NCBI GenBank assembly: GCA_040755035.1
Contig: JBFMBU010000082.1
Coordinates: 25,464 to 89,463 of the forward strand
Length of the DNA stretch: 64,000 nucleotides
Direction of reading: 5' to 3'
Source: Thermodesulfobacteriota bacterium
GTDB taxonomy: Bacteria; Desulfobacterota; RBG-13-43-22
Positions 1 through 64,000 of this stretch are shown piece after piece (within the stretch, counting starts at the first letter, position 1; every line of letters begins with the position of its first letter). Under the pieces are notes generated by a model. That model ran no database searches. It was not told the DNA's origin and saw only the letters and a list, made by a program, of their open reading frames with translations. The translations under genes were made by a program, and so were the position numbers.

Positions 1-22
1 GCAACTTCTTTTGGAAAATAGG

Positions 23-1519
23 TTATTCTTTAAAGGCCTCTTCCCTGGTTTTCCGGAAGGAAGGAAGGAGGACCGCCAGAATGGCCAGAACGGCCAGAGC
101 AAGGAGAGTAGCGCTGATGGGTCTTTGAACGAAAACCCAGGGATTCCCCCGTGAAAGCAGCATAGCCCGGCGCAGGTATTCTTCCATCAGAGGACCAAGG
201 ATAAAGGCCAGCAGCATGGGGGCGGGTTCACAATCCAGTTTGGACAACAGATAACCAAGGACCCCGAACATGGCCATGAGGAAAATATCCACTTCCGAAT
301 TCTTTAAACTGAAGACCCCGATACAGCAGAAAGTCAAGATGGCCGGGTATAGGTATTTATAGGGGACCATAATCATCCGCACCCATATGCCGATAAGCGG
401 CAGGTTAAGGATGACCAGGAAAAAATTCCCGATCCACATGGAAACAATAATTCCCCAAAATAGGGAGGGTTGTTCGGTAATTACAGCCGGACCGGGTTGT
501 ATACCCTGAATAATCATGGCCCCAACCATCAAAGCCATCACCGGATTGGAAGGAATGCCCAGGGTCAACATGGGAATAAAAGAAGTTTGGGCACCGGCAT
601 TATTGGCCGATTCCGGGGCGGCCACCCCTTCAATGGCCCCTTTACCGAACTGGGCCGAGTTCCTGGAGACCTTTTTTTCCAAGGAGTAGGCAGCGAAAGA
701 ACCTAGAATGGACCCGCTTCCCGGCAGGATGCCTACGGCCGAACCAATGACCGTCCCCCGGAGAATCGGGGCCACCATGCGTTTCCAGTCCTCTTTAGTC
801 GGCAGCAGACTGGTGATTTTGGCCATGATCGAGCGGCCTTCTTCCCGCTCCAGATTGCGGGTGATTTCCGCCAGTCCAAACATACCCATAGCCACTACCA
901 CAAAGCCGATCCCATCGGCCAGATAAGGAAAGCCGAAGGTATATCGTTGGGTGCCGGAGGTGACATCGGTTCCCACCATACCCAGGAGCAGCCCTAAAAC
1001 AACCATTCCCAGAGCATGGAGCAAGGATCCCTGGGCTAAGACAGTGGCGGCCACCAACCCCAAAATCATCAATGAAAAATATTCAGCCGGTCCGAACTTC
1101 AAAGCCACCTCCGCTAAGAGAGGGGCGAAAAGGGCTATAAGGAAGGTGGCAAAGGTTCCGGCGAAGAAAGAACCGACGGCTGAGGCTGTGAGGGCAACAC
1201 CGGCTCTCCCCCGGCGGGCCATCTGGTATCCATCCAGGGTAGTCACCACCGAAGCCGCCTCCCCCGGCAGATTGACCAGGATGGAGGTGGTGGATCCTCC
1301 ATATTGGGAACCATAGTAGATCCCGGCCAGCATAATCAGAGCCGAAACAGGCGGAAGGGTGAAAGTGATGGGCAGGAGCATAGCGATGGTTGCTGTGGGG
1401 CCGAGACCGGGCAAAACTCCAATCAAGGTCCCTATAAAAACGCCTGCCAGGCAATAAAGCAAATTGGTCCAGGTAAGGGCTGCTGAAAGTCCGATACTTA
1501 GGTGTTCAAAAAATTCCAT
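23..1519 (-). CDS. tctA: Tripartite tricarboxylate transporter large permease TctA
   Basis: 498-aa polytopic membrane protein. The N-terminal region (GVFIGTLIGVLPGLGPTATIAMLLP) and overall architecture are typical of the TctA family. It lies in an operon with TctB- and TctC-like genes. Confidence 0.85.
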   Translation of the reverse strand: MEFFEHLSIGLSAALTWTNLLYCLAGVFIGTLIGVLPGLGPTATIAMLLPITFTLPPVSALIMLAGIYYGSQYGGSTTSILVNLPGEAASVVTTLDGYQMARRGRAGVALTASAVGSFFAGTFATFLIALFAPLLAEVALKFGPAEYFSLMILGLVAATVLAQGSLLHALGMVVLGLLLGMVGTDVTSGTQRYTFGFPYLADGIGFVVVAMGMFGLAEITRNLEREEGRSIMAKITSLLPTKEDWKRMVAPILRGTVIGSAVGILPGSGSILGSFAAYSLEKKVSRNSAQFGKGAIEGVAAPESANNAGAQTSFIPMLTLGIPSNPVMALMVGAMIIQGIQPGPAVITEQPSLFWGIIVSMWIGNFFLVILNLPLIGIWVRMIMVPYKYLYPAILTFCCIGVFSLKNSEVDIFLMAMFGVLGYLLSKLDCEPAPMLLAFILGPLMEEYLRRAMLLSRGNPWVFVQRPISATLLALAVLAILAVLLPSFRKTREEAFKE

Positions 1520-1549
1520 GGGCGAGAGGTCTCCTTATTACCGTGAAAT

Positions 1550-2002
1550 CTATTGCCCAAACCATGGACCGATTATCGGCAGGGGTATGCCTAACCCCTT
1601 AATAAAAACAAGAATACAAAAAAGAGTCAATCCCAGTGCTAAAATCAAAGCAGGGACCCAACGCATCCCCCTGCCTCCGAGGGCACTAACCAAAACCAGC
1701 AAAGGCAGGGCAACGATGAGGCCGGTTTTTCGAACCAGCAATCCGAATAGGACCGTAGAAATGGCCACCAGGGTCATTCCCCTGATGGTAATGCCTTCTA
1801 TGGCAGTCCCGGATTTTAAAAAGGAACGCACCAGGGATATGATACCGATAAAAAGCAATATCCCTCCAAGAATGGTCGGGAAGTAGGAGGGGCCCATCTT
1901 GACGGCCGTTCCCATAGTATAGTCCCGGCCAATAATTATGGCGCTGGCCCCGAAAAAGATATAAATTAGCCCGGTCCAGAAATCTTTTCCGTTTTTAATC
2001 AT
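1550..2002 (-). CDS. tctB: Tripartite tricarboxylate transporter small subunit TctB
   Basis: 150-aa protein with 4 transmembrane helices, located between tctA and tctC. Size and position fit the TctB family. Confidence 0.7.
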   Translation of the reverse strand: MIKNGKDFWTGLIYIFFGASAIIIGRDYTMGTAVKMGPSYFPTILGGILLFIGIISLVRSFLKSGTAIEGITIRGMTLVAISTVLFGLLVRKTGLIVALPLLVLVSALGGRGMRWVPALILALGLTLFCILVFIKGLGIPLPIIGPWFGQ

Positions 2003-2114
2003 AAAAGCCTTTTCGACGGATAACCTTTTGCCTTTTTAATATCACTTCAGGCATTTAGTTATTACCAGGCTTACGGTTTTTTTGAACCGCAAGCCTGGAT
2101 TAACTCTTTCCGGG

Positions 2115-3083
2115 TTAATCGGCGTATACGCCGGCTTTTTTAAGGATCGGTCCCCATTTGTCGGTTTCAGCTTTTAAATGTTTGCGCAAGGCCTCCGGAT
2201 TGGCCCGATCATCACCAACCGGTTCGGTGCCCAGATCGGCAAAACGTTGTTTGACCATCGGGTCTTTCAAGGCCACCTGCAAGGCTTTGGTCAACTTGTC
2301 GATGATCGGTTTTGGTGTTCCTTTAGGGGCGTAGAGGGCATGCCAAATGGAAACTTCAAAGCCCTTCAGACCGGCTTCATCCATGGTTGGGACATTGGGA
2401 AGAGAAGGCACCCTTTTTTTAGTAGTGACGCCATAGACCTTGATTTTTCCCGCTCGGATCTGACTGGTAGTATTGGTGGTCTGATCACACATAAAATCGA
2501 CCTGCCCGCCGAGCAAGTCATTCATGGCCGGGCCGGTGCCTTTATAGGGGATCGTGGTCAGATCGGTCCCGATAGCCGTCATGAAGAGGGTACCGCATAA
2601 ATGAGAGGCTGCCCCGAGACCGGCATTGGCCAGATTTACTTTATCTTTATTGGTCTTCACGTAGGCAATCAGTTCCTTTAAATTACCGGCGGGAAAATCT
2701 TTTTTGGCCACAAAGGTCATGGGTACTTCATTTACCAGGCCGATGGGTTCAAAATCGTTGATGGGACTATAGGGGAGCTTACGATAAAGGGCCGGGGCCG
2801 TGGCCATGCCGATATGATGTAAAAACAGGGTATATCCATCCGGGGCCGATTTGGCCGCTCGGTTGGCCCCGACCGTTCCACCGGCGCCGTCAACGTTCTC
2901 GACAATGACCTGAGCGTTTAAGGCCTTGGACATGGGTGCGGCAATTAAACGGGTGACCGTGTCCGTAGGACCGCCGGCAGTAAAGGGGACGATGATCGAG
3001 ATCACCTTGGTCGGATAATCTGCCGCTCCTGCATTAGTGAACAATAAAAGGATACACGCCAGGGCTAAAAAGAACTTTTTCAT
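2115..3083 (-). CDS. tctC: Tripartite tricarboxylate transporter substrate-binding protein TctC (Bug family)
   Basis: 322 aa with a signal peptide. Bug/TctC-like sequence throughout (VISIIVPFTAGGPTDTVTRLIA...). Forms an operon with tctBA. Confidence 0.85.
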   Translation of the reverse strand: MKKFFLALACILLLFTNAGAADYPTKVISIIVPFTAGGPTDTVTRLIAAPMSKALNAQVIVENVDGAGGTVGANRAAKSAPDGYTLFLHHIGMATAPALYRKLPYSPINDFEPIGLVNEVPMTFVAKKDFPAGNLKELIAYVKTNKDKVNLANAGLGAASHLCGTLFMTAIGTDLTTIPYKGTGPAMNDLLGGQVDFMCDQTTNTTSQIRAGKIKVYGVTTKKRVPSLPNVPTMDEAGLKGFEVSIWHALYAPKGTPKPIIDKLTKALQVALKDPMVKQRFADLGTEPVGDDRANPEALRKHLKAETDKWGPILKKAGVYAD

Positions 3084-3397
3084 GGTTTAACCTCTCCTTT
3101 TCATCTTTTAATAAAAAAATAAAACCGGTCGTTTTATTTTTTGGGACATTCTAAAATTTACCGGCCTGGAGTGTCAAGGAGAAAAATGAGGGTTTCCTTT
3201 TTTCCCTTGACCGAGCTCGGCGATTTTTCTATACATTTACCTTTCATTCCATTTATAATAAAAATAATAAGTTTCAAAAATTGGTTTTTTGCCGATTAGA
3301 AAGGGTAAAAAACCGCGCCAACCGGTAATAGCGGAAGGGTCAGCCGACCATTTTCCGGTTGAAAACTCTGAAAAAAGAAAAGACAATGAGGTGGAAA

Positions 3398-4369
3398 ATG
3401 ACAAAGGAAAAATTTGGGATAAAGTATGTGGGAATGGTGACCATTCTATTGTTTTTAGTAACCCTGGTTGCCGGTGAGGTCTGGGCCAGGGCCGGAGGAG
3501 GACGGTCCGGCGGCTTCCGGGGCAGTCGCTCCTTTTCGGCGCCAAGAACCCAGTCCCCGGGGACCTCTCCCTTTCAGCGTAGTGTTCAGCCTCCTCCCGG
3601 GAATATGGCCAATCAACCCTATTCCCAACCCGGCGGAAGTCCCTTTCTGAGGGGTCTGGCCGGCGGGTTAGCCGGGGGCTTCCTGGGAAGTCTGCTGTTT
3701 GGCGGTATGGGCCGGGCTTCAGGAGCCGGTTGGGGATCCGGCGGATCGGGAATAGGATTTTTGGAAATTATCCTGATTTTGGCCGTGGTTTTTTTTCTTT
3801 TCCGGTTTATCCGCAACAGAAAAAAAAACTCCCTTAACCAGAACCCGTATTCCGATTATGCACCCCCTCCCTATCAACAAGCAGGGGCTTTTTCCCCCAA
3901 CGTATCCGCAGGGGATCAGGAGGTGGAAACCGGTATAGCCCACATTCAATCAATGGACCAAACCTTCGATTCCACTGCTTTCAAAGATTGGGTACAGGAT
4001 GTCTTTTTCAAGATCCAAGCCGCCTGGGGAAATCAGGATTTAGGGCCGGTCAGTCCCCTTTTAACCACAGAAATGCAGGAGATTTTTTCCAAGGACCTGG
4101 AAGGGCAGAAAGCGGCCAATCGCATCAACCGACTGGAAAATATCGCTGTCCGTTCAGTAGAGATCACCGAAGCCTGGCAGGAAGAGGGTAATGACTTTAT
4201 CACGGTCCTATTTTACGCCAATCTGGTGGACTACACCCTTGATAAAACCAGCGGCGCCGTACTTTCCGGAAGCAAAACCGATCCGGTCAAATTCAGGGAA
4301 TTTTGGACCTTCTTGCGACCTGTCGGCAAAGGCCCCTGGAAATTAAGCGCCATTCAGCAGGAGAACTGA
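3398..4369 (+). CDS. Tim44-like domain membrane protein
   Basis: N-terminal transmembrane segment, a Gly/Ser/Pro low-complexity linker, a second transmembrane segment, then a C-terminal domain resembling the Tim44-like fold. Start chosen at ATG 3398, which is preceded by GAGGTG; the ORF could also start at 3359 or 3386. Confidence 0.55.
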   Translation: MTKEKFGIKYVGMVTILLFLVTLVAGEVWARAGGGRSGGFRGSRSFSAPRTQSPGTSPFQRSVQPPPGNMANQPYSQPGGSPFLRGLAGGLAGGFLGSLLFGGMGRASGAGWGSGGSGIGFLEIILILAVVFFLFRFIRNRKKNSLNQNPYSDYAPPPYQQAGAFSPNVSAGDQEVETGIAHIQSMDQTFDSTAFKDWVQDVFFKIQAAWGNQDLGPVSPLLTTEMQEIFSKDLEGQKAANRINRLENIAVRSVEITEAWQEEGNDFITVLFYANLVDYTLDKTSGAVLSGSKTDPVKFREFWTFLRPVGKGPWKLSAIQQEN

Positions 4370-4498
4370 TCGTTCATATCCCTCCGCTTATTCAATCAAG
4401 TCCGCTCAGGATTGATGGCGGCGATTGGAAAAATAGGAATAAAAAAGGAGGCTCGTCGAACTGCCGGGCCTCCTTTTGAGTAAAGTAAGGGTTAGGGG

Positions 4499-5029
4499 TT
4501 AAAACCGGGGACCGCCTCCTTGGCCGAACCCCCGTCCAGGGCCTTGCCCAAAACCGCCACCTTGTCCGGGACCGGCGCAGGGACCTTGACCCCGCATCTT
4601 ATGCCGGCCCCTTCCGTAACCCATTCCGCCAGCAAAGGTCCCTATCTGGGCCGCCTGTTCCGGAGTCAAAACTTTTCGCACCTCAAGCCGGGCGTCGGTA
4701 GCCTTGGCCTGCATCTTATCCCGCAGGGCGTTTAATTCCTTCTGCTTGACCAGGATCTTATCCCGATCCGGGCTGGGAGAGGTCCAGAGGGTTCGAAGTT
4801 CCAACCTTTTGGTCTGCATTTCATTGCGCAGGGAAACGGTATCCTTCCAGTGTTTTTCCCGGAGGTCCTCCAGTTTGGTTTTCTGGTCCGGGGTCAGGTT
4901 TAAACGGTCCCCCCAGGCCGGACAATTTGTGTTTTTACCCAGACCATACCCCGGTCCGGCCGCAAAGGCTGTTCCGGTCAGGGCTGCTAAGGCCAATCCA
5001 ACAACACAACTTTTTACAATTTTTTTCAT
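4499..5029 (-). CDS. Periplasmic Spy/CpxP-family (LTxxQ) stress protein
   Basis: Signal peptide, LTPDQ/LTPEQ motifs, a coiled helical hairpin, and a Gly-rich C-terminal tail. Confidence 0.65.
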   Translation of the reverse strand: MKKIVKSCVVGLALAALTGTAFAAGPGYGLGKNTNCPAWGDRLNLTPDQKTKLEDLREKHWKDTVSLRNEMQTKRLELRTLWTSPSPDRDKILVKQKELNALRDKMQAKATDARLEVRKVLTPEQAAQIGTFAGGMGYGRGRHKMRGQGPCAGPGQGGGFGQGPGRGFGQGGGPRF

Positions 5030-5250
5030 TTTTTCCTCCTTGGGGAGTATCCCCTATTTTTGTTATCCTGTGGCAATCTTCCGATTCCTTGGTTTCAGAC
5101 CCTATCCGGATCTTGTTTGCTTTGAGGAGTTGTTTTTCTTTTCCTCTTTTTCTTATTCTTTTTTTAATCAAGTTTTATGCCAAATCGGTTTATACTTATA
5201 ATTAATTGTTTTTACTTATAATATTTTATCAAAGGCGTTGCTTCGGCTTG

Positions 5251-5278
5251 AGCGGCTCGACAATATTGTCGAGCCGCT
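5251..5278. promoter_or_regulatory. Perfect 28-bp palindrome agcggctcgacaat|attgtcgagccgct
   Basis: Located in the 400-bp region between the HD-GYP gene 3' end and the Spy-like gene promoter. A second palindrome at 5354-5377 shares the half-site TTGTCGA / TCGACAA. Confidence 0.4.
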
Positions 5279-5431
5279 TTAAAGGTTTAGTAATCTAATA
5301 AGGAAACTTATTAAATATTATTAATGAGTTATACTGAAAGTGTTTGGGGAGATCTTTGTCGATCCAAATCGACAAAGGGGAAGTTGTTAAGACTCCGTAA
5401 GAGATTAAGGAAATAAGAAAAGGCTGATTTT

Positions 5432-6874
5432 TTATTGGGAGGTCAAGGGGAAATTATTATAGGGCGAGATAAATCCCATATTCGGTTGGATAGTCGGGGT
5501 TTCAAAAATGTTGATCTTGGGATTATCGAAGATAAGACTTTTTAGATTATCGACGCACTCCGGGCAAAGCTGGGTCCCTCGAACATCTTCTATGATATTC
5601 ATAGCCTCTTTCTGGTTCATCCCTTTCCGGTAAGGCCGGTCACTGGTTAGCGCATGAAAGGTATCGGCCACTGCCGTCATCCTGGCCCAGAGAAGGATTT
5701 TTTCTCCTTTAAGTCCGTTCGGATACCCTTTGCCGTCAAACCGTTCATGATGATGGAGGATGATGGGAATAAGGGGTTTAATACTGGGAATCGATCCCAA
5801 AATGGAAGCCCCGATAACAGGATGCTCTTTGATAATTGCAAATTCTTTGGCATCGAGAGGACCGGTTTTCAATAAAATGCTGTCCGGGACGCCGATTTTT
5901 CCCAAATCATGCAGCCGGCCGGCAATTCCCAAAGATTCGATTTGCTCATAGTCGGCATTCATGTGAGCCGCCATCCGGGTAACCAAAGCGGCTACAGCCT
6001 CGGAATGGCCTCTGGTGTATTGATCCCGCGCCTCCAGGGCGATGATCAGACTGGTGATACTGGCCAGCATCATTTTTCGCTCGGCATCGAGCCGTTCCCT
6101 TTCCTTGAGCAAAATGAGGAAATGATCGGAGAGCAGTTTTTCAACCGTGATGATGACCTGTTCCAGGTTAAACGGTTTAATGAGATAGGCGGCGGCGCCC
6201 CATTCAAATAAACGCCGCATGACCGCCCGATCACAGTTTGCGCTCATAATCACAAAGGGAATGGAAGCCAAAAGGGGATCGGAATGGATTTTTTTACATA
6301 ATTCCACTCCGTTCATCACCGGCATATCTATATCGCTCAAGATCAGGTCCGGACGCAGGTCCTGAACCCTTAATAAGGCCTGTTTGCCGTTTTCTGCGGT
6401 GATGACCTGGAAGCCTTCCTCGGCCAAGGCTTGGGAGAGGATCTGGCGAATTTTTTCGGAATCATCGACGATCAGGATCAAACGTCCCCGGTGAAAGCGG
6501 GATTTTTCCAGGACCCGTTCGATCGTCTCGTTCAGTTGGCTCTGTGCTTCCGATTTGGAGACATAGGCCGCGGCCCCGACCCGAAAACCCTGTTCGATAT
6601 CCCGGTCGGTTTCCAATGAGCTTAAAATAACCACCGGGGTCCCGCAAGTGGAAGGATTGTTTTTAAGCCTTTCACACAACCCAAAGCCGTCCAGATTGGG
6701 CATTTCCACGTCGGTGATAATCAAATCATATCCACCGGAAAGGGATACCTGGTAGCCGATTTCTCCGTCTTCCGCCTGATCCACAAGGGCCCCGAATTTC
6801 TCCAGTTGTTTTGAAAGCGCCTTCCGGATAATCAAACTGTCATCGACGATAAGAATTTTAGGCTGAATCATCAA
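5432..6874 (-). CDS. Response regulator with two receiver domains and an HD-GYP phosphodiesterase domain
   Basis: Two receiver (REC) domains with the phospho-acceptor Asp context (IITDVEMP and ILSDIDMP). The HD-GYP motifs are present (HD...HHERFDGKGYP). Confidence 0.85.
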   Translation of the reverse strand: MMIQPKILIVDDSLIIRKALSKQLEKFGALVDQAEDGEIGYQVSLSGGYDLIITDVEMPNLDGFGLCERLKNNPSTCGTPVVILSSLETDRDIEQGFRVGAAAYVSKSEAQSQLNETIERVLEKSRFHRGRLILIVDDSEKIRQILSQALAEEGFQVITAENGKQALLRVQDLRPDLILSDIDMPVMNGVELCKKIHSDPLLASIPFVIMSANCDRAVMRRLFEWGAAAYLIKPFNLEQVIITVEKLLSDHFLILLKERERLDAERKMMLASITSLIIALEARDQYTRGHSEAVAALVTRMAAHMNADYEQIESLGIAGRLHDLGKIGVPDSILLKTGPLDAKEFAIIKEHPVIGASILGSIPSIKPLIPIILHHHERFDGKGYPNGLKGEKILLWARMTAVADTFHALTSDRPYRKGMNQKEAMNIIEDVRGTQLCPECVDNLKSLIFDNPKINIFETPTIQPNMGFISPYNNFPLTSQ

Positions 6875-7072
6875 TAATATCCTTGTCTTGACGAGGAAAG
6901 GCCTCTAAGCATCCACCTTTCATGAAATATCTTCGGTATATTCAAGGGGAAACTTTAACAGGTTTTTAGGGACCGACAAGGAACAGAGTGCAAGGGGGGT
7001 TGGAAAAATATTTTTCCGGAGTGAATTCCTGAGGGGGGAAATCCGGGACCATTATGATCTTGAGGGTCTCTA

Positions 7073-8635
7073 TTACAAAATCTCCAAGACTATAATTTCC
7101 CCGGTCATGGGGTGACGCCAGCGCCCAAGCTCCTTCAGGCGGAGATAGTGTTGTACCTGTGAAAAATCAATCCGTTCTGCCGGCCACTGCTTCTCGGTCC
7201 AAACCAGAAAACGGATCTGGTTTTCTATCAAATGCCTTAAAAACTGGTCCAAATTTTCGGAATTGAATTCCCAACAATTGACTTTAACCGGAATGGGGCA
7301 AAAACCGTGAGGGTAGGCGATGTTGGCATAAAATGAAATCCAATGGTGAATATTTTGGGGGGTTGAAATTAAGGCGGCTTCCGTACCCATACGAAGGGCG
7401 GCGATGGATTCGCCGATCTCCTTAAATACCACCTTGTCTTTGTCCCGGGGGAGGAGGTTTTTGGGTAGGGTTAAACTGATTATCAATAGGGCTGAAAGCA
7501 AAAAGGCGAGGATTCTTCTTCCAGTAAATTTCATCTCTAAAAATTTCTGGATACGTTCCAGGCCAAACCCAATAATAATAAAAGAAGGGAGGATCAGGAA
7601 GTACATATGACGGTATTCTATCCACCAGGTGCTGAGGACCTGGACATACAACAGGAGCAGGGAAAGGGCGGAAAGGATCATTAAATATCGTATCGGAAGG
7701 CTCTCCTTTATTTTCCGCCCTATTCCCGGCAGACCCAGGGCAAAGACCAAGGCAAAAATATATAATAAGGATTCCAGAAAACGGTTAAGCAGGGTACCTA
7801 AGGCCACCAGCCAGGCATGGGTCTTGGCCGCCGAAAGAAAAAAACCCATCACCTCTCCCTTATGGCGAAAGGCTTCCGTTTTCAGAGACTGTATCAGGCT
7901 TTGATATTGACCGTGGAAAAATAAAAGACGGTCAACGAATTCGGTAAAACGAAGGTGGGCCTTGAAGGAACTTTTAGGGATGAGATAGCTATAAAAACCG
8001 AAAAAGGCCAGGAATAATAAAATCGGGCCGGCAAAATAGGAGAATTTTTTAACCCGTCCTTCTTGTTGGATCAGAAGCAGATAAAGAAAAGAGATACCAA
8101 AAAAGAGTAATACTTCGGCCCGGGCCCAGGACGCCATCAAAAAAGAAAGGCTGCTGAGGAGCATCAGATAGGAGGGGCCGTTTTCCAAAGCCTTAATAAA
8201 AAAGAATAAGGCCAGGAATAAAAAAAACCAACCTATCGGTTCCCGGACCATATCGACACTGAAACCGACGAAAACCGGAAGCATGGCGAAAATCAGGGTG
8301 CTTAGAAAACCGATCTGTGCATCAAAAAAACGCCGCAGTAACAGGTACAAAGGAATCAAAGCCGCTGTCCCAAAAAGAAAAGATACCAGTCGGGCCGAGA
8401 ATATCCAGTCCTGAAAAATGCCGTAAAGACCGGCAATGAAGACCGGGTAATTCGCCAGAAAGGAATAACCGCAGAACAGTGCTTCCTTATGCCCGAAATA
8501 GAAGGCTTTGGCTTGGAAGATATAGAGGGTCCCGTCCGGGTTGACCACATAGGTGTTGCTCCAGGCTATGAGGCGGACAGTCAGGCCGAGAAGAACAATC
8601 AGAATAAGATAGAGGGGCTGGCTTTTGGTCTTCAT
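7073..8635 (-). CDS. ArnT/PMT-like (GT39/GT83 family) polytopic membrane glycosyltransferase
   Basis: About 520 aa with roughly 12 transmembrane helices and an N-terminal region like the dolichyl/undecaprenyl-phosphate-sugar-dependent 4-amino-arabinose / protein-mannosyl transferases. Start set at ATG 8635, which is preceded by AGGAAAT. The longer ORF start at 8695 would run into a REP-like repeat. Confidence 0.65.
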   Translation of the reverse strand: MKTKSQPLYLILIVLLGLTVRLIAWSNTYVVNPDGTLYIFQAKAFYFGHKEALFCGYSFLANYPVFIAGLYGIFQDWIFSARLVSFLFGTAALIPLYLLLRRFFDAQIGFLSTLIFAMLPVFVGFSVDMVREPIGWFFLFLALFFFIKALENGPSYLMLLSSLSFLMASWARAEVLLFFGISFLYLLLIQQEGRVKKFSYFAGPILLFLAFFGFYSYLIPKSSFKAHLRFTEFVDRLLFFHGQYQSLIQSLKTEAFRHKGEVMGFFLSAAKTHAWLVALGTLLNRFLESLLYIFALVFALGLPGIGRKIKESLPIRYLMILSALSLLLLYVQVLSTWWIEYRHMYFLILPSFIIIGFGLERIQKFLEMKFTGRRILAFLLSALLIISLTLPKNLLPRDKDKVVFKEIGESIAALRMGTEAALISTPQNIHHWISFYANIAYPHGFCPIPVKVNCWEFNSENLDQFLRHLIENQIRFLVWTEKQWPAERIDFSQVQHYLRLKELGRWRHPMTGEIIVLEIL

Positions 8636-8648
8636 GGTTTCATTTCCT

Positions 8649-8707
8649 AACCCGGACCAACCGGAATCCAAATTGGATATCCGAAAATTCCTCATCCGGT
8701 CCGGGTT
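8649..8707. repeat. REP-like about 60-bp palindromic repeat, copy 1 (aacccggacc...ggtccgggtt)
   Basis: One of 6 intergenic copies. Terminal inverted repeat aacccggacc / ggtccgggtt. Internal ttggatatccgaaaattcctcat core. Followed by a tagaatacattct...tagaattctattcttacg module (8719-8763). Confidence 0.8.
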
Positions 8708-8806
8708 TACTTCCGGTTGTAGAATACATTCTTTCCACTTTGCCTAGAATTCTATTCTTACGTTGCTCAATAATGAAAATCACCCTTCATAAAAGCGGAG
8801 GCACGT

Positions 8807-9751
8807 TCAGGGTGCGGGGCATCCCCGAAGGTGCCAGAACAAGATTTTCAGGTAAATGGTCATTTTTTTTCTCAGCCCCGATAGGCAAAAAAAGGAGAAA
8901 AGAACTCCTAACCCGGTCAAAAAAATATTGATCAGCAGCCGGATCAAAACCGCAATCCCCATCAAGGGAAAACTCTTGGGGAACCATTTTTTCAGGTATT
9001 GGTAGCGGGAGCGGTAATAGAGCAGGCGGCTCTGGATCGCCTGGCCGACACTTTGGCCCTGGGCGTGAAAGATTCGGGCACTGGGCACAAAAAAAATCTT
9101 CCATCCCCCTTTACGCATACGCAAGGCCCAGTCCGTTTCCTCAAAAAAGAAAAAAAACCGTTCATCCAGGAGGCCGACAGCGTCCATGGCTTTCTTCCGC
9201 ACCATTATACAGGCGCCGATACAGGACTCCACCTCAAGGGGGGAGTGATAATGGCGTCGTTTGCTTGGATACCTTTTGGGGAACAGGATCCGGAGCAGGG
9301 ATTCATTGCTTAGCAGGGATATAAGCGATGGGAAATTGGCGATGGAATTCTGTTTGGTCCCGTCCAGGTTGAGCAACTGACCGCAACACATAGCCGCTTC
9401 GGGGTTATGTTCCATAAACCGAAACAGTTCCGGCACGGCCCCTGTCGTAAGCACCACATCCGTGTTGACCAGAAGGGCATACCGCCCCTGGATGTATCGG
9501 AAGGCCTGGTTATTGGCGGCCGCGAACCCAAGATTACGATGGTTGTGAATCACATGTATGGCCGGAAATTTTTCCCTGGCGGCCATCACACTGTTGTCGC
9601 TGGAGGCATTATCCACCACCCAGACCTCAAAATGGAGACCGACCATGGCCTCGTAAATCGAGGTCAAACATTTCAGCAGAAGGTCTCGAGTGTTCCAATT
9701 GACCACCACCACGGAAAGGTCCAAGCCGGGTTCTGGAGATGAAACCTGCAT
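8807..9751 (-). CDS. GT2-family glycosyltransferase with C-terminal membrane anchor (polyprenyl-phosphate sugar synthase-like)
   Basis: GT-A fold beginning (VVVVNWNTRDLLLKCL...VDNAS) with a DxD-type region. Two C-terminal transmembrane helices, as in the ArnC/DPM1-like polyprenyl-phosphate sugar synthases. Confidence 0.75.
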   Translation of the reverse strand: MQVSSPEPGLDLSVVVVNWNTRDLLLKCLTSIYEAMVGLHFEVWVVDNASSDNSVMAAREKFPAIHVIHNHRNLGFAAANNQAFRYIQGRYALLVNTDVVLTTGAVPELFRFMEHNPEAAMCCGQLLNLDGTKQNSIANFPSLISLLSNESLLRILFPKRYPSKRRHYHSPLEVESCIGACIMVRKKAMDAVGLLDERFFFFFEETDWALRMRKGGWKIFFVPSARIFHAQGQSVGQAIQSRLLYYRSRYQYLKKWFPKSFPLMGIAVLIRLLINIFLTGLGVLFSFFCLSGLRKKMTIYLKILFWHLRGCPAP

Positions 9752-9827
9752 ACTTACGTCCGGTTCCTTAGGCTTTGTTGATGATCAAAGGCCTTTTTGG
9801 ATATTGACCCGGGAGTCAGGCATCTAT

Positions 9828-11012
9828 TCAAATCGCCGGTCCTTTCCTTACCGTTTCCGCCACTTCATCCAGAATCTTGAGCACGGCCTGATGGTTCTGA
9901 TGAATGGTATAGCCACGGGCGGTTTCGGCAGCCGCCTGTCCCATGGATTCCCGCCGTGTCCGGTCCAGTAACAGGGCCATTTTATCCGCCAAATCTTCCA
10001 CCCCTGGCGGATGTTTGAGGATAAAACCATCGCCCCCTTCGCTGATAATTCCGGCCGCTCCGTTAAATTGGGTCGTTATGCAGGGAAGCCCGGAGGCCAT
10101 GGCCTCGAAAATCACCAGGCTGCAGGCATCATAATAAGTGGGGAGGACGAACACATCGCTGTCGGCGAAACATTCTTCCATGTTCCGAACCGGACCGAGG
10201 AAAAGGATCGTCCCTTCTAAACGCAGTTTGGCAATCCGCTTCGATTGTCGAGGGGACGGTCGACCGCCGGCAACGATTACCCGAAAGGTTTCTCCGACCC
10301 GGCTCTTGAGGAGGCCGGCCGCTTCGATGAGGGGGAGAATCCCTTTTTTCCGGAGTTCATAAGAGGCAAAGAGAAATACCACCGTTTCCGGATCGATTCC
10401 CAGGGTTTGACGAAAGGACCCGCGCCGGGATTGACGCAACCCCGGATGATAACGGTCCGTATCCACCCCGTTGTAAACCAGCGCTACCCGTCCGGCATCT
10501 ATTCCGAAGGTACGGATAAAGTCCTCCTTAATCATTGGGGAAATGGCGATGATTTTGGGAGGAGGGTACAATCGAAACGGTGCAGACTCAATCCAGTGGC
10601 GCACCCATTGCTTGGGAGAAATCCGATAGACCACCCGGTTAACCAAACGCAGTAAGGGGTTTGGTTCGGCAAATAGTTTCCGCTTCGTGGATTCCCAATG
10701 AACCCCCCCGTGACTCTGGTAGACGTTCATATGGATCGTGTTACCGAACCCCAGGATGACGTCGAACCCTCCGGAACGGATGGCCCGTCGGTGCTTCAGG
10801 GCGAATCCCATGAGTCTGGCCCATTCCGGCCACCAGCGAGGAACGGTCAAGCGATGAAAAACGGCCTCTTGCGGTTCTCCTTCCCATGACCTTCCGAAGA
10901 GATGAACCGCCCAACCGGAACGGACCAGGGTTTGGGCCAGGGAAACGGCATAAGACTCGGCCCCACCCGCATAACGGCTGAAATGATCAAGGGCGAGGGC
11001 TATGGTTTTCAT
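9828..11012 (-). CDS. GT4-family glycosyltransferase
   Basis: 394 aa with a GT-B fold. The C-terminal region carries the EX7E-like motif (FVLPTYYDACSLVIFEAMASGLP). Confidence 0.8.
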   Translation of the reverse strand: MKTIALALDHFSRYAGGAESYAVSLAQTLVRSGWAVHLFGRSWEGEPQEAVFHRLTVPRWWPEWARLMGFALKHRRAIRSGGFDVILGFGNTIHMNVYQSHGGVHWESTKRKLFAEPNPLLRLVNRVVYRISPKQWVRHWIESAPFRLYPPPKIIAISPMIKEDFIRTFGIDAGRVALVYNGVDTDRYHPGLRQSRRGSFRQTLGIDPETVVFLFASYELRKKGILPLIEAAGLLKSRVGETFRVIVAGGRPSPRQSKRIAKLRLEGTILFLGPVRNMEECFADSDVFVLPTYYDACSLVIFEAMASGLPCITTQFNGAAGIISEGGDGFILKHPPGVEDLADKMALLLDRTRRESMGQAAAETARGYTIHQNHQAVLKILDEVAETVRKGPAI

Positions 11013-11790
11013 TGAGGCCTAATTCCCAGGCCTTGGCATGTTTTAAAAACACATACCAGGCCGAGTTGGCGGCGATGATCAAGCCCGGCCAACCGTCGAG
11101 AAACCCGAACTTCCAGAAATAACATTCGGCGAACTTCCCCAAAGCGTGACCCAGACCGGTCAGCAGATAAGCGCCCGAAGCGGATTTCTTTTGTTCGGCG
11201 GCAATCCCGGAAAAGCGATCGATGGTTTGCAACTGGTCGGAGATATTCCGGTAAACATAATGTAAAAGCGGTTGGGAAAGTTCACGGATTTGACCGTCTA
11301 CCTGCAGACGCTCATGGAGGCCGTCCCCCACCCAATGCCCGCTCCCTTTCCGAACCAATCGGATTTTTCGGTCCGGGTACCAACCGCCGTGACGGATCCA
11401 CCGTCCGAGATAAAAGGAGAGGCGGGGCAGGGAGAAGCCAGCCACTTCCGATGGGGCTGACTCGACCGCCCTTCTGATCTCTTCGGCCAAGGCCGCTGGA
11501 ACCGTTTCATCGGCATCAAGGTTTAAGGCCCAATCCGATCGGACCTTTTCCAGGGCAGTCTGTTTCTGGGCGGCATAACCCATCCAGGGATGGTCAAGGA
11601 CGGTTGCGCCGAATTCGCGGCATAAGTCCTGGGTCCCGTCCGTGCTGCCGGAGTCTATCACCAGCACTTCATCGGCAAATCGAACGCTTTCCAGAAGTCC
11701 GCTGATCCGATCGGCTTCATTCATGGCGATCACCGCCACCCCCAGCGTTGGTCTTTGCCGATTCACGGCCATAGACAAATCTTCTTCCAT
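10987..11790 (-). CDS. GT2-family glycosyltransferase (LPS-core type)
   Basis: 267 aa. N-terminal GT-A signature (LGVAVIAMNEADRI...VLVIDSGSTDGT). Overlaps the downstream GT4 gene by 26 bp. Confidence 0.75.
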   Translation of the reverse strand: MEEDLSMAVNRQRPTLGVAVIAMNEADRISGLLESVRFADEVLVIDSGSTDGTQDLCREFGATVLDHPWMGYAAQKQTALEKVRSDWALNLDADETVPAALAEEIRRAVESAPSEVAGFSLPRLSFYLGRWIRHGGWYPDRKIRLVRKGSGHWVGDGLHERLQVDGQIRELSQPLLHYVYRNISDQLQTIDRFSGIAAEQKKSASGAYLLTGLGHALGKFAECYFWKFGFLDGWPGLIIAANSAWYVFLKHAKAWELGLNENHSPRP

Positions 11791-11866
11791 AGGATGTAAT
11801 AAAAACCAGTAATCCGGGCTTTCTATCAGCGGAGGCGTTTATAAATGTATTCTAAAACAGGAATTA

Positions 11867-11928
11867 AACCCGGACCGAATGAGGAATTTTCGGATATCCA
11901 ATTTGGGTTCCGGCTGGTCCGGGTTGGG
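11867..11928. repeat. REP-like repeat, copy 2 (opposite orientation)
   Basis: aacccggaccgaatgaggaattttcggatatccaatttgggttccggctggtccgggttggg. Confidence 0.8.
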
Positions 11929-11945
11929 TCCTCTATGGGTAGAAT

Positions 11946-12368
11946 TTAAGGATCAATGCGGGCCGTGGCCTTGCCGCTCAAGACTACCGCTCCGTTCTGA
12001 TTGGTCGTTTCCACTTTAAGATCTACAAAAAATTGACCGTTTTCTTCCCGAAGGGCTTCCACCGTGGCCTTGGCTTCCAGGTCATCTCCCGGCCAGACCT
12101 GGTTGGTGAAACGGACCCCATAGTTGGTGAGGCGGCCATCCCCGACATAATTGGTGAGCATCTTTCCCGTCATTCCCATGGTCAGCATACCATGGGCGAA
12201 AACCGAAGGATACCCGGCCACCTTGACCGTAAAGATTTCATCGGTATGAATGGGGTTATAGTCTCCGGAAGCCCCGGCATATTGGACGATCTGGGTCCGC
12301 TTCAGGTCTTCAACAACCTTTTCCACATGTGTATCTCCCACTTTGAGAGCGCTTGCTTTTAGTGCCAT
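11946..12368 (-). CDS. MaoC-like (R)-specific enoyl-CoA hydratase/dehydratase, hotdog fold
   Basis: MaoC dehydratase motif (YAGASGDYNPIHTDE...FAHGMLTMG). Start taken at MALKAS (12368), which is preceded by GTGAGGA. The upstream extension of the ORF is not credible. Confidence 0.75.
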   Translation of the reverse strand: MALKASALKVGDTHVEKVVEDLKRTQIVQYAGASGDYNPIHTDEIFTVKVAGYPSVFAHGMLTMGMTGKMLTNYVGDGRLTNYGVRFTNQVWPGDDLEAKATVEALREENGQFFVDLKVETTNQNGAVVLSGKATARIDP

Positions 12369-12379
12369 CTGTTCGGTCC

Positions 12380-12880
12380 TCACTTTCCTTGATCTACGGC
12401 CCGTTCGGTTTGAACGCCCACCCCGCGCGAAGTAATAACCAATTCGCCCTGTTGATCCCGGAATTCGATGATAGTTTCGGTAAAGATCAATTTGCCGGAG
12501 CGGCGTCCCTCTTTCTCCCATTTTTTCCCGGGTTTCACCATGGCCGTAAGTACCTCTCCCGGGCGGGGATGGCGGTGGTATTCATAATGTTGTTCGGCGT
12601 GAAGACCTCGGCCCCCGCCGCTCCTCTCTCCTCCCTCTCCGGGTTTTATCCCGGTTGGTTCTTTTCCGGAGCCGAACCAGGGCTGGCCGATTTTGGGACG
12701 CAGAAAATAATCCGGGTCAAACTGGGCGGCGGCCTGAATAAAGGTCGGGGGGGCGATAATACCCCCCGATTCGGTTTTTTTGGCATATTCCTCATCATAG
12801 TAGATCGGATTGGCATCTCCTACAGCCCGAGCGAACATCATGATGTGCCCGGCCTCGATTGGAAATTTTTCAATAGCCAT
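12380..12880 (-). CDS. MaoC N-terminal-like hotdog dehydratase subunit (HadA-like partner)
   Basis: About 166-aa hotdog-fold protein. The true start is MAIEKF at 12880. Paired with the MaoC gene 12 bp downstream, like HadAB/HadBC heterodimeric dehydratases. Confidence 0.6.
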   Translation of the reverse strand: MAIEKFPIEAGHIMMFARAVGDANPIYYDEEYAKKTESGGIIAPPTFIQAAAQFDPDYFLRPKIGQPWFGSGKEPTGIKPGEGGERSGGGRGLHAEQHYEYHRHPRPGEVLTAMVKPGKKWEKEGRRSGKLIFTETIIEFRDQQGELVITSRGVGVQTERAVDQGK

Positions 12881-12956
12881 GCGTATTCTCCTCTTTGTAA
12901 TTTGGTAAATTGGATTATACTTCAAAAAATAGGAATGACAATAGATTCTTAAGACA

Positions 12957-14261
12957 CTAATGTTTTTCCGGGATATAAGGTTTTGGTTTTCCCGCCATAA
13001 AAACAGTAAAAATGGCCAGCAAATAGATGCTTCCAAATAAAATCAGGGCATAATTATAATTGCCCATGTAATCGAAAATCAAGCCGGAAACAAAGGAACC
13101 GCTGGAAGAGCCGATGGCTTGAGTAAAGGCCACCGTGCCCATGATGGTCCCGAAGGCCGCTAAACCGAAATAATGACTGACCACGATGGGCAACAAGACA
13201 ACGATTCCTCCCATGCCGAAACCATAGAGAAGGACATAGATCCAGATCATGATGGTTGAATGAAAAGAAAGGAGAAGAAAGACCGCCAGGGCCTGGACCC
13301 CGAAGCAGGCCGTGGCCACATAATGAAAGGGCCAACTTTCCGAGAGCCTCCCAAAAATTAATTTCCCCAGGCCGCCAAAACCGGCCGTAAGACCCATAGC
13401 CATGGCGGCCGCGGTTGAGGCCAATCCGGCCTCGATCACCAAAGGGACCTGGTGCTGAAGGACCCCGCCCTGGGCCATGGGGGCCAAAAGGAAGGTCAAG
13501 GCCACCCAGAAAAAAGTCCTGCTCCTCAGAGCCGGTTTCAAAGGCCAGTCCGTATCTCCGGAGGAGCTCACTACCGGCAGGGGTGTGGTTTTCTTCAAAG
13601 GATTATCATTTTCCTCCGGGATGTCCCCATCGGGTAAAAGACCCATTTCTTCCGGGTTGGCCTTTAACACAAAGAGTGTCAAAGGAATGGCCAGTACCCA
13701 GACCAAGAGTCCCATAAAGATATAGGAGGCCCGCCAGGAGAATTGAGCGTTTAAAAATCCCACCAAAGGGGACATGACCAAACCCCCGACAGAGATACCG
13801 ACCATGGTGATCCCGATCGCCGTTCCCCGGCGGCGGACAAACCAGCGGGCCAGCAGGCTGCTGATGGGGATAAAGCCGATGCCGGTGGTGGTGACAGATA
13901 AGAGGGCATAAGCCAGATAAAAAAACCAGAGGGTCTGGGTAAAACTAACCATGATGAAGGCCGCTCCGGTCCCCAGAGCAAAGGCCGTCATGATCCGTTT
14001 CGGACCATATTTCCCGGCCAGATATCCTACCAGGGGTGCACAGGCGCCATGGATCATCTGATAAATGGACATGGCGAAAGACACGGCCGCCCGGCTCCAG
14101 CCGAAGGTTTCCTCAAAAGGTTTGATGAAAATACTGAAAGAATAAAATCCCGCCCCGGCGAAGAGGAAAAGCAAAACAAATCCGGCGGCTACGATCCAAA
14201 AACCGTAAAAGATCCTTCCTGTTTTTTCTTTACCTGTTTTATGTTCTATGGAATGGCTCAT
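12957..14261 (-). CDS. MFS transporter (OFA-like)
   Basis: 434 aa with 12 transmembrane helices and a central loop. MFS motifs are present. Confidence 0.8.
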   Translation of the reverse strand: MSHSIEHKTGKEKTGRIFYGFWIVAAGFVLLFLFAGAGFYSFSIFIKPFEETFGWSRAAVSFAMSIYQMIHGACAPLVGYLAGKYGPKRIMTAFALGTGAAFIMVSFTQTLWFFYLAYALLSVTTTGIGFIPISSLLARWFVRRRGTAIGITMVGISVGGLVMSPLVGFLNAQFSWRASYIFMGLLVWVLAIPLTLFVLKANPEEMGLLPDGDIPEENDNPLKKTTPLPVVSSSGDTDWPLKPALRSRTFFWVALTFLLAPMAQGGVLQHQVPLVIEAGLASTAAAMAMGLTAGFGGLGKLIFGRLSESWPFHYVATACFGVQALAVFLLLSFHSTIMIWIYVLLYGFGMGGIVVLLPIVVSHYFGLAAFGTIMGTVAFTQAIGSSSGSFVSGLIFDYMGNYNYALILFGSIYLLAIFTVFMAGKPKPYIPEKH

Positions 14262-14540
14262 TAATCTTTATTTCCTAATTTGTGTCCATCCGGAAATTCA
14301 AAAATTTCCGGGAAAAGCATACAGCAGTCAGCCATCAGAAATAAGCAGACCCGCTTGAATAAAGGGTTTTACTGAAGGCTAAGGGCTGGTCGCTATTCGC
14401 TCCATCGGGATAGAATTTTTCCCGGATGAAGCTATATTACATTAGTAGTAAAATTGATGGGGCTGGTCAATTCATTTCTTTCAACTCTACGAAAACATCG
14501 TTATTGAACGAAAGCAACGTGCTTTTCCCTTTCTAAAATT

Positions 14541-14601
14541 CCCAACCCGGACCAGCTGGAACAAAAATGGATATGCGAAAATTTCTCCTTCGGTCCGGGT
14601 T
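14541..14601. repeat. REP-like repeat, copy 3
   Basis: cccaacccggaccagctggaacaaaaatggatatgcgaaaatttctccttcggtccgggtt. Confidence 0.75.
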
Positions 14602-14655
14602 TATTAAAAGTTTCATAATAGTCTGGAAATGAAACTTGTGCTATGTGTTTGATAA

Positions 14656-14960
14656 AGGATCGGGGAGGTTTTCTTTTTGGGGTTGTCCACCCTGAACCTG
14701 GGAGCTTCTTTGCCGGGCAAATTATTTATCTAAACCGAGAGCAGGCCTTCACCGGAGATGGAAACGGGTCGGTCGGCTTTGCCGACCAAAGAGGAGGCTT
14801 CCAAAGGAAGCCGGGCTGTATGCCCTGCCTCGAACATAACTTAGCTGGACTGGCCGGGAGGTCGATAGACCGACCTCAAAGAAAACCCCCCTGCGGGGGC
14901 CGGGATAGGGCGACCAATTACCCTTTGGACAATCCCCAAAAAGAAAACCTCCCCGATCCT
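14656..14960. repeat. 305-bp element bounded by perfect 27-bp inverted repeats, rich in internal GC hairpins
   Basis: Arms aggatcggggaggttttctttttgggg (14656-14682) and ccccaaaaagaaaacctccccgatcct (14934-14960). Internal hairpins near 14771-14787, 14796-14812 and 14886-14899. Confidence 0.7.
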
Positions 14961-15149
14961 TTTTTGTCTATATTATTTTGAGACCCTTAATAATTCCTGT
15001 TCTAGAATAAATTCTATCCCCGTTGCCTAACCTTCAATTCTTAATTTACCAAACGATAACTGAAGTTTTTTTTAAGAATTATAGATTCTTATCGTTGCTG
15101 ATCGCTTAAGCGGTCAAAAAAGAAAATACACCATATATAGTATTTTTTC

Positions 15150-15177
15150 TTGACTTTTATACAATTAGTTGTATTAA
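15150..15177 (+). promoter_or_regulatory. Sigma-70-like promoter TTGACT-N16-TATTAA upstream of the polysaccharide deacetylase gene
   Basis: Followed in the 5' UTR by a 10-bp-stem hairpin, cacaccccgg...ccggggtgtg (15245-15273), ending 22 nt before the ATG. Confidence 0.4.
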
Positions 15178-15295
15178 TAGCGGACAATGGCATAGGCGGC
15201 CTGTCCGCTGGGCATGGCCAACCCTCCTTCCAAACCTTAAGGCCACACCCCGGGAAGGACCTCCGGGGTGTGCAAACACCGAATGAATCGAGGAG

Positions 15296-16066
15296 ATGAA
15301 CAGACGGGCTTTTCTATTCCAAAGCGGATCAATATTCCTTTCCGGATTCCTGGGTCCCGGCACCTGGTCAAGGGCCTTTGGTTTTTCTAATCCGGGAAAA
15401 ACATCCCTTCCCCGGATAGCCCTCATTATCGATGATTTTGGATATTCCCGTTCCCAGGCCAAATGGTTTTGGGATCTCGGGGTGCCTATCACCTTCGCCA
15501 TATTGCCCAAACTGGAAAAATCCCTTGATCTGGCCCATGAAATTCACGCCCGGGGCCATGAAATCATGCTCCATCAACCCATGGAACCCCAGGACAGTCA
15601 TCTGAATCCGGGACCGGGAGCCATTTTTGTCGGATATGGGGCGGAGCGGATAAAAAATGTGGTTCAGGAAAACATTGCCGCCATTCCCTATGCCTCGGGG
15701 GTCAACAACCACATGGGCTCCCGATTAACCGAATGTCAAAGAGAAATGCAGGCAGTGCTCCATGTCGTGGAACAACATGACCTTTTCTTTGTAGACAGCT
15801 TCACCTCGACTCAGTCCGTAGCTTACCGTGAGGCCAGTAAAAGGCAACTGCCCTCCGCCCGTCGTAATGTTTTCCTGGATCATTATCGCATTGAAGCGCA
15901 AATCCTTAATCAGCTACTGCAATTGGAATTCCATGCCCGAGCCCACGGCAGCGCCATCGGCATTGGTCACCCCTACCCGGAGACATCCAGGGCCATTGCC
16001 CGTTACCTCACCGCTCCTCATAACCCCGCTAAATATTTGGTGCACATGTCCATGGTTCTGGGTTGA
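15296..16066 (+). CDS. Divergent polysaccharide deacetylase (YibQ family)
   Basis: Tat-like signal (RRAFLF). YibQ-like core (IALIIDDFGYS...HMGSRLT...). Confidence 0.75.
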   Translation: MNRRAFLFQSGSIFLSGFLGPGTWSRAFGFSNPGKTSLPRIALIIDDFGYSRSQAKWFWDLGVPITFAILPKLEKSLDLAHEIHARGHEIMLHQPMEPQDSHLNPGPGAIFVGYGAERIKNVVQENIAAIPYASGVNNHMGSRLTECQREMQAVLHVVEQHDLFFVDSFTSTQSVAYREASKRQLPSARRNVFLDHYRIEAQILNQLLQLEFHARAHGSAIGIGHPYPETSRAIARYLTAPHNPAKYLVHMSMVLG

Positions 16067-16081
16067 TGAGAAAGGGACCCG

Positions 16082-16753
16082 TTAACGCTGTTCCCTGGTA
16101 GCGGCTAATTGGGCCCATTTTTCCTTGAAGACCGAAAAAATCCTTTCTTTCCTCCCCTCATCCCAGTTGGGGTCCCAGCCCAGTCCCAAATCCTCCTTGA
16201 CCAGGATAATGGAGATTTGGGTCATCCGCGGTTTGGCCTCGATAATGGTGGTTACTGTGCAGACCCTGAAGGGAGACTTGCAGTCCGTGCACTTCCCTTC
16301 CAGGGAACAGGGCGTTTTCAGACCCGCATTCCTGGCGATGGCAGGAGCAATGACGTTTTTAATACGGCACAGGGCCGAAGGAACATCGGCCACCACCTTA
16401 TTAATACCGGCCACCACGATCACCAGCTTGGGTCCGAAGATCATATTAGTCACCCGGTTGCCGGTCATGTCGGTGTTGACCAGCTTTCCATCCGCTGTTA
16501 TGGCATTGCTCCCGGTCAGATAGATATCAGGACGGGACCGGGTTAGCTGTCCCTTCTTTAAAAGGTCATCAAAGATCCCCAGTTGCATCAAGGTGGTGGA
16601 TCCTCCCATCCCGACCTTGGCCTCGGGAGGGATCATGCTTAAAACCAGAGCGCCGGCCTCTATTGCCGTTTCAACGATTTCTACCGGTTCAAAGCGGTTG
16701 GATTTGAGGGCCTTTATCGCGGTCTGGATCTCCTGCTCTCTATGGTCACCCAT
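16082..16753 (-). CDS. LUD-domain protein (LutC/YkgG-like)
   Basis: 223 aa with LUD-domain-like sequence. Its start abuts the activase stop codon. Confidence 0.6.
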   Translation of the reverse strand: MGDHREQEIQTAIKALKSNRFEPVEIVETAIEAGALVLSMIPPEAKVGMGGSTTLMQLGIFDDLLKKGQLTRSRPDIYLTGSNAITADGKLVNTDMTGNRVTNMIFGPKLVIVVAGINKVVADVPSALCRIKNVIAPAIARNAGLKTPCSLEGKCTDCKSPFRVCTVTTIIEAKPRMTQISIILVKEDLGLGWDPNWDEGRKERIFSVFKEKWAQLAATREQR

Positions 16754-17563
16754 TTAGTATTTCCTTTCTTCCTGAAGCCTTTCGGCCAGTTTATAGATGG
16801 CCTCCATTCCATAGCCCTCCAGGCAGCAGCCCAGAGCTCCGTTGAATTGCGGATCAACCGGGAGGGTAACCTCTTGGCCATAACGAAGGGAAAGCAGGGT
16901 CCTCACTCCTCGATTTAAGGCCACCCCGCCGGCCAACACTAAAGGTAAGGGGGGATAACGACGGATCATCTGCATAATCCGTCGGGCGACCGAGTCATTG
17001 ATTCCGGCGCAGATTCTTTTCAAGGGGATCTGTTCCATAAGCAGACTGATGATCTCGCTTTCTCCGAAAATGGCACAGGTATTATTGATCTGAACCGGAT
17101 TTTCCATTTCCAGGGAAAGTCTTTTTATGCTCAGGTTTAAAAGTCTGGCCATATTTTCCAGATAGCGGCCGGTCCCGGCGGCACACTTGTCGTTGGTCTG
17201 AAAATCCATGACTTTTTTCCCCTTAACTAAAAGGACCTTGCTGTCCTGCCCTCCCAATTCAACCATTATGAAATCCGAGAGGCCGGTTTGAAAACAGGTC
17301 CCGCGGAAATGGGCCCGGATCTCGGTGATAGCCCTTATTTTTTCCCCCAGAAGATGTTTGCCGTAGCCGGTTATCGTTAAGGTTTTTTCCGGGGGAAGGC
17401 CAAAATCCCTCAAGACCTGGGAATACCCCTGCTTTTTCCCCTGTTCGTCAAGCCGACGGGTTAAAAAGTCAACGGTATCGACCCGGATTTTTCTTAAGGA
17501 CTTGAAATCCATGGTCTGAACAATCTTGATAAATCGACTTCCCAGATCTATTCCTGTCGGCAT
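16754..17563 (-). CDS. BadF/BadG/BcrA/BcrD-type ATPase, (R)-2-hydroxyacyl-CoA dehydratase activator
   Basis: Actin-fold ATPase (GIDLGSRFIKIV...) with the CAAGTG motif and the Cys pair typical of HgdC-like activases. Confidence 0.8.
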   Translation of the reverse strand: MPTGIDLGSRFIKIVQTMDFKSLRKIRVDTVDFLTRRLDEQGKKQGYSQVLRDFGLPPEKTLTITGYGKHLLGEKIRAITEIRAHFRGTCFQTGLSDFIMVELGGQDSKVLLVKGKKVMDFQTNDKCAAGTGRYLENMARLLNLSIKRLSLEMENPVQINNTCAIFGESEIISLLMEQIPLKRICAGINDSVARRIMQMIRRYPPLPLVLAGGVALNRGVRTLLSLRYGQEVTLPVDPQFNGALGCCLEGYGMEAIYKLAERLQEERKY

Positions 17564-17680
17564 TCCTTTTCCTTTTTTATTACCGTGCCCAGGTAGGTAT
17601 TATTCATTCCTGGCAGGGGTTGGAATAAAACCCTGGTTCAATTATTCCGCGTTCCGAAATCCGGAATCGAAAATCGAGAT

Positions 17681-18715
17681 CTATTTTCTCAGCAAATCGA
17701 TGAAGGCCTCGATCCGAAAACGGGTCCGCCGGTCAATAGGGCCTGGTTTATCCCCTTCCAGGGTCAAAATCGGAAGGGAAAGATGCTTTCGGATCAAAAA
17801 GTCCTGCACCTGGCGGAAACAGAAGGTCTGAGTATAATGGATCAAGCCGTCCAGGTTTCTCTCCTGCACGGCTTGCCGGATATCATTTATCCGGCCAAAG
17901 ATATCATAGGGATAGGTATAAGCCAGATATTGACTAAGCAGGTCTTTGCTAAAATGAGGCATGCTGAATTGGCGCTGAATTTCATTAAAAACCACCCGGC
18001 CGCCAGTCTGTTCGATAAATTCGTACAAACCGGATTGAATGGGTGGAATGCCGACATATCCCAGCCTGACCGAGGTTCTGATAGGGGATCGACGGTAGAT
18101 TTCATTCAAAAAGGCTGCCAATTCCCTTTCAAAACGATCCAGGTCCCCGTTGAAATCGGAGCTATTAACCAGGAAAAGGTGATTTTCCCAACCGTGTATT
18201 CGGTTCCCTTGCCAGGTTTCGCGGTCCAAGTCCGCCAGTTGGATCCGAAGGGAATGTATCCTTTTTTTCATACGTCGGACCTGATTCCAGTTGGTCCCGA
18301 AATCATCCATAAGGGCTTCCAGGTTATTTTTGAGCAGATCGGGGTTCTTGTCAAAGGGATAATTGAAATGGATGACCCGGATCCCCTGATCTTCAAGAAT
18401 TTCGGTCAGGGCCTGGGTGTTGCTGCAATCCCCCTGGGTGACGGCGATAACGGTCCGGATCTCAGGCCTGGCCTGGAGAGCGGAATAAATACCCTTGATC
18501 CAACTGCACAAGGTTCGGGGAAAACCCTTTTCTTCAGCCTCCTCCACCCAGGTTGCCGCCTGAGGCGAGGAGATAAAGACATTATTCAGGTCCACCGGCT
18601 TGAGGCCGGCGGCATAAAGGATTTCCACCGGGACCGTGGAGGTGATGCCGATAAACCGATTTTCAATATCCATGGATTCCCGTTGAAGATTTTTAAGACC
18701 CTTAAAATTTCTCAT
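17681..18715 (-). CDS. 2-hydroxyacyl-CoA dehydratase family subunit (HgdB/D-component-like)
   Basis: 344 aa of the HgdB/BcrC family. The start may be M15 (18673). Only one dehydratase-type subunit is present. Confidence 0.7.
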   Translation of the reverse strand: MRNFKGLKNLQRESMDIENRFIGITSTVPVEILYAAGLKPVDLNNVFISSPQAATWVEEAEEKGFPRTLCSWIKGIYSALQARPEIRTVIAVTQGDCSNTQALTEILEDQGIRVIHFNYPFDKNPDLLKNNLEALMDDFGTNWNQVRRMKKRIHSLRIQLADLDRETWQGNRIHGWENHLFLVNSSDFNGDLDRFERELAAFLNEIYRRSPIRTSVRLGYVGIPPIQSGLYEFIEQTGGRVVFNEIQRQFSMPHFSKDLLSQYLAYTYPYDIFGRINDIRQAVQERNLDGLIHYTQTFCFRQVQDFLIRKHLSLPILTLEGDKPGPIDRRTRFRIEAFIDLLRK

Positions 18716-18850
18716 AAATATTCGGCTTCCCGGGCCTGCTACCTTTTAAACATAAGCGACTTAAAGAGTCAAACAAGAAAAGAGGGAAACCGGGGGGCAT
18801 TAGGCGCTTATGAATAGAATTCTACGCAAATTGGATAGGATTATTAACAG

Positions 18851-18997
18851 TCTCATAAGATGGTCTCGCAAAAAGTCGTCACAGCACGGTATTGTCATTT
18901 CGACCAAAGGGAGAAATCTTGAAATCATTAAAGATTTCTCGTCGCTCCACTCCTCGAAATGACAGAAATTGACTTTTTGCGAGACCGTCTTATGAGA
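18851..18997. repeat. 147-bp nested palindromic MITE-like element (ggtctcgcaaaaagt ... actttttgcgagacc)
   Basis: Outer 26-bp inverted repeats at 18852-18877 and 18971-18996. Inner inverted repeats gtcatttcga/tcgaaatgac and gagaaatctt/aagatttctc. Confidence 0.75.
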
Positions 18998-19025
18998 CCC
19001 TTAATAATTCTAAAAGAGGAATTTA

Positions 19026-19087
19026 ACCCGGACCAAATGAGGAATTTTGGGATTTCCAACTTTGGTTCCGGCTGGTCCGGGTTGGGA
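19026..19087. repeat. REP-like repeat, copy 4
   Basis: Near-identical to copies 2 and 6. Lies 29 bp after the 147-bp palindromic element. Confidence 0.8.
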
Positions 19088-19238
19088 GTCACTTCAAATT
19101 GTTAGGTTTTTACACTTTGCCTTGCCAATGTAAATCTCTTGATTCCTTTACCTTCTTAGTTTATATTCATATCTGTGTATTTTATCATGACCGGCGCAGG
19201 AAAGGAAGGAGTCCATTTTCTCAAGGGTCATCGTTCCC

Positions 19239-19547
19239 ATGCCATCCACAAAAAACAAGACAATAAAGACCGCCAAACCTCGAAATAGTAAAAAACAGCC
19301 CTCCCCTGCGGAAAAACAAGCCCCGGACAAGGTGGATGATCCCACCGAACGGGAGTTTCTGTTCCAATCCTTTCACGACATGCGCAATCCCCTGCATACT
19401 ATAATGGGTTATACCAATATGGTTTTAAAAAAAACCAGGGACCAAATTCCGGAAAAACAACAGGAGAACCTGGAGAAGGTCCTCCAAAGCGCCGAAAAAC
19501 TCAGAGAAATTGTGGACCGGATGGTAGCCCGTTACCGTATGGAATGA
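19239..19547 (+). CDS. Stand-alone HisKA (DHp) phospho-acceptor domain protein
   Basis: 102 aa. Has an H-box (FLFQSFHDMRNPLHTIMGYTNMV) but no HATPase_c domain. Lies 25 bp upstream of the NtrC-type regulator gene. Confidence 0.55.
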   Translation: MPSTKNKTIKTAKPRNSKKQPSPAEKQAPDKVDDPTEREFLFQSFHDMRNPLHTIMGYTNMVLKKTRDQIPEKQQENLEKVLQSAEKLREIVDRMVARYRME

Positions 19548-19571
19548 AGCTTCAATATCTGAAAAGAGAGG

Positions 19572-20987
19572 TTGGAAGCCATGCCCCAGACCAATCAAAT
19601 CCTGATCGTTGAAGACGACCCTTTGGAGGCCGACCTTTTATCCCAGGAGCTGGCCGATCATGGATACAAAACCCGCTGGGCCAAAGACGGAGCGGAAGCC
19701 TTGGAACAGATCAAGTATTCTCCACCGGATCTGGTTCTCCTGGATATCATGCTGCCCGGTATGGATGGTTTTGAGGTGGTTAAAGAGATTAAGTCCCATC
19801 CCAAAACCCGCACCATCCCGGTCATAATGGTCACTGCCCTGGCCGATCTGGATCAACAGGTGAAAGGTCTGGATTCAGGGGCTGATGATTATATTACCAA
19901 ACCCTTTAAGCCCTTTGAATTACTGGCCCGGGTGCGTTCCATGCTTCGTATCCGGAGGATGTATCTGGATCTGTCTTCCACCAAAGCCAGGTTGAAGGAG
20001 TCCCGGGAAGAAAACGATTTTCTTAGGAAAGAGATCCAGGGGAAATATACCTTTGAAAACCTGATAGGCAGCAGTCCGGCGATTAAAAAGGTTTATTATT
20101 TAATGGAAAAGGCCATTGAAAGCCCGGTGTCGGTATTGATTCTTGGGGAAACCGGAACGGGCAAAGAATTGGTGGCCCGTTCCATTCATTATAACAGCAC
20201 CAGGAAGGACAAACCCTTTGTCGCCCAGAATTGTGCGGCCCTGCCGGAAACCCTGCTGGAGAGCGAACTTTTCGGTCATAAGAAAGGGGCTTTTACCGGG
20301 GCGGTGGTAGATAAAAAGGGCCTTTTCGAAACAGCTCATAAAGGAACCATCTTTTTAGATGAAATCGGCGACACCCCTCCGGCCTTACAAGTGCGATTGT
20401 TAAGAGTGTTGCAGGAGGGAGAAATCCGTCGGGTAGGGGAGGTGCATCCCATTAAGGTTGATGTCCGGGTGATTACCGCCACCCACCAGGACTTAAAAAC
20501 CGAGATTGAGAGCGGCAGATTTCGGGAAGACCTATATTACCGGATTCAGACTTTTCCCATTCCCCTGCCCCCTTTGAGGGAACGAAACGGGGATATCCCT
20601 TTACTGGTGGAGCATTTCCTGAACAAATACTGTCAGCGTATGGAAAAACAATGCGGGATAAGGCCGGACTGCCTGGACCTGCTGGACCGCTATCCCTTTC
20701 CGGGTAATATCCGGGAGCTGGAAAATGAAATCGCCCGGGCTATGACCCTGGTCTCTGACCAGGGTACCATCACCCCTGATTTTTTTTCCGATTCCATTCG
20801 AAACGCCGCCCATCTCCCTCCGAACAGCAAACAGGGTACCGTTCAGGCCGTAACCGACCGCCTGGAACGTTCCTTGGTACAAAAAGCCCTGGAAGAATCC
20901 GGTGGCAACAGGACACGGGCCGCTGAAAAACTGGGGTTGAGCCGCCGGGGCTTGCTGAATAAAATTCGAAGATTTGGCTTAGAGTGA
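19572..20987 (+). CDS. Sigma-54-dependent response regulator (NtrC family)
   Basis: Receiver domain + AAA+ domain (GETGTGKE, GAFTGA motif, ...) + C-terminal Fis-type helix-turn-helix. Confidence 0.9.
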   Translation: MEAMPQTNQILIVEDDPLEADLLSQELADHGYKTRWAKDGAEALEQIKYSPPDLVLLDIMLPGMDGFEVVKEIKSHPKTRTIPVIMVTALADLDQQVKGLDSGADDYITKPFKPFELLARVRSMLRIRRMYLDLSSTKARLKESREENDFLRKEIQGKYTFENLIGSSPAIKKVYYLMEKAIESPVSVLILGETGTGKELVARSIHYNSTRKDKPFVAQNCAALPETLLESELFGHKKGAFTGAVVDKKGLFETAHKGTIFLDEIGDTPPALQVRLLRVLQEGEIRRVGEVHPIKVDVRVITATHQDLKTEIESGRFREDLYYRIQTFPIPLPPLRERNGDIPLLVEHFLNKYCQRMEKQCGIRPDCLDLLDRYPFPGNIRELENEIARAMTLVSDQGTITPDFFSDSIRNAAHLPPNSKQGTVQAVTDRLERSLVQKALEESGGNRTRAAEKLGLSRRGLLNKIRRFGLE

Positions 20988-21598
20988 TGAAATATCCTTA
21001 TGCCGGTGTCATTTTAGCCGGGGGGTTGAATCGACGAATGGATGGCCAGAACAAGGCCTTCCTTTCCGTGGGAGACCAATCCATCATCGGCAGATTAGTA
21101 GAGCTGTTTGAGGGGTTATTCGAACAGGTGATCCTGGTCAGCAACCAGCCTCTGGATTTTGTCGCCTGGGACTGCCTGATTGTTAAGGACCTGCTTCATA
21201 CCAGAGGTTCTCTGACCGGGGTCCATACCGGGTTATTCTACACCCGGTCTTCCCATGCCTTTGTCACCGCTTGTGATATGCCTTTTATAAAACCGGAAAT
21301 AATCCGTCTGCTTCTGGATGACCTGGATCCCAAATGGGACGTGGTCGTCCCGGTGACCAGCGAAGGCTATCAACCCCTTTGCGCCCTCTATTCCAAAAGA
21401 TGTCTAAAGGTCATCGAGGATCAGGTAAGACAAGGAAATATGAAGATTTCCAGGCTGTATTCCAAAGTCAAAATCAGGAAAATCCCCGAAGAACCGTTGC
21501 GGAAAGTGGATCCAGAATTGATCTCCTTTTTCAATATCAACACCCAGGAGGATTTAACCCTGTCTCAGAAGATGGAGGGCTTCATTTCCAATGTCTGA
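20984..21598 (+). CDS. mobA: Molybdenum cofactor guanylyltransferase MobA
   Basis: N-terminal GVILAGGLNRRMDG motif and MobA-family length. The start codon overlaps the regulator gene's stop codon. Confidence 0.8.
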   Translation: MMKYPYAGVILAGGLNRRMDGQNKAFLSVGDQSIIGRLVELFEGLFEQVILVSNQPLDFVAWDCLIVKDLLHTRGSLTGVHTGLFYTRSSHAFVTACDMPFIKPEIIRLLLDDLDPKWDVVVPVTSEGYQPLCALYSKRCLKVIEDQVRQGNMKISRLYSKVKIRKIPEEPLRKVDPELISFFNINTQEDLTLSQKMEGFISNV

Positions 21599-22385
21599 CC
21601 ATGATCACAGGTTTGAAACCAGAAAAGTTTTCCGATTGACCGACCAGGGTTTGACAGAGCAGGAACGGCCCATTGTCCGCGAGGTCCCTTTGACCATCTA
21701 TTTAAATGACCAGGAAATCGTTACCCTGTTGTGTCTCGGAGACTATCAGGAGAGTCTGGCTATCGGTTTTTTAAAGTCCGAAGGGCTGATCAGTCAGGTC
21801 GATGATCTGAAATCCGTTTTTGTAGATACGGAAAATAATCTGGTCCGGGTGGAGGTAAGCGAAGACACCAGCCTGACGGAAAAGCTTTTTTCCCGCCGGA
21901 CCGTAACCTCCGGCTGCGGCAAGGGGACAACCTTCTATAATGCCCTGGATACACTGATAATGAGCCGGGTCGATTCCCGGCTGGTCATCACTGTCAATCA
22001 GGTCTTTCATTTAATGCGCCGCTTGGTGGAAGACTCAGAGCTTTACAAGATCACTGGCGGGACTCACAACTCGGCCCTGGCCACTGTGGATGACCTGGTC
22101 CTCTTTCGAACGGATATCGGCCGGCACAATGCTGTGGATAAAATTTACGGGGAATGCTTTCTAAAGAAAAAAGCTTTATTGGACAAGGTTCTGATCACCA
22201 CCGGCCGGATCACCTCTGAAATCCTGATCAAGACCGGCCGCATGGGGATTCCGGTTTTAATTTCCCGCTCAGCCGCCACCTCTCTGGCCATTTCCCTGGC
22301 CGAACAGATTGGGGTCACCCTCATCGGCTATGTCCGGGGGAGGAATCTGGTGGTCTATACGGGGAGGGAGCGGGTAGTCGGCTAA
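21591..22385 (+). CDS. fdhD: Formate dehydrogenase accessory sulfurtransferase FdhD
   Basis: 264 aa with an FdhD-family core (TSGCGKGTT). Overlaps mobA by 8 bp. Confidence 0.8.
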   Translation: MSDHDHRFETRKVFRLTDQGLTEQERPIVREVPLTIYLNDQEIVTLLCLGDYQESLAIGFLKSEGLISQVDDLKSVFVDTENNLVRVEVSEDTSLTEKLFSRRTVTSGCGKGTTFYNALDTLIMSRVDSRLVITVNQVFHLMRRLVEDSELYKITGGTHNSALATVDDLVLFRTDIGRHNAVDKIYGECFLKKKALLDKVLITTGRITSEILIKTGRMGIPVLISRSAATSLAISLAEQIGVTLIGYVRGRNLVVYTGRERVVG

Positions 22386-22500
22386 GCAGGATAAAATCAC
22401 GTTAGAAGTTAAGGGTTCAGAGTGATATTTCAAAGGAGCTACCGATAATACCACTACCTTTGATTTCCTTTCTTCGCCTGATATTAAGGGAAAACCTTCC

Positions 22501-24090
22501 TCATTCTCCCAGAAGCAGCCAGACAGAGGGGAGGATGTTGAGTTGTGCTTCGAAGGCCCCAATATCCCAGCCACCCCCTTGAGGACGAGAGCGGCCGGTA
22601 TTGTCCCGGCGCAGGTCGATACCATAACGTGACTGAAAGTAGGAGAAAGCCGTTTCCTCTACCGGACTGGCCTTTCCAACCGCCAGGCTGGAGGCCTTTA
22701 TCTGAAAATTTGAACCTGGTGTCCGAAAGGTTTTATCCGCTGCCTCAATTTGCCGGTGAGGTTCGTTGCCGGGATCATAGGAGGACAGGCTGAACAGATT
22801 ATAATCATGGGTAAATGACGGATCGACCTTCAGGGCCGGGCAATCATTGTGGGTTGAATTTTTGGAAGAAAAAATATTGTTGGAAACCCTCAAAGGTCCG
22901 CCGGCGCCATAGGGTATCCCTACAAACAGATCCGCATTATAAACCGTATTGAATAGGGCGCTAAAACCCCCCGAATTTCGGTATCCCAAGGCCCCGGCAT
23001 TATAATTGCTGCAGGCGCCGTCAGGGTATTCCACGTTATAGATTACGTTCCCGATAGCATACCAGGGGCCTCCTCCTCCCGCCGCAGCGCCGACAATATG
23101 GATTCCTACATTGCAGTCTTTTATGGTATTGGAGATAAACCAAATTTGTTTGGCATCATACTGACCCCCCAGCCCCATTCCCCGGCTATAGGTTGACGCG
23201 GTCTTCATATGATAAACCAGGTTTTGGGAAAAAATTACATCCGAGGCGTTTTTGGTCCAAAAACCGCACTGGTAATTTTCGTAGGCTGTGTTTCTTCCCA
23301 AATAAATTCTATTAATCTGCTCCGGCGTATTGTTGTAGTCCCCTACCTGGACGCCGTCGCCGTGGCAATGATAAAAGGAAGAATCGACAATCCAGACATC
23401 GGCCGCCGGGGCAAAGACCTTGATTCCATGACGATCAATATCATTGGCACCCGTATATTGCCAGTTTCCCATTTGGGAAACGGTATTGTTGTAGTAAACA
23501 ATAAAGGAGCCATTGATGCCGAACCCGGCCCCGTTGGCCGTGTCAAAGGGGTTGGCGTAGAGGCAATTACGGAGGAACAGGTGGTTTCCCGAAAGGAGGA
23601 CTCCATCCCGTGAATTGTAATTCCAGCTTAGATTGTCCAGGATGATATAAGCACCGGTGATGGTCCAATAATTGGTCAGAACCGGTTTGTTGTCCGGGTC
23701 ATATCCCATGATCCAAATCGGGTTTTCGGAAGTAGCGCTCCAGGCAACATTTTTTGACCCGGATATAATCCCGTTAAGCACGATTATTGAACCGGCCGCC
23801 GGGGAGGAGGGCAGGGAACAACGGGGTGCGCTCGGGTAACCATGGGTTCTGGCATCCGAACATCCCGAAGGATCCACGAAATAAAGACCGGACTGTTCGG
23901 AGGTCCAGGGATTGGGCAAAGGAGGGCGGGAGAGGTTTAATTCCGAAGGCCAGCCGGGCTTCGGGATGCCAAGGGGAGGCTGCCAGGGATCAGCACAGGC
24001 CTTTTCCAAGGATAGCAAGCCTTCCATAACGAGTAATAGACCGATCATTCCAAGGCTGAAAAATAAACGCAGGGTCCTGCCCAAGGTCAT
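22501..24090 (-). CDS. Secreted right-handed parallel beta-helix protein with C-terminal GAFE-type (choice-of-anchor-Q-like) motif
   Basis: Signal peptide. Repetitive, Gly/Asn-rich beta-helix turns. C-terminal GGWDIGAFE motif. Confidence 0.6.
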   Translation of the reverse strand: MTLGRTLRLFFSLGMIGLLLVMEGLLSLEKACADPWQPPLGIPKPGWPSELNLSRPPLPNPWTSEQSGLYFVDPSGCSDARTHGYPSAPRCSLPSSPAAGSIIVLNGIISGSKNVAWSATSENPIWIMGYDPDNKPVLTNYWTITGAYIILDNLSWNYNSRDGVLLSGNHLFLRNCLYANPFDTANGAGFGINGSFIVYYNNTVSQMGNWQYTGANDIDRHGIKVFAPAADVWIVDSSFYHCHGDGVQVGDYNNTPEQINRIYLGRNTAYENYQCGFWTKNASDVIFSQNLVYHMKTASTYSRGMGLGGQYDAKQIWFISNTIKDCNVGIHIVGAAAGGGGPWYAIGNVIYNVEYPDGACSNYNAGALGYRNSGGFSALFNTVYNADLFVGIPYGAGGPLRVSNNIFSSKNSTHNDCPALKVDPSFTHDYNLFSLSSYDPGNEPHRQIEAADKTFRTPGSNFQIKASSLAVGKASPVEETAFSYFQSRYGIDLRRDNTGRSRPQGGGWDIGAFEAQLNILPSVWLLLGE

Positions 24091-24441
24091 GGCCGAATTC
24101 CTCCTGGTTCGGATATTTTTCTTCTTGCGAAAGGCCGCTTCAAATCGTCCCCCGCTATACAGCGAATGGTTGAATAATATCCATGAAAAAGGGAAAAGCA
24201 GAAGAAAAGATTGATAAGGCTTTTAGAGACAAGTAGAGTATATAAAAGGTGATGGATCCGGTCAAGGTGAAAAATAGGATAAACAGAAAATTCCTCGGCC
24301 AAATAGCGCGCCTTTAAACGATATGGTCTTTTTTATGATGATGTGCTATTTTTCTGAGCAAGAAGGGAAACAACGGCAGCACTCGCTCTTAAAGGACCGC
24401 CTCTTTCAGGAATCCCTAACTACCCTAAGAATGGTTTATTA

Positions 24442-25587
24442 ATGACCCTGTATCTGGATAATGCCGCCTCGTCACATCCGAAACCGGAAACCGTTTATCA
24501 AGCGGTGAATGAAGCCCTCCGGAACATCGGGGCCAATCCGGGACGGTCCGGTCATCGCCTGGCCGTTAAGGCCGATCAGGTCATCGCCCGGACCCGCAAG
24601 ACCTTGGCCCGCCTCTTCGATATCGAGGACTCGAGGCGGATTGTCTTTACGGCCAATGCCACCGAGGCCATTAATCTGGGTTTGAAAGGCCTGCTCAAAA
24701 CCGGGGACCATGTCATTACTTCCTCTATGGAACACAATTCGGTGGTCCGACCTCTTAGGTTTCTGGAGACTCAGGGGGTTGAGGTTACGTTTGTTCTCTG
24801 TTCTTCTCTGGGATTGATTGAAGTCGAAGAAATTGAAAAGGCCGTTAGAAAAAACACCCGATTGATTGTTCTAACTCACGCTTCCAATGTAACCGGAGGG
24901 CTCATGCCCATTGAAGAAGTGGCTGCCTTATCCCGGAGACAGGGGCTCCTGTTCATGGTGGATGCGGCCCAGACCGCCGGCCTGGTCCCCCTTTCCGTAA
25001 ACAGGATGGGGATAGACCTTCTTGCCGCTCCGGGCCATAAGGGATTACTGGGTCCTCAAGGCACGGGGTTCCTTTATATCGGACCCAATATTTTCCTTCG
25101 TCCCCTGAAGGAAGGCGGGACCGGAAGTCAATCGGAACTGGAGACCCAGCCGGATTTTCTGCCCGACCGGATGGAATCAGGAACCCTGAATACCCCGGGC
25201 CTGGCCGGACTGGGAGCCGGGGTGGAATTTATCCTTAGCCAGGGCGTCGAAAAAATCCGGGAAAAGGAAATCACCCTGAGCAGAATGGTTTGGGAGGAAC
25301 TGAACAAGAACCCTAAAGTTCAACTCTACGGTCCGGAAAGGGCTGAAGAGAGGACCTCTCCCCTTTCCTTCAATATCCGGGGACTGAACCCAAGCGCAGC
25401 GGCTTCCATCCTGGACACGGCCTATGACATCGCCGTCCGGGCCGGTCTGCACTGCGCCGCTCTGGCCCACCGCACCCTGGGGACACTCCCGGAAGGCACC
25501 ATCCGCGTCAGCCCGGGTTTTTTTAATTCGGAAGAGGATATTGAATTTTTCCTTGAGGCACTTACAGCGATCTGTAAAAAAGTGTAA
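24442..25587 (+). CDS. Class V aminotransferase / cysteine desulfurase family (NifS-like)
   Basis: Class V aminotransferase fold with a PLP-lysine region (GHKGLLGPQGTGFLY). 381 aa. Confidence 0.75.
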   Translation: MTLYLDNAASSHPKPETVYQAVNEALRNIGANPGRSGHRLAVKADQVIARTRKTLARLFDIEDSRRIVFTANATEAINLGLKGLLKTGDHVITSSMEHNSVVRPLRFLETQGVEVTFVLCSSLGLIEVEEIEKAVRKNTRLIVLTHASNVTGGLMPIEEVAALSRRQGLLFMVDAAQTAGLVPLSVNRMGIDLLAAPGHKGLLGPQGTGFLYIGPNIFLRPLKEGGTGSQSELETQPDFLPDRMESGTLNTPGLAGLGAGVEFILSQGVEKIREKEITLSRMVWEELNKNPKVQLYGPERAEERTSPLSFNIRGLNPSAAASILDTAYDIAVRAGLHCAALAHRTLGTLPEGTIRVSPGFFNSEEDIEFFLEALTAICKKV

Positions 25588-25738
25588 TTCCTTTGACCGG
25601 AATGCTTATCTGCCGCTTGACGGTTGCGAACATCTCACGAAAAAAAGCGTCAGCAGTAGATCTTTTCCCAGCGCCTCCCGTAGGGCGATGGTAAGCTCCA
25701 ATAAAAATCTGCTTCTGTTTTCCAGGCTTCCTCCATAC

Positions 25739-26977
25739 TTATCGGTTCTTTGGTTGGCTAAAGGCGAAACCCAGGGTGCCGACAAGGCCGAATATAAAGG
25801 CCGTGATCAGATTGACCTGAGGGCTGATTTGCCACAGGAAAGCCCCGCCCAGGGCGGCCAGGGAAACCACCATATCCCGGATCAGGTAATAAAGACCGAA
25901 CATGCCGGCCTTGCAGTGATCCGGACACAAGTCCATGATCAGGGACTTGCGGGTGGGCTCTCCGAATTCCTTCAGCCCGCGAAGGATGAAGGCGACCACC
26001 AGCCACTCGAAGGAACGGCTGAAGAGCAGCATCAGGGGAAAGAAGGTGAAGAAGACAAAGGTGATCAGGACAAAGGGTTTCTTCTCCGTCCGGTCAGCCA
26101 GATAAGCCACCGGGATATAGATCAATACCGCTGTGGCCATTTCGATGGAGGTCAGAAGACCGAACTGAACGGCCGACACCGGTTCGTTGATGGTTTTCAT
26201 GGCCCAGATTACCACAAAGGCATAGGGGATCTGCTCGCAAAAACGGATCAGGATATCGGTGATGAGAAGGTTTCTCATGGCCGGGGTCATCAGGCGATAG
26301 AGTTTGACCGGGTTCTTTTCCGGTTTTAATTCGCAGGTCTCTTCGGAAGAGGCCTTATCCGGATGGTCGCTTTCAATCATTCGCTGTTGCAGCCATAAAG
26401 CGACCAGAGACATGACGAGGGCGGCCACAAAGGCAAGCCTCACCCCGTTTTTTTCACCCCAGACCCCGATAAAAAGGCCTCCTGCTAAGGGACCCAGGGC
26501 CATAGGGATGCGGCGTACCAGGGAATGCATGGTCACCCCCATGGTCCGTTTGTTTTGGGGGAGCACTTTATAGATCAGGTTCATAGTGGCCGGCAGGGAA
26601 ATGGCCGACCAGGAGATAAACAGCACAGCCCCGGCCAAAACCGCCTTCCAGGAGGGAATGGCGATGACCAGGCCAAACCCGATCATGGCCACCAGATTGA
26701 AAACGAACAGGGACCTTTTGGTTCCGATGCGGTCGGCCAGATAACCGCCCGGAAAACTGTAAAGGGCAGAGAGCAGGTTGTCCATGGCCTGCAGCAGGCC
26801 CACGGTCAGGACGCCGCCGCCTAAGGCCAGCAGGTAAATAGGCAGGAAGCGCTCGGCCATCCGCTCCCCCATGCCGACCAGTATGACCATAGCCAAAAGA
26901 CCGATCGTACTCTGCTGCAGGGCCAGAAAGGCGGCAACTCCGCCAAGGCGTTTATTTATAGTGGATGTAGGTTTCAT
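25739..26977 (-). CDS. MFS transporter
   Basis: 12 transmembrane helices and MFS motifs. The start is probably MKPTSTINK (26977) rather than the ORF start at 27058. Confidence 0.75.
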   Translation of the reverse strand: MKPTSTINKRLGGVAAFLALQQSTIGLLAMVILVGMGERMAERFLPIYLLALGGGVLTVGLLQAMDNLLSALYSFPGGYLADRIGTKRSLFVFNLVAMIGFGLVIAIPSWKAVLAGAVLFISWSAISLPATMNLIYKVLPQNKRTMGVTMHSLVRRIPMALGPLAGGLFIGVWGEKNGVRLAFVAALVMSLVALWLQQRMIESDHPDKASSEETCELKPEKNPVKLYRLMTPAMRNLLITDILIRFCEQIPYAFVVIWAMKTINEPVSAVQFGLLTSIEMATAVLIYIPVAYLADRTEKKPFVLITFVFFTFFPLMLLFSRSFEWLVVAFILRGLKEFGEPTRKSLIMDLCPDHCKAGMFGLYYLIRDMVVSLAALGGAFLWQISPQVNLITAFIFGLVGTLGFAFSQPKNR

Positions 26978-27185
26978 TAAATTTATTTTTGGGAACGGGT
27001 TATCCATTTCATAGAATTTCTCCTTATCATCGGGTTTGCAAGCCATGAAGCATCTCAAAGATTTTAATGCCTTTTCCCAAGATTACTCCAGTGATCATAA
27101 TAGTAATGCCTGTTCACCCTTTTGCCAAGGGCTTTTTCTCTGATCGGATATTGACAACGAGACTATTTTTTGATTGAATGGCAAC

Positions 27186-27812
27186 ATGAGTGACGTAATC
27201 CAACCCATACTACTCATCATCCTGTCCTATCTATTCGGATCCATTTCCACCGGGGTGGTGCTTTCCAAGATTTTCGGCAAAGGGGACTTGCAGGAATCGG
27301 GAAGCAAAAATATCGGGGCCACCAATGTCTCCCGTTTAATGGGTCTTAAGTGGGGGATCCTGACCCTGGCCGGTGATACGCTAAAGGGGATCTTGGTTAT
27401 TTGGATCGGTTGGCGGTTTTTCGGAGCAGGATCGGATTCAGCCTTTCTAATCATCGCTCTCATGGGCCTGGCCGTATTTTTAGGTCATCTCTTCCCAATT
27501 TTTCTTCGATTTAAAGGCGGGAAGGGGGTTGCCACAGCCCTGGGGATTTTTCTTCTCCTGGGACCTAAGGCCATTCTGATCGCTTTACCCATTTTTATCG
27601 TCGTAGTTATTTTAGGAAAATATGTTTCCCTGGGGTCCCTAATTGCCGCCGCTTCCTTCCCCTTGGTCATGCTCTTTTTCCATTATCATTTTTATTACGT
27701 CCTTCTGGCGGCTGTGGTGGCCCTCGCCGTCATCCTCAAACATAAAACCAATATCTTCAGATTGCTCCGTGGGGAAGAAAAGCCCTGGCGCAGCAAGGAA
27801 AAAGCCGTTTAA
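27186..27812 (+). CDS. plsY: Glycerol-3-phosphate acyltransferase PlsY
   Basis: PlsY signature (GSKNIGATNVSR) and about 5 transmembrane helices. Confidence 0.85.
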   Translation: MSDVIQPILLIILSYLFGSISTGVVLSKIFGKGDLQESGSKNIGATNVSRLMGLKWGILTLAGDTLKGILVIWIGWRFFGAGSDSAFLIIALMGLAVFLGHLFPIFLRFKGGKGVATALGIFLLLGPKAILIALPIFIVVVILGKYVSLGSLIAAASFPLVMLFFHYHFYYVLLAAVVALAVILKHKTNIFRLLRGEEKPWRSKEKAV

Positions 27813-28063
27813 ATTTGATCGCAAACCTACTCTTTGGGTAATCGCGCATAAAATCCCGCAGTTCTCGATTACTGGTAGGTACATAGCCCGTTGCTCTGCC
27901 GGACCCTGTGCAAATGAGCAAACCCATCGATCTTTTCCCCTTAGTTACCACTTTTGTTAGTTTGGTTTATTAATAATTTCTAACAAAGACCAATTTACAT
28001 TAATTCCAAATAATTAAAATCAAGTCCTGGGCTTTTTCATTTGTTAGAAAACGATTTTTATTG

Positions 28064-28468
28064 TTAATAATCATTCTTCTTTTCTATAGAAACCCATCTC
28101 GGTGCTGATCGTGTCCCCAAGTTATGGATAACTCTTTTGTCTCTCAACTCCATAATTAAGTTGTGGATCAGGGCGTATTTTTGCTCTCCGGTTAAAATTT
28201 CGGGTAATTTGTCAAATATAAGATGATTAATCTCTTTTCTCGAAACAGGCCCATGTTCTCGGATCAATTCCAAAATCAAATCCTTATAATACTTCCGATC
28301 AAGACCTCTGGTTCTGATGTGTTGGGCCTGCTTGCCTATAACCTTTGCAATTTTTGCGCTGATATATATATTTGGATATCTTCCTTCAACCAGACTGAGT
28401 TTTTTCAACCGTTGATGAGCCTCTCGCTCGATTCGGATTCCTTTTTGGACCTTGTCCAACGGGATCAC
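28064..28468 (-). pseudogene. C-terminal wHTH fragment of a degraded COG2865-like (AlbA_2/HATPase_c_4/HTH) regulator
   Basis: 134-aa winged-helix-like tail. Lies 118 bp and one frame away from the 28586..29050 fragment. The N-terminal AlbA_2 (Schlafen-like) domain of the family is absent. Confidence 0.4.
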
Positions 28469-28585
28469 CGCCCAGAGATCAAGGTCCGTTCCAAGACATT
28501 TCTTGCTATCGTTCTGAAAAGTTATATGGTTTTGGACCTATTTATCCTCGGAATTAAATTGGACCATTCGCGCATTAATTGCGCA

Positions 28586-29050
28586 CTAATTGGGCATTCC
28601 ACCTTTCTGTCTTTGTAAATACCTGACCGATCTTCCCTTCCCCTCCTTGATAAAAAGCCCCTTTTCAACCAATTCTATAAGATCTTTTAGGGATTGACGG
28701 CGGCTTATTTCACATAGCTTTTGATAATCACGGTTCGTGATATACCCGTGTTGCCTGGTATATTCAAGTCCCTTCTTCTGCCGTTCATTAAATTTTTGTT
28801 CTGTTGGCAGTGAAATTATTTTTTCGGGCTTTATAAAACGGGCCATAAAGAAACCAGATTCTGAGAAAAATTCCAGCTTAATACCAGTCCCAGCGCAGGC
28901 ATCTGCCATACGTAAGGTTCCGGTTCCCCAATGCTCGATCAATCGTGCCCGATAAAAGGCCAAGGCGATCTTTGGATTGCGAGGGAGCGAAGGGTGTTCT
29001 CGATAAAGGCTCTCAACGGAGAGGGTAGGCGGTAAGGTGCCGGGTTTCAA
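28586..29050 (-). pseudogene. HATPase_c_4 (RecG-C-terminal-like) + wHTH fragment of a COG2865-like regulator
   Basis: LIEHWGTGTLRM signature of the HATPase_c_4 family followed by a wHTH. The ORF is N-terminally truncated relative to full-length family members. Confidence 0.5.
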
Positions 29051-29106
29051 ACTTCAAGTCCACATTCGATCAGATAGGTTAATAAACTTCTTTAAGAAAA
29101 GTGAAG

Positions 29107-29691
29107 TTACCATTTTTTAGCGATTGAAACTGGAAGCCCTACTCGCATAAAAAATCGAGCAAAAGCTTGGGATAAATGCTCTCTGTAGGGTGGGAGTAAT
29201 CGAAATCTAGGGACATTTCGTTGTTGAAGCAACGATTCTAAAAATTGACGTGGAAGGTTAAAGACCTCTCGAAAGTCAACAATTCGAGTTTCGATATTCT
29301 GTTTCCCCAATTTGCATTCATTTATCATTGAAAAATTCCATATAAAGCCATCACAAATGCCATCGCATTGGGCTTTCCATGCTTTATCTGTTGGATTCTG
29401 AGTCCGGTTCTTCATTTCTGCTTCCCAGTCCTTCTTATATTCCGAGAGTGAAATGTGGGAGCAAAGAATTACATTGGGGACTTTATTCTGTTCAAGATCA
29501 CAGGCTTGTGTCATAACAACAACATCTGCAATGATCGATATAATAGCGTTTGATAGTACCTCTGCTTCTAAGCTGCCTTTCAAAGCCAAATTACCGGCCT
29601 CCCAAGTAACAATTGGGCAATTTGCAATAATATCCCCCTGAGTTAGAGGCCTATCAGCATCTACTATTTCGTACCACTGATTATTCATCAA
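29107..29691 (-). CDS. Hypothetical protein (island operon gene 3)
   Basis: 194 aa with no recognisable family. Its start overlaps the stop of the upstream gene by 11 bp. AT-rich codon usage. Confidence 0.5.
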   Translation of the reverse strand: MMNNQWYEIVDADRPLTQGDIIANCPIVTWEAGNLALKGSLEAEVLSNAIISIIADVVVMTQACDLEQNKVPNVILCSHISLSEYKKDWEAEMKNRTQNPTDKAWKAQCDGICDGFIWNFSMINECKLGKQNIETRIVDFREVFNLPRQFLESLLQQRNVPRFRLLPPYREHLSQAFARFFMRVGLPVSIAKKW

Positions 29692-30187
29692 TATCCTTCA
29701 TTATTCGGCTGCTGATTTCAATAAAAGGCTTCCAGCGAGGTAAATCATAAGTTTTTAGTGTTATTTTTTTCGAAAATAGCACGGTTCTTTTATGTGGAGG
29801 GGTGATGACCCTAAGCTGAGCCTCTGGTTCTGATTCCTCTGTTTGACAGGTTTGTGAGGAAGGCAAACAAGAAGTTATTGTAACTTGAGATTGTTCAAGC
29901 TGTTCTTCTGTGGCTTCGTATATCATATGAGGTCTCATTATTATTTCAGAAGGATTAAAACTACTCTCCTTCCCCCAATAATATTTTTCCCGTTTATGGG
30001 TTAATGAAAAAGTGGGGGCCAATGCCTTATCTCGATCTGAAAAAATAACGACAGGTGTGTTCTGTTTATTAGATTCTTCCCTTGAATTCGTTTTTAACAG
30101 AATAGGAAGGATAGCAAATGAGGTGGTAGTGGAATTAAAGTTATATTCTATCTCAGAATAAGAATACATATCTATAATTTCCTCCAT
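29681..30187 (-). CDS. Hypothetical protein (island operon gene 2)
   Basis: 168 aa with no recognisable family. Overlaps both neighbouring genes. Confidence 0.5.
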   Translation of the reverse strand: MEEIIDMYSYSEIEYNFNSTTTSFAILPILLKTNSREESNKQNTPVVIFSDRDKALAPTFSLTHKREKYYWGKESSFNPSEIIMRPHMIYEATEEQLEQSQVTITSCLPSSQTCQTEESEPEAQLRVITPPHKRTVLFSKKITLKTYDLPRWKPFIEISSRIMKDIDE

Positions 30188-30993
30188 ATTTTCTTTTGTA
30201 TCTCTTCACTTGTCAAATCTGCAAATCCACGAACGATCCATTCCCTGGCGAGGTCAAACCAGGACCACATTCTTTCAATCGATTTATCCTTTCCAATCCC
30301 CCTTACGGTTGATTCCATCATTATAATCGGAACATTAACATCCCGTGATACTCCATTGCGGATTTTAATGTGCAACCGTCCCGACTGATTTGGCAGAACA
30401 AAAGTAGTATTCCAATTGATTCCCTCTGGTTCTGGGAGAAAACGACTGTTTCCTTTTCCAATAATATGGTCCGGGAAAACCTTGCCAATTTCTTTTAAAG
30501 TCGTCCAAAGTTCATTCTGAGATATATGGTTAACGTAAGTCATTTCATATTGGAGAGGTTCTATAGGACCTAAATCGTTTTCTTTTAAAAAAGACTGAAA
30601 ATGCTCCAGACGATCTTTAAATATCGCAATAACCTCATGATACCGAGGATATGCATCATCCGGTCGGACCTTCTTCCAATTATGTAGAAACCGGTCCCTT
30701 TGTATCTGAATAATTCCTCTGCCGTCCGAATGGATAAACCAGATTCGAGGTAACGGTGGTTTGTCACTAAAAGCAAATTGAGCCTCAACTGGTCCTTCAA
30801 ATCGCTCAATAACCGGAGTTAATGGAGGAACTTCCTGGCAATTTGGATATTCACTTTTATACTTCTCCCAAATCACACCCAGGTGTGGAGCAAGCAGGGA
30901 TTCGATTGATTTAAAAAGAACTCCGCAAACCACCTCGATGACCGGGGGATTTTCATAACTGGGGAATTCTGTCTTTTTAATATTCATTTTCAT
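30172..30993 (-). CDS. TIGR04255-like conserved hypothetical protein (island operon gene 1)
   Basis: 273 aa. The N-terminal motif (YENPPVIEVVCGVLF) resembles the uncharacterised TIGR04255 family. Confidence 0.5.
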   Translation of the reverse strand: MKMNIKKTEFPSYENPPVIEVVCGVLFKSIESLLAPHLGVIWEKYKSEYPNCQEVPPLTPVIERFEGPVEAQFAFSDKPPLPRIWFIHSDGRGIIQIQRDRFLHNWKKVRPDDAYPRYHEVIAIFKDRLEHFQSFLKENDLGPIEPLQYEMTYVNHISQNELWTTLKEIGKVFPDHIIGKGNSRFLPEPEGINWNTTFVLPNQSGRLHIKIRNGVSRDVNVPIIMMESTVRGIGKDKSIERMWSWFDLAREWIVRGFADLTSEEIQKKIWRKL

Positions 30994-31126
30994 TTTCCTT
31001 AAAGACTTAACCGGCGTTTATCAATTATATTATACTTTTTCCCTCCAAATATATATATAAATTTAGTCACTACCCTCTCATTTTCAACTCTAAGTTTAAA
31101 AATCTACAATTATAACGCCACAATAT

Positions 31127-31447
31127 TTAAGTTTTATTAGAATATTCAATTAGTTTTATTTCATCAGAAGTTAAGTTATAAAGATCATAGACCAGCCGGT
31201 TGATTTCGGTTTCGAGCTGAGGAACAGAGGGGCTGTCGGGATCGGCCAGGATAGTCTGGACGAGTTTGATGATTGGGGCTTTTTGCTTTTCTGATGCAGG
31301 GAAAACAGGAACACCTCCCACATACATGGGTTTATATTGCAGGAACCCACCGGAACGGGTGGCAGCCTGAAGGCTGATCCACCATTTGCAAAGAAGTGAG
31401 TTTGAAACGGTTAAGAGGTAACGATCCTTTGTCGGGATGATATTTGC
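31127..31447 (-). pseudogene. C-terminal relic (about 107 codons) of a Type IIG/BREX-PglX-like N6-adenine DNA methyltransferase
   Basis: The frame is open from the stop at 31448-31450. It reads ...LLTVSNSLLCKWWISLQAATRSGGFLQYKPMYVGGVPVFPASEKQKAPIIKLVQTILA...EINRLVYDLYNLTSDEIKLIE, which are hallmark C-terminal motifs of these methyltransferases. There is no upstream methyltransferase body. Confidence 0.6.
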
Positions 31448-31632
31448 TCACAATCGTTACGAATGAAGGGACGAAGTTTCACACCATTCCCCGGCAGTAG
31501 AAACTTCTTTGAACTCCCTTTTTTTTATATAAGGAGCAATTTCTTCCTGGAGTTTTTGAAAGCTTTTCTTTGCCTCATCAAAACGAATTTGTTTATTTTT
31601 TTCAATTTGATTTTTAGATTCTATTTTATCAT

Positions 31633-32535
31633 TCATTTGTTTTCCTCTCTAATTCCTGCAGCAAATGAAAGGTTTTTACTTTCAATACATTTTGAAGATT
31701 TAGTCGAAACAAGGTTATTTGTTCGAATATACAACTCGTAAATCAACTCCCAAAATCTGTTTTTTACATCCTTTGATTCTATTTGTAGGCCGCATTGCTC
31801 TGCCTCTTCTCGGTAAATCGGTCTGCCATGTGTTTTGGTTCGCTCTGGTGTTAAAAATATTTTAATTTTATTTATTATTTCATCATTTGAAAATCCATTC
31901 ATCATACCGGAGGCGAGTGTTCTTATTGCAATATCTTCTGCCAAGGATTGGGCTGCCCTAAATTCCTTAATTTCCCTTTCATCATAATTTGCCAATTGCT
32001 GCAAATAAGGCTGCAAATTCCCCTTCTCGTTTACGGCTCTTAAAAATAAGTCGTCATAGCTCTCGATAACGTTATAAACTGAAAATCTTTTAACGGTATT
32101 ACCTTCGGGGATTGTGAGTTGGGGATCAATTGGGCCTAATTCTGATGTTGGCCCCATAATAATCTTGCTTGCCCCAAAACATATCATTGTTGCTGCAGAT
32201 TTTGCCTTTCCTGGTACAATTGCCCAATATTCGTCAGTTCCACTATAGCTCCTGCAGACATTAACTATCCTTTCAGCAGCAAGGCCATCACCACCGGGTG
32301 AATTAATAAATAACGCCAATCCCTTTGTCAGGTCTAGTTTTTGTAAAACCCCTTCTAACATATCAGCATCGGCATCTTCGATCATAACAGGGAACCTAAA
32401 ACTTGTAAAAAAAGAAACCACAGGCCTTTTGAGTTCTTTTTCCAACTGATCAAAAATTATTTGGCGCGTTTCATGCCCTTGGTGTTGTTCCGTTAAAACT
32501 CTCTGAATGACCGGATATGGATTTTCTTTTTTCAT
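31633..32535 (-). CDS. SDH-family Clp-fold serine protease (S49/ClpP-like)
   Basis: 300 aa. Contains LALFINSPGGDGLAAERI, the ClpP/S49 INSPGG-type active-site region. Confidence 0.65.
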   Translation of the reverse strand: MKKENPYPVIQRVLTEQHQGHETRQIIFDQLEKELKRPVVSFFTSFRFPVMIEDADADMLEGVLQKLDLTKGLALFINSPGGDGLAAERIVNVCRSYSGTDEYWAIVPGKAKSAATMICFGASKIIMGPTSELGPIDPQLTIPEGNTVKRFSVYNVIESYDDLFLRAVNEKGNLQPYLQQLANYDEREIKEFRAAQSLAEDIAIRTLASGMMNGFSNDEIINKIKIFLTPERTKTHGRPIYREEAEQCGLQIESKDVKNRFWELIYELYIRTNNLVSTKSSKCIESKNLSFAAGIREENK

Positions 32536-32596
32536 ACAATTTTCCTTTTCGAAATATTATAGCATAAAATTAATAGGAATTTATTATTATTTTAAT

Positions 32597-32806
32597 TTAA
32601 TTTCCTTCCTGTTTATTATTACCATAAGTTTCAACTAGTTCTATCTCCTCCGGTGTTAGGTTGTAGAGGCCATAGACGAGGTGGTTAATTTCGGTTTCGA
32701 GTTGGGGGACAGAGGGGCTGTCGGGATCGGCCAGGATGGTCTGGACGAGTTTGATGATTGGGGCTTTTTCACTGGCAGCAGCAAATGAGATAATCATCAT
32801 TCCCAT
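32597..32806 (-). pseudogene. Second, shorter copy of the methyltransferase C-terminal relic
   Basis: ASEKAPIIKLVQTILADPDSPSVPQLETEINHLVYGLYNLTPEEIELVE. About 110 bp of DNA (32662-32769) is roughly 93% identical to 31176-31283. Confidence 0.55.
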
Positions 32807-32854
32807 CTATTCCACTTCGGATCAGACAAACCCAAACTAATCAATTTTAGCTGA

Positions 32855-35464
32855 TTATTTTGATATTGTTTTTTGTATCAAAGCCCAATCAGTCCCTTTA
32901 GCCATAACGAACAAACATCTTCCCCCGCTTCTTTCAGCCCAAAGCTCCCCTACAACCCTTTTTTCTTTTGAATCATCATTGCTCCAGAGATGTTCTCCTT
33001 TAAATTCCACCACCAATATCCTATCATCCTGTAATTTGGCGATGAAATCGGGATAGAATCGGTCAGTAGAGGTTTGAAGCCAAAAGGATGTATCTCTGCG
33101 ACGTTCTAAATTCCGAACCCAATATTTTATTTGAGGCTGGCTGTCTAAGAATATGGCACAGTCCAATTCTTCCCCTTCGGATTTTAATTCTCCAATTGTT
33201 TTAAAAAAATGCTTTCGGAATTTGAATAAGCCTTCATAATACCAATTGGGGGCATACTTTTCTTCGATAAAACTAAAACAGAGTTCCGAATTAACTTCAA
33301 TCTTAAATGAATCCGGACCGAATAAGCATTGTTGGTAAGCCTTAAGGTTCTGAGAACGGCGGTGGTTTTGAATTTTTGACTCAAAGGCATTCTTTAACCG
33401 AAATTTTTCCCTGGCTAACCGCTCAATGGTTAGATCTCGGTGCTCGATTAGTCCACTGATCCCCTTATGGATGAAAAGACCGGTCTGGGTTTGGGGAATA
33501 TCCGGGTGGGGTATCTGACGGTCGATCCAATTTGCCAATGAGGCCACCGTCCAGCCCGGTTCCGAAGAAAGCCAGTCAAGTTGCTCATGGATTTTATCGA
33601 TAAAATGGACTTCAATCTTTCCTTGATCATCAACATCCAATTCCCCTGTGGACCCTGCAATCCTTTTTGAGGGAAATTCTCCTTCACTTAAAAAAGCGTC
33701 ACATTCAGATAGATTCCAATGAAAGTCCAAGAAGTGGCTTTCTTCAAACACCTCCAATTGATCCTCACTTCGGATCCCCATTAAGGGAATGATAAACTCA
33801 TCTTTCTTTCCTTGAGACGGCACTGACCCGTCGCCCCCCCTTGGTAATCTATCAAAAAGTTGCTTAATCGCGGTCTGATCCTCAAGACTACTCAAAGAAT
33901 TTAGAACACTCTGCCTTTCGGCGGCATTAAGATCTCCGGTTAAGGTCAATTTTCCGGTGCTTTGCTCATAAGATACTACTTGCTGAATTAAAGGAGACAG
34001 TTTTGATAAATCAGGGGGTTGGGAAATCCTTTCGAATAATGGCCCCGGATGGGTCACCCACCTGATTTGTTCATTGGGTATCACAAAATCATTGGCTTCT
34101 ATTCTTTGGAAACCGTTCTCAATGAGGGCATCCTTTAAGGCGTTGGCGGCTTCAATAAATTTAGGAGAGGCGACAAAGGCATAGGCACAATTTAATTCAG
34201 GGTGATTTTTCTTTTTTGCTCCCGGTAAACGGAGGACCCGGCCTAAAATTTGTTCTACCGCGCGGGAAGAACTGATTTCAGCTACGGAGCATAAGATGTA
34301 GGCAAAAGAACAATCCCAACCTTCCTTGAGGGCATACACCGTGATAATAAAACGAATGGGACAGGCAGGGTCAAATAAGTCAACATCATCAATCTGCCGG
34401 GTTTGACCGGTGGCTACGGCAATTTGCTCTTCTGGAATTTTAAAGTCTTCAATCAAACCCTTTCGGAGCGCTTCTACTGATAATGTTTGCTTTTCTTTGC
34501 TCTTAGGTTGAGCTTGTAACAGCACCAGAGGGCGGAGATATTCTCCCGTCAATTTTTCTTCTCTTTTTCCCATCTCCTCCAAGCTGCGCTGCATCTGGAG
34601 GGCTTCGGTAATAACCTCCTGCCAGTCCACATTGGTCGCCAACCTGATTGGAAGCTTTATCATTTCCTGGGTCTTTAGCTCGGCGGCCGACACATGACAC
34701 AAGACGTTACTGGCAAATAGTTCTTGGTCCGGTTTATGAATCATTTCAGGGGTGGCCGTAAACTCAATAATACAGGAAGGATTAAAACGGGCCAGTGTGT
34801 CGAAGGATAGTGGCGTTCGGGCATTATGGGCCTCATCCATAATAACAATGGGTCTCCATAGTCTTAAAACATTGGAAAGGGAATGCTGGAAAGTACTATC
34901 CTCTTCCCTGTCAAGACCTTCCTTAACTTTTTCGGACAAACCGGAAAAATGATGGGAAAGGGCACTGGAGGATTCATAAACCTTTCTGCCTTCTGTGTCC
35001 TCAACACGGAGGGCGGCTAAGGTTGAAACAATGATTGATGTCTCGCCCTCCAAGGTGCTTCTTTGGACATATAAGGCCTCGCTGATATCCATGACCCTGA
35101 CCAATCCTTCAAATTGAGCATCAAGCACTTGGCGGTAGGGATGTTCACGATTCCGTAAGGCAGCCAAGGTTTGGTCTTTAATAGCGTTTGAAGGGACCAG
35201 CCAGAGGCAAACGGCCCGTTCCGTTTGTAAAAAAGATCGTGCAGCAATCCCTAAAGTATGGCAGGCCATTAAGGTCTTTCCGCCGCCGGTAGGGACCCGA
35301 AGGCAAACATAAGGCAATTCAGGAAGTCGAGGAACAGACCGGTAAGGTCTTTCAGTTTGAAGCAGGAAGGCCCTTTTTGCACCCTCCAGGGTTGCCAGGC
35401 CCAAATAGGTCGTTAATTCCTCAAGACTTCGTCTCTGGTATTCTCGAAGTGGAAGCATGTTCAA
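32855..35464 (-). CDS. res: Type III restriction enzyme Res subunit (SF2 helicase + PD-(D/E)xK nuclease)
   Basis: Walker A (VPTGGGKT) and a DEAH box (VIMDEAHN). C-terminal nuclease motif (YPDF...VVEFKGE). Overlaps the end of mod by 4 bp. Confidence 0.85.
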   Translation of the reverse strand: MNMLPLREYQRRSLEELTTYLGLATLEGAKRAFLLQTERPYRSVPRLPELPYVCLRVPTGGGKTLMACHTLGIAARSFLQTERAVCLWLVPSNAIKDQTLAALRNREHPYRQVLDAQFEGLVRVMDISEALYVQRSTLEGETSIIVSTLAALRVEDTEGRKVYESSSALSHHFSGLSEKVKEGLDREEDSTFQHSLSNVLRLWRPIVIMDEAHNARTPLSFDTLARFNPSCIIEFTATPEMIHKPDQELFASNVLCHVSAAELKTQEMIKLPIRLATNVDWQEVITEALQMQRSLEEMGKREEKLTGEYLRPLVLLQAQPKSKEKQTLSVEALRKGLIEDFKIPEEQIAVATGQTRQIDDVDLFDPACPIRFIITVYALKEGWDCSFAYILCSVAEISSSRAVEQILGRVLRLPGAKKKNHPELNCAYAFVASPKFIEAANALKDALIENGFQRIEANDFVIPNEQIRWVTHPGPLFERISQPPDLSKLSPLIQQVVSYEQSTGKLTLTGDLNAAERQSVLNSLSSLEDQTAIKQLFDRLPRGGDGSVPSQGKKDEFIIPLMGIRSEDQLEVFEESHFLDFHWNLSECDAFLSEGEFPSKRIAGSTGELDVDDQGKIEVHFIDKIHEQLDWLSSEPGWTVASLANWIDRQIPHPDIPQTQTGLFIHKGISGLIEHRDLTIERLAREKFRLKNAFESKIQNHRRSQNLKAYQQCLFGPDSFKIEVNSELCFSFIEEKYAPNWYYEGLFKFRKHFFKTIGELKSEGEELDCAIFLDSQPQIKYWVRNLERRRDTSFWLQTSTDRFYPDFIAKLQDDRILVVEFKGEHLWSNDDSKEKRVVGELWAERSGGRCLFVMAKGTDWALIQKTISK

Positions 35465-37152
35465 CTGACCTTGATATCATATGGGATTTGTTTGAAGGTG
35501 ATTCCTTCTTTCCTGAGCCGGGTCTCCCCGATCCGACAACCCTCCCCATAAACAACTTTTGGCCCATCATGCCCGGGTAGGGCTTGAAGGACTTCAAGGG
35601 TCAATATATTACCGCCATTAGGCCGTTTGTCCCCCAGCACTCCATTAAACAAAAGAAAAATGGCCTGACCATTATGGATTCCTAAAAAAGGGGATTTCCC
35701 CTTTACCGTTTTAGGAATCGGCGAACCTGTCTCAGAAAAGAATACATGAGCTGATAGATCGGCAAAAGTAACCGTTGGGCGAATATTTCCGGCCTCATCA
35801 AAAAGCGGCTCCCCAAGCCTGCAATAGCGAAATCCTCCATCAAGTCCCGTGGTGTTCCCATAGCCGTTAACAGCCCTTGTTAGTCTTTGTGCCGTTACCT
35901 TGCGGCAGATGTTTTCATCCATCTCGACCAGGATAAAGCGCCGGTTTCCCCCATCCTCTTTGTTCAGGCCAAGGACAGCATGTCCGGTAGAACCACTGCC
36001 GGCAAAGGAATCAAGAACCAGAGAATCTTTGTCTGTCCCTATTTCTAAAATACGTTTGATCAATCGGGTTGGTTTTGGGGTAATAAAAACGGAGGCCGAA
36101 TCCTCAAAGTCACAAATAGCTACGAGTTCTTTTTTTGCATCCTGTGTATGGCCAACATCCTGGTAGCCCCATAGGGTTTGCGGAACGACACCTTGCTTAA
36201 CTTCGGATAAAAATCTTTTCAACTGCGGAATGGAATCCCCTTTTTTCCCCCACCAAATTCTCTTATCTGCATCAAGTTCAAGGAATTTTTCCTTTGCGTA
36301 TCGCCAGTATGCCCCCTTTGGTGGCCCCTCGATCACGCGTCCAGAAGGGCAGGTAATTGAATAGGTGCCTCTGCTGTAAGGGTTCCTTGCATCTAATCCG
36401 CTCGGTTTCCAAAGACCTCGGGGATCATTGTCTGGGTTTTTATATGCCTTGTCTTGCTTTATGGTTCGAGAGATAAGATTCGGGCGCCAGACATCCGCCG
36501 ACTTCGCATAGACAATGATATAATCATGATCTTCTGAAAAATGTTTTGCCGAATTTTTTGGAGAATAGACTTTTTGCCATATTACGGCTGCAATAAAGTT
36601 TCGCGGTCCAAAAACCTCATCCATCAGCATCCGAAGAGAGGACACTTCATTGTCATCAATACTGATAAAGATTGCCCCGTCCTCTGACAAGAATTCCCTT
36701 AAGAGCGAAAGACGTGGATACATCATGCACAACCATTTGTCGTGCCGGGAAAGATCCTCTGCCTCAGACCCTACCACCTTGCCCAGCCAACGCCTCATTT
36801 CAGGGCTATTGACGGCATCATTGTAAACCCAATTTTCATTGCCGGTATTATAGGGGGGATCGATATAGATACACTTGACCTTTCCGGCATAGAAGGGGAG
36901 CAAAGCCTTGAGGGCCAAAAGGTTATCACCCTGAACCAACAGATTCCCGCTGTCCAGGTCTCCAAGAGAAAGATTTTCTTCGTTATGTAAAAGATGATAG
37001 GGGACCTGACGGTGGTGATTCAAAACCGCCTTTTTCCCGATCCATTCAAGTGTTGGCATTTTATGCCCTTTTATTAAAAATAAATAATCTGAATCGAAAT
37101 ATATTTCATTTATCTTATTGATCGCGGTTTTGAAATATCTCCCCGAGATCAA
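35461..37152 (-). CDS. mod: Type III restriction-modification Mod subunit (N6-adenine DNA methyltransferase)
   Basis: DPPY motif (CIYIDPPYNTG) and an FxGxG region (VLDSFAGSGSTGHA). N-terminus resembles EcoP15I-Mod. The start may instead be MPTLEWIGK at 37056. Confidence 0.85.
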   Translation of the reverse strand: MISGRYFKTAINKINEIYFDSDYLFLIKGHKMPTLEWIGKKAVLNHHRQVPYHLLHNEENLSLGDLDSGNLLVQGDNLLALKALLPFYAGKVKCIYIDPPYNTGNENWVYNDAVNSPEMRRWLGKVVGSEAEDLSRHDKWLCMMYPRLSLLREFLSEDGAIFISIDDNEVSSLRMLMDEVFGPRNFIAAVIWQKVYSPKNSAKHFSEDHDYIIVYAKSADVWRPNLISRTIKQDKAYKNPDNDPRGLWKPSGLDARNPYSRGTYSITCPSGRVIEGPPKGAYWRYAKEKFLELDADKRIWWGKKGDSIPQLKRFLSEVKQGVVPQTLWGYQDVGHTQDAKKELVAICDFEDSASVFITPKPTRLIKRILEIGTDKDSLVLDSFAGSGSTGHAVLGLNKEDGGNRRFILVEMDENICRKVTAQRLTRAVNGYGNTTGLDGGFRYCRLGEPLFDEAGNIRPTVTFADLSAHVFFSETGSPIPKTVKGKSPFLGIHNGQAIFLLFNGVLGDKRPNGGNILTLEVLQALPGHDGPKVVYGEGCRIGETRLRKEGITFKQIPYDIKVS

Positions 37153-37157
37153 TTTGA

Positions 37158-37859
37158 TTACTTATGCAGGGCGTCGCCATATTCCAGAAAAAAATTCTCT
37201 ATCTGCTTCAAACGCCCTCCTTTGTCTGGTATCCCTTTTAAGATGAAGGACAGGTAAATCCGCCAGGCCGAATCCGGCAATTCCATATTGGATTCGGTCC
37301 ATCCGAATATCCAATGGGCAGGGATAATCTTGACAAAACCGGGCCAGTAATGTTGAAAAGCCTTTTCTTCTTCGCACAATAACAAATGATATCCGTAATC
37401 CTCGAGGATGTATTCAAGCCTTGACGGTCTTGGTTCTTCATCATCATCGAAGCCAGCCAAGAAATCCTGGTGGGGATCATCATAAACCAAGCCCTTAAGA
37501 TTTTCGATATCAGGATTTTCTTCGAAGTCTTCCGGAAAATCATAGGCGGGGTGTAACCCATGTGAGTTTTCATAAAACCCGGCATCCCAACCAAGAGAAA
37601 TTCCGGAATAATCTTTGCTGGTAAGAATGTAATCCCTGACCTTCTGCTGATTTTCCGTGAGGTCGATTTCACAATTATAAAGATAAGCATGGAGCCACTC
37701 TTCATAAGGGATTTCCTTATTGAAGTTTCCCTGGTCGTCTTTCGGATAATCGTTAAGACGGTAATCTTTCAGGATCAGCATATCCCTGTAAACCACTTCA
37801 TCCGGATAAGGGACAACCCATCCGTTATTAAGCACTTTTTGGATACGAAAAGATTCCAT
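37158..37859 (-). CDS. Acidic hypothetical protein co-operonic with mod-res
   Basis: 233 aa, very Asp/Glu-rich. Its stop lies 5 bp upstream of the annotated mod start. No recognisable domain. Confidence 0.5.
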   Translation of the reverse strand: MESFRIQKVLNNGWVVPYPDEVVYRDMLILKDYRLNDYPKDDQGNFNKEIPYEEWLHAYLYNCEIDLTENQQKVRDYILTSKDYSGISLGWDAGFYENSHGLHPAYDFPEDFEENPDIENLKGLVYDDPHQDFLAGFDDDEEPRPSRLEYILEDYGYHLLLCEEEKAFQHYWPGFVKIIPAHWIFGWTESNMELPDSAWRIYLSFILKGIPDKGGRLKQIENFFLEYGDALHK

Positions 37860-38166
37860 GGGGTTTTCCTATTATAATCTCCCTGGGAGTAATAAATACA
37901 TTTGCTTAATAATCAAAATGAAAGATTCCGTGAGATTGAAGTTTTTCTCATTGGTGATGAAGGTTAGGTCGGTGGTCATTTTTCCTAAAAGGAAAGATAT
38001 TAAATAAGAGGAATTATAGCAACCCTTGAAAATTAATCAATTATTTCTTTTATTAAGAATCGCAAGATAAACAAAATTAAATGACCTGGGGTTTAAAAGA
38101 GAAAAAAGTGCAATAGACCGTCGAACTCTTTAGGGGAATTTTTTTGTCACATGAAAAACGGTTTTT

Positions 38167-39543
38167 TCATACCTTTTTTTTCTTCCAGCGCCCCTTTTGG
38201 AAGTAAACAATATAGGCCGCCGCTCCGAAGACCAGGCTTAACACCAGGGCCCAGCGGATACCATAAACCCCCAGACCGGTCAGGCGCGGGAGCAGAAAAG
38301 CAGACGGTAAAAGAATCAGCCAGGTGCTGAGGATACTGATGAACATAGGGGGGAGGGTATCGCCACTGCCGGAAATGGCATTCTGCAGGCAGAGGATAAA
38401 TCCCTGCACCAAATAGCCGGTGGCGGCGATGCGGAGAAAAGTACTCCCGATTTGAATCAGTTCAGGTTCGATGGTAAACAGGCGCATCAGGGAGGGAGCC
38501 AGGAGCAGAACGGCAGCGGCGCAGAGGACCATAAAGCCCTCCAGGATAGCCGTGGCCATCCAGCCGGTTTGCTCGGCCCGCCGGGGTTGTTTGGCTCCCA
38601 GGTTTTGACCCACCAGGACCCCGGCCCCCATCCCCAGTCCCAGACCGGGCATAAGGACGAACATCTCCACCCGCTGATTGAGGGTATGGGCGGCCACAGC
38701 CAGGGTGCCGAAAGGAACCATGATTTTCATCAAAACCGTCTGTCCCAAATTCCCTTGAACACCCATGATCAGGGCCGGCAGGCCGATCCTGATCATTTGC
38801 CGGATGCAGACCAAGTCCAGTCGAAAACCCCGCAGGGTCAGTCTCAATCTTGAATTTTCACCAAGAAAAAGGATCCAGAGTGATATGAACATCCCCAGAG
38901 CCTGACCGATGATCATAGCCAGAGCTGCTCCCTGAACCCCGAGTCTGGGGAAAACCCACCAACCGAAGACCAGAAAAGGACTCAAAATAAGCTGGACGCT
39001 GCGGGTAAAGAGATGAATATACATTGGAGTCGTGGCATCCCCGGAGGATTGCATGAGACTGAAGGCCATCAGCCAGAGTGAATAAAAGATCCAACCGCCA
39101 AAGAGCATGCGCATATAATCAGCACCCAGGGCGGCCACCCCCGGCTTTAAGCCAAAAATACTCATTATTTGGGAGGAAAAAATTAAGCCGAGGAAACTAA
39201 AAAAGATCCCGTATAAGACGCTGACCACAAAGGCCTGGGTCCCGATATGATTGGCTCGTTGAAAATCACCACTTCCAATGGCTCTGGCCACCATAGCCCG
39301 AGCCCCGCCGACCAATCCCATTTTAGCTGAAAGGACCAACATATGGACAATAAAGGCTGTACCCACTCCAGCCACCGCCGCGGACCCCAGCCTTCCTATC
39401 CAGATCATATCCACGGTCTGCCCTACCATATAGAGGGCATTGTGGACCATGATCGGCCAGGACAGGGTGACAAGATTACCGGTGACGCTCCCCTGGACCC
39501 AGTTGCGTTGGGAAGACGATCTTTTTTCAGTGGTTGGTTTCAC
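38167..39543 (-). CDS. MATE family efflux transporter
   Basis: 458 aa with 12 transmembrane helices. MATE N-terminal signature (LSWPIMVHNALYMVGQTVDMIWIGRLG). Confidence 0.85.
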   Translation of the reverse strand: MKPTTEKRSSSQRNWVQGSVTGNLVTLSWPIMVHNALYMVGQTVDMIWIGRLGSAAVAGVGTAFIVHMLVLSAKMGLVGGARAMVARAIGSGDFQRANHIGTQAFVVSVLYGIFFSFLGLIFSSQIMSIFGLKPGVAALGADYMRMLFGGWIFYSLWLMAFSLMQSSGDATTPMYIHLFTRSVQLILSPFLVFGWWVFPRLGVQGAALAMIIGQALGMFISLWILFLGENSRLRLTLRGFRLDLVCIRQMIRIGLPALIMGVQGNLGQTVLMKIMVPFGTLAVAAHTLNQRVEMFVLMPGLGLGMGAGVLVGQNLGAKQPRRAEQTGWMATAILEGFMVLCAAAVLLLAPSLMRLFTIEPELIQIGSTFLRIAATGYLVQGFILCLQNAISGSGDTLPPMFISILSTWLILLPSAFLLPRLTGLGVYGIRWALVLSLVFGAAAYIVYFQKGRWKKKKV

Positions 39544-39748
39544 CTTTTTTTCTTCCCTTTACCCTTTCCTTTGGACAATCAGCAATCTCCGTTGTGATAG
39601 AGATTCGTTCCAAAGTTCCCTATCTTCATTTTATAACATCTTTACAAAGAAACAACCATATCTCAAATAGTTCTCCGGACAAGGCTAAAAAGCATAACTA
39701 TCCTCGGTCTTTTCCGTACTTGACGAACCGGCCAAAATAGCCTAATAT

Positions 39749-39810
39749 CCCAACCCGGACCAGAGGGAACCAAAATAGGAAATTGGAAAATTTTTCATTC
39801 GGTCCGGGTA
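39749..39810. repeat. REP-like repeat, copy 5, with tail module 39823-39865
   Basis: cccaacccggaccagagggaacc...ttcggtccgggt, followed by tagaatacattct...tagaattctattcttacg, as in copy 1. Confidence 0.8.
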
Positions 39811-39896
39811 ACGTTACCGTTTTAGAATACATTCTATACCATTTGCATAGAATTCTATTCTTACGTCACTATGACTTTTTAAGGGAATAGAGTATC

Positions 39897-41945
39897 ATGG
39901 CCGGAGAATCCAGACTGCGCAGGACCAGAAACATCGGCATCATGGCCCACATCGACGCCGGTAAGACCACTCTGACCGAACGGATCCTCTATTACACCGG
40001 CCGGTCACACAAGATGGGGGAGGTCCATGACGGCGAGGCGGTTATGGACTGGATGCCCGAAGAACAGGAACGGGGCATCACCATCACTTCGGCGGTTACC
40101 ACCTGCCAGTGGCTCAATCACACCATCAATCTCATTGACACGCCGGGCCATGTGGACTTCACCATCGAGGTTGAGCGTTCCCTGCGCGTTCTGGACGGCG
40201 TCGTGGCCGTCTTTTGCGCCGTGGGCGGGGTGGAACCCCAATCGGAAACGGTCTGGCATCAGGCCGACCGCTATCAGGTACCCAAGATCGCTTTTATCAA
40301 CAAGATGGATCGCATCGGGGCCGACTTCCAGCAAACCGTAGAACAGATCAGAGAGAAACTGGGGGCCCGTCCCTTGATTCTACATTTACCCTGGGGGCGG
40401 GAAGACGGTTTCCAGGGAACTATTGATCTCTTATCTATGAAGGCCCTTCGCTGGAAAGAAGAAACCCTGGGTATGGAATATGAGTTGTTTGATATTCCCG
40501 AGGGCCTTAAACCTGAAGCGGATGCCCAGCGGGAATTACTGGTGGAAACCCTGGCGGACCTCGATGATCAGGTCATGGAATTGTACCTGGGGGGCGCGGA
40601 AATCCCAGCCGAGGTGCTTCTGCCGGTTATCCGTAAAGGGACCGTCTCCCTGAAAATCGTCCCCATTTTCTGCGGGGCGGCCTTGCGCAACAAGGGGGTC
40701 CAGCCGCTTTTGGACGGTATCATACACTTTCTGCCCAATCCTATGGATATCCCCCCGGTAACCGGGCGCAACCCGATCAGCAAAAAAAATGAAACCCGTT
40801 CCTCCTCGGATGATGCCCCTTTCGCCGGACTGGCCTTTAAGATCATCATGGACCAGGGCCGGAAGATGACCTACCTGCGTATCTATTCCGGTGTCTTAAA
40901 CGCCGGGCAGGAGGTCTTTAATCCGACCAAGAACCTCCGGGAACGGGTGGCCCGTATCCTGCGCATCCATGCCAACAAGCGGGAACGTATCGAACAGGCC
41001 CGTGCCGGCGATATCGTCGGTCTGATGGGGCTTAAGGATACCACCACCGGAGACAGCTTGACCGAGCCGGAGCACCCGATCATCCTCGAGGCCATCGATG
41101 TCTATGAGCCGGTCATTTCCTTGGCTATCGAACCCAAGACCGTCGGCCAACAGGACAAGATCATCCAGGTCCTGGAAAAAATCGCCCAGGAGGACCCTAC
41201 GTTCCGCTTTCGTTTTGATGAGGATTCAGGTCAGACGGTTATTTCCGGCATGGGGGAATTGCACCTTGAGGTCCTGCTCCATCGCATGGAACGGGAATAC
41301 AACCTGCAGGTGAATATCGGCAAGCCTCAGGTGGTTTATCGCGAAACCATCGAGGAAGCGGTGGAGATCGAAGAGCTTTTCGACCGGGAGCTGGGAGGGG
41401 CCCGCCACCAGGCCCAGGTTCGCCTCCGTCTGATCCCCAACGGACGAGGAGAAGGAAATATGTTTCTTCACCTGATCCCGGAGGATATTCAACCCCAGCC
41501 CCCTATAGAGGCCATACGAGCTTCCATCGAGGAGGCCTTTACTTCCGGGGTCCTTTCCGGCTACCCGGCCACGGACATCAAGGTCATCCTGGAAGCGGCC
41601 CATACTCTGGAAAACCAGTCTTCGGAAATGGCCTTCCGGGTGGCGGCCTCCATGGCCTTTCGCAACGGCTGCCTCAAGGCCAAACCGGTACTCCTGGAAC
41701 CGGTGATGAAACTGGAGATCATCGTCCCCGAAGAATTCCTGGGGGAAATCATCGGTGATGTCCACGCCCGCAAGGGAAAGATCGAACAAATCCTGCCCCG
41801 GAAAAAGGTCCAGCAGGTCCAGGCTACGGCCCCCTTGTCCCAATTATTCGGTTATTCCACGGCCTTGCGCTCGGCCAGCCAGGGCCGGGCCACCTTTACC
41901 ATGCAGTTCTCTCATTACAGCAAGGTTATCGGCGGCCCCAAATAA
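39897..41945 (+). CDS. Elongation factor G paralogue (EF-G2-like translational GTPase)
   Basis: G1-G5 GTPase motifs ([18 protein letters not shown]). EF-G domains II-V. Not located in an str operon context. Confidence 0.85.
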
Positions 41946-42091
41946 TCTTTAACAAAGAAGGCCCCCCTGCCTTTTTCAAATCATGCCCTTTTCCTTTGAT
42001 CCGACTTTTTCCCCTGGGCTTTTTTCAACTTGACAACTCCTTATATTATAAAGTAAATATAAAGTTTTTGCGTATGTAAAAGGAGTAATGA

Positions 42092-42394
42092 ATGAAATTC
42101 TGGAGACTTCCGCTGGATGCCGGTTCCCATTCCATACCCATAGGGGAACTGCATATCATCAAAGATCGCTGTAAGGGCTGCGGCTTCTGTATTGAATTCT
42201 GCCCCAACCAGGTCCTTAAAGAAGCCCCGGAATTTAATAAAAAGGGCTATCATCCCCCCTTGGTTACCAAGCAGGGGGAGTGCGTCAACTGCAATCTTTG
42301 CGAGATCATTTGCCCGGAGTTTGCCATCTACAGCGTATTAAAGGAACACAAGGAGCTGACGGCGGAAGATATAGCCGGATATTCCGAAAAATAG
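42092..42394 (+). CDS. 2-oxoacid:ferredoxin oxidoreductase delta subunit (2x[4Fe-4S] ferredoxin)
   Basis: Two CxxCxxCxxxCP motifs. 100 aa. Immediately upstream of the alpha, beta and gamma subunit genes. Confidence 0.8.
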   Translation: MKFWRLPLDAGSHSIPIGELHIIKDRCKGCGFCIEFCPNQVLKEAPEFNKKGYHPPLVTKQGECVNCNLCEIICPEFAIYSVLKEHKELTAEDIAGYSEK

Positions 42395-42409
42395 AAAGAT
42401 CCAACCAGC

Positions 42410-43561
42410 ATGTCTGATTCAGGAATTTTAAGCGGCGAATTTTTCATGAACGGGGATGAGGCCAGCGCCGAAGGGGCCATCTCGGCCGGCTGTCGTTTTT
42501 TTGCCGGCTATCCCATCACACCGGCCACGGAAATCGCCGAAAGGATGGCCCGTCGTCTGCCGCAAGTCCAGGGCGTCTGTATCCAAATGGAAGACGAAAT
42601 CGCCTCCATGGCCGCCATCCTCGGCGCCTCCTGGGGCGGAATCAAGTCCATGACCGCCACCTCCGGTCCGGGATTCTCTCTGATGATGGAAAATATCGGT
42701 TTGGGGATGATGACCGAAACCCCCTGTGTTATCGTCAATATCATGCGCGGCGGCCCCTCCACCGGACTTCCGACCCTGGTCGGCCAGGCCGATGTCATGC
42801 AGGCCCGTTGGGGATCCCATGGTGATTATGAGGTGATCGCTCTGTCCCCCTCCTCCCCTCAGGAGATGTTTGATCTGACGATCGAGGCCTTTAACCTGTC
42901 CGAAACCTTTCGCTTGCCGGTCTTTGTCTTAAGCGATGAACTGGTGGGACATATGTCCGAAAAAGTGGTTATCCCCCCGCCTGAACAAATCCGGCTGATA
43001 TCCAGGTTGCGACCCACCCAGACCCCGGACCAATATCTGCCTTTTATGGCCGGGGAGAACCTGGTGCCGGCCATGGCCTGTGCCGGCGAGGGCTTTCATG
43101 TCCACGTCACCGGTCTGACCCATGATGAACAAGGGTATCCCCAGACCGTAGCCCAGGTCCATGAACGAACCGTAAGACGGTTGGTGGACAAAATCCGTTT
43201 TAACACCTCACGTATTGTTCGGGTGGAGGAATTCCAAACGGCTGATGCCGAGGTTGTGGTGGTGGCCTATGGCTGTACGTCCAGGACGGCACGCGAGGCG
43301 GTTCAGATCCTCCGCTCCCAGGGCAGGAAAGTCGGCCTTTTACGTCTGATCACCCTCTGGCCTTTCCCCGAAGAAACCATCCGCCGGACAGCCCAGGGGA
43401 TCAAGGCCTTTATCGTGCCGGAAATCAATTCCGGCCAGATCGCCTATGAAGTGGAACGCTGTGCCCAGGGCAGGGCCGAAACCGTCCTCCTGCCTATGAT
43501 GGGTGGGACGATCCATACCCCTGAAATGATAATGGAAGCCGTCAAGGAATTTCTGCCATGA
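42410..43561 (+). CDS. 2-oxoacid:ferredoxin oxidoreductase alpha subunit
   Basis: KorA/VorA-like sequence (GYPITPATEI...SMAAILGASWGG...ATSGPGFSLM). Confidence 0.85.
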   Translation: MSDSGILSGEFFMNGDEASAEGAISAGCRFFAGYPITPATEIAERMARRLPQVQGVCIQMEDEIASMAAILGASWGGIKSMTATSGPGFSLMMENIGLGMMTETPCVIVNIMRGGPSTGLPTLVGQADVMQARWGSHGDYEVIALSPSSPQEMFDLTIEAFNLSETFRLPVFVLSDELVGHMSEKVVIPPPEQIRLISRLRPTQTPDQYLPFMAGENLVPAMACAGEGFHVHVTGLTHDEQGYPQTVAQVHERTVRRLVDKIRFNTSRIVRVEEFQTADAEVVVVAYGCTSRTAREAVQILRSQGRKVGLLRLITLWPFPEETIRRTAQGIKAFIVPEINSGQIAYEVERCAQGRAETVLLPMMGGTIHTPEMIMEAVKEFLP

Positions 43562-44457
43562 AGATACGGTATCAACCTATAGTTCCCTTTAACCGGGAGG
43601 CTGTGGATCGTCTTATTGACGAACAACACGGGCTCCATCCCGACGATCAGTATCTAAAACCGGGCAGGATCCCTCATATCTGGTGTCCGGGATGTGGATT
43701 AGGTGTGGTTCTGAATACGTATATCAACGGGCTGAAGATGAGCGGTATCCCTATCGATCGATCGGTGGTGGTTTCAGGCATCGGTTGTACCGGTCGGGTG
43801 GCCGGATACTTAAATATGGATACCTATCACACCACCCATGGCCGGGCCATACCTTTTGCCACCGGGATTTCCCTGGCCCGACCCGATCTGTCGGTGACCG
43901 TGTTCAGCGGTGACGGTGATCTTTTTGCCATCGGCGGAAATCATTTCATCCATGCCGCCCGTAGAAATATCAATCTAAAGGTCATCTGTGTCAATAACTT
44001 CAATTACGGAATGACCGGCGGACAGGTGGCGCCCACCACTCCGGTGACGGCCAGGACCACCACCACCCCCTACGGTAATGCGGAGGCCTCTTTCAATCTG
44101 CCCTATCTGGCCCATGCCAGCGGAGCGGTTTATGTGGCCCGCTGGACTACCTTCCATGCCCGGCAATTGGTCAACGCCATTGCCGAAACCCTGGCCATTA
44201 ATGGGTTTACTTTTATTGAGGTGATCGCCCCCTGCCCCATTGGCTACGGCCGGCCCAATAAAATCGGTAGCGGGTTGGACGAGATGATCTACTACAAGGA
44301 AAACAGCGTCGTCCGGAACGGAGCCGATCCCAGGGAGGCGGATGTCTCCTTGAGGGGAAAAATTGTGGTAGGAAAATTCTCCGAAGAAAAACGGCCTACC
44401 TTCAGGGAGGACTACGAGGAAAAGGTCCTGAAGAAATTCAGGAGAACGGAAGGTTGA
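43558..44457 (+). CDS. 2-oxoacid:ferredoxin oxidoreductase beta subunit (TPP-binding)
   Basis: TPP-binding motif (GDGD). Conserved cysteine motifs (CPGCG...GIGCTGR). Overlaps the alpha-subunit gene by 4 bp. Confidence 0.85.
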   Translation: MKIRYQPIVPFNREAVDRLIDEQHGLHPDDQYLKPGRIPHIWCPGCGLGVVLNTYINGLKMSGIPIDRSVVVSGIGCTGRVAGYLNMDTYHTTHGRAIPFATGISLARPDLSVTVFSGDGDLFAIGGNHFIHAARRNINLKVICVNNFNYGMTGGQVAPTTPVTARTTTTPYGNAEASFNLPYLAHASGAVYVARWTTFHARQLVNAIAETLAINGFTFIEVIAPCPIGYGRPNKIGSGLDEMIYYKENSVVRNGADPREADVSLRGKIVVGKFSEEKRPTFREDYEEKVLKKFRRTEG

Positions 44458-44577
44458 TTATTTCCGATTTTGGAATGCGGATTGCGAAATAAGAGGTACG
44501 AGGCCCGAGATACGGGTTTGTTGGCTCCACAACCTAAAAATACTATTTACTATTTTTAGCCCTAAAAAAGAAGATAC

Positions 44578-45156
44578 ATGACAACCATTAATAAAACTGA
44601 AATTCGTCTGGCCGGGTTCGGCGGCCAGGGCATTATCCTGGCCGGTCATATCCTGGGCAAAGCAGCGGCCATTTTTGAGCACCTGCAATCGGTTTTCACC
44701 CAGAGCTACGGTCCGGAAGCCCGGGGTGGGGCCTGCAGCGCCGATGTCATAATATCCGAGGGGGACATTTTCTATCCCCGTGTTTCCCTTCCCCGTATCC
44801 TGGTGCTGATGTCTGAAGAGGCCAAAAACACCTACGGCCGCCAGATGGCCAAAGGAGCCGTAGTCCTGATTGATCAGGACCTGGTCCAACTCGATGCCGT
44901 TCCTGAAGGCTGTTCACTTTATAAAATCCCGGCCACCCGCCTGGCTGAGAAATTGGGGCGGACCATCGTGGCCAATATTGTCATGCTCGGGTTCATTACC
45001 TCTGTCACCGGTGTGGTAGGCTATGAGGCCATGAAAGAGGCCCTTTTCGATTCCATCCCCAGCGGGACCGAAGAGTTAAACCTCAAGGCCTTTGAAAAAG
45101 GCTATGAGTATGGGAAAAAACAGAAGTCAGAATCCTGTAGTCAGAATCCAGAATAA
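44578..45156 (+). CDS. 2-oxoacid:ferredoxin oxidoreductase gamma subunit
   Basis: KorC-like N-terminus (IRLAGFGGQGIILAGHILG). Confidence 0.8.
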   Translation: MTTINKTEIRLAGFGGQGIILAGHILGKAAAIFEHLQSVFTQSYGPEARGGACSADVIISEGDIFYPRVSLPRILVLMSEEAKNTYGRQMAKGAVVLIDQDLVQLDAVPEGCSLYKIPATRLAEKLGRTIVANIVMLGFITSVTGVVGYEAMKEALFDSIPSGTEELNLKAFEKGYEYGKKQKSESCSQNPE

Positions 45157-45209
45157 AGGATGTCGGTCCTTGGTTTGGTTTTCATTCTGACTCCTGACTC
45201 CTGGATTCT

Positions 45210-47687
45210 ATGTTTTTAAAAGGAGTTTTAAGTTTGACCGCCAAAAAAGTACAACGGAAAGAAAAAGAGGAGCCCCGCATCGGGGTCTATGTCTGCCATT
45301 GCGGTTTGAATATCGGCGGGGTGGTGGATTGTGAACAGGTCGCCGGATTTGCGGCAGATTTACCGGGTGTTGTTCTCTCCAAACATAATCTGTACACCTG
45401 CTCGGAACCGGGACAAGACTTGATCAAAAAAGACATTCAAGAACAGCGTTTGAACCGGGTGGTGGTGGCCTCCTGCACCCCCCGTTTGCATGAACCGACC
45501 TTTCGAGCCGCCTGCGAAGCCGCGGGATTAAACCCTTATCTCTTTGAAATGGCCAATATCCGGGAACACTGCTCCTGGGTCCATCTGCACGAAAAGGAAG
45601 CGGCTACGGAAAAGGCCAAGGACCTGGTGCGCATGGCCGTGGCCAGGGCCAGGCTGTTAGCGGCCCAGGAAACCTTTGAAGTCCCCGTGACCCGCAAGGC
45701 CCTGGTCATCGGCGGGGGAGTGGCCGGCATTCAGGCCGCCCTGGACCTGGCCGACAGCGGGTATAAAGTCTATCTGGTGGAAAAAGAACCCAGCATCGGC
45801 GGTCGGATGGCTCAGATCGATAAGACCTTTCCGACCATGGATTGTTCCATATGCATTCTGGCCCCCAAGATGTCCGAAGCCGGAAGGCATCCCAACATCG
45901 AGCTCCTGACCCTGAGTGAGATCGAATTGGTGGAAGGGTATGTGGGGAACTTCACCGTTCAGGTCCGGCAAAAGGCCCGCTATGTTACCGATTCCTGTAC
46001 GGCCTGCGGCGATTGTGCCAGGGTTTGCCCTCAGGTCGCCCCGGATGAATTCAATGCCGGTCTGTCCATGCGCCGGGCCATTTATATGTCCTTTGCCCAG
46101 GCCGTCCCCTCTACCTATCAGATCGACATGGACCTTTGCCTGAATAAGCACGGCATCGTGGCCTGTGACAAATGTTTTCAAGCCTGCCAGCGGCAGTGCG
46201 TGGATTATTCCCAAAAAGATCAAATCCTGAACCTGGAGGTGGGAACCATCATCGTTGCCACCGGCGTGGACGTTTATGATCCCACGCCCTTGACCGAATT
46301 CGGCTACCGCAAATTCCCCAACGTCATCACCAGCCTGGAATTCGAACGTCTGATCAATGCCGGGGGACCGTCGGGAGGGAACCTGATTCGTCCTTCGGAC
46401 CAAAAGATCCCCAAGACCGTGGCCTTCCTGCAGTGTATCGGGTCCCGTTCCAAACGGTCCAATATTTATTGCAGCAATATCTGCTGCATGAATACGATTA
46501 AAGACGCCTTACTGATCAAAGAACACTGGCCGGAGACCAAAATTCTGGTTTTCTATATCGATATTCGGGCCTTTGGAAAAGGTTTCGAGGACCTTTTTCA
46601 GCGGGCCAGACGTGAAGGGGTCTCTTTTATCCGCGGTGTTCCCGGGGAGATCATCGAAGACCCGGAAACCAGAAACCTGACCCTGATCGGCGAGGACACC
46701 CTGCTTTCCCAGCTCTATCGCTATGAAGCGGATATGGCCATCCTTTCCGTAGGCATCGAACCCAGGAAGGACAGCCAGGCTATTCAACGGCTGTTAAATC
46801 TCTCCTGCGCCTCGGACGGTTTTTTTCTGGAGGCTCATCCCAAACTGCGGCCGGTGGACACCCCCACCAGCGGTATTTTTTTAGCCGGCTGCGCCGAAGG
46901 ACCGAAAGACATCAAGGATTCGGTGACCCAGGCCTGCGCCGCCGCTTCCCGGGCCAACATCCTTATGGCCCAGGGGAAGGTCAATGTGGAGGCCATTACC
47001 GCTGTAGTCGATGAGTCCCTCTGCACCGGGTGCGGTATGTGCGTCAAGGTCTGCCCCTATTCGGCCATCCGGCAGGACCCGGAAACCGGAATCGCCCAGG
47101 TGACCCAGGCCTCCTGTGCCGGGTGTGGGACCTGTGTGGCTGAATGCCCCTTTTCGGCCATTACCCAGAGACATTTCACCGACCAGCAGATACTGGCCCA
47201 GATCGACGCCATCACGGAAGAGGCCCCGGAAACCAAAGTAGTGGCCTTCTGCTGCAACTGGTGCTCTTACGCCGGGGCTGATTTTGCCGGGGTCAGCCGT
47301 ATGCAGTATCCGGCCCCGATCCGGATCATACGGACCATGTGCTCGGGACGGATCAGCACCGAATTCATGGAATATGCCTTCCGCCGCGGCGCCGCGGCGG
47401 TCCTGGTTTCCGGGTGTCATATCAATGATTGCCATTATATCAATGCCAACCATCAAACGGAAAAACGGGTCAACCGGGTCTGGAAAAAAATGGAACGCCT
47501 CGGTCTGGATAAAAACCGGCTGCAATTGGCCTGGATCAGCGCCGCCGAAGGCAATATCTTCGCCCGCAAGGTAAAGGAAATGGACGAAATCATCCGTGGG
47601 GTGACGGCCGAGGAAATTGAAAAGACCAAGCAGGCCCTGGTGCCCAAGAAGAAGGGGAAAGAAGAAAGGTTGGGAGAGAAAGAATAA
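45210..47687 (+). CDS. hdrA: Heterodisulfide reductase subunit A-like flavoprotein with C-terminal MvhD-like domain
   Basis: FAD-binding GGGVAGIQAAL. Multiple 4Fe-4S Cys clusters. C-terminal methyl-viologen-reducing hydrogenase delta-like domain (VAFCCNWCSYAGAD...). Confidence 0.85.
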   Translation: MFLKGVLSLTAKKVQRKEKEEPRIGVYVCHCGLNIGGVVDCEQVAGFAADLPGVVLSKHNLYTCSEPGQDLIKKDIQEQRLNRVVVASCTPRLHEPTFRAACEAAGLNPYLFEMANIREHCSWVHLHEKEAATEKAKDLVRMAVARARLLAAQETFEVPVTRKALVIGGGVAGIQAALDLADSGYKVYLVEKEPSIGGRMAQIDKTFPTMDCSICILAPKMSEAGRHPNIELLTLSEIELVEGYVGNFTVQVRQKARYVTDSCTACGDCARVCPQVAPDEFNAGLSMRRAIYMSFAQAVPSTYQIDMDLCLNKHGIVACDKCFQACQRQCVDYSQKDQILNLEVGTIIVATGVDVYDPTPLTEFGYRKFPNVITSLEFERLINAGGPSGGNLIRPSDQKIPKTVAFLQCIGSRSKRSNIYCSNICCMNTIKDALLIKEHWPETKILVFYIDIRAFGKGFEDLFQRARREGVSFIRGVPGEIIEDPETRNLTLIGEDTLLSQLYRYEADMAILSVGIEPRKDSQAIQRLLNLSCASDGFFLEAHPKLRPVDTPTSGIFLAGCAEGPKDIKDSVTQACAAASRANILMAQGKVNVEAITAVVDESLCTGCGMCVKVCPYSAIRQDPETGIAQVTQASCAGCGTCVAECPFSAITQRHFTDQQILAQIDAITEEAPETKVVAFCCNWCSYAGADFAGVSRMQYPAPIRIIRTMCSGRISTEFMEYAFRRGAAAVLVSGCHINDCHYINANHQTEKRVNRVWKKMERLGLDKNRLQLAWISAAEGNIFARKVKEMDEIIRGVTAEEIEKTKQALVPKKKGKEERLGEKE

Positions 47688-47717
47688 CTTCAAACCTTTA
47701 TTGAGAGGCCCCAATTG

Positions 47718-48074
47718 GTCATTCCGGCGGAAGCCGGAATCCAGGAGAAAAAAACAGTGTTTAAAATACCGGTTGTTTATATCCTGGCAAACAAAAAAAA
47801 TGGTACCCTATATACCGGTGTGACTTCAGATCTTGTTAGAAGGATCTGGGAGCACAAACACAATCTCGTAAAAGGATTTACTGAAAGGTATAAAATTCAT
47901 ACCCTTGTTTGGTATGAAGTTCATGATAATATGGAGTCGGCCATTGAGAGGGAAAAAAGGATAAAAGAATGGAAACGGAATTGGAAACTGGAATTGATAG
48001 AGAAAAACAATCCGGAATGGTGTGATTTGTCCGATACAATTATATGACTGGATTCCGGCTTTCGCCGGAATGAC
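47718..48074 (+). mobile_element. GIY-YIG cassette bounded by 27-bp inverted repeats, inserted between hdrA and hdrC
   Basis: The left inverted repeat is 47718-47744 (gtcattccggcggaagccggaatccag). The right inverted repeat is 48048-48074 (ctggattccggctttcgccggaatgac). The cassette starts 31 bp after the hdrA stop codon and ends 49 bp before the hdrC ATG. Confidence 0.6.
47757..48047 (+). CDS. GIY-YIG nuclease family protein (COG2827/UPF0213-like)
   Basis: GTG start. GIY-YIG core (VYILANKKNGTLYTGVTSDLVRRIWEHK). Embedded in a 357-bp cassette bounded by 27-bp inverted repeats. Confidence 0.7.
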   Translation: MFKIPVVYILANKKNGTLYTGVTSDLVRRIWEHKHNLVKGFTERYKIHTLVWYEVHDNMESAIEREKRIKEWKRNWKLELIEKNNPEWCDLSDTII

Positions 48075-48123
48075 GTGCTTTAACGGTTAAAGAGGGTAAA
48101 GGCCTTGTCAGGGAATAAGGGTT

Positions 48124-48591
48124 ATGATCCAAAGCATCTGGGAACTTTTTAATAAAGAAGACCTTTTTGAATGCTACCAGTGCGCCCGTTGCACCGGAAG
48201 CTGTCCGGCGGCCATGGTCATGAAGGGTTACGGCCCGCGGGAGACACTGCTTCGCTGTTTGAATCTGGGCCAGGAGGCGGTTATTACCGACGAAAGGGTC
48301 TGGTACTGCACCACCTGTCATGTCTGTGAGGACCGTTGTCCGCAGGAGATCAATATCTCCGATATGCTGACGGCCATCTTTAATCTGGCCGCCCAACGGG
48401 GCAATCTCCCCGAGAAAATCAAATTCGGGGTGGATCTGATCGCCAAGACCGGCCGAAGTCTCATCGTCAACGAGAAGGTCTTAAAAGACCGGCAGAAACT
48501 ATCCCTGCCAGCCCTGGATCCCTTGGATATCGATGAGCTGGAAGGGATATTTAAAAAAACAGGACTGAATGAAGTGATTGATTTGAGTTAA
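48124..48591 (+). CDS. hdrC: Heterodisulfide reductase subunit C
   Basis: Two 4Fe-4S motifs (CxxCxxCxxxCP). 155 aa. Confidence 0.85.
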   Translation: MIQSIWELFNKEDLFECYQCARCTGSCPAAMVMKGYGPRETLLRCLNLGQEAVITDERVWYCTTCHVCEDRCPQEINISDMLTAIFNLAAQRGNLPEKIKFGVDLIAKTGRSLIVNEKVLKDRQKLSLPALDPLDIDELEGIFKKTGLNEVIDLS

Positions 48592-48706
48592 AAAAAACAG
48601 GATTCAAGGTTCCAAGAGGTCAAGAAGAAGATAAAGTAATGGATTTTTCCTTCAACTCTGGAACCCTTGGAACCTCGACCCCTTGAACCCTTTATTTTTT
48701 CTTTAA

Positions 48707-49615
48707 GTGAGTTTCATGAAATTTGCATTTTTTTTAGGATGTGTCATCCCGGTCAAGTATCCGGGATTTGAAAAGGCCACACGGGAAGTCATGCAGGCCC
48801 TGGATATCGAATTGGTGGACCTGCCTTTTTCCTGCTGCCCGGCACCGACCAATATGAAGCTGGCCCATTACGACACCTGGCTGGCCCTGGGGGCCCGCAA
48901 CCTTTGTCTGGCGGAAGAGGCCGGCCTGCCGATCCTGGCCATGTGCAATGGTTGCATTAACACCCTCAAAGAAGTCAATCTGACCTTGAAAGAAGATAGT
49001 CGAAGGCGGGAACAGGTCAACCAGGCCCTGGAAGGAACCGGTCACCGCTTTAAGGGGACCATTGAAGTCAAACACCTCTTGGATGTTTTATATAAGGATA
49101 TCGGACTGGAGCGGATTGCCGAAAAGGTCCGCCGTCCCTTAGAGGGCATCAGGATCGGCTGCCATTACGGCTGTCACCTCTATCGTCCTCCCCGGCTAAT
49201 GTATCCCGACGAGTTGTCTGAAGCGGCCAGTTATGTCCCGGTGAGCATGGACCAGATCCTTGAGGTCCTGGGGGCCCATCCGACCCAGTATTCCAGGAAG
49301 TTCCTCTGTTGCGGATCGGCACTGGGGACCAATATCGACGCCCAGGCGGCCAATGAAATCACCCGGGAAAAACTCCAGCACATGAAAAAACACCGCATCG
49401 AGGCCGTTTCCGTGGCCTGCCCTTCCTGTTTTACCCAATTCGACCGGGGGCAGATGATGCTGGAAAGAAAGTATCATGACGGATTCAACCTGCCGACCCT
49501 TTATATCGCCCAGCTTTTAGGGCTGGCCTTCGGTTTAGAAAAGGCCAATCTGGGGCTGGGAGACCACCGTATCAGCCTCCAGCCTATGTTGGACCGGATC
49601 GCGGGGGCTTCTTGA
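48707..49615 (+). CDS. hdrB: Heterodisulfide reductase subunit B (CCG-domain protein)
   Basis: Two cysteine-rich CCG-type domains (CCP...CNGC; CCG...CPSC). Confidence 0.85.
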   Translation: MSFMKFAFFLGCVIPVKYPGFEKATREVMQALDIELVDLPFSCCPAPTNMKLAHYDTWLALGARNLCLAEEAGLPILAMCNGCINTLKEVNLTLKEDSRRREQVNQALEGTGHRFKGTIEVKHLLDVLYKDIGLERIAEKVRRPLEGIRIGCHYGCHLYRPPRLMYPDELSEAASYVPVSMDQILEVLGAHPTQYSRKFLCCGSALGTNIDAQAANEITREKLQHMKKHRIEAVSVACPSCFTQFDRGQMMLERKYHDGFNLPTLYIAQLLGLAFGLEKANLGLGDHRISLQPMLDRIAGAS

Positions 49616-49640
49616 CAAAAGGCAACTTGATATCTATAAT
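49612..49640 (+). promoter_or_regulatory. Consensus sigma-70 promoter TTGACA-N17-TATAAT
   Basis: Perfect -35 and -10 hexamers with a 17-nt spacer, about 130 nt upstream of the HesB-like gene. The -35 hexamer overlaps the hdrB stop codon. Confidence 0.6.
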
Positions 49641-49770
49641 ATAAACCTAAGCGAAAAGATGAGATTTTTTCTCTCACTTTCGATACCCACAATTTCAAAA
49701 AGGTTTGGTTAGTATTTATCATTAAATTTTTGGAAACGAAACAGAGAAACTTTTCTGGAAAGGAAACACC

Positions 49771-50088
49771 ATGTTAACTGTTACGGAAGCGGCCCAGACG
49801 GCCATTAAGGACCATTTTGAAAAACAAAATCTGAAATCTCCCATTCGGATATTCTTAAGCCAAGGGGGCTGATCAGGGCCTTCACTGGCCCTGGCTCTGG
49901 ATGAGTCAAAACAAACCGATGATGTTTATGATATCAATGGAATCACCTATCTGATCGACAAGACCCTGGTTGAGCAGACCAAGGAAGTCAAAGTCGATTT
50001 TGTCAATTATAACGGCCGTTCCGGATTTTCCGTGTCTTCGGCCATAAGTTTGGGTGGAGGCTCCTGCGGCACTTCCTGCAGCTGTTAA
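49771..50088 (+). CDS. HesB/IscA-like Fe-S assembly protein, candidate selenoprotein (in-frame UGA at 49870-49872)
   Basis: Not in the ORF track. Translation is MLTVTEAAQTAIKDHFEKQNLKSPIRIFLSQGG[U]SGPSLALALDE...GGGSCGTSCSC. It aligns to IscA (LRLGVRTSGCSGMAY...CGCG) with the UGA exactly at the conserved first Cys. A hairpin (cagggcc ttcact ggccctg) lies 3 nt after the UGA. The gene has its own consensus promoter, an AGGAAA ribosome-binding site, and a terminator. Confidence 0.6.
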
Positions 50089-50164
50089 AAAATAAAACGT
50101 TCGGCGTTAAGCGTTCGTCGTTCGGCGAAAAACATCTAACAATTTTTGGATCATATTTAAAAAA

Positions 50165-50194
50165 GGGCGGGAGAATATCCCGCCCTTTTTTTTC
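50165..50194. terminator. Bidirectional rho-independent terminator
   Basis: gggcggg agaatat cccgccc hairpin, with an A-run upstream and a T9 run downstream. Confidence 0.7.
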
Positions 50195-50361
50195 AGACGA
50201 CGTAATAATTGCATTTAGGTAAACACCAGGCTTTGCCGGGGGACTCCCAAAGTTTGACTTTTAAGGGAATAGGGGGTTGGTAATATGTGGAAAAAGAGTA
50301 TCAATAAATTTTCCAATACCTGGTCAGAGATATTTTTTGAGAATGAATCAACCTCTGAAAC

Positions 50362-50490
50362 GTCATTCCGGTCGGTCGGTTCCACCGACCTCCATTTTCA
50401 GACCTCCGAAGGAGGACGAGCGAAAGCCGGAATCCAGGAACTTTTCCGAACTTTGAAAAAACCTGGACCCCGGCTTTCGCCGGGGAGACG
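50362..50490. repeat. Non-autonomous MITE related to the GIY-YIG cassette ends
   Basis: Termini gtcattccggtcggtcgg ... ccggctttcgccgggga. Shares a 38-bp core (agacctccgaaggagg.cgagcgaaa..cggaatccag) with the copy at 57443. Confidence 0.65.
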
Positions 50491-50649
50491 GCTTTAAGGG
50501 GTTTGGGTTTTGTTTTTAAGCCCCTTTGAGGGGCTAATATTTTCAAGCCTCCGGATTTGCCGGAGGTATTTGATTTTAAATCCTAAACAGGAATCTGCCA
50601 GCAGAAACAATCCTTCGCCGAACAACGAATGCTCAACGCCGAACGGTCT

Positions 50650-52230
50650 TTACAATTCCAGCGGCAACGCTTTCTTCACCGAAGGCAGGGAGGTAAGTTC
50701 TTTCAAAGCCGCTGCGGGAACCACCTGGTCAGTGGTCAGGAGAATGATATTCCCCCCTTTTTCCTTTTCCTGGCCCACCTGCATCCGTTCGATGTTGATT
50801 CCGTGTTTGCCCAGGGTCAGGCCGATACCTCCGATGACCCCGGGTTTGTCTTCATTATTGATCAAAAGCATGTGCCCTTCTGGGATGGCCTCAAAACGAA
50901 AGTCATTCAACCGAACGATCCGCGGCTCATACTTGCCGAAGAGGGTCCCTGAGACAGAGCTTTCCATTTTCTGGGTTTTAACCCTCAAGGTGATCAGATT
51001 CAGGAAATCATCCGCCGTATCACTTTTTGATTCCAGAACCCGGATACCACGATCTCGAGCCAGAATCGGGGCGTTGACGAAATTAACCACATCCTTCAGC
51101 ATGGGGGTCAAGAGGCCCTTGAGCACGGAGACGGTCATGGCCTTGGTGTCGAAGGCGGCCACCTCACCCAGATATTCAATAGTAACATCCGTCATGGCAC
51201 CTTCCAGGATTTGGGATTGAAAGGCACCCATCCGTTCGGCCAAAACCAGATAGGGTTTGACCTGTTCCAGAAGATTAGCGCTGACCGAGGGGACATTGAC
51301 CGCATTTTTGATGACCCCGTTCAGCAGGTAATCCACCATCTGCTCGGCCACGGCCACGGCCACATTCACCTGGGCTTCGCTGGTGGAGGCCCCCAGATGC
51401 GGGGTGCAGATAAAGTTATCCATTCCCAGCAGAGGACATTCCCCCGGGGGTTCGGTCTCAAAGACATCCAGGGCCGCCCCTCCGATTTTGCCGCTTTTCA
51501 ACCCCTCTAACAGGGCTTTTTCATCGACAATACCGCCACGGGAGGCATTGACGAGCATCACGCCCTCTTTCATTTTAGCAATGGCCTCGGCGTTGATCAG
51601 ACCGAGGGTTTCTTTGGTCTTGGGGGTATGGATGGTGATGAAATCGGCCCGTTGATAAAGTTGATCCAGGGAAACCGGCTCGATCCCCTGGGCCAGTAAA
51701 ATATCGGGTTGGATAAAGGGGTCATAAGCCACGACCTGCATCTTCAACCCCTTGGCCCGGTCGGCGACGATACTGCCGATTTTCCCCATGCCGATGATCC
51801 CCAGGGTCTTGTTAAAAATCTCCTTGCCCTGAAATTTTTTCTTTTCCCATTTTTTGCCTTTCAGGGAGGCGGTGGCCTGGGGGATATTCCGGGCCAGGGC
51901 CAAAAGCAATGAAATGGCATGTTCGGCCGTGGTAACGGTGTTGCCTTCCGGGGTATTCATGACCACGATGCCCCGTTGGGAAGCGGCCGGAATATCCACG
52001 TTGTCCAGACCGATACCGGCCCGGCCCACTACCTTCAGTTGGTCGGCGGCGGCGATGATCTCGGCCGTGACCTTGGTGGCGCTGCGAATGACCAGACCGT
52101 CATAGTCCTTGATAATGGCCTTTAATTCCTCCGGGGTCAGACCGGTTTTGACGTCCACTTCGATTCCGTCGGCCTGTTGAAAAATTTCCACCCCTTTTTC
52201 CGATAGATTGTCACTGATTAATACTTTCAT
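50650..52230 (-). CDS. serA: D-3-phosphoglycerate dehydrogenase with ACT domain
   Basis: 526 aa. Rossmann-fold motif GxGxxG (GIIGMGKIG). Catalytic and ACT-like C-terminal domains present. Confidence 0.85.
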   Translation of the reverse strand: MKVLISDNLSEKGVEIFQQADGIEVDVKTGLTPEELKAIIKDYDGLVIRSATKVTAEIIAAADQLKVVGRAGIGLDNVDIPAASQRGIVVMNTPEGNTVTTAEHAISLLLALARNIPQATASLKGKKWEKKKFQGKEIFNKTLGIIGMGKIGSIVADRAKGLKMQVVAYDPFIQPDILLAQGIEPVSLDQLYQRADFITIHTPKTKETLGLINAEAIAKMKEGVMLVNASRGGIVDEKALLEGLKSGKIGGAALDVFETEPPGECPLLGMDNFICTPHLGASTSEAQVNVAVAVAEQMVDYLLNGVIKNAVNVPSVSANLLEQVKPYLVLAERMGAFQSQILEGAMTDVTIEYLGEVAAFDTKAMTVSVLKGLLTPMLKDVVNFVNAPILARDRGIRVLESKSDTADDFLNLITLRVKTQKMESSVSGTLFGKYEPRIVRLNDFRFEAIPEGHMLLINNEDKPGVIGGIGLTLGKHGINIERMQVGQEKEKGGNIILLTTDQVVPAAALKELTSLPSVKKALPLEL

Positions 52231-52349
52231 GAAAACCTCTTTTCAGATGATAGATTCTTACGCAAAAGTCTGATTTAAAAATAATTCTTTTATCAATTTG
52301 TCGAAGCAAAGTCAATTTGTTAAAGTATTTCCTGGAAAAATTCAAACGA

Positions 52350-52742
52350 TTATCGGCAATATTCCTGCTCCAATCCGAAAGCGGAAGACATAAATTCAAA
52401 ATCTTTGTCGCAATGAAGGACTGTAGCCTTTTTATAGGCAGCGGCCCCTATCAGCAAGTCTGTAGTCGGGATGTTTTTCCCCTGCCTGTCTCCGCGGAAG
52501 CCCCATTCCCCGGCCCTTTCAAAAACCCCGCTATCCAAATCGATCTGAGGAAGGGCTAAAAGGGCTTCCTTAAGAGAAATCTGTTGCTTTTGATGGAGTG
52601 GGCCTCTGATTATTTCAACGACCACGACCCCGCAGGTGACCGCCTCTTCCCGCTTTAAAATTTCCCTTACTCTCTCTTTAACGGAGGGGGAGCCTTGGGG
52701 CCGAAGGTATTCTATCCAGGCTGAACTGTCAATGAGGTACAT
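52350..52742 (-). CDS. vapC: PIN-domain toxin VapC
   Basis: PIN domain (MYLIDSSAWIEYL) with conserved acidic residues. The start overlaps the vapB stop. Confidence 0.8.
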   Translation of the reverse strand: MYLIDSSAWIEYLRPQGSPSVKERVREILKREEAVTCGVVVVEIIRGPLHQKQQISLKEALLALPQIDLDSGVFERAGEWGFRGDRQGKNIPTTDLLIGAAAYKKATVLHCDKDFEFMSSAFGLEQEYCR

Positions 52743-52941
52743 CGGTCCTTCTTAGGGATAAAAAATCTTTTAAGTTGAAAGCCAAATCCACCTTTCCTTC
52801 CAACTCAATCAATTGGCGTGCTTTGCGCCTTCTGATAAATTCATCCAGGGCTATTTCCACGGTATCTTTGATGGTCCTGGCCCCGGAGAGTTTCTTGGCT
52901 TCCTGAAGAAGGTCCTCTTTAATGGCTAAAGTGGTTCTCAT
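52729..52941 (-). CDS. vapB: VapB-type antitoxin
   Basis: 70 aa, N-terminus MRTTLAIKEDLLQEA. Overlaps vapC by 14 bp. Confidence 0.7.
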   Translation of the reverse strand: MRTTLAIKEDLLQEAKKLSGARTIKDTVEIALDEFIRRRKARQLIELEGKVDLAFNLKDFLSLRRTDVPH

Positions 52942-53012
52942 TTATGCCTCCATAAGGCATTTTTATTTACATCTTATTCTGTGCCTCCATAATTGTCAAG
53001 CACAGCCTGAGG

Positions 53013-53048
53013 GCAAAAAAAACCCCGGAGGGTTGCCCCTCCGGGGTC
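53013..53048 (-). terminator. Rho-independent terminator of the porin gene
   Basis: GC-rich hairpin ccccggagggttgcccctccgggg (53023-53046) followed, on the minus strand, by T8. Confidence 0.7.
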
Positions 53049-53071
53049 AGGGTTGCTAATTTCAGATGAAA

Positions 53072-54289
53072 TTAGAAGCTGAAGCGGAACTGTACGCCGG
53101 CCAGCCAGGATTTTCCCAATTCAGTTTTGGCGGTCGATCCCGGAATCGTTCCATAATTATAGAAGGAAATTTCCGGAATGATTGACAAATTGTTGTTCAG
53201 TTTGTACCAGGCTAAGACACCATAAGAAGATCTTTCGAAATAATCGTTTCCGGCTTTCCAGGCGTCTTTATTGGTGGCCCTGGTCACAGCGTAATAAACA
53301 TGAGGAGTAACCGGACCGAAGGTGAAGCCCAGATCAATCATGGCGTTCATGTTGGTCGAGTCATAGATCTTCCCGGTGGCTGCCCTTTGAAATCCATGGT
53401 AGGAGCTTTCCGAGGTCAGAGAGACGGAGGAAGTGGGGCCGCCGTCATTCTTGCCATAACCGGCAACAAAGATACCCACAAAGGGTCCGAAGGCGACCCG
53501 CACCGGTACTGCCAGGTGATAAGCGGTCATGCTGCTATCCCATCCGGCCGGCAATTTGTCCCATTTGACGTTCTGATAGATCATGCCCGGAGTGACCATA
53601 ACCTTTCCGAAGTTCAGGGTGGCCTTGGCGGCGATGGCCGGATACCCGGCATAGGACAGGGTGGTGTTCCCTGAACCGGCTTCGTAGGTACCCGTAGTTA
53701 CCAGGGCTACATAGTAGCCGAACATCTTGTTGATCTGCTGGCCGAAACGGATCTGGGGGTATTTATTGTCGTAAACCGATCCGAAGGCGATGCTGTTGAT
53801 GTGGGATCCGGTGCCGAGGTTATACCCCAGAACGGACGGTCCCTGAAAGTAGGTCCAGGTGGAACCGATTTTACCGGCCAGGATATAGCTGTTGCCGAAT
53901 TTGTAGGTGCCGTAGAAGACATCGATCAAATCGTTGTCTTTCTGGTTGCCAATGGTCCCGCCGGAGCCCTGGAGGTTGCTGGACATGGTCCCGCTCTGGG
54001 TGGCGATGACCCAGTTGGCGCTTATGTCACCAACGGTATACATACCATAAATATGGCTGCTCTGGGACAGGACGGAGAAGAACTGGGTCCGGTCCACGGT
54101 TTTGCCATGAGTGGTATCTACATAGGTGTTGTAATTTTTATCGGTACCCATGTAACCGATGTCATAAATAAAAGCGCCGCCCATGGTGAAACGCTCCCCT
54201 TTGGCGCCTTCCACGGTATAGGCAAAGGCCGGCAGGGCAAAAGCGACCACGAGGGCCGAAATAAAAGCAAACATCCCTAATTTTCTCAT
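53072..54289 (-). CDS. Outer-membrane beta-barrel porin
   Basis: Signal peptide. Alternating amphipathic beta-strands. C-terminal ...FRFSF with a terminal Phe. Confidence 0.7.
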   Translation of the reverse strand: MRKLGMFAFISALVVAFALPAFAYTVEGAKGERFTMGGAFIYDIGYMGTDKNYNTYVDTTHGKTVDRTQFFSVLSQSSHIYGMYTVGDISANWVIATQSGTMSSNLQGSGGTIGNQKDNDLIDVFYGTYKFGNSYILAGKIGSTWTYFQGPSVLGYNLGTGSHINSIAFGSVYDNKYPQIRFGQQINKMFGYYVALVTTGTYEAGSGNTTLSYAGYPAIAAKATLNFGKVMVTPGMIYQNVKWDKLPAGWDSSMTAYHLAVPVRVAFGPFVGIFVAGYGKNDGGPTSSVSLTSESSYHGFQRAATGKIYDSTNMNAMIDLGFTFGPVTPHVYYAVTRATNKDAWKAGNDYFERSSYGVLAWYKLNNNLSIIPEISFYNYGTIPGSTAKTELGKSWLAGVQFRFSF

Positions 54290-54694
54290 CTCTTTTTTCT
54301 CCTTGTGCGTAATCTTTTGTCAAAGTTTGGGTGAATGAAACACTTCCCTGATTTTGCCAAATAGTTAACTAACTAATTCAATTTATTAAATAAATCCGGC
54401 AATCACCTCCTTCGCAAATCAGACTCCACTCCAAATTTTAATTTTTTGTAACAGGAATAAGCCCGTATGTCAAGGTTTTTTTGAAGAAAAAAATATTTTT
54501 TTAAGGCCCTTATCCCTTTAAATTAACTTGACAATAAATAAAAATGAGGTAAAAAGATACAAGGATCTCAGTATGGTTAAAGGGCGGGGGCCTTAATCTT
54601 TTCTAAAGATTCCCAAAACTGATTGGGGAAGAATCAACCGAACCTTTTGAGCGAATTTTTCGAAGAACAATATATTTTAAAAAAGGAGCAGGGA

Positions 54695-55105
54695 ATGACC
54701 TATTTTAAAATTTTTCTTTGTTGCCTGATGTTGGGTGTTTTGGGGATCGCCGGCTGTTCCAACACGTCTTCTTCCAGCGGATACGGGTCAGGAGCGGGGT
54801 ATAAGATCAACCTGACCACCAGCGCGGACCGGGTTCCTCAGGGGGGGAATGCCATAATTTTTGCAAATGTCCAGGATGCCCAAGGCAATCCGGTTAATGA
54901 TTCCACTTCAGGAAGAATAACCTTTACTTCCGAATGGGGAGGGACTATCTCAACTGCGGGTCCTATCACAATGGGCAACTGTACAGTTACCTACAATGCT
55001 CCGGGGAAAGACGATGACGATCAACCCGCGGTGATCGTCGATAGAATCACCGCCAGCTACCAAGGAGCTATTGCCTGGGTTTCCATTCAGGTTTATAAAC
55101 CATAG
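54695..55105 (+). CDS. Lipoprotein with Ig-like (Big-type) domain
   Basis: Lipobox (LGIAGC). A Ser/Gly linker followed by an Ig-like beta domain. Paralogous to the gene at 56819..57280. Confidence 0.55.
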   Translation: MTYFKIFLCCLMLGVLGIAGCSNTSSSSGYGSGAGYKINLTTSADRVPQGGNAIIFANVQDAQGNPVNDSTSGRITFTSEWGGTISTAGPITMGNCTVTYNAPGKDDDDQPAVIVDRITASYQGAIAWVSIQVYKP

Positions 55106-55212
55106 AAAGAAAAATATTTAAACTGGAAGTTCAAATTTCAAAGCGCAAATTTCAAAGTTTAACAAAAAAAATCCAACAAGCCCCTCACCCAAACCGAATC
55201 GCTAAGCAGCGG

Positions 55213-56832
55213 TTGATTTTTCTGGGGATTATTCTTTTTTCTCTGCTCCCCACCTTCACCATTGCCGCCCCACCGCTTCCTCCCGACCAGGCTTTTTCTT
55301 TTCAAGTCCGCCAAAGGAATCCTGCCCAGATCGAAGTCCTCTTTCGTATAGCCCCGGGATATTATCTCTATCGGGTCAAATTTAAATTCAGGAGTGATAC
55401 TGAGGGACTGACTATCGGAAATCCTTTTATCCCGTCCGGTCAAAAAAAGAATGATCCCATTTTCGGCCCCACGGAGATCCTGCGTCAGGGCCTGACCGTG
55501 ATCCTGCCTGTTCTGCCGCCTTTTCCAAAGGACCCGAATATGGTTCTGGCCATAACCTATCAAGGCTGTTCCGATGCCGGTTTGTGTTATCCTCCCCAAA
55601 CCCGAAAAGTGGGATTGAAACTCGCTTCTTTTCAGCAAAGCGGGACTTCATCCCCCTCCCCATCTCCCTCCCCCTTAAGGGGGGAGGGCCGGGAATGGGG
55701 TGATCTCTCCCCCCTTTTTTCAAGTCAGAATTTCGGTTGGATCCTGCTCAGCTTCTTCGGCTTCGGTCTCCTCCTCTCCCTGACTCCTTGTGTTTTTCCC
55801 ATGATGCCCATCATTTCCGGGATCATCATCGCCCAGGGGAAGGATTTGCCCAAGACGAGGGCCTTCCTGCTCTCCCTCACTTATGTCCTGGGCATGGCCC
55901 TGACCTATGCCGCCGCCGGGGTGGCCGCCGCCCTGTCCGGAACGCTGATTTCCTCAGCTTTCCAAAACCCCTGGGTTTTATCGGGTTTTGCCTTGATTTT
56001 TGTCGCCCTGGCCCTGTCCATGTTCGGCCTTTATGACCTGCAGCTTCCGGCGGCTCTGCAGAGCAAACTGACCTTGACCGGGAATCGCTATAAGGCCGGG
56101 ACCTTCGCCGGCGTGTTCATTATGGGCCTTCTTTCGGCCCTGATCATCGGTCCCTGCGTCACTGCCCCTTTGGCCGGGGCCTTGCTTTACATCAGCCGGA
56201 CCCATGATGTTTTACTGGGGGGGACGGCCTTGTTCGCCCTTTCCCTGGGCATGGGGGTCCCTTTGTTGATTCTCGGCACCTCGGCCGGGTTTTTATTACC
56301 TAAAGCCGGGGCCTGGATGAAAGGGGTCAAGATCTTTTTCGGGGTCCTCCTTTTGGCCCTGGCGGCCTGGATCATTTATCCGGTGTTTGCCCCGCCGCTT
56401 ACCTCGGCCCTTCCTTTTCAACGGGTAACCGGCTTAAAACAACTTGAAGCGGAACTGGAAAGACAGAAAGGGCTCCCGACCATGCTTTATCTATCCGCCG
56501 ACTGGTGTGTGTCCTGCAAAGAAATGGAGTTAGGGACTTTCCGTGACAAGCGGGTCGGGGAAAAACTGGAAGGGATGAAACTGCTCAAGGCCGATGTGAC
56601 GGAAACGAATGAGGAGACGACGGGTCTGTTAAAAAAATTCGGCCTTTTCGGCCCCCCGGCGGTTTTGTTTTTTGATCAGGAAGGACGGGAAATACCGGGG
56701 ACCCGGGTGGTGGGGGTGCAAAAGGCCGGGGAGTTTTTAAGAACACTTCAGAAATTTTTCCCAGGGAAATCCAAAACATCAACCCCTTCGACCAACCTTC
56801 ACCGGAAAAATAATCAGGCTATTCAACAATAA
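55213..56832 (+). CDS. dsbD: Thiol:disulfide interchange protein DsbD
   Basis: N-terminal DsbD-alpha domain. Transmembrane core carrying the conserved cysteines. C-terminal thioredoxin domain (WCVSC). Confidence 0.85.
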   Translation: MIFLGIILFSLLPTFTIAAPPLPPDQAFSFQVRQRNPAQIEVLFRIAPGYYLYRVKFKFRSDTEGLTIGNPFIPSGQKKNDPIFGPTEILRQGLTVILPVLPPFPKDPNMVLAITYQGCSDAGLCYPPQTRKVGLKLASFQQSGTSSPSPSPSPLRGEGREWGDLSPLFSSQNFGWILLSFFGFGLLLSLTPCVFPMMPIISGIIIAQGKDLPKTRAFLLSLTYVLGMALTYAAAGVAAALSGTLISSAFQNPWVLSGFALIFVALALSMFGLYDLQLPAALQSKLTLTGNRYKAGTFAGVFIMGLLSALIIGPCVTAPLAGALLYISRTHDVLLGGTALFALSLGMGVPLLILGTSAGFLLPKAGAWMKGVKIFFGVLLLALAAWIIYPVFAPPLTSALPFQRVTGLKQLEAELERQKGLPTMLYLSADWCVSCKEMELGTFRDKRVGEKLEGMKLLKADVTETNEETTGLLKKFGLFGPPAVLFFDQEGREIPGTRVVGVQKAGEFLRTLQKFFPGKSKTSTPSTNLHRKNNQAIQQ

Positions 56833-57280
56833 TTTTTGTTGAATTTATAGTGCCTTCAATACTCGGGGCATAAACTTCTATGGTATCTACCCCGGTATAG
56901 TAAAGGGCAGCATAAGTTCGACTGGACCATCCTGAGTTATTGGTGGTTGTTTCGCAGATGGTAGCATAGCATTTATCTTCCAGTGGAAAGCAGTTAAGAA
57001 CAGCTGTAAAGCAGACCATGGTTCCATGAGGGACTGGGGCGCCAGTAACATCCCTAACCACGGCGGTTACCCCTGTTGTAGCATAGAGAGGTATTTTGGA
57101 TTGACCTGTAGTTATGGTGGTCCTGAACTCCGTACCTGTTCCCGAACCACCCCCGGCGCTGGAACTGCTGTTGGTTCCCTGATTACAGGAAAGGAGGAAA
57201 GGAATAACAAGCAGAAGAACAACCAAAAAGCAGCCCTTGCCCATCATTTTGAAACCGTTTTTTAATGCATATGGAGCCAT
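56819..57280 (-). CDS. Lipoprotein with Ig-like domain (paralogue of 54695..55105)
   Basis: Lipobox (LLSC). Ser/Gly-rich linker. Ig-like domain. Convergent with dsbD. Confidence 0.5.
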   Translation of the reverse strand: MAPYALKNGFKMMGKGCFLVVLLLVIPFLLSCNQGTNSSSSAGGGSGTGTEFRTTITTGQSKIPLYATTGVTAVVRDVTGAPVPHGTMVCFTAVLNCFPLEDKCYATICETTTNNSGWSSRTYAALYYTGVDTIEVYAPSIEGTINSTKIIVE

Positions 57281-57413
57281 ATCTCCTCCTTCATAGCTGA
57301 CTTTACGGTTTATTTACTTTTTTCCTTTCGGCAACTCCGGTGAAAACTTAAGTGCTTTCCCCAACAGCCTCTTCAGCCAAAACAACCTTTTGTTGAAGCT
57401 TATAAAAGACGGT

Positions 57414-57629
57414 TGCGCAAAAAGTTGCCGAACGCCTTGTTTCGTCATTCCGGTCGGTCGGGGCGCCCGATTCCATCGAGCTTTTAAAGAGGCATCCATT
57501 CTGATGCCGATTACCGACCTCCATTATGAGACCTCCGAAGGAGGTCGAGCGAAAATCGGAATCCAGCATTTTAATTAAGTTATGAAATCCCTGGACCCCC
57601 GTTTTCACCGGGGTGACGATTTTTTGCGA
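57414..57629. repeat. Non-autonomous MITE related to the GIY-YIG cassette ends, with outer gcgcaaaaagt/attttttgcgag termini
   Basis: Inner termini gtcattccggtcggtcgg ... caccggggtgacg. Shares the core with 50400-50437. The outer termini resemble those of the 18851 and 60144 elements. Confidence 0.65.
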
Positions 57630-57672
57630 GAACAGTAAATAATCGTTTTTTCAGCTCTTCGCCGATCACGAT

Positions 57673-58047
57673 CTATTTGGATCCAATATACTCCTCGTAT
57701 GCCGCCTTGTCCATCAATTCATCCAGTTCAGCGGGCTTTTTTAAAATGATCTTGACCAGCCACCCCCCATCATAGGGTGAAGAGTTGATCAGTTGTGGTT
57801 CATCGTTTAACGCTTCGTTTATTTCAATTACCGTACCGCTCACCGGAGCGGTTACGTCCGTAGCCACCTTATTGGACTCCAGGGCGCATAAGGGCTCACC
57901 GGCTTTCATCTCCGTATCAATATCCGGTAAGTCCACATAAATAACCTCCCCCAACTGTTGCTGGGCATATTCCGAAATGCCGATCGTCCCGTGATGACCG
58001 TTGACCGAGATCCAGGCATGTTCGGAATGGAATTTCAGGTTCTTCAT
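57673..58047 (-). CDS. gcvH: Glycine cleavage system H protein
   Basis: Lipoyl-lysine motif (ESNKVATD). 124 aa. Confidence 0.85.
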   Translation of the reverse strand: MKNLKFHSEHAWISVNGHHGTIGISEYAQQQLGEVIYVDLPDIDTEMKAGEPLCALESNKVATDVTAPVSGTVIEINEALNDEPQLINSSPYDGGWLVKIILKKPAELDELMDKAAYEEYIGSK

Positions 58048-58192
58048 GAAAGATCACCTCTAAGCGCTTACATTTTCATTAATTCTACCATAAAAACTGA
58101 AATGGTCAATATCCTTAATAAAAAAAATATTTTATCCTGAACGGGGTAAAAAACCTGTTTTCCCCTGTTATTTTTGTTTCTTTTAAATTAAC

Positions 58193-59134
58193 TTATTGAA
58201 AATACTGTAAAATATAACTTATAGCTAAAAAGGTAATGATTACCCCTAAAATCAATTTTATAAGACCCTGGGGCAAATATTTTTGCGTCCTGGCGCCAAA
58301 ATACATACCTATAAAGCCTCCGGCGCCGAAAAGAAAACCGAGAAGCCAGTCAGGGGCAGTGGTTATTCCTGCCGGGGAAGGGATAATGCTGTAAAAAAAG
58401 ACCCCGGCTACGGAGGTGATAAGGGTCCCCAGCAGGGCGGCCCCGGCCACGGTATAGACCGGAAGATGAAAAACCGTCACACAAAAGGGGGCGATAATGG
58501 CCCCGCCGCCGATGCCGTAGGTCCCGCCGATCACCCCGACGGCACAGGCCAGCAGGAACATGGCCGGAGTGCTGAAAGAAAATCGTTCTCCCAAGAATTC
58601 GTAATCCACCCGGGAAAAGGAAAAGTGCAGGGTTCTGATAATAGCTTGGGCAGGTAGCCCTGATGGCCTAAGGAACTTATCTTCAAGGGTCTTTGCCTGG
58701 ATTTTTCTTTTATGGGAGCGGGGGGTCATTTCATATAACAGTCGTATTCCCAGATAGAGCAGGACACAGCCCACAAACAGTTTAAAGGTCCTTGGATCCG
58801 GCAGATAGCGAATGCGGAGAAAATATCCCAGAAAAACCCCGGGCAAGGTACCGGCAATGACCACCCAGGTCAAGGGCCAGGCCATGCGGCCTTCTTTCAA
58901 ATATTGATAAACACCGCTGGGGATGGCCACGATGTTGTAAACAAAATTTGTGGCGCTGACTGACGGGCTGGTAAAATTCAAAACGCTCACCTGAAAAGGG
59001 AGCAGCAGAAAGGCCCCGGAGACCCCGCCCATGGATGTAAAAAAAGAGACGACAAAAGCCACCAGAGGTGGGATGAAGAAATAGGTTTTTACGCCCGAAA
59101 CCGGGAAAAACCAAAAGAAATAATCCATAGACAC
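58193..59134 (-). CDS. TauE/SafE family anion exporter (DUF81)
   Basis: Two 4-transmembrane repeats separated by a central hydrophilic loop. Confidence 0.75.
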   Translation of the reverse strand: MSMDYFFWFFPVSGVKTYFFIPPLVAFVVSFFTSMGGVSGAFLLLPFQVSVLNFTSPSVSATNFVYNIVAIPSGVYQYLKEGRMAWPLTWVVIAGTLPGVFLGYFLRIRYLPDPRTFKLFVGCVLLYLGIRLLYEMTPRSHKRKIQAKTLEDKFLRPSGLPAQAIIRTLHFSFSRVDYEFLGERFSFSTPAMFLLACAVGVIGGTYGIGGGAIIAPFCVTVFHLPVYTVAGAALLGTLITSVAGVFFYSIIPSPAGITTAPDWLLGFLFGAGGFIGMYFGARTQKYLPQGLIKLILGVIITFLAISYILQYFQ

Positions 59135-59333
59135 GCTAGTCCAAAATAGTTTTTACCACAGAGCTCGGTGCCTCCGTGGTGAACCTGGTTTTGAAAAAAA
59201 CCCCCCAACAGGCTTAAAAACCTAAGTTAAATCAATACAACACTTAAAGCGTTTGAACCTTTTTGTACAGCAATGAGGAATAATACAGGATATCATCTTA
59301 AATAGTCAAAAAAATTATCAGGTTAGATTCTTG

Positions 59334-59361
59334 TTGACATTGGCCTGAAATCCGCTAAAAT
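59334..59361 (+). promoter_or_regulatory. Sigma-70 promoter TTGACA-N16-TAAAAT
   Basis: Near-consensus -35 and -10 hexamers, 180 nt upstream of the PGPGW gene. Confidence 0.5.
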
Positions 59362-59367
59362 AGAAGT

Positions 59368-59508
59368 ATAGAATACAAGGGGAGTAGTTTTTAGGGTGGC
59401 TATCGTCAATACGTCTGTGAAGAGCAGGCCGGTACCGCCTGTCCGGGAAACCTGACAAACGAGACCTTTATTACGAATTTTTTATGTCGTAATAAAGGTT
59501 TTTTTTTA
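59368..59508 (+). ncRNA. Candidate about 140-nt leader or small RNA ending in an intrinsic terminator
   Basis: Starts downstream of the promoter above. Ends with a hairpin (59465-59498) followed by a T9 run (59499-59507), 35 nt before the PGPGW ATG. Confidence 0.3.
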
Positions 59509-59541
59509 CAAAAAAAGAAAACGATTCTTGAGCAGGAATAA

Positions 59542-59775
59542 ATGACGGCCCTTTGGCAAAAAAGTCTTCGACAGGTTAGAAGGATCATCATTGCCGTTAT
59601 CGGGTTCACTTTGCTTGGGGTGGGGCTGGTGATGACCGTTTTGCCGGGACCGGCACTGCTGGTCATCCCCCTCTCCCTGGGCATCCTGGCCACGGAATTC
59701 GTCTGGGCCAGAAATCTGATTAAAAAGGTAAAAAGCAAATTGCCGATTAGAAACAATAAGGAGGAAAGACTATGA
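59542..59775 (+). CDS. PGPGW-domain small membrane protein
   Basis: Two transmembrane segments with a PGP motif (VLPGPALLVIPLSLG). Confidence 0.65.
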   Translation: MTALWQKSLRQVRRIIIAVIGFTLLGVGLVMTVLPGPALLVIPLSLGILATEFVWARNLIKKVKSKLPIRNNKEERL

Positions 59776-60026
59776 AATGTCCGGTATGCAACGTTGCCCT
59801 GACCATGTCGGAAAGACAGGGCATAGAAATAGATTATTGTCCCCAATGCCGGGGGGTCTGGTTGGACCGGGGAGAACTGGATAAAATTATTGAAAGGTCG
59901 GCGGCCCTGTCTCAAAGGGAACTGCGGGAAAGGCCGGAGTCTCCCAGGGATTACCGCGAAAAGGAAGATTACTCAAAGCATAAACACTATAAACGGAAAT
60001 CCTTCCTGGCGGAATTGTTTGATTGA
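59772..60026 (+). CDS. TFIIB-type zinc-ribbon domain protein
   Basis: CPVC...CPQCRGVWLDRGELDKI. Overlaps the PGPGW gene by 4 bp. Confidence 0.65.
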   Translation: MKCPVCNVALTMSERQGIEIDYCPQCRGVWLDRGELDKIIERSAALSQRELRERPESPRDYREKEDYSKHKHYKRKSFLAELFD

Positions 60027-60143
60027 TTACACCCATTCTCTGCCGGAAGTTGATTTAGCTTATCCACTCTGCCCCCTACTCCACATGGTAATTAGGGGGG
60101 ATTTATTACCATTCCAAAAAAGATTATACGGTACCACTTAACA

Positions 60144-60326
60144 TGGTTTCGCAAAAAGTACTATTTTGTCATTTCGAGGAGAGAAGCGACGAGAAATCTT
60201 TTCGGTCAATTTCATTGACCCTAACAGGAGATTGGCAAGTCGGTCGGGCCGTTCGACTTGGTCGAACTAAGAGAACCGACCGGTCGAAATGACAACGAAG
60301 GGATTTTTACACTTTTTGCGAGACCA
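60144..60326. repeat. 183-bp variant of the same nested palindromic element
   Basis: Termini tggtttcgcaaaaagta / tacactttttgcgagacca. Inner gtcatttcgagg...ccggtcgaaatgac. Immediately followed by REP copy 6. Confidence 0.7.
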
Positions 60327-60332
60327 TTATTA

Positions 60333-60394
60333 AACCCGGATTGAATGAGGAATTTTCGGATATTCCATTTTGGTTCCGGCTGGTCCGGGTTGGG
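60333..60394. repeat. REP-like repeat, copy 6
   Basis: aacccggattgaatgaggaattttcggatattccattttggttccggctggtccgggttggg. Lies 16 bp upstream of the P-type ATPase ATG. Confidence 0.8.
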
Positions 60395-60410
60395 ATAAGA
60401 AAGAACATCC

Positions 60411-63152
60411 ATGCATTTTCATCAGAAGGAATGGGCCGAGGTCGTCCAAGATTTGAATACCTCTGCGGAAGGTCTTTCGGCGGCAGAGGCCCAAAAACGT
60501 CTGACCCAATACGGTCCCAATGAACTGGAGGAAAAGAAAAAAAAGACCCTTTTCGGGATCTTTCTGGCTCAGTTCAAAGACTTTATGATCCTGGTCCTCA
60601 TGGCCGCCGCGGTCATCTCCGGATTCATCGGTGAGCCTTCCGATACCATTGCCATTCTGGTTATCGTCATCCTTAATGCGGTAATCGGCTTCGTTCAGGA
60701 ATACCGGGCTGAGAAGGCCATGGCCGCCCTGAAACAGATGGCCGCCCCCTTCGCCCTGGTACTGCGGGATAAACAACCGATCCAGATTCACGCTTCCGAG
60801 CTCGTCCCCGGAGATATGGTCCTTCTGGAAGCCGGCAGAGTAGTCCCGGCCGATCTCAGACTTATGGAAGCGGCCCAGTTGCAAGTGGAAGAAGCGGCCT
60901 TGACCGGGGAATCCGTTCCGGTGGAAAAACAGGTTCAATCCATCCCCGACCCCTCCCTGCCCCTGGGCGACCGCAGAAACTTGGCTTTTAAGGGGACTTT
61001 TGTCACCTACGGACGCGGGGCCGGAGTGGTTACAGCCACCGGCATGAAAACCGAGCTGGGCCGCATCGCCACCATGCTTCAGGAAGGGGAGGAAGTCAAG
61101 ACCCCGCTCCAAAAACGTCTGACCGCTTTTGGTCAAAGGCTGGCCCTGGTGGTCTTAGCCATTTGTTTTATCATTTTCGTGGCCGGCCTGTTCCGTAATG
61201 AACCACTCCTGCTTATGTTGCTGACGGCCATTTCCCTGGCCGTAGCCGCCATCCCCGAGGCCTTACCGGCGGTGGTAACCATCACCCTGGCCCTGGGGGC
61301 CAGGAAGCTGGTCAGGCAGAATGCCTTAATCCGTAAACTCCCGGCCGTGGAAACGCTCGGTTCGGTAACCTATATCTGCTCGGATAAAACCGGGACCTTG
61401 ACCTTGAACAAAATGACCGTGGAGGAGATTTTCCTGAACGGAAAAGTAGTTCGGAGTTCGGAGATTTCGGCGAGTTCAATCGAGTTGTTCGGAGATCAGG
61501 GATCAGAGATCAGAGTTCAGAGTTCAGAGAACGAAGATCAAAAGATTGGAAATTTCATGGGTGAGTCAGGCAAAGGTGGAAACGAGCTCCGACCCCTTCC
61601 CACCTTCCTGACCGCCCTGGCTCTGAATAACGACGCCCAGGTCGATCAGGAGGGCAAATTGATCGGGGACCCCACCGAACTGGCCCTCTTTGATCTGGCC
61701 CGGCAAAAAGGTTTCGAAAAACAGACGTTGGAAAAAGTCCTCCCCCGCCGTGATGAAATTCCTTTTGATGCCGACCGAAAATGCATGACCACCGTTCATC
61801 GCTTTAACAGGGCGAATAGTCAGGGCCCGAAATTCGTTTCCTTTACCAAGGGAGCCGTCGATGTCCTGTTGGAAAAATCCGAGCACTTATTGACTTCCCA
61901 GGGACCGGTAATAATTGAAAGGGACCCGGTTGACCGGATCACCGAAAAAATGGCCGAAGAAGGCTTGAGGGTCCTGGGTGTGGCCATGCGCCTCTGGGAA
62001 ACCCTGCCGGAAAACCTGTCCCCGGAAACTATGGAAAAAGGACTCATCTTCATTGGGCTGGCCGGCTTAATGGACCCCCCAAGGGAAGAGGCCAGGGAGG
62101 CCATCCGTCTTTGCCGTACGGCCGGGATCATTCCGGTCATGATCACCGGCGACCACCCGGTTACCGCCGCAACCATAGCAAAAAGGCTGGGCCTGGTTGA
62201 GGACGACTCCCAAGCGGTCATGACCGGCCGGGAATTGGAAAAAATGCCCCTGCCGGAATTTGAGAAAAAGGTGGAGCACATCCGGGTTTACGCCCGGGTG
62301 GCCCCGGAACAAAAACTGAAAATCGTCCAGGCCCTGCAGGATAAGGGTCAATTCGTGGCCATGACCGGAGACGGAGTTAATGACGCCCCGGCTTTAAAAC
62401 GGGCCGATATCGGCATCGCCATGGGCATCACCGGCACCGATGTCTCCAAAGAGGCTGCTCATCTGATCCTGCTGGACGACAACTTCGCCACCATCGTCAA
62501 GGCCGTTAAAGAAGGTCGGAAGATATTTGACAATATCAGGAAATTTATCAAATACCTTTTAACCACCAACTCCGGAGAAATCTGGACCCTTTTCCTGGCT
62601 CCCCTGGTAGGTCTACCCATCCCCTTGCTGCCCATCCACATCCTCTGGGTAAATCTGGTTACCGACGGGCTCCCGGCCCTGGCCCTTTCCGTAGAACCGG
62701 AAGGAGGGGATGTGATGAAGCGGCCTCCGCGGCACCCCAAAGAAAGTATTTTTTCCCGGGGTTTGGGACTTCATGCGATCTGGGTGGGTTTGTTGATGGG
62801 CCTGATCACCCTCTCGGTTCAGACCTGGACCCTCCATACCGGGAACGGACATTGGCAGACCATGGTTTTTACCGTCCTGTGCCTGACCCAACTCGGTCAT
62901 GTCCTGGCCATACGATCCGAAAAAGAATCGCTTTTCACCCAGGGTCTATTCACCAACATACCTTTGCTGGGGGCAGTCGGTTTGACTTTCGCCCTTCAAA
63001 TGGCCACGATCTATGTCCCTTTTCTCAACCCGATTTTTAAGACCGTTCCCCTGACTTTCCGGGAATTGGTCATTACTCTGGCCCTCTCCACTGTGGTTTT
63101 TTGGGCGGTGGAGGTGGAAAAATATTTTAAAAGAAGGTCAGACGTTTTCTGA
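60411..63152 (+). CDS. P-type cation-transporting ATPase (type IIA, Ca2+/SERCA-like)
   Basis: DKTGTLT phosphorylation site. TGES, GDGVNDAPAL and PEGL-type motifs. 10 transmembrane helices. Contains a low-complexity insert in the N-domain encoded by heptanucleotide tandem repeats. Confidence 0.9.
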   Translation: MHFHQKEWAEVVQDLNTSAEGLSAAEAQKRLTQYGPNELEEKKKKTLFGIFLAQFKDFMILVLMAAAVISGFIGEPSDTIAILVIVILNAVIGFVQEYRAEKAMAALKQMAAPFALVLRDKQPIQIHASELVPGDMVLLEAGRVVPADLRLMEAAQLQVEEAALTGESVPVEKQVQSIPDPSLPLGDRRNLAFKGTFVTYGRGAGVVTATGMKTELGRIATMLQEGEEVKTPLQKRLTAFGQRLALVVLAICFIIFVAGLFRNEPLLLMLLTAISLAVAAIPEALPAVVTITLALGARKLVRQNALIRKLPAVETLGSVTYICSDKTGTLTLNKMTVEEIFLNGKVVRSSEISASSIELFGDQGSEIRVQSSENEDQKIGNFMGESGKGGNELRPLPTFLTALALNNDAQVDQEGKLIGDPTELALFDLARQKGFEKQTLEKVLPRRDEIPFDADRKCMTTVHRFNRANSQGPKFVSFTKGAVDVLLEKSEHLLTSQGPVIIERDPVDRITEKMAEEGLRVLGVAMRLWETLPENLSPETMEKGLIFIGLAGLMDPPREEAREAIRLCRTAGIIPVMITGDHPVTAATIAKRLGLVEDDSQAVMTGRELEKMPLPEFEKKVEHIRVYARVAPEQKLKIVQALQDKGQFVAMTGDGVNDAPALKRADIGIAMGITGTDVSKEAAHLILLDDNFATIVKAVKEGRKIFDNIRKFIKYLLTTNSGEIWTLFLAPLVGLPIPLLPIHILWVNLVTDGLPALALSVEPEGGDVMKRPPRHPKESIFSRGLGLHAIWVGLLMGLITLSVQTWTLHTGNGHWQTMVFTVLCLTQLGHVLAIRSEKESLFTQGLFTNIPLLGAVGLTFALQMATIYVPFLNPIFKTVPLTFRELVITLALSTVVFWAVEVEKYFKRRSDVF

Positions 63153-63185
63153 AAAACGATTAAAAATCAATTCAAGGCGGCCGCT

Positions 63186-64000
63186 ATGTCCTATATAAAA
63201 AAGGCGATTCGGGTTACTTTCCTGCTTTTCTTGCTACTATCTGGGACAGGTATTTTTCAGGGATCGGTCTGGAGCGCCACCAAAATAGTTAAAATTGGAT
63301 TTATCACGGAAGAGACCGGTTATAATTTTCCGATAGCCCTTTCCCAGAAAAAGGCCCTGGAGGTCGGCCTGGAAGAGATCAATTCCTCCGGAGGTTTTCT
63401 GGGAAAGAAGGTGATCCTGATTATTAGGGATTCGGGCTCCAAACCCGAAAAAGGAGCGGCCCTGGCCAGGGATTTGATATTAAGGGAACGGGTCGACTTC
63501 CTGTTGGGTCCAACCAGTTCGGAAGTGGCCTTGGCCGTTTCCCGTGTCGCCAGGGAGCATAAAAAAATAATCGGTTTTCATGCCTCCAACGGGGATAAAC
63601 TGACCGTCGAACAGGGACACCGCTATCTGTTTCAGGTAATCCCCAATACCATTATGGAGGGGCGGGCCCTGGCCGCCTTTCTTTCCCAAAAACACTTTAA
63701 TAAATTCGCTTTAATCGGTCCGGACAACGAACAGGGACAAAGCCTGGCCCAGGCCTTTAAGAAACGTTTATCGGAATTGAATCCGGGGGTCCAGGTAGTC
63801 AGAGAAGTTTGGACCAAATCGGGGGAAGAGGATTTCAGCTTCTCTATTTCCACCATCCAATCCCATCCGCCGGATGCAATTGTCGCCTTTCTGGGCAGCG
63901 GGGACCTGGCCCGTTTTTTACGCCAGGGACGGACCGCGGGTTTGTTTCCCCAGGTCTCATTGATAGGGAGGTTTGATTATGATCTCCTTAAAGGCCTTGG
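63186..64000 (+). CDS. ABC transporter substrate-binding protein (LivK/branched-chain amino acid family), 3'-truncated by the window
   Basis: Signal peptide followed by a periplasmic binding-protein type I fold. The ORF is open to the end of the window. Confidence 0.7.
   Translation, partial: MSYIKKAIRVTFLLFLLLSGTGIFQGSVWSATKIVKIGFITEETGYNFPIALSQKKALEVGLEEINSSGGFLGKKVILIIRDSGSKPEKGAALARDLILRERVDFLLGPTSSEVALAVSRVAREHKKIIGFHASNGDKLTVEQGHRYLFQVIPNTIMEGRALAAFLSQKHFNKFALIGPDNEQGQSLAQAFKKRLSELNPGVQVVREVWTKSGEEDFSFSISTIQSHPPDAIVAFLGSGDLARFLRQGRTAGLFPQVSLIGRFDYDLLKGL

What the first reader, a model, noticed from the sequence alone, without database searches (positions are those of the whole stretch)
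32855..37859. Type III restriction-modification system with an extra, strongly acidic 233-aa ORF fused into the operon upstream of mod
The mod gene (DPPY methyltransferase) and res gene (DEAH helicase + PD-ExK nuclease) overlap by 4 bp, as usual. Unusually, a 233-aa Asp/Glu-rich protein with no recognisable domain ends 5 bp before the annotated mod start on the same strand. Acidic DNA-mimic-like proteins are normally anti-restriction factors. One embedded in a restriction-modification operon could be a control or specificity-modulating component, or a novel accessory subunit.
Basis: partly seen in the sequence, partly recalled or inferred. Interest (0 to 1): 0.55.

Follow-up and report, generated by a model that had tools for sequence, protein, structure and literature searches.

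The report
Acidic island gene heading restriction cargo
An ordinary Type III restriction-modification pair is preceded by a real, conserved, acidic protein of unknown fold. That protein is not part of the restriction enzyme: it is a free-standing gene of Syntrophales genomic islands that sits in front of many different defence genes.

Summary
The three ORFs exist as described, all on the minus strand. They are res (32855-35464), mod and a 233-aa acidic ORF (37158-37859; pI 4.5, net charge -25) with no known domain.

The claimed 5-bp gap to mod is an artefact of taking the longest ORF. Profile and homologue alignments put the mod start at ATG 37059, so the spacer is 98 nt.

The acidic protein belongs to a tiny unannotated family: 87 hits among 1.84 billion representative proteins. 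It is under strong purifying selection (dN/dS 0.07). Its predicted all-alpha fold is confident (pLDDT 90) and has no PDB or viral neighbour.

Close homologues occur only in Syntrophales-type islands, often near a P4-type integrase at a tRNA or tmRNA gene. What follows them varies: Type I, IIG or III RM, AbiE, Fic, a kinase, a Cas3-HD gene. The 85%-identical orthologue precedes a Type I hsdM. Plasmid homologues of this mod-res pair lack the gene.

It is therefore not a Type III subunit. It is an autonomous, probably non-enzymatic binding protein at the head of variable defence cargo. My best guess, which is an inference, is an anti-restriction or establishment factor. Interest is moderate.

The parts
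38013..38040 (-). Promoter-like site TTGATT-16 nt-(TG)TATAAT, about 150 nt upstream of the acidic ORF
   Evidence: 10 of 12 consensus matches with an extended -10 TG, the best site in 36900-38250. It is a consensus match only; function is inferred.
37872..37979 (-). 35-codon upstream mini-ORF with its own AGGAAA ribosome-binding site. It ends 12 nt before the acidic ORF and may be a leader or a gene remnant.
   Evidence: Read from the sequence. Not conserved upstream of the closest orthologue. A peptide search was uninformative.
37158..37859 (-). The 233-aa acidic protein (called ORF233 in this report), a member of a small unannotated family
   Evidence: pI 4.49, net -25; 87 hits among 1.84e9 representatives; pLDDT 90.1; no fold neighbour; dN/dS 0.069.
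37060..37157 (-). 98-nt AT-rich spacer between the acidic ORF and mod. It is predicted to be structured, with a 5-bp hairpin that includes the mod AUG.
   Evidence: -24.1 kcal/mol, z -3.0 against shuffles; no promoter or terminator called on this strand.
35461..37059 (-). Type III mod (532 aa; DPPY N6-adenine methyltransferase). True start is ATG 37059.
   Evidence: MTase_III 3e-212, protein residues 1-531 on profile positions 1-541 of 542; homologues start at the same Met.
32855..35464 (-). Type III res (869 aa from TTG 35464, or 867 aa from ATG 35458). It carries the DEAH helicase motif and a C-terminal PD-(D/E)xK.
   Evidence: ResIII 4e-14; REase_III 1.8e-133.
27900..38100 (.). Low-GC island (0.33-0.50 against about 0.52-0.59 in the flanking MATE and GTPase genes) between plsY and a MATE transporter gene. 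No integrase or tRNA in the window.

Best explanation
**Shown.** The locus is an intact, ordinary Type III RM pair (mod 35461-37059, res 32855-35464). It lies in a 10-kb low-GC island. Upstream of it sits an independent gene, ORF233.

ORF233 belongs to a very small, unannotated family of acidic, mostly alpha-helical proteins. The family has a conserved N-terminal core, a length-variable acidic middle and a conserved neutral C-terminal 41 residues. There is no catalytic-looking motif and no known fold neighbour.

In Syntrophales-type genomes it is a single-copy gene of integrative islands. Some of these have a P4-type integrase at a tmRNA or tRNA gene. ORF233 always points towards a variable block of defence genes. 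That block is usually some type of RM, but also AbiE, Fic, a kinase or a Cas3-HD gene. Its phylogeny follows the upstream island backbone, not the downstream cargo.

**Inferred.**
- In the window it is probably co-transcribed with mod-res from the promoter-like site at 38040-38013.
- It works on its own as a binding or inhibitor protein, not as a subunit of any one enzyme.
- The most likely role (about 35%) is an anti-restriction or establishment factor of the island. It would blunt restriction, either of the recipient or of newly swapped-in cargo, by occupying a nucleic-acid-binding surface with its acidic segment.

The confidence figure refers mainly to the shown architecture; the functional guess is much weaker.
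For: **Type III identity and mod start:**

**Real, constrained gene:**
- 29 clusters at 45-85% identity.
- dN/dS 0.069.
- pLDDT 90.1.

**Tiny unannotated family:**
- 87 hits at E<=1e-3 among 1.84e9 representatives.
- All members named 'hypothetical'.
- No consistent Pfam hit across 50 members.
- No PDB or BFVD neighbour: E>0.5, TM<=0.21.

**Acidity conserved family-wide:** median pI 4.5; median net charge -21 (close members) and -18 (distant members). It is concentrated in a middle segment that varies from 25 to 102 aa.

**Island context:**
- Integrase next to tmRNA (L001) and tRNA-Ser (L017).
- DUF932 and M78/MPTase-PolyVal-like peptidase genes adjacent in L017, L016 and L025.

**Variable cargo:**

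**Closest orthologue:** 83% nucleotide identity confined to the ORF, followed by Type I hsdM.

**Phylogeny:** the tree tracks the upstream backbone.

**Autonomy:**
- Distant members are singletons.
- One copy per locus.
- The window clade lacks the HSP70-TPR and VIT-vWA neighbours yet is under purifying selection.

**Co-transcription:** a strong promoter-like site upstream and nothing called in the spacer.

**Precedent:** defence and anti-defence genes co-occur in island hotspots (abstract of PMC12629846).
Against: **Against the functional guess:**
- No experiment and no fold or sequence link to any known anti-restriction protein (ArdA, Ocr and KlcA are in the PDB; none matched).
- No family member in plasmids, phages or IMG/VR viral contigs, where anti-restriction genes are usually found.
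- A restriction inhibitor co-transcribed with a restriction system would seem self-defeating unless it is selective or unstable.
- Acidity is moderate (-0.11 per residue), weaker than my recollection of Ocr and ArdA.
- Much of the acidity sits in loops rather than on an extended surface.

**Against the architecture:**
- The census rests on about 15 distinct loci from one bacterial order, many on short contigs.
- The spacer is structured and ends in a U-run, so partial termination, or an independent weak mod promoter in AT-rich DNA, is not excluded.
Confidence: 0.55

Rival explanations
1. ORF233 is the third component of an upstream module. That module is either a WYL regulator plus an HSP70-NBD/TPR 800-aa protein, or MerR plus a VIT-vWA protein of about 790 aa. 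Together they would form a candidate defence or conflict system. The window copy would be an orphan left after its partners were lost.
For: - ORF233 lies 12 nt after the HSP70-TPR gene (L003-8, L013, L022) and 56-206 nt after the VIT-vWA gene (L009, L010, L012).
- ORF233 clades follow the type of upstream module.
- WYL regulators are known to head defence systems (title and abstract of PMC9122601).
Against: - The two large proteins are unrelated. Neither matches a PADLOC model.
- Other genes intervene: a 178-aa ORF in L001, and DUF932 plus an 88-aa ORF in L017.
- The window, L043 and L044 lack both modules, yet the gene is under strong purifying selection (dN/dS 0.069).
- Distant relatives are singletons.
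- Vertical descent of island lineages can explain the clade tracking.
Confidence: 0.2
2. ORF233 is a control, specificity-modulating or accessory subunit of this Type III restriction-modification enzyme.
For: - It is on the same strand and 98 nt upstream of mod.
- No promoter or terminator was called between them.
- L017 has a 57%-identical mod within 2 kb downstream of an ORF233 homologue.
Against: - It is absent from the whole plasmid collection, which holds 246 records with Mod homologues. The four inspected loci have other genes upstream.
- Its closest orthologue precedes a Type I hsdM.
- Downstream partners differ within every clade.
- The protein is acidic and has no HTH, so it is not a C-protein-like or RptR-like DNA binder.
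Confidence: 0.05
3. ORF233 has no role in defence or anti-defence. It is simply a conserved backbone gene that serves as the homology anchor at the edge of a cargo-exchange hotspot. Its biochemical function would lie elsewhere, for example as a chaperone-like protein or an immunity protein to an unlinked toxin.
For: - Nucleotide identity between the window and L043 ends exactly at the ORF borders, with different genes on both sides.
- Cargo is variable, and only on the downstream side.
- Distant relatives sit among housekeeping genes.
Against: - RM or other defence genes lie directly downstream in most close loci. A Type IIG RM is the only companion in the two-gene islet L036.
- There are no paralogue arrays and no adjacent toxin of the kind typical for immunity genes.
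- There are no Pfam Imm-family hits.
Confidence: 0.2

Closest known systems
Type III restriction-modification systems (EcoP15I/EcoP1I type, Mod2Res)
   Same: - mod-then-res order and tight coupling.
- DPPY N6-adenine methyltransferase.
- Res with a DEAH helicase motif and a C-terminal PD-(D/E)xK.
- Full-length matches to the PADLOC MTase_III and REase_III models.
   Different: Nothing unusual in the enzyme genes themselves. The upstream acidic gene is not a feature of the family and is missing from homologous mod-res loci.
RM-proximal regulators: RptR (PMC12255303) and C (controller) proteins of Type II systems
   Same: A small conserved gene at the head of RM or defence operons, found in front of different cargo.
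   Different: According to its abstract, RptR is a small DNA-binding repressor tied to Type I RM. C-proteins are HTH proteins (my own knowledge). ORF233 is 233 aa, has pI 4.5 and no HTH or any Pfam domain, so direct DNA binding is unlikely.
Acidic DNA-mimic anti-restriction proteins (ArdA, Ocr)
   Same: - Single autonomous gene with net negative charge conserved across the family.
- Carried on mobile DNA (here integrative islands) and near other establishment-type genes (DUF932, zincin/M78-like peptidase).
   Different: - No sequence or fold similarity.
- Weaker charge density.
- Absent from plasmids, phages and viral contigs.
- Co-oriented with the host's own restriction genes.
- No functional test.
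Conserved flanking genes of defence hotspots in genomic islands (for example the Pseudomonas GI hotspots, PMC12629846)
   Same: A conserved gene next to a highly variable defence cargo, inside tRNA- or tmRNA-integrated islands with P4-type integrases.
   Different: - No conserved gene was identified on the far side of the cargo.
- The family is confined to Syntrophales-type genomes for close members.
- Both flanks of ORF233 can differ.

Membership tests
Type III restriction-modification system (mod + res) | Mod: N6_N4 methyltransferase with a DPPY catalytic motif, full-length match to Type III Mod profiles | tested here: met
   Pfam N6_N4_Mtase 3.5e-41. PADLOC MTase_III 3e-212 over protein residues 1-531 and profile positions 1-541 of 542. 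IYIDPPYNTG in the translation.
Type III restriction-modification system (mod + res) | Res: superfamily-2 helicase motifs plus a C-terminal PD-(D/E)xK nuclease, encoded directly after mod | tested here: met
   ResIII 4e-14. REase_III 1.8e-133. MDEAH and PDF..VVEFKG in the translation. Start within 6 nt of the mod stop.
Type III RM accessory or specificity subunit (ORF233 as part of the enzyme) | Co-occurrence with homologous mod-res pairs | tested here: not met
   - No ORF233 match anywhere in the plasmid collection, which holds 246 records with Mod homologues.
- Four loci inspected lack it.
- Only 1 of about 14 other family loci has a homologous mod, and it is not adjacent.
Type III RM accessory or specificity subunit (ORF233 as part of the enzyme) | Physical association with Mod/Res, or an effect on activity or specificity | not testable with these tools
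   Needs pull-down, reconstitution or complex prediction.
ArdA/Ocr-type DNA-mimic anti-restriction proteins | Strong net negative charge, conserved in the family | tested here: met
   pI 4.49, net -25. Family median pI 4.5, net -18 to -21. The charge density is moderate.
ArdA/Ocr-type DNA-mimic anti-restriction proteins | Sequence or fold similarity to ArdA, Ocr or other solved mimics | tested here: not met
ArdA/Ocr-type DNA-mimic anti-restriction proteins | Carried by plasmids, phages or conjugative elements | tested here: inconclusive
   None in PLSDB, INPHARED or IMG/VR. Present in tRNA- or tmRNA-integrated islands with P4-type integrase.
ArdA/Ocr-type DNA-mimic anti-restriction proteins | Inhibits restriction in vivo or in vitro | not testable with these tools
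   Needs an experiment.
C-protein / RptR-type RM-proximal transcriptional regulators | DNA-binding (HTH) domain | tested here: not met
   No Pfam or NCBIfam domain. Acidic pI.
C-protein / RptR-type RM-proximal transcriptional regulators | Located at the head of RM operons | tested here: met
   An RM gene on the same strand within about 3 kb downstream in 8 of 11 informative close loci.
Polymorphic-toxin immunity proteins | Adjacent cognate toxin gene, paralogue arrays, and a match to Imm families | tested here: not met
   One copy per locus and no paralogues. No Imm Pfam hits. No conserved toxin neighbour. A zeta-toxin gene is adjacent in one distant locus only.

The most novel reading that the evidence does not exclude
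ORF233 defines a new class of type-independent 'restriction-cargo leader' proteins. It would be an acidic, non-DNA-binding factor encoded at the head of exchangeable RM or defence cassettes in genomic islands. Its role would be to transiently neutralise nucleases, its own cargo or the recipient's. That would let islands swap in or deliver new restriction systems without killing the cell. This would be a protein-level counterpart of C-protein timing control that works across Type I, IIG and III systems.
Probability: 0.12. Interest if true: 0.75.

Novelty: new variant of a known kind. Interest (0 to 1): 0.38.

Why it matters
The Type III system itself is routine. The value lies in the upstream gene. 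It is a strongly constrained, confidently folded protein family with no annotation and no structural neighbour. It is repeatedly placed in front of different restriction and defence cassettes in the islands of a poorly studied anaerobe lineage.

If it proves to be an anti-restriction or establishment factor, it would add a new fold to the anti-defence repertoire. It would also help explain how islands exchange toxic restriction cargo.

If it is only a hotspot anchor, it is still a practical marker for finding new defence cargo in Syntrophales metagenomes. That includes the unrecognised WYL + HSP70-TPR and MerR + VIT-vWA modules next to it.

Tried and rejected
- **Domain searches.** Pfam, PHROGs, NCBIfam and PADLOC on ORF233 gave nothing. 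The only hit was a PADLOC REase_II match at E 0.021 and 12.6 bits with no significant stretch, which I treat as chance.
- **Pfam on 50 members at E<=10.** No family was hit by more than 2 members.
- **Mobile-element collections.** IMG/VR, PLSDB and INPHARED contain no member of the family.
- **Shared domain in the upstream neighbours.** I tested whether the HSP70-TPR and VIT-vWA proteins share a domain that could explain a common partner. They show no similarity.
- **Conserved non-coding motif.** I looked for a recombination site or operator just upstream or downstream of ORF233 across 18 loci. None was convincing.
- **Paralogues.** There are no ORF233 paralogues inside the islands.
- **Rfam on 32500-38300.** Nothing.
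- **Short peptide searches.** The 35-aa upstream mini-ORF and the duplicated 66-aa ORF were uninformative against plasmids.
- **My recollection about the duplicated ORF.** I recalled that the duplicated 66/69-aa ORF resembles the C-terminus of Type IIG or Eco57I-like methyltransferases. I could not verify this.
- **Literature.** There are no papers on BrxR plus Hsp70, or on an acidic protein upstream of Type III mod.
- **L032-L035.** These 'relatives' are only 40-59-aa C-terminal remnants, not family members.
Full report
**1. What is in the sequence**

On the minus strand the window carries three ORFs: res (32855-35464, 869 aa), mod (longest ORF 35461-37152) and a 233-aa ORF (37158-37859).
- Mod has Pfam N6_N4_Mtase (3.5e-41) and the motif IYIDPPYNTG.
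- Res has ResIII, MDEAH and a C-terminal PD...EFK.
- The PADLOC Type III models match both over nearly full length: MTase_III 3e-212 and REase_III 1.8e-133.

This is an intact, ordinary Type III RM pair.

The 233-aa protein (ORF233) has 46 acidic and 21 basic residues, giving net -25 and pI 4.49. It is the most acidic of the 52 ORFs of at least 150 aa in the window. It has no significant match in Pfam, PHROGs, NCBIfam or PADLOC.

**2. The mod start and the 'fusion'**

The 5-bp spacing depends on a TTG at 37152 that merely opens the longest ORF. Several lines place the real start at ATG 37059.
- The ATG-37059 version aligns residues 1-531 to positions 1-541 of 542 of the PADLOC profile.
- 13 of the 15 best plasmid homologues align from residue 1.
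- In four annotated plasmid loci the CDS begins exactly at that residue.
- AAGGG precedes this ATG, whereas nothing Shine-Dalgarno-like precedes the TTG.

The spacer is therefore 98 nt.
- The consensus scan calls no promoter or terminator on this strand in the spacer.
- It finds a strong promoter-like site (TTGATT-16-TGnTATAAT, 10 of 12 matches) at 38040-38013, upstream of ORF233.
- Co-transcription is plausible but inferred.
- The spacer folds better than shuffled sequence (z -3.0). It has an AU-rich stem followed by U5 and a small hairpin holding the mod AUG. Attenuation or separate control is therefore not excluded.
- The 4-bp mod/res overlap holds only for a TTG start of res; an ATG lies 6 nt further on.

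**3. ORF233 is a real, constrained, unannotated protein**
- A word-indexed search found 29 clusters of 230-273 aa at 45-85% identity. All are metagenomic and none has a Pfam domain.
- A profile search of 1.84 billion representative proteins found only 87 hits at E<=1e-3, and 18 at <=1e-30.
- Against its closest orthologue (85% aa, 83% nt), 79 of 120 nucleotide differences are at third codon positions, and dN/dS is 0.069.
- AlphaFold2 on the 30-sequence alignment gives pLDDT 90.1 and pTM 0.86. The model has eight helices plus an N-terminal hairpin.
- Foldseek finds no neighbour in the PDB (best E 0.53, TM<=0.20) or in BFVD. Profile searches of PDB sequences find nothing.

Distant members of 170-235 aa come from Pyrinomonadaceae, Armatimonadaceae and other MAGs, and are all 'hypothetical'. 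They keep three features:
- an N-terminal core with the motifs KDYRLN..P.D..G and Y..WLADYL;
- a C-terminal 41-residue core with the motif D.GWRVPLA..LK..K.ERI..L..FF..Y..K;
- between them, an acidic segment of variable length, 25-102 aa, with median net charge -11.

Acidity is a family trait, with median pI 4.5. The invariant residues are aromatic or aliphatic plus R200, Q71, D196 and R216. There is no catalytic-looking constellation, which points to a binding protein; this is an inference.

**4. Where the family lives**

Named genomes with close members are Syntrophus, Smithellaceae and 'Deltaproteobacteria' MAGs. There are none in IMG/VR, PLSDB plasmids or INPHARED phages.

Fifteen or so distinct loci were mapped.

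*Upstream neighbours* fall into three groups:
- a divergent WYL regulator plus an 800-aa HSP70-NBD/TPR protein (L001, L003-8/L013/L022, L024, L026/27);
- a MerR-like gene plus a VIT-vWA protein of about 790 aa (L009, L010/11/18/19, L012, L017);
- in the window's own clade, unrelated genes: a MATE transporter here and an amine-oxidase-like gene in L044.

A P4-type integrase lies 2-7 kb upstream in L001, L010 and L017. It is next to the tmRNA gene in L001 and next to tRNA-Ser in L017. A DUF932 gene (L017) and M78/MPTase-PolyVal-like peptidase genes (L016, L025) are directly adjacent in some loci.

*Downstream neighbours*, always on the same strand, vary:

| Locus | Genes downstream of ORF233 |
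|---|---|
| Window | Type III mod-res |
| L043 | Type I hsdM |
| L016 | A ResIII gene |
| L025 | M78 peptidase, then Type I hsdM-hsdS |
| L009 | abiEi/abiEii, then a Type IIG-like methylase and an EcoEI-type R gene |
| L017 | abiEi/abiEii, then a Type III mod 57% identical to ours |
| L001 | Three small genes, then an SNF2 helicase and an N6_N4 methylase |
| L022 | Fic/RhuM, a YhcG fragment, then methylase-AAA_15-DUF4276-ResIII |
| L010 | Pol-beta nucleotidyltransferase, then an HsdM_N fragment |
| L012 | Ser/Thr kinase-TPR-FHA |
| L014 | HD/Cas3-HD gene |
| L045 | IS91-type transposase |

An RM gene of some type therefore lies within about 3 kb downstream in 8 of 11 informative close loci, and upstream in none.

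A neighbour-joining tree of ORF233 groups sequences by upstream backbone (vWA clade, HSP70-TPR clade, window clade). Downstream cargo differs within each clade.

Between the window and L043, nucleotide similarity starts and stops at the ORF borders. There is one copy per locus and no paralogues.

Distant members are singletons:
- one forms a two-gene islet with a divergent MmeI-type IIG enzyme (L036);
- one sits next to a zeta-toxin gene (L037);
- the others lie between housekeeping genes (L038-L042).

**5.

- Homologues of this Mod occur in 246 plasmid records, and ORF233 gives no tblastn match anywhere in that plasmid collection.
- Four mod-res loci at 43-54% identity have other genes upstream: a divergent helicase, SIR2, hypotheticals, and a 78-aa 'transcription factor'.

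The accessory-subunit or specificity reading for Type III is therefore not supported. A broader, type-independent association with restriction cargo is supported.

**6. How it most likely works**

Shown:
- ORF233 is an autonomous, single-copy, strongly constrained, acidic, probably non-enzymatic protein of integrative islands.
- It is oriented towards variable defence cargo.

Inferred:
- In the window it is transcribed with mod-res from the 38040-38013 promoter.
- It acts as a binder or inhibitor.

My preferred function (about 35%) is an anti-restriction or establishment factor of the island.
- Against: no similarity to known mimics, absence from plasmids and phages, moderate charge density, and the awkwardness of co-expressing an inhibitor with a restriction enzyme.

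Rivals:
- It is the third component of the WYL + HSP70-TPR or MerR + VIT-vWA modules (about 20%). This is weakened by intervening genes, by the two large proteins being unrelated, and by the partner-less but constrained window clade.
- It is a mere hotspot anchor with an unrelated function (about 20%).
- It is a Type III subunit (about 5%).

**7. Comparison with known systems**

The enzyme genes are standard Type III. ORF233 resembles RptR and C-proteins only in position: it has no HTH and is acidic. It resembles ArdA and Ocr only in charge and mobility, and fold similarity was tested and not met. The architecture is closest to conserved flanking genes of defence hotspots in tRNA-integrated islands.

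**8. Verdict**

- Novelty: the RM pair is ordinary. The upstream family is uncharacterised with no known fold neighbour, so I rate the whole as a new variant of a known kind of island or hotspot architecture.
- Interest is moderate (0.38). The most novel reading not excluded is a type-independent restriction-cargo leader that tames nucleases (probability about 0.12).

Noticed in passing
window 37872-37979 (-): A 35-codon mini-ORF (MTTDLTFITNEKNFNLTESFILIIKQMYLLLPGRL) has its own AGGAAA ribosome-binding site. It lies between the strong promoter-like site and ORF233 and ends 12 nt before the ORF233 ATG. It could be a leader peptide or the stump of a displaced gene. It is not conserved upstream of the closest orthologue.
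   Followed up: partly
window 37060-37157 (-): The ORF233-mod spacer folds better than shuffles (-24.1 kcal/mol, z -3.0). It has an AU-rich long-range stem followed by UUUUU, and a 5-bp hairpin (GGCAU-AAA-AUGCC) that includes the mod start codon. This could be attenuation or translational control.
   Followed up: partly
window 31127-31284 and 32612-32769: A 158-nt direct repeat (82% identity) encodes the ends of two 66/69-aa ORFs (...KAPIIKLVQTILADPDSPSVPQLETEIN.LVY.LYNLT..EI..). The copies bracket an SDH/ClpP-like serine protease gene (31633-32535) and a 59-aa ORF. It looks like a gene split or duplicated by an insertion. From memory it resembles a methyltransferase C-terminus, which I could not verify.
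   Followed up: partly
window 29107-30993 (-): Three overlapping ORFs: a TIGR04255-family protein (273 aa), then 168-aa and 194-aa ORFs with no Pfam, NCBIfam or PADLOC match (PADLOC was not run on the 194-aa ORF). They look like a compact operon of unknown function inside the same low-GC island.
   Followed up: no
window 28064-29050 (-): Two adjacent short ORFs lie at the plsY-proximal edge of the island. One (28586-29050) carries a HATPase_c_4 piece and clusters with the intact 466-aa AlbA_2 + HATPase_c_4 gene of L009. It is probably a decayed gene.
   Followed up: no
L001 3750-7308; L003 4450-7988; L009 4556-7301; L017 5835-8592: Two recurrent two-gene modules lie next to P4-type integrases: a divergent WYL regulator plus an 800-aa HSP70-NBD/TPR protein, and a MerR-like gene plus a VIT-vWA protein of about 790 aa. 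Neither large protein matches any PADLOC model. They may be uncharacterised defence or conflict modules.
   Followed up: partly
L003 10797-16708 (same as L022 12797-19890): An N6_N4 methylase (835 aa) and a ResIII protein (939 aa) are separated by an AAA_15/AAA_21 ATPase (381 aa) and a DUF4276 protein (203 aa). This is a Type III-like RM with an embedded two-gene ATPase module.
   Followed up: no
L032 9201-9377; L033 378-554; L034 10001-10177: A 59-aa C-terminal remnant of the ORF233 family (42% identity) lies directly upstream of, and slightly overlapping, a 793-aa HD/Cas3-HD gene. The same gene family follows an intact ORF233 in L014. This suggests the gene has decayed in place in front of the same cargo.
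   Followed up: partly
L050 3755-3991 (Vibrio parahaemolyticus plasmid pVpR13_55Kb): In this homologous Type III locus, a 78-aa annotated 'transcription factor' ends 10 nt before mod. It is a different, probably C-protein-like, upstream leader gene.
   Followed up: no

Follow-up and report, generated by a model that had tools for sequence, protein, structure and literature searches.

The redox operon hdrACB of an uncultured Thermodesulfobacteriota MAG is interrupted by a 357-bp cassette with inverted-repeat ends, and this arrangement raises the question of what the cassette is and whether it arrived at this site recently. The window referred to below is the whole stretch of DNA analysed, 64 kb in length. 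The hdrA-hdrC spacer measures 436 bp (hdrA ORF end 47687; hdrC start 48124), and the cassette occupies positions 47718-48074 of the window. An earlier, sequence-only reading of this DNA had reported the same spacer and cassette, and all of these coordinates held when the sequence was re-read. It had also proposed that the operon was split without being inactivated, in agreement with the flanking genes: the ORFs of HdrA-MvhD, HdrC and HdrB are intact and their Pfam domains are as expected. Exact-protein look-ups with HdrC and HdrA returned no identical record. The plus strand of the cassette contains no promoter-like or terminator-like site, and a search of the whole window with Rfam at gathering thresholds detected no family. 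The elements of the locus are as follows.

45210..47687, plus strand: hdrA (HdrA-MvhD fusion, 825 aa), upstream neighbour, for context only
47718..47744, plus strand: left SRM / CGTC-type REP hairpin, GTC ATTCCGGC GGAA GCCGGAAT CCAG; covariance model 42.2 bits, E 2.5e-10
47743..47746, plus strand: GGAG, probable Shine-Dalgarno sequence, overlapping the CCAG tail of the left hairpin
47757..48047, plus strand: ssn, single-domain GIY-YIG nuclease gene, 96 aa, GTG start; its TGA stop abuts the right hairpin
48048..48075, minus strand: right SRM hairpin, CGTCATTCCGGCGAAAGCCGGAATCCAG (27-nt arm to 48074); covariance model 42.5 bits
48124-48591, plus strand: hdrC, downstream neighbour, for context only
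48707-49615, plus strand: hdrB, downstream neighbour, for context only

The small GIY-YIG nuclease which the sequence-only reading had assigned to the cassette was readily recognised. PF01541 (GIY-YIG, E 2e-16) is the sole Pfam domain and spans residues 20-91 of a 110-aa ORF, within which the GTG at 47757 is likely the start of ssn, with GGAG about 10 nt upstream. The resulting 96-aa product is identical to one NCBI MAG protein (P0001). Its AF2 model consists of one compact GIY-YIG domain (pLDDT 91) with no extra DNA-binding domain, and the folds closest to the model are UPF0213 1ZG2, Slx1 and the UvrC N-terminal domain. Slx1 and UPF0213/YhbQ (PDB 1ZG2, 4XLG) are the closest solved structures and have the same fold as the window protein, but share only 20-29% identity with it. 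Slx1 is structure-specific, acts on branched dsDNA and requires Slx4, and we know of no association of either Slx1 or UPF0213/YhbQ with hairpin repeats. WD40 matches in the PDB sequence search were rejected as spurious, being made of many weak repeats, and 1ZG2 was the sole real match. The NCBIfam search gave nothing but a sub-threshold match to TIGR01453 (group I intron endonuclease; 20.3 bits vs a cut-off of 56, 34 residues covered), PADLOC matched no defence-system model, and INPHARED phages contained no close Ssn, the best match being partial and below 40% identity.

The Ssn family comprises ssDNA nucleases flanked by the hairpin repeats that they recognise, termed NTS or SRM (Chenal et al. 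2025, Nat Commun 16:2388, PMC11893778). We compared the window protein with SsnA using the 94-aa N. gonorrhoeae ssnA orthologue (L094 2995-3279) rather than the N. meningitidis protein itself, and found 61% identity over 92 residues (E 2e-42); the limit for Ssn homology in Chenal et al. 2025 was E < 1e-10 to Neisseria SsnA. The gonococcal orthologue carries Y6, Y17 and E64, the residues mutated in that study. Residues Y8, Y19 and E66 of the window protein align with these catalytic positions, and Y8, Y19, R29, H33 and E66 are invariant among 39 homologues. Judged by this identity and by the retained catalytic Tyr, Tyr and Glu, the window protein is very probably an additional member of the Ssn family. 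As such it adds one member, from an anaerobic Thermodesulfobacteriota lineage and known from sequence alone, to a family described in 2025.

The ends of the cassette had been read as 27-bp inverted repeats of a very widespread class, and this description also stood. The two arms (47718-47744 and 48048-48074) are 27 nt long and complementary at 26/27 positions (96%). With up to three mismatches allowed, the arm 27-mer occurs at two places only in the window, both of them these arms, with a chance expectation of 0. Folded as DNA, either arm forms a hairpin by itself, its 8-bp stem closed by a loop of 4 nt, at energies of -10.3 and -8.8 kcal/mol (z about -4.4). The right arm, CGTC-ATTCCGGC-GAAA-GCCGGAAT-CCA, fits the published SRM pattern and has 2 mismatches to the Neisseria NTS consensus. 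The left arm is the same save for its GGAA loop and its tag, which is GGTC because the preceding base (47717) is G, and it misses the SRM pattern at this first base only (GGTC vs HGTC). The published pattern matched 3 sites in the window where 0.1 were expected, and the covariance model detected 4 intact SRM copies in the 64 kb. A further 2 copies have an expanded loop. In IMG/VR, the exact 27-mer was present in 25 contigs, none of which had ssn nearby.

The four Ssn homologues that have been assayed bound the forward strand of the hairpin, and only as ssDNA; Ssn, which cleaves on the 5' side of the CGTC tag at a distance of a few nucleotides, is inactive on dsDNA, RNA and the reverse strand and accepts any loop, extended ones included (PMC11893778). 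The window locus resembles Ssn/SsnA loci in three respects: a single-domain GIY-YIG protein of about 95 aa with the same catalytic residues, an SRM-gene-SRM order with the CGTC tags outward, and a hairpin composed of a tag, an 8-bp stem starting AT, a 4-nt loop and a CCAG tail. It differs from them in its host and its position inside a redox operon, in the stem ATTCCGGC instead of ATTCCCGC, which is a compensated change, and in nearby SRMs with natural loop expansions of 50-95 nt. An identity of 61% to SsnA does not fix the specificity of the window protein.

The cassette is very probably an SRM-ssn-SRM locus, in which the gene of a putative site-specific ssDNA endonuclease of the Ssn family lies between two inward-facing copies of the hairpin that its product would recognise. 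Since the arms face inward, the predicted cuts would lie immediately beyond the two cassette ends, on opposite strands. In this organism ssn would be expressed by read-through from the hdr operon, and the targets of Ssn would be its own border SRMs, the two doublets with expanded loops (50.4 kb, 57.5 kb) and additional copies in the rest of the genome. SRM-bearing ssDNA produced by transformation, conjugation, replication or repair might then be cut, and recombination around SRMs might be modulated in this way, although as a statement of role this is a guess. Upkeep of the SRM population, comparable to that of REPINs by RAYT, may be a further function of Ssn. The sole demonstrated biological role of Ssn is the limiting of natural transformation in Neisseria (PMC11893778).

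The association of gene and hairpin extends well beyond the window. Among 80 homologous loci from many phyla, a hairpin was detected on both sides of the gene in 39/80 and on one side in 21/80; Chenal et al. 2025 gives 42% and 71%. Hairpin density was 3.6 per kb within 250 nt upstream vs 0-0.5 per kb farther away, and the orientation of the hairpins was mirror-image. A chance build-up of REPs beside ssn was also considered, and was ruled out by this oriented enrichment of at least 10-fold within 250 nt. All eight of the eight stem pairs showed double-sided changes (129 cells), and the observed covariation score was reached by 0/500 shuffles. Stem sequence varies from lineage to lineage, while the copies beside a given gene agree. 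In loci of Neisseria, Dehalococcoidia and SAR202, ssn lies among large SRM arrays, and gene-less '> <' doublets with the same relative orientation are scattered across many genomes, including related loci.

Two gene-less doublets, A (50362-50490) and B (57443-57618), are present in the window.

50362..50437, plus strand: left arm of doublet A, an expanded-loop SRM: GTCATTCCGG, about 50 nt with TCGGTCGG..CCGACC and ACCTCCGAAGGAGG hairpins, then CGAAAGCCGGAATCCAG
50463..50490, minus strand: right SRM of doublet A, stem variant CGTCTCCCCGGCGAAAGCCGGGGTCCAG; covariance model 39.3 bits, E 1.8e-9
57444..57566, plus strand: left arm of doublet B, an expanded-loop SRM with ends and core as in doublet A and an extra insert of about 45 nt
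57591..57618, minus strand: right SRM of doublet B, CGTCACCCCGGTGAAAACGGGGGTCCAG; covariance model 26.6 bits, E 1.2e-5

In both doublets the left arm (GTCATTCCGG...CGGAATCCAG) has a loop expanded by about 50 nt (A) or about 95 nt (B), and is followed by a spacer of about 24 nt and then by an intact right hairpin with a CCCCGG-stem variant. These natural loops of 50-95 nt match the tolerance of Ssn in vitro, and they are relevant to the use of Ssn as programmable ssDNA cutters. Doublet A is situated in the convergent hdrB / serA-like intergenic region, and doublet B between two minus-strand ORFs (unidirectional). The sequence-only reading had listed both as gene-less derivatives with the same ends as the cassette and a 38-bp core; the derivatives are real, but the core common to A and B is about 56 nt. 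The nested palindromes that it placed at 18851-18997 and 60144-60326 were likewise found on re-reading, and their TCGCAAAAAGT motif had 7 matches vs 1.7 expected.

The same hairpins have been described under another name. CGTC-tagged REPs of the family CGTC-1, which includes Neisseria dRS3 and Rickettsia RPE-6 (Di Nocera, De Gregorio & Rocco 2013, BMC Genomics 14:522, PMC3733652), are defined by an unpaired CGTC (or TGTC/CCTC) tag, an 8-bp stem with A-T as its first two pairs, a 4-nt loop and a CCA tail. They occur in tens to thousands of copies per genome, mostly as head-to-head dimers between unidirectional or convergent genes (PMC3733652). Both arms of the cassette fit this plan of tag, stem, loop and tail (with GGTC as the left tag), and doublets A and B are head-to-head pairs in a convergent and a unidirectional region, respectively. 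By this correspondence of sequence plan, the SRM/NTS repeats are CGTC-tagged REPs. The CGTC classification goes uncited in the Ssn paper, and the literature searched therefore leaves the two sets of names without a connection. Joining them brings together two bodies of work: the CGTC REPs of Di Nocera 2013 were previously thought to have no dedicated enzyme, whereas in Chenal 2025 and, by prediction, here the repeats are the cognate sites of Ssn.

We then turn to the age of the insertion. At least three lineages, represented by the window, L082 and L104/L105, carry the cassette at one and the same place between hdrA and hdrC. Synonymous divergence of the cassette between these lineages was 0.64-1.3, rising with that of hdrC (0.94-1.85), and the dN/dS of ssn was 0.11-0.15. 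The arms were identical at 26-27 of 27 positions across the three lineages and the flanks about 45-63% identical; the hairpins are thus far better conserved than the surrounding non-coding DNA. Since at least three lineages share the cassette at this hdr site, with a divergence that tracks hdrC and a dN/dS of 0.11-0.15, its insertion is old, under selection and in all likelihood vertically inherited. Its age also follows from the co-divergence with hdrC in three lineages at near-saturated dS. The ssn cassette is a long resident of the hdr site and not a newly jumped transposon. A recent insertion is not established. Against it speak the shared position, which is largely the finding that the sequence-only reading had itself named as refuting recent mobility, the divergence alongside hdrC, the single gene copy in the window and the absence of a detected target-site duplication. 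A weak neighbour-joining tree of the HdrA C-terminus and HdrC (334 residues, L104 left out), which bears on a single origin of the cassette, did not group the window and L082 as sisters.

Other relatives carry, at the hdrA-hdrC junction, palindromes of an unrelated kind or doublets without a gene, or have a spacer of 19 nt. The doublets at the hdr site of L086 and L089 have spacers without an ssn remnant. Lineages that differed in having or lacking the cassette were in every case separated by about 7-13% in the protein sequences of HdrA/HdrC, and the empty spacer of 19 nt compares with flanks at the filled site that total about 79 nt and are randomised. No target-site duplication was detected beside the arms (left ...ccccaattg, right gtgctttaac...), where the flanks are randomised. 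The comparison of hdrA-hdrC spacing in relatives, suggested earlier as a check, thus went both ways: the cassette shared by at least three lineages speaks against recent mobility, while the turnover of the site among the others speaks for the sequence-only reading. With a long-retained cassette, gene-less doublets or nothing at one position, the hdr site is a natural time series that is informative on the domestication or mobility of Ssn loci.

The sequence-only reading amounts to an autonomous transposon of the IS or MITE type, whose GIY-YIG enzyme would excise and reinsert both cassette and doublets and whose hdr copy would represent a transposition event. Such an element would account for a nuclease gene bounded by terminal inverted repeats (the 27-nt arms), for '> <' doublets of one orientation scattered in many genomes and in the window, for the polymorphic hdrA-hdrC site (empty 19-nt spacer, cassette or doublets) and for predicted Ssn cuts just beyond both cassette ends. 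The authors of the Ssn paper remarked on the IS-like architecture and put forward domestication of an IS-like and REP/RAYT-like kind as a hypothesis, but reported no Ssn transposition (PMC11893778). We consider such a transposon unlikely, in view of the absence of a detected target-site duplication, the co-divergence with hdrC in three lineages at near-saturated dS and the low copy number of the gene: the 64-kb window holds one GIY-YIG gene, and chromosome records of Neisseria, Sinorhizobium, Aeromonas and Shinella hold 1-2 ssn copies each. The Smithellaceae homologue P0044 has one and the same context in 24/24 contigs, and the only domain of the protein is the hydrolytic GIY-YIG, with no transposase domain found. 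Far less probable still is a free-standing homing endonuclease gene that would use double-strand breaks to enter hairpin doublets. In its favour are the GIY-YIG fold, a classic one among homing endonucleases, the coexistence of 'filled' and 'empty' doublets and the weak match to TIGR01453; yet that match lies far below its cut-off (20.3 bits vs 56), the 96 aa of the protein amount to a catalytic domain and include no DNA-binding domain, its characterised homologues leave dsDNA uncut (PMC11893778), the spacers of empty doublets do not resemble the inner cassette ends, and the copy at the hdr site is old and selectively maintained. Another possibility is that the hairpins serve chiefly in the polycistronic hdr mRNA, which they would stabilise or mark for processing, and that the nuclease gene is incidental. 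In favour of this, the cassette points in the direction of the operon and its plus strand lacks a terminator-like site, and REPs generally lie downstream of genes (co-oriented upstream gene in 41/59 loci, divergent intergenic region in 6/59; also PMC3733652). We regard this as improbable nonetheless: it leaves the tight, oriented association of hairpin and ssn in many unrelated contexts unexplained, SsnA does not bind RNA (PMC11893778), and G-U pairs were almost absent among 648 stem cells, although the selection of loci required Watson-Crick pairs. The hdr operon itself does not need the hairpins, because relatives have a 19-nt spacer in their place.

The explanation nearest to the SRM-ssn-SRM locus that we favour is a domesticated system analogous to a REPtron, in which a single-copy, vertically inherited Ssn creates or maintains SRM doublets as replicating units, as in RAYT-REPIN. 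REP/REPIN-RAYT systems are reportedly the subject of work by Nunvar (2010), Bertels & Rainey (2011) and Ton-Hoang (2012). Like the Ssn locus, they combine a nuclease gene that is single-copy and passed on vertically with inverted copies, on either side of it, of a hairpin that the nuclease recognises as ssDNA, and with dispersed inverted doublets and arrays. RAYT, however, is an HUH/Y1 (IS200/IS605 TnpA-like) transposase that forms a covalent intermediate and pairs with GTAG-tagged REPs, whereas Ssn is a hydrolytic GIY-YIG enzyme that pairs with CGTC-tagged ones; Ssn is not known to mobilise anything, and with GIY-YIG as its only Pfam domain the resemblance is one of architecture, not of membership. 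To our knowledge, GIY-YIG enzymes are hydrolytic nucleases with no strand-transfer activity or covalent intermediate.

We hold the REPtron analogy tentatively, as a reading with a real but lesser chance of being right. It agrees with a single-copy gene between its own repeats, with long vertical persistence under purifying selection, with lineage-specific stems that match between the copies flanking one gene, with the large SRM arrays round ssn in Neisseria, Dehalococcoidia and SAR202, with the predominance of head-to-head doublets (also PMC3733652) and with the presence of ssn in 81% of genomes that have >200 SRMs (PMC11893778). On the other side, a hydrolytic nuclease has no known means of driving replication, the dependence of SRM number on ssn is hypothetical, and SRMs also occur without ssn nearby, as in the 25 IMG/VR contigs. 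A stronger version, in which cassette and doublets form a replicating system, the GIY-YIG ssDNA nuclease spreads CGTC-type REPs with the help of host repair or replication, Ssn is their 'missing' mobiliser and hdrA-hdrC is a preferred landing site, appears doubtful to us. If Ssn did spread the repeats, the long-standing question of the origin of transposase-less REP families would be answered, and if the replicating system were real it would represent a transposition-like mechanism without a transposase. The REPtron analogy overlaps with the reading of the cassette as an SRM-ssn-SRM locus and is compatible with it.

The sequence-only reading had described a GIY-YIG cassette with inverted-repeat ends inside the hdrA-hdrC-hdrB operon, and its coordinates, open reading frame and arms as well as the intactness of the hdr genes were confirmed. 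The spacer between hdrA and hdrC is 436 bp long in the window, and the region is organised as follows.

Features of the hdr region
ending at 47687: hdrA, an HdrA-MvhD fusion of 825 aa, intact, with the expected Pfam domains
47718-47744: left cassette arm, 27 nt
47757-48047: ssn, encoding the GIY-YIG protein
48048-48074: right cassette arm, 27 nt, inverted relative to the left
starting at 48124: hdrC, intact, with the expected Pfam domains
48707-49615: hdrB, intact, with the expected Pfam domains

The two arms are 26/27 complementary, and the 27-mer occurs at just these two sites in the window even when 3 mismatches are allowed (0 expected by chance). Each arm is a hairpin of the form GTC-ATTCCGGC-GGAA-GCCGGAAT-CCAG, and the ssDNA fold energies are -10.3 and -8.8 kcal/mol (z ~ -4.4). 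The open reading frame between them encodes a GIY-YIG domain (PF01541, E 2e-16). The mechanical call of this frame begins at a TTG within the left hairpin and yields a 'VIPAEAGIQ' peptide; a start at the GTG of 47757, which GGAG precedes by about 10 nt, leads to a 96-aa protein that an NCBI entry (P0001) of a Thermodesulfobacteriota MAG matches exactly. The TGA stop immediately adjoins the right hairpin. Since no promoter-like or terminator-like site was found on the plus strand of the cassette, the simplest inference is that ssn is expressed by read-through from the hdr operon. It is the only ssn-type gene copy in the window.

Cassettes of this kind are already known, as Ssn nucleases with their hairpin repeats (SRM), and the window copy is a further member. 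The Neisseria repeat NTS (CGTCATTCCCGCGMAVGCGGGAATCYRG, the oriented form of dRS3) and its relatives, the SRM, are associated with a single gene, ssnA (Chenal et al. 2025, PMC11893778). SsnA is a single-domain GIY-YIG protein of 94 aa (CDD cd10448), and SRM were reported near 71% of its homologues, on both sides in 42%. SsnA purified from four species bound the hairpin solely as ssDNA and cut a few nucleotides 5' of it, was inactive on dsDNA, RNA and the reverse strand, and retained cleavage when the SRM loop was removed or extended, while deletion of ssnA in N. meningitidis raised transformation with NTS-bearing DNA about five-fold (PMC11893778). Compared with the 94-aa orthologue of N. gonorrhoeae, in which Y6, Y17 and E64 stand as published (PMC11893778), the window protein showed 61% identity (E 2e-42), and its equivalent residues Y8, Y19 and E66 are invariant. 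Its AlphaFold model was confident (pLDDT 91), the nearest solved folds being UPF0213 (1ZG2), Slx1 and the N-terminal domain of UvrC. Against the NTS consensus, the right arm has two changes, which compensate each other in the stem, and the published SRM pattern was found at 3 sites in the window versus 0.1 expected; the left arm misses it at the first base only (GGTC, not HGTC). On the basis of the orthologue identity, the invariant residues, the confident model and the pattern matches we filed the cassette as a putative Ssn family member with its cognate SRMs. The N. gonorrhoeae gene is single-copy and is surrounded by about 19 arrayed SRM/dRS3, of which 12 lie upstream and 7 downstream (L094, NZ_CP119140.1 1879281-1885556, labelled 'plasmid' in PLSDB and in fact a 2.17-Mb chromosome).

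The CGTC-tagged REPs have an unpaired CGTC, TGTC or CCTC tag, an 8-9-bp stem opening with two A-T pairs, a 4-5-nt loop and a CCA tail, occur mostly as head-to-head dimers and include Neisseria dRS3 and Rickettsia RPE-6 (Di Nocera, De Gregorio and Rocco 2013, PMC3733652). The window hairpins agree with the CGTC-1 REP definition point by point. Since the Ssn paper (PMC11893778) does not cite the CGTC-REP classification, the equivalence of the two seems to be unstated in the literature that could be searched, and linking SRMs explicitly to CGTC-tagged REPs is a modest addition of this analysis.

The association of gene and hairpin was observed far beyond the window. More than 4,500 homologues of the window protein were found, most of them with a length of exactly 96 aa and an identity of about 70-80%, and we fetched 80 loci from Desulfobacterales, Dehalococcoidia, SAR202, Alpha-, Beta- and Gammaproteobacteria, Patescibacteria, Bacteroidota, Verrucomicrobiota and other groups. 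Strictly defined hairpins flanked ssn on both sides in 39/80 loci and on one side in 21/80. Their density reached 3.6 per kb within 250 nt upstream of the gene (51 forward, 19 reverse), with the mirrored orientation in the bin comprising the gene and the first 250 nt after it (18 forward, 52 reverse), and was 0-0.5 per kb farther away. The stems vary by lineage (ATTCCGGC, ATTCCCGC, ATCCCGTGG, ATGCCAGC, ATGGCCGGG, ATCCTCCGG) around constant GTC(A/G)T and CCA flanks. Double-sided changes occurred at 8/8 stem pairs, in 129 cells, and none of 500 shuffles reached the observed covariation score; the set was pre-selected for hairpin formation, so that the percentage paired follows from the selection, whereas the variety of pair types does not. 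Gene-less head-to-head doublets in the same relative orientation are dispersed in the flanks of many ssn loci, and at some loci large hairpin arrays surround the gene. Chromosome-sized records held 1-2 ssn copies.

Several further observations concern Ssn and its repeats. In some genomes (L007, L013, L017, L057 and L059, from Dehalococcoidia, SAR202, Enterousia and Elusimicrobiaceae) 8-13 SRMs are arrayed less than 1 kb from ssn; the arrays include 80-84-nt expanded-loop matches and bring to mind Neisseria NIMEs or BIMEs. A Smithellaceae Ssn (P0044, 74% identical; L096-L103) had the same context in 24/24 contigs read, from different samples: between the gene of a DEAD/Hrq1-like helicase that has an MZB domain and one for RNase_H_2 (PF13482), one strand throughout, possibly a neighbourhood that functions in DNA processing. 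The window SRM 27-mer, matched exactly apart from a free loop base, was present in 25 IMG/VR 'viral' contigs (L106-L130), perhaps pieces of host DNA within prophage calls; an ssn homologue was found in the fetched flanks of 0/25, and the INPHARED phage set contained no close Ssn.

The sequence-only reading had proposed comparing the hdrA-hdrC spacing in relatives, and 13 metagenomic loci of close HdrC relatives (79-92% identity) were fetched. The site does vary, with four classes of spacer: 19 nt (L087); unrelated 'cgtatatcg/cgatatacg'-type palindromes of 71-197 nt (L081, L083, L085, L088); gene-less SRM doublets with expanded loops (L086, 338 nt; L089, 311 nt); and the full cassette (L082, a 436-nt spacer with flanks of 30 nt on the left and 50 nt on the right). 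Of two loci truncated upstream, L084 has the same 19-nt-type sequence directly before hdrC, and L090 has similar 'cgtatatcg'-type palindromes before hdrC. The spacer is a hot spot for palindromic inserts. In a further relative, L104/L105 (protein P0004), the cassette lies in the same hdrA-ssn-hdrC-hdrB-serA synteny. Pairwise dS among the three cassette lineages was 1.30, 0.90 and 0.64 for ssn and 1.85, 1.83 and 0.94 for hdrC, the two window pairs for hdrC being too similar and too near saturation for ranking; the closest pair was the same for both genes. With dN/dS of 0.11-0.15 for ssn (about 0.03 for hdrC), and arms 26-27/27 identical versus 43-63% for the non-coding flanks, these comparisons suggest that the cassette has been vertically inherited at the hdr position since the three lineages split, and they show that ssn is under purifying selection and that the hairpins have been conserved or homogenised far past neutral expectation. 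The window and L082 did not group together in a weak neighbour-joining tree (HdrA C-terminus plus HdrC, 334 residues; L104 left out), and the cassette distribution would therefore imply either several losses or repeated gains. The location inside an operon and this presence/absence series are a modest addition to what is known of such cassettes.

The mechanism we propose builds on the demonstrated anatomy, homology to a characterised enzyme family, intact catalytic residues, conserved and covarying hairpin association and long-term retention. As described for SsnA (PMC11893778), the window Ssn would bind the forward-strand hairpin in ssDNA and cut a few nucleotides 5' of the tag. With both arms pointing inward, cleavage is predicted just outside the cassette, on opposite strands, at about 47714 (top) and 48078 (bottom). 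The SRMs with expanded loops at 50.4 kb and 57.5 kb have intact stems and flanks and would therefore be expected to remain substrates. In vivo, Ssn may cut SRM-bearing ssDNA from uptake, conjugation, replication or repair and would in this way shape recombination near SRMs.

Chenal et al. likened NTS-ssnA-NTS to an insertion sequence and to REP/RAYT and suggested domestication (PMC11893778). That Ssn also spreads SRMs, as RAYT does REPINs, we consider rather unlikely. The sequence-only interpretation is partly supported: it holds as regards a nuclease gene with hairpin ends and gene-less derivatives, whereas a MITE family mobilised by the GIY-YIG enzyme is a hypothesis. A classical transposon is disfavoured, as is a homing endonuclease, since the cassette has no target-site duplication, ssn is single-copy in the window, the insertion at the hdr site appears old, the protein has no DNA-binding domain, its homologues have no dsDNA activity and the chemistry is hydrolytic.

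With a covariance model based on 81 hairpins that flank the gene, 4 intact SRM copies were detected in the window, including both cassette arms.

Gene-less doublets in the window
50362-50437: left half, about 50 nt extra in the loop
50458-50496, minus strand: right half, intact SRM, covariance model match
57444-57566: left half, about 95 nt extra in the loop
57586-57624, minus strand: right half, intact SRM, covariance model match

The left halves start with GTCATTCCGG and end with CGGAATCCAG, with the extra sequence at the loop position; about 56 nt of it is common to both doublets, and each doublet folds as a long hairpin. The gene-less derivatives proposed earlier are therefore real, and such natural SRMs with expanded loops are another modest addition. 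Since most hdr relatives (L083, L085, L086, L088, at about 4180-4750) have a convergent intergenic SRM doublet after hdrB, roughly matching the window doublet 50362-50490 in place, the latter may be old as well.

The nested palindromes at 18851-18997 and 60144-60326, which had been grouped with these elements, are real but belong to other palindrome families. An outer inverted repeat, (G)TCTCGCAAAAAGT ... ACTTTTTGCGAGAC, surrounds differing inner palindromes at 18836-19012 (arms up to 42 nt, 90% complementary), 60143-60327 and 57415-57629. Two of these sites have a GTCATTTCGA...TCGAAATGAC palindrome inside, and the one at 57.5 kb has the SRM doublet. In the window the motif was matched 7 times versus 1.7 expected, and the whole looks like a composite, nested family of palindromic elements. 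At two other ssn loci (L070, Patescibacteria; L074, Verrucomicrobia) the flanking hairpins are of another type and contain tandem G-A mismatches, ATTGCGAGCGTAGCGAAGCAATCC and GTCATCCCGAGCGGAGCGAGGGACC. The GTCATTTCGAG...CGAGAAATC hairpins in the 60144 element resemble this type, and the element may be an SRM family of another Ssn. A hairpin module, TCGGTCGG...CCGACC(TC), with 3 exact pattern matches versus 0.01 expected, occupies the enlarged loops in the left SRM arms (50372-50390, 57454-57526), and occurs also within the 60144 palindrome (60240-60281), in L089 (about 300-420) and alone at 14.77 kb (14766-14885), adjoining other small hairpins. The module could be a small element with hairpin loops as its target, for which IS1397, which targets REP loops, offers a parallel, or else a longer alternative version of the repeat.

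Follow-up and report, generated by a model that had tools for sequence, protein, structure and literature searches.

The locus examined here lies in a 64-kb stretch of DNA (64,000 nucleotides; hereafter the window) and raises the question of whether a TGA that interrupts an IscA-like reading frame marks a dead gene, a genuine stop or a codon for selenocysteine (Sec). Read from the sequence, the frame starts with ATG at 49771, runs through an in-frame TGA at 49870-49872 (codon 34) and stops with TAA at 50086-50088. With the TGA decoded, the product is 105 aa long (MLTVTEAAQ...SQGG*SGPSL...GGGSCGTSCSC; in letters, MLTVTEAAQTAIKDHFEKQNLKSPIRIFLSQGG-U-SGPSLALALDESK...GGGSCGTSCSC), and codons 34-37 translate as U-S-G-P. 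An earlier note on this DNA had reported that the gene is absent from the ORF track, that codon 34 is a TGA at these coordinates and that read-through yields a 105-aa protein. Each of these statements held, and the mechanical ORF list contains only a 33-aa stub at 49771..49872; ORF callers end a frame at UGA and so miss the gene. Very probably the locus encodes a HesB-like selenoprotein of the NCBIfam subfamily IscA_HesB_Se, from a gene that is intact and transcribed on its own. The gene, referred to below as hesB, and its UGA are as follows.

49771 to 50088, plus strand: HesB-like (IscA_HesB_Se) selenoprotein gene, 105 codons plus TAA, supported by translation, NF038090, PF01521 and dN/dS.
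49870 to 49872, plus strand: UGA codon 34, predicted to be read as selenocysteine (motif U-S-G-P), at the first cluster-ligand Cys position of A-type carriers.

Family membership was assessed with the stop replaced by Cys in the product. The protein matched the NCBIfam model NF038090 (IscA_HesB_Se) with 132.8 bits against a cutoff of 85, its residues 1-101 falling on profile positions 1-101 of 101, and Pfam PF01521 (Fe-S_biosyn) with 34.9 bits against a gathering score of 26.3 over residues 2-92. The older model TIGR01911 (HesB_rel_seleno) gave 48.1 bits, under its cutoff of 66.35, and the equivalog models for IscA, SufA and ErpA fell far under theirs (TIGR02011, 37.5 versus 150.6; TIGR01997, 42.5 versus 136.2; NF010147, 36.8 versus 117). 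The score above the NF038090 cutoff together with that below the TIGR01911 cutoff therefore indicates the subfamily that keeps the Cys-rich C-terminal tail (GGGSCGTSCSC). The best matches among solved structures, all over the full length, were Aquifex Aq_1857 (1NWB, E 1.1e-9), H. influenzae HI1723 and E. coli IscA (1S98/1R94), and codon 34 fell on the GGCSG/SGCSG cysteine in each alignment to solved IscA-type proteins. At least 90% of 42 more distant homologues had Cys at the codon-34 column. The whole-length alignment with IscA/HesB A-type carriers claimed earlier was thus borne out by NF038090, PF01521 and 1NWB, and the placement of the UGA at the first conserved Cys of the family by the alignments to 1NWB and E. 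coli IscA and by the Cys of the distant homologues.

The claim that the C-terminal Cys-rich ligand motif is retained was correct in part: GGGSCGTSCSC is present, but the tail cysteines C99, C103 and C105 form a variant C-x3-C-x-C and are not in the canonical C-G-C register. In the HMM alignments C99 coincides with the second Cys of C-G-C in IscA, and relatives have three tail Cys with variable spacing.

To follow codon 34 across the family, homologues were gathered by two collection scans, of genomes and of metagenomes, which gave 88 loci with 89 homologous copies. The genome-scan loci belonged to uncultured Deltaproteobacteria and Thermodesulfobacteriota and shared 50-90% aa identity, the orthologue L001 from MGQB01 (RBG_13_43_22) being 90% identical. 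Codon 34 was TGA in 86 of the 89 copies and TGC or TGT in 3, forming a Sec/Cys pair, and the recurrence of the same TGA at this frequency is far beyond chance. Among the window and six close relatives (L001-L006; 21 pairs), dN/dS was 0.11 for codons 1-33 versus 0.08 for codons 35-105, with a pS of ~0.55, a level at which synonymous sites are near saturation. Because dN/dS stays this low 3' of the UGA while synonymous change is near-saturated, we conclude that the downstream region is translated in frame.

These data bear directly on the possibility of a decayed pseudogene, in which a Cys codon (TGC or TGT) became TGA and the gene died. Such decay would agree with the stub seen by ORF callers and with the annotation of homologues by public pipelines as C-terminal fragments only, but the retention of the TGA through many lineages and purifying selection downstream of it in effect refute this reading; the gene also has no other lesions and retains a promoter, a ribosome-binding site and a terminator. 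We consider its probability to be close to nil. The earlier note had argued for a live gene, a view sustained by the 86 TGA-containing copies, by purifying selection on both sides of the codon and by the expression signals. It had also named the pattern that would speak against it, a TGA unique to this copy with TGC or TGT in its relatives and further lesions; the relatives were found to share the TGA.

Two loci of the homologue set had unusual structures. In the metagenomic contig L031 (3001-3754) two HesB-like genes lie in tandem, one a Cys form (TGC at 3100) and the other a Sec form (TGA at 3524); the Cys copy reads GCG-CTG-GAT-GAG, without the invariant hairpin sequence GCT-CTG-GAT-GAG described below. 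The orthologue in MAG JACQYK01 (L007, 3001-3294) diverges past residue 75 and ends early, its TGA and SECIS being intact; this stems from a deletion or frameshift, or from faulty assembly.

Public gene calls of the homologues (P0001-P0013 and P0016-P0021) follow two patterns: ENA gives Trp at the Sec position, and JGI gives 65-68-aa C-terminal fragments named IscA. Both are annotation artefacts. The W in the ENA calls of P0001-P0006 and P0011 is what would be expected if TGA encoded Trp or Gly (genetic codes 4 or 25), so that residue 34 would not be Sec. Against this, TGA terminates 16 of the 41 family-supported ORFs in the window and is thus a normal stop, which excludes a TGA-sense code, and the codon-34 column of the homologues holds Cys and never a sense-encoded Trp or Gly. 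The G+C content of 49% and the deltaproteobacterial gene content also argue against a reassigned code, and the W is attributable to gene calling. An alternative code therefore has virtually no chance of being correct, and the reading of codon 34 as Sec is retained.

We next considered the RNA structure downstream of the UGA, using an alignment of 85 distinct Sec-form sequences that is gap-free around this codon. RNAalifold found a single consensus helix across the 85 Sec forms, a hairpin at 49893-49907 whose stem starts 20 nt and whose loop lies 25 nt from the UGA.

49893 to 49907, plus strand: conserved SECIS core (candidate), GGCUC / loop UGGAU / GAGUC, the sole RNAalifold consensus helix.
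49893 to 49897, plus strand: GGCUC of the SECIS core.
49898 to 49902, plus strand: loop UGGAU of the SECIS core.
49903 to 49907, plus strand: GAGUC of the SECIS core.

In this hairpin 99.5% of the alignment cells pair, versus 5.6-47.8% when the 3' arm is slid, and TGGCTCTGGA-GAG is invariant in the 85 Sec forms. Three codons show the constraint when Sec and Cys forms are set side by side.

Codon Ala+8: GCT in 85/85 Sec forms; among 12 Cys forms GCG in 6, GCA in 2, GCC in 2, GCT in 1 and Gly (GGC) in 1.
Codon Leu+9: CTG in 85/85 Sec forms; among 12 Cys forms CTT in 7 and CTG in 5.
Codon Glu+11: GAG in 85/85 Sec forms; among 12 Cys forms GAA in 7 and GAG in 5.

Adjacent Gly, Pro and Ser codons of the Sec forms use all four synonyms, and none of the 12 Cys-form sequences contains the full invariant hairpin motif. 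Neither compensatory changes nor covariation was detected in the helix among the 85 Sec forms because the helix never varies; the case for a SECIS element rests on Sec-specific invariance and not on covariation.

The bacterial SECIS model specifies a loop of 3-9 nt, a stem of at least 4 bp, a G in the first two loop positions, a distance of 16-37 nt from the UGA and an MFE of at most -7.5 kcal/mol (PMC13188914). The hairpin at 49893-49907 agrees with this model in having a 5-nt loop, a 5-bp stem, a G at loop position 2 followed by another G, and 25-nt spacing. The fold from the UGA to +43 has an energy of -19.3 kcal/mol in the window, and in every one of the 85 Sec forms the energy is at most -7.5 kcal/mol. 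The 15-nt hairpin by itself reaches just -4.9 kcal/mol in the window because GAGUC gives a G-U pair, and -7.6 kcal/mol in 51 of the 85 Sec forms. Rfam gave no match at gathering thresholds across the whole window, and at E values up to 10 it returned only terminator-driven noise at ~50100-50230 and nothing on the SECIS. Together, the comparative data indicate that the hairpin at 49893-49907 is a conserved, Sec-specific element that probably acts as the SECIS and would be bound by SelB.

A different hairpin had been proposed in the earlier note as a possible SECIS element.

49874 to 49893, plus strand: 7-bp hairpin CAGGGCC-UUCACU-GGCCCUG, a lineage-specific spacer helix, -14.2 kcal/mol.

This hairpin exists, but it starts 1 nt past the UGA rather than the 3 nt reported, and its proposed role was not upheld. 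Pairing was found in 50.6% of cells across the 85 Sec forms versus 61.7% at a +1 slide, so the helix is not conserved and does no better than slid controls. Its loop begins 8 nt past the UGA with no G at position 1 or 2, breaking both the spacing and the loop-G rules of the bSECIS model. From the decoding of E. coli fdhF, a helix starting 1 nt past the A-site codon would melt inside the mRNA channel, and one starting at +21 sits within reach of SelB. Some spacer helix forms in most family members, in a register that is not conserved.

The perfect promoter, AGGAAA ribosome-binding site and strong terminator described for the gene were all recovered, at the following positions.

49612 to 49640, plus strand: sigma-70-type promoter TTGACA-N17-TATAAT, directly after the hdrB stop, with a 12/12 consensus match.
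49760 to 49766, plus strand: ribosome-binding site AAGGAAA, 4-6 nt ahead of the ATG, read from the sequence.
50160 to 50193, plus strand: intrinsic terminator GGGCGGGA-GAAUA-UCCCGCCC followed by U8, with A5 on the other flank, -22.2 kcal/mol.

The terminator has a G+C-rich stem and a z score of -5.43, with 0 of 200 shuffles folding as well, and was not picked up by a simple consensus terminator scan. Comparable signals occur in the close relatives: TTGACA-N17-TAnnnT is found at the equivalent place in L001, L002, L004, L005 and L006, GAAAGGAAA lies ahead of the ATG in L001-L007, and a G+C-rich hairpin followed by a T run lies 3' of the gene in L001, L002, L003, L005 and L006, none being evident in the stretch of L004 that was read. 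Since hesB has its own promoter and terminator, matched in most close relatives checked, it forms a separate transcription unit. Because the A5 flanks the stem opposite the U8, the terminator may be bidirectional and possibly serves both hesB (plus strand) and the convergent serA (minus strand).

Upstream of hesB the window encodes EF-G, a 2-oxoacid:ferredoxin oxidoreductase, an HdrA2-like protein (NF040770, 1247 bits), a GIY-YIG ORF, HdrC and HdrB, and serA lies 3' in convergent orientation; no isc or suf genes adjoin hesB, whose neighbours are hdrA2-hdrC-hdrB and serA. The order hdrA2-hdrC-hdrB-hesB is common to L001-L007 and L010, and the convergent serA is present in L001-L007, the L010 stretch ending within the gene, with serA beyond its end. 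Gene neighbourhood is not conserved across the family. More distant Sec forms lack the hdr-hesB-serA order; upstream of them are Macro (23/56) and Ham1 (14/56) genes, and downstream genes include a nitroreductase (10/53). The idea that a conserved operon might point to the function was rejected: because the order is limited to the close relatives L001-L007 and L010, it reflects lineage synteny and not a functional operon. Cys-form genes follow either a [NiFe]-hydrogenase with HycI or MTHFR, lie between MvhD and an HdrA-like gene, or precede HypA/HypB; these settings hint weakly at a connection with the maturation of Fe-S or Ni-Fe enzymes.

Several features of these neighbourhoods were noted in passing. 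Between hdrA2 and hdrC sits the GIY-YIG ORF (47715-48047; PF01541), flanked by a 27-nt palindromic element in two inverted copies: GTCATTCCGGCGGAAGCCGGAATCCAG occupies 47718-47744, and the reverse complement of this sequence occupies 48048-48074. The 12-nt 3' end of the element is matched a third time at 50426-50437. The ORF is absent at the equivalent site in L001 and L002, and similar copies of the element occur 3' of hesB in L001, L002 and L006. The ORF and the element resemble either a small mobile insertion or an element of the REP type. In L099 (573-3321) and L100, a Cys-form HesB-like gene has as neighbours a 129-aa ORF with HdrA-type FAD and ferredoxin matches, an MvhD/FlpD ORF and an 806-aa HdrA-like ORF beside MTHFR; the 129-aa ORF might be a piece of a UGA-split (Sec) HdrA or MvhD gene.

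The window was also searched for components of Sec decoding. No selA, selB or selD was present among the ~50 ORFs scanned with Pfam or NCBIfam in the 64-kb window, no tRNA-Sec or tRNA gene of any kind was found in the window or in 26 related loci, and three scans of the window for TGA-split ORFs gave no further convincing candidate. Because neither sel genes nor tRNA-Sec lie within the window, we infer the Sec competence of the organism from the comparative evidence. A separate segment of the window (20984-25587) contains a MobA-like gene (20984-21598), FdhD (21591-22385) and a class-V aminotransferase/cysteine-desulfurase-like gene (24442-25587). Such genes are typical accessories of molybdopterin formate dehydrogenases, which in Deltaproteobacteria are usually selenoproteins; no fdhA was found in the window.

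The lack of Sec machinery within the window would suit an explanation in which ribosomes pass the UGA by read-through, or by suppression with a near-cognate or Cys-charged tRNA, or in which translation stops at codon 34 and the C-terminal 65-68 aa are started independently, as the JGI calls of the homologues would have it. Neither version gives a role to an invariant hairpin that is specific to Sec forms and lies at SECIS distance. The first 33 codons, moreover, are under equal purifying selection and correspond in alignment to the N-terminal portion of the IscA fold, and neither a ribosome-binding site nor a conserved ATG precedes the putative internal start. We therefore regard read-through or an internal start as very unlikely, and Sec insertion as the reading to be preferred.

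For a HesB-like selenoprotein, expression would proceed as follows. Transcription would run from the TTGACA-17-TATAAT promoter to the terminator at 50160-50193, and translation would begin at ATG 49771. When UGA-34 occupies the A site, the hairpin at 49893-49907 would be positioned just outside the mRNA channel of the ribosome, where it may recruit SelB-GTP-Sec-tRNA(Sec), so that selenocysteine would be inserted and translation would continue to the TAA at 50086. The product is predicted to adopt the A-type Fe-S carrier fold, in which Sec34 would replace the first of three cluster or iron ligands and the remaining ligands would come from C99, C103 and C105 in the flexible C-terminal tail. Such a protein most likely binds and passes on an Fe-S cluster or iron, and the recipients may include Fe-S enzymes, for instance the Hdr-like complex encoded nearby.

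A more specific role can be envisaged, in which the family serves specifically to mature or repair Fe-S centres of the Hdr or hydrogenase type, Sec being a cluster ligand. This idea draws on the fixed position of the Sec form immediately 3' of hdrA2-hdrC-hdrB in this uncultured deltaproteobacterial lineage and on Cys forms elsewhere beside MvhD/HdrA, MTHFR, [NiFe]-hydrogenase/HycI or HypA/HypB. A second reading along these lines is that the invariant 14-nt SECIS core (UGGCUCUGGAYGAG), common to all 85 Sec forms, represents a distinct SelB-recognition class; if so, the 14-nt core could serve as a search signature. We consider these readings improbable, and the less specific assignment as a HesB-like selenoprotein is the one carried forward.

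Anaerobic Deltaproteobacteria are rich in selenoproteins, and the HesB-like proteins are a standard family among these. The gene is a routine member of a selenoprotein family known for about twenty years and adds nothing biologically unexpected; it represents an ordinary annotation gap and no discovery. Its practical value lies in annotation, the gene being missed by ORF callers yet recognised by the curated model NF038090. New here are the reassignment of the SECIS to another hairpin and a simple nucleotide signature, TGA-N19-TGGCTCTGGAYGAG, by which Sec forms of this family can be recognised.

Comparison with known systems places the locus among described selenoproteins. HesB-like selenoproteins, of which eleven members were known in 2006, are on record for many Deltaproteobacteria, among them Syntrophobacter fumaroxidans, Syntrophus aciditrophicus, Desulfovibrio vulgaris and Geobacter sulfurreducens (PMC1794560), and their motif is UxGP (PMC13188914). 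The statement that they constitute a described prokaryotic selenoprotein family was thus confirmed by these reports (PMC1794560, PMC13188914) and by the score above the NF038090 cutoff. The present protein shares with the family the small IscA/HesB fold, Sec in UxGP at the first ligand-Cys position, the existence of Cys homologues and an anaerobic deltaproteobacterial host; it differs in nothing essential, passing NF038090 and failing TIGR01911. In M. maripaludis, which provides the only such precedent, selenium incorporation into a HesB-like selenoprotein (MMJJ_08070) was confirmed by mutagenesis and 75Se labelling, its function being unknown there (PMC11097638). That protein, likened here by description, has the same family name and is a Sec-containing IscA relative, but it is archaeal and uses an archaeal SECIS in the 3'-UTR, whereas the present gene has an in-frame hairpin of bacterial type.

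Compared with IscA/SufA/ErpA (1S98/1R94, 1NWB), the protein has full-length similarity, its UGA on the GGCSG/SGCSG Cys and Cys in the C-terminal tail; it differs in having Sec in place of Cys and C-x3-C-x-C in place of C-G-C, and in being encoded outside an isc/suf operon. The hairpin agrees with the bacterial SECIS consensus (the bSECISearch model, with the E. coli fdhF SECIS as prototype) in being a small structure just 3' of the UGA within the coding sequence and in its 5-nt loop, its 5-bp stem, the G-G at loop positions 2-3 and the 25 nt between UGA and loop. It differs in that its sequence is unrelated to fdhF, no bulged U is evident in the hairpin at 49893-49907 and the element is invariant in sequence across the family.
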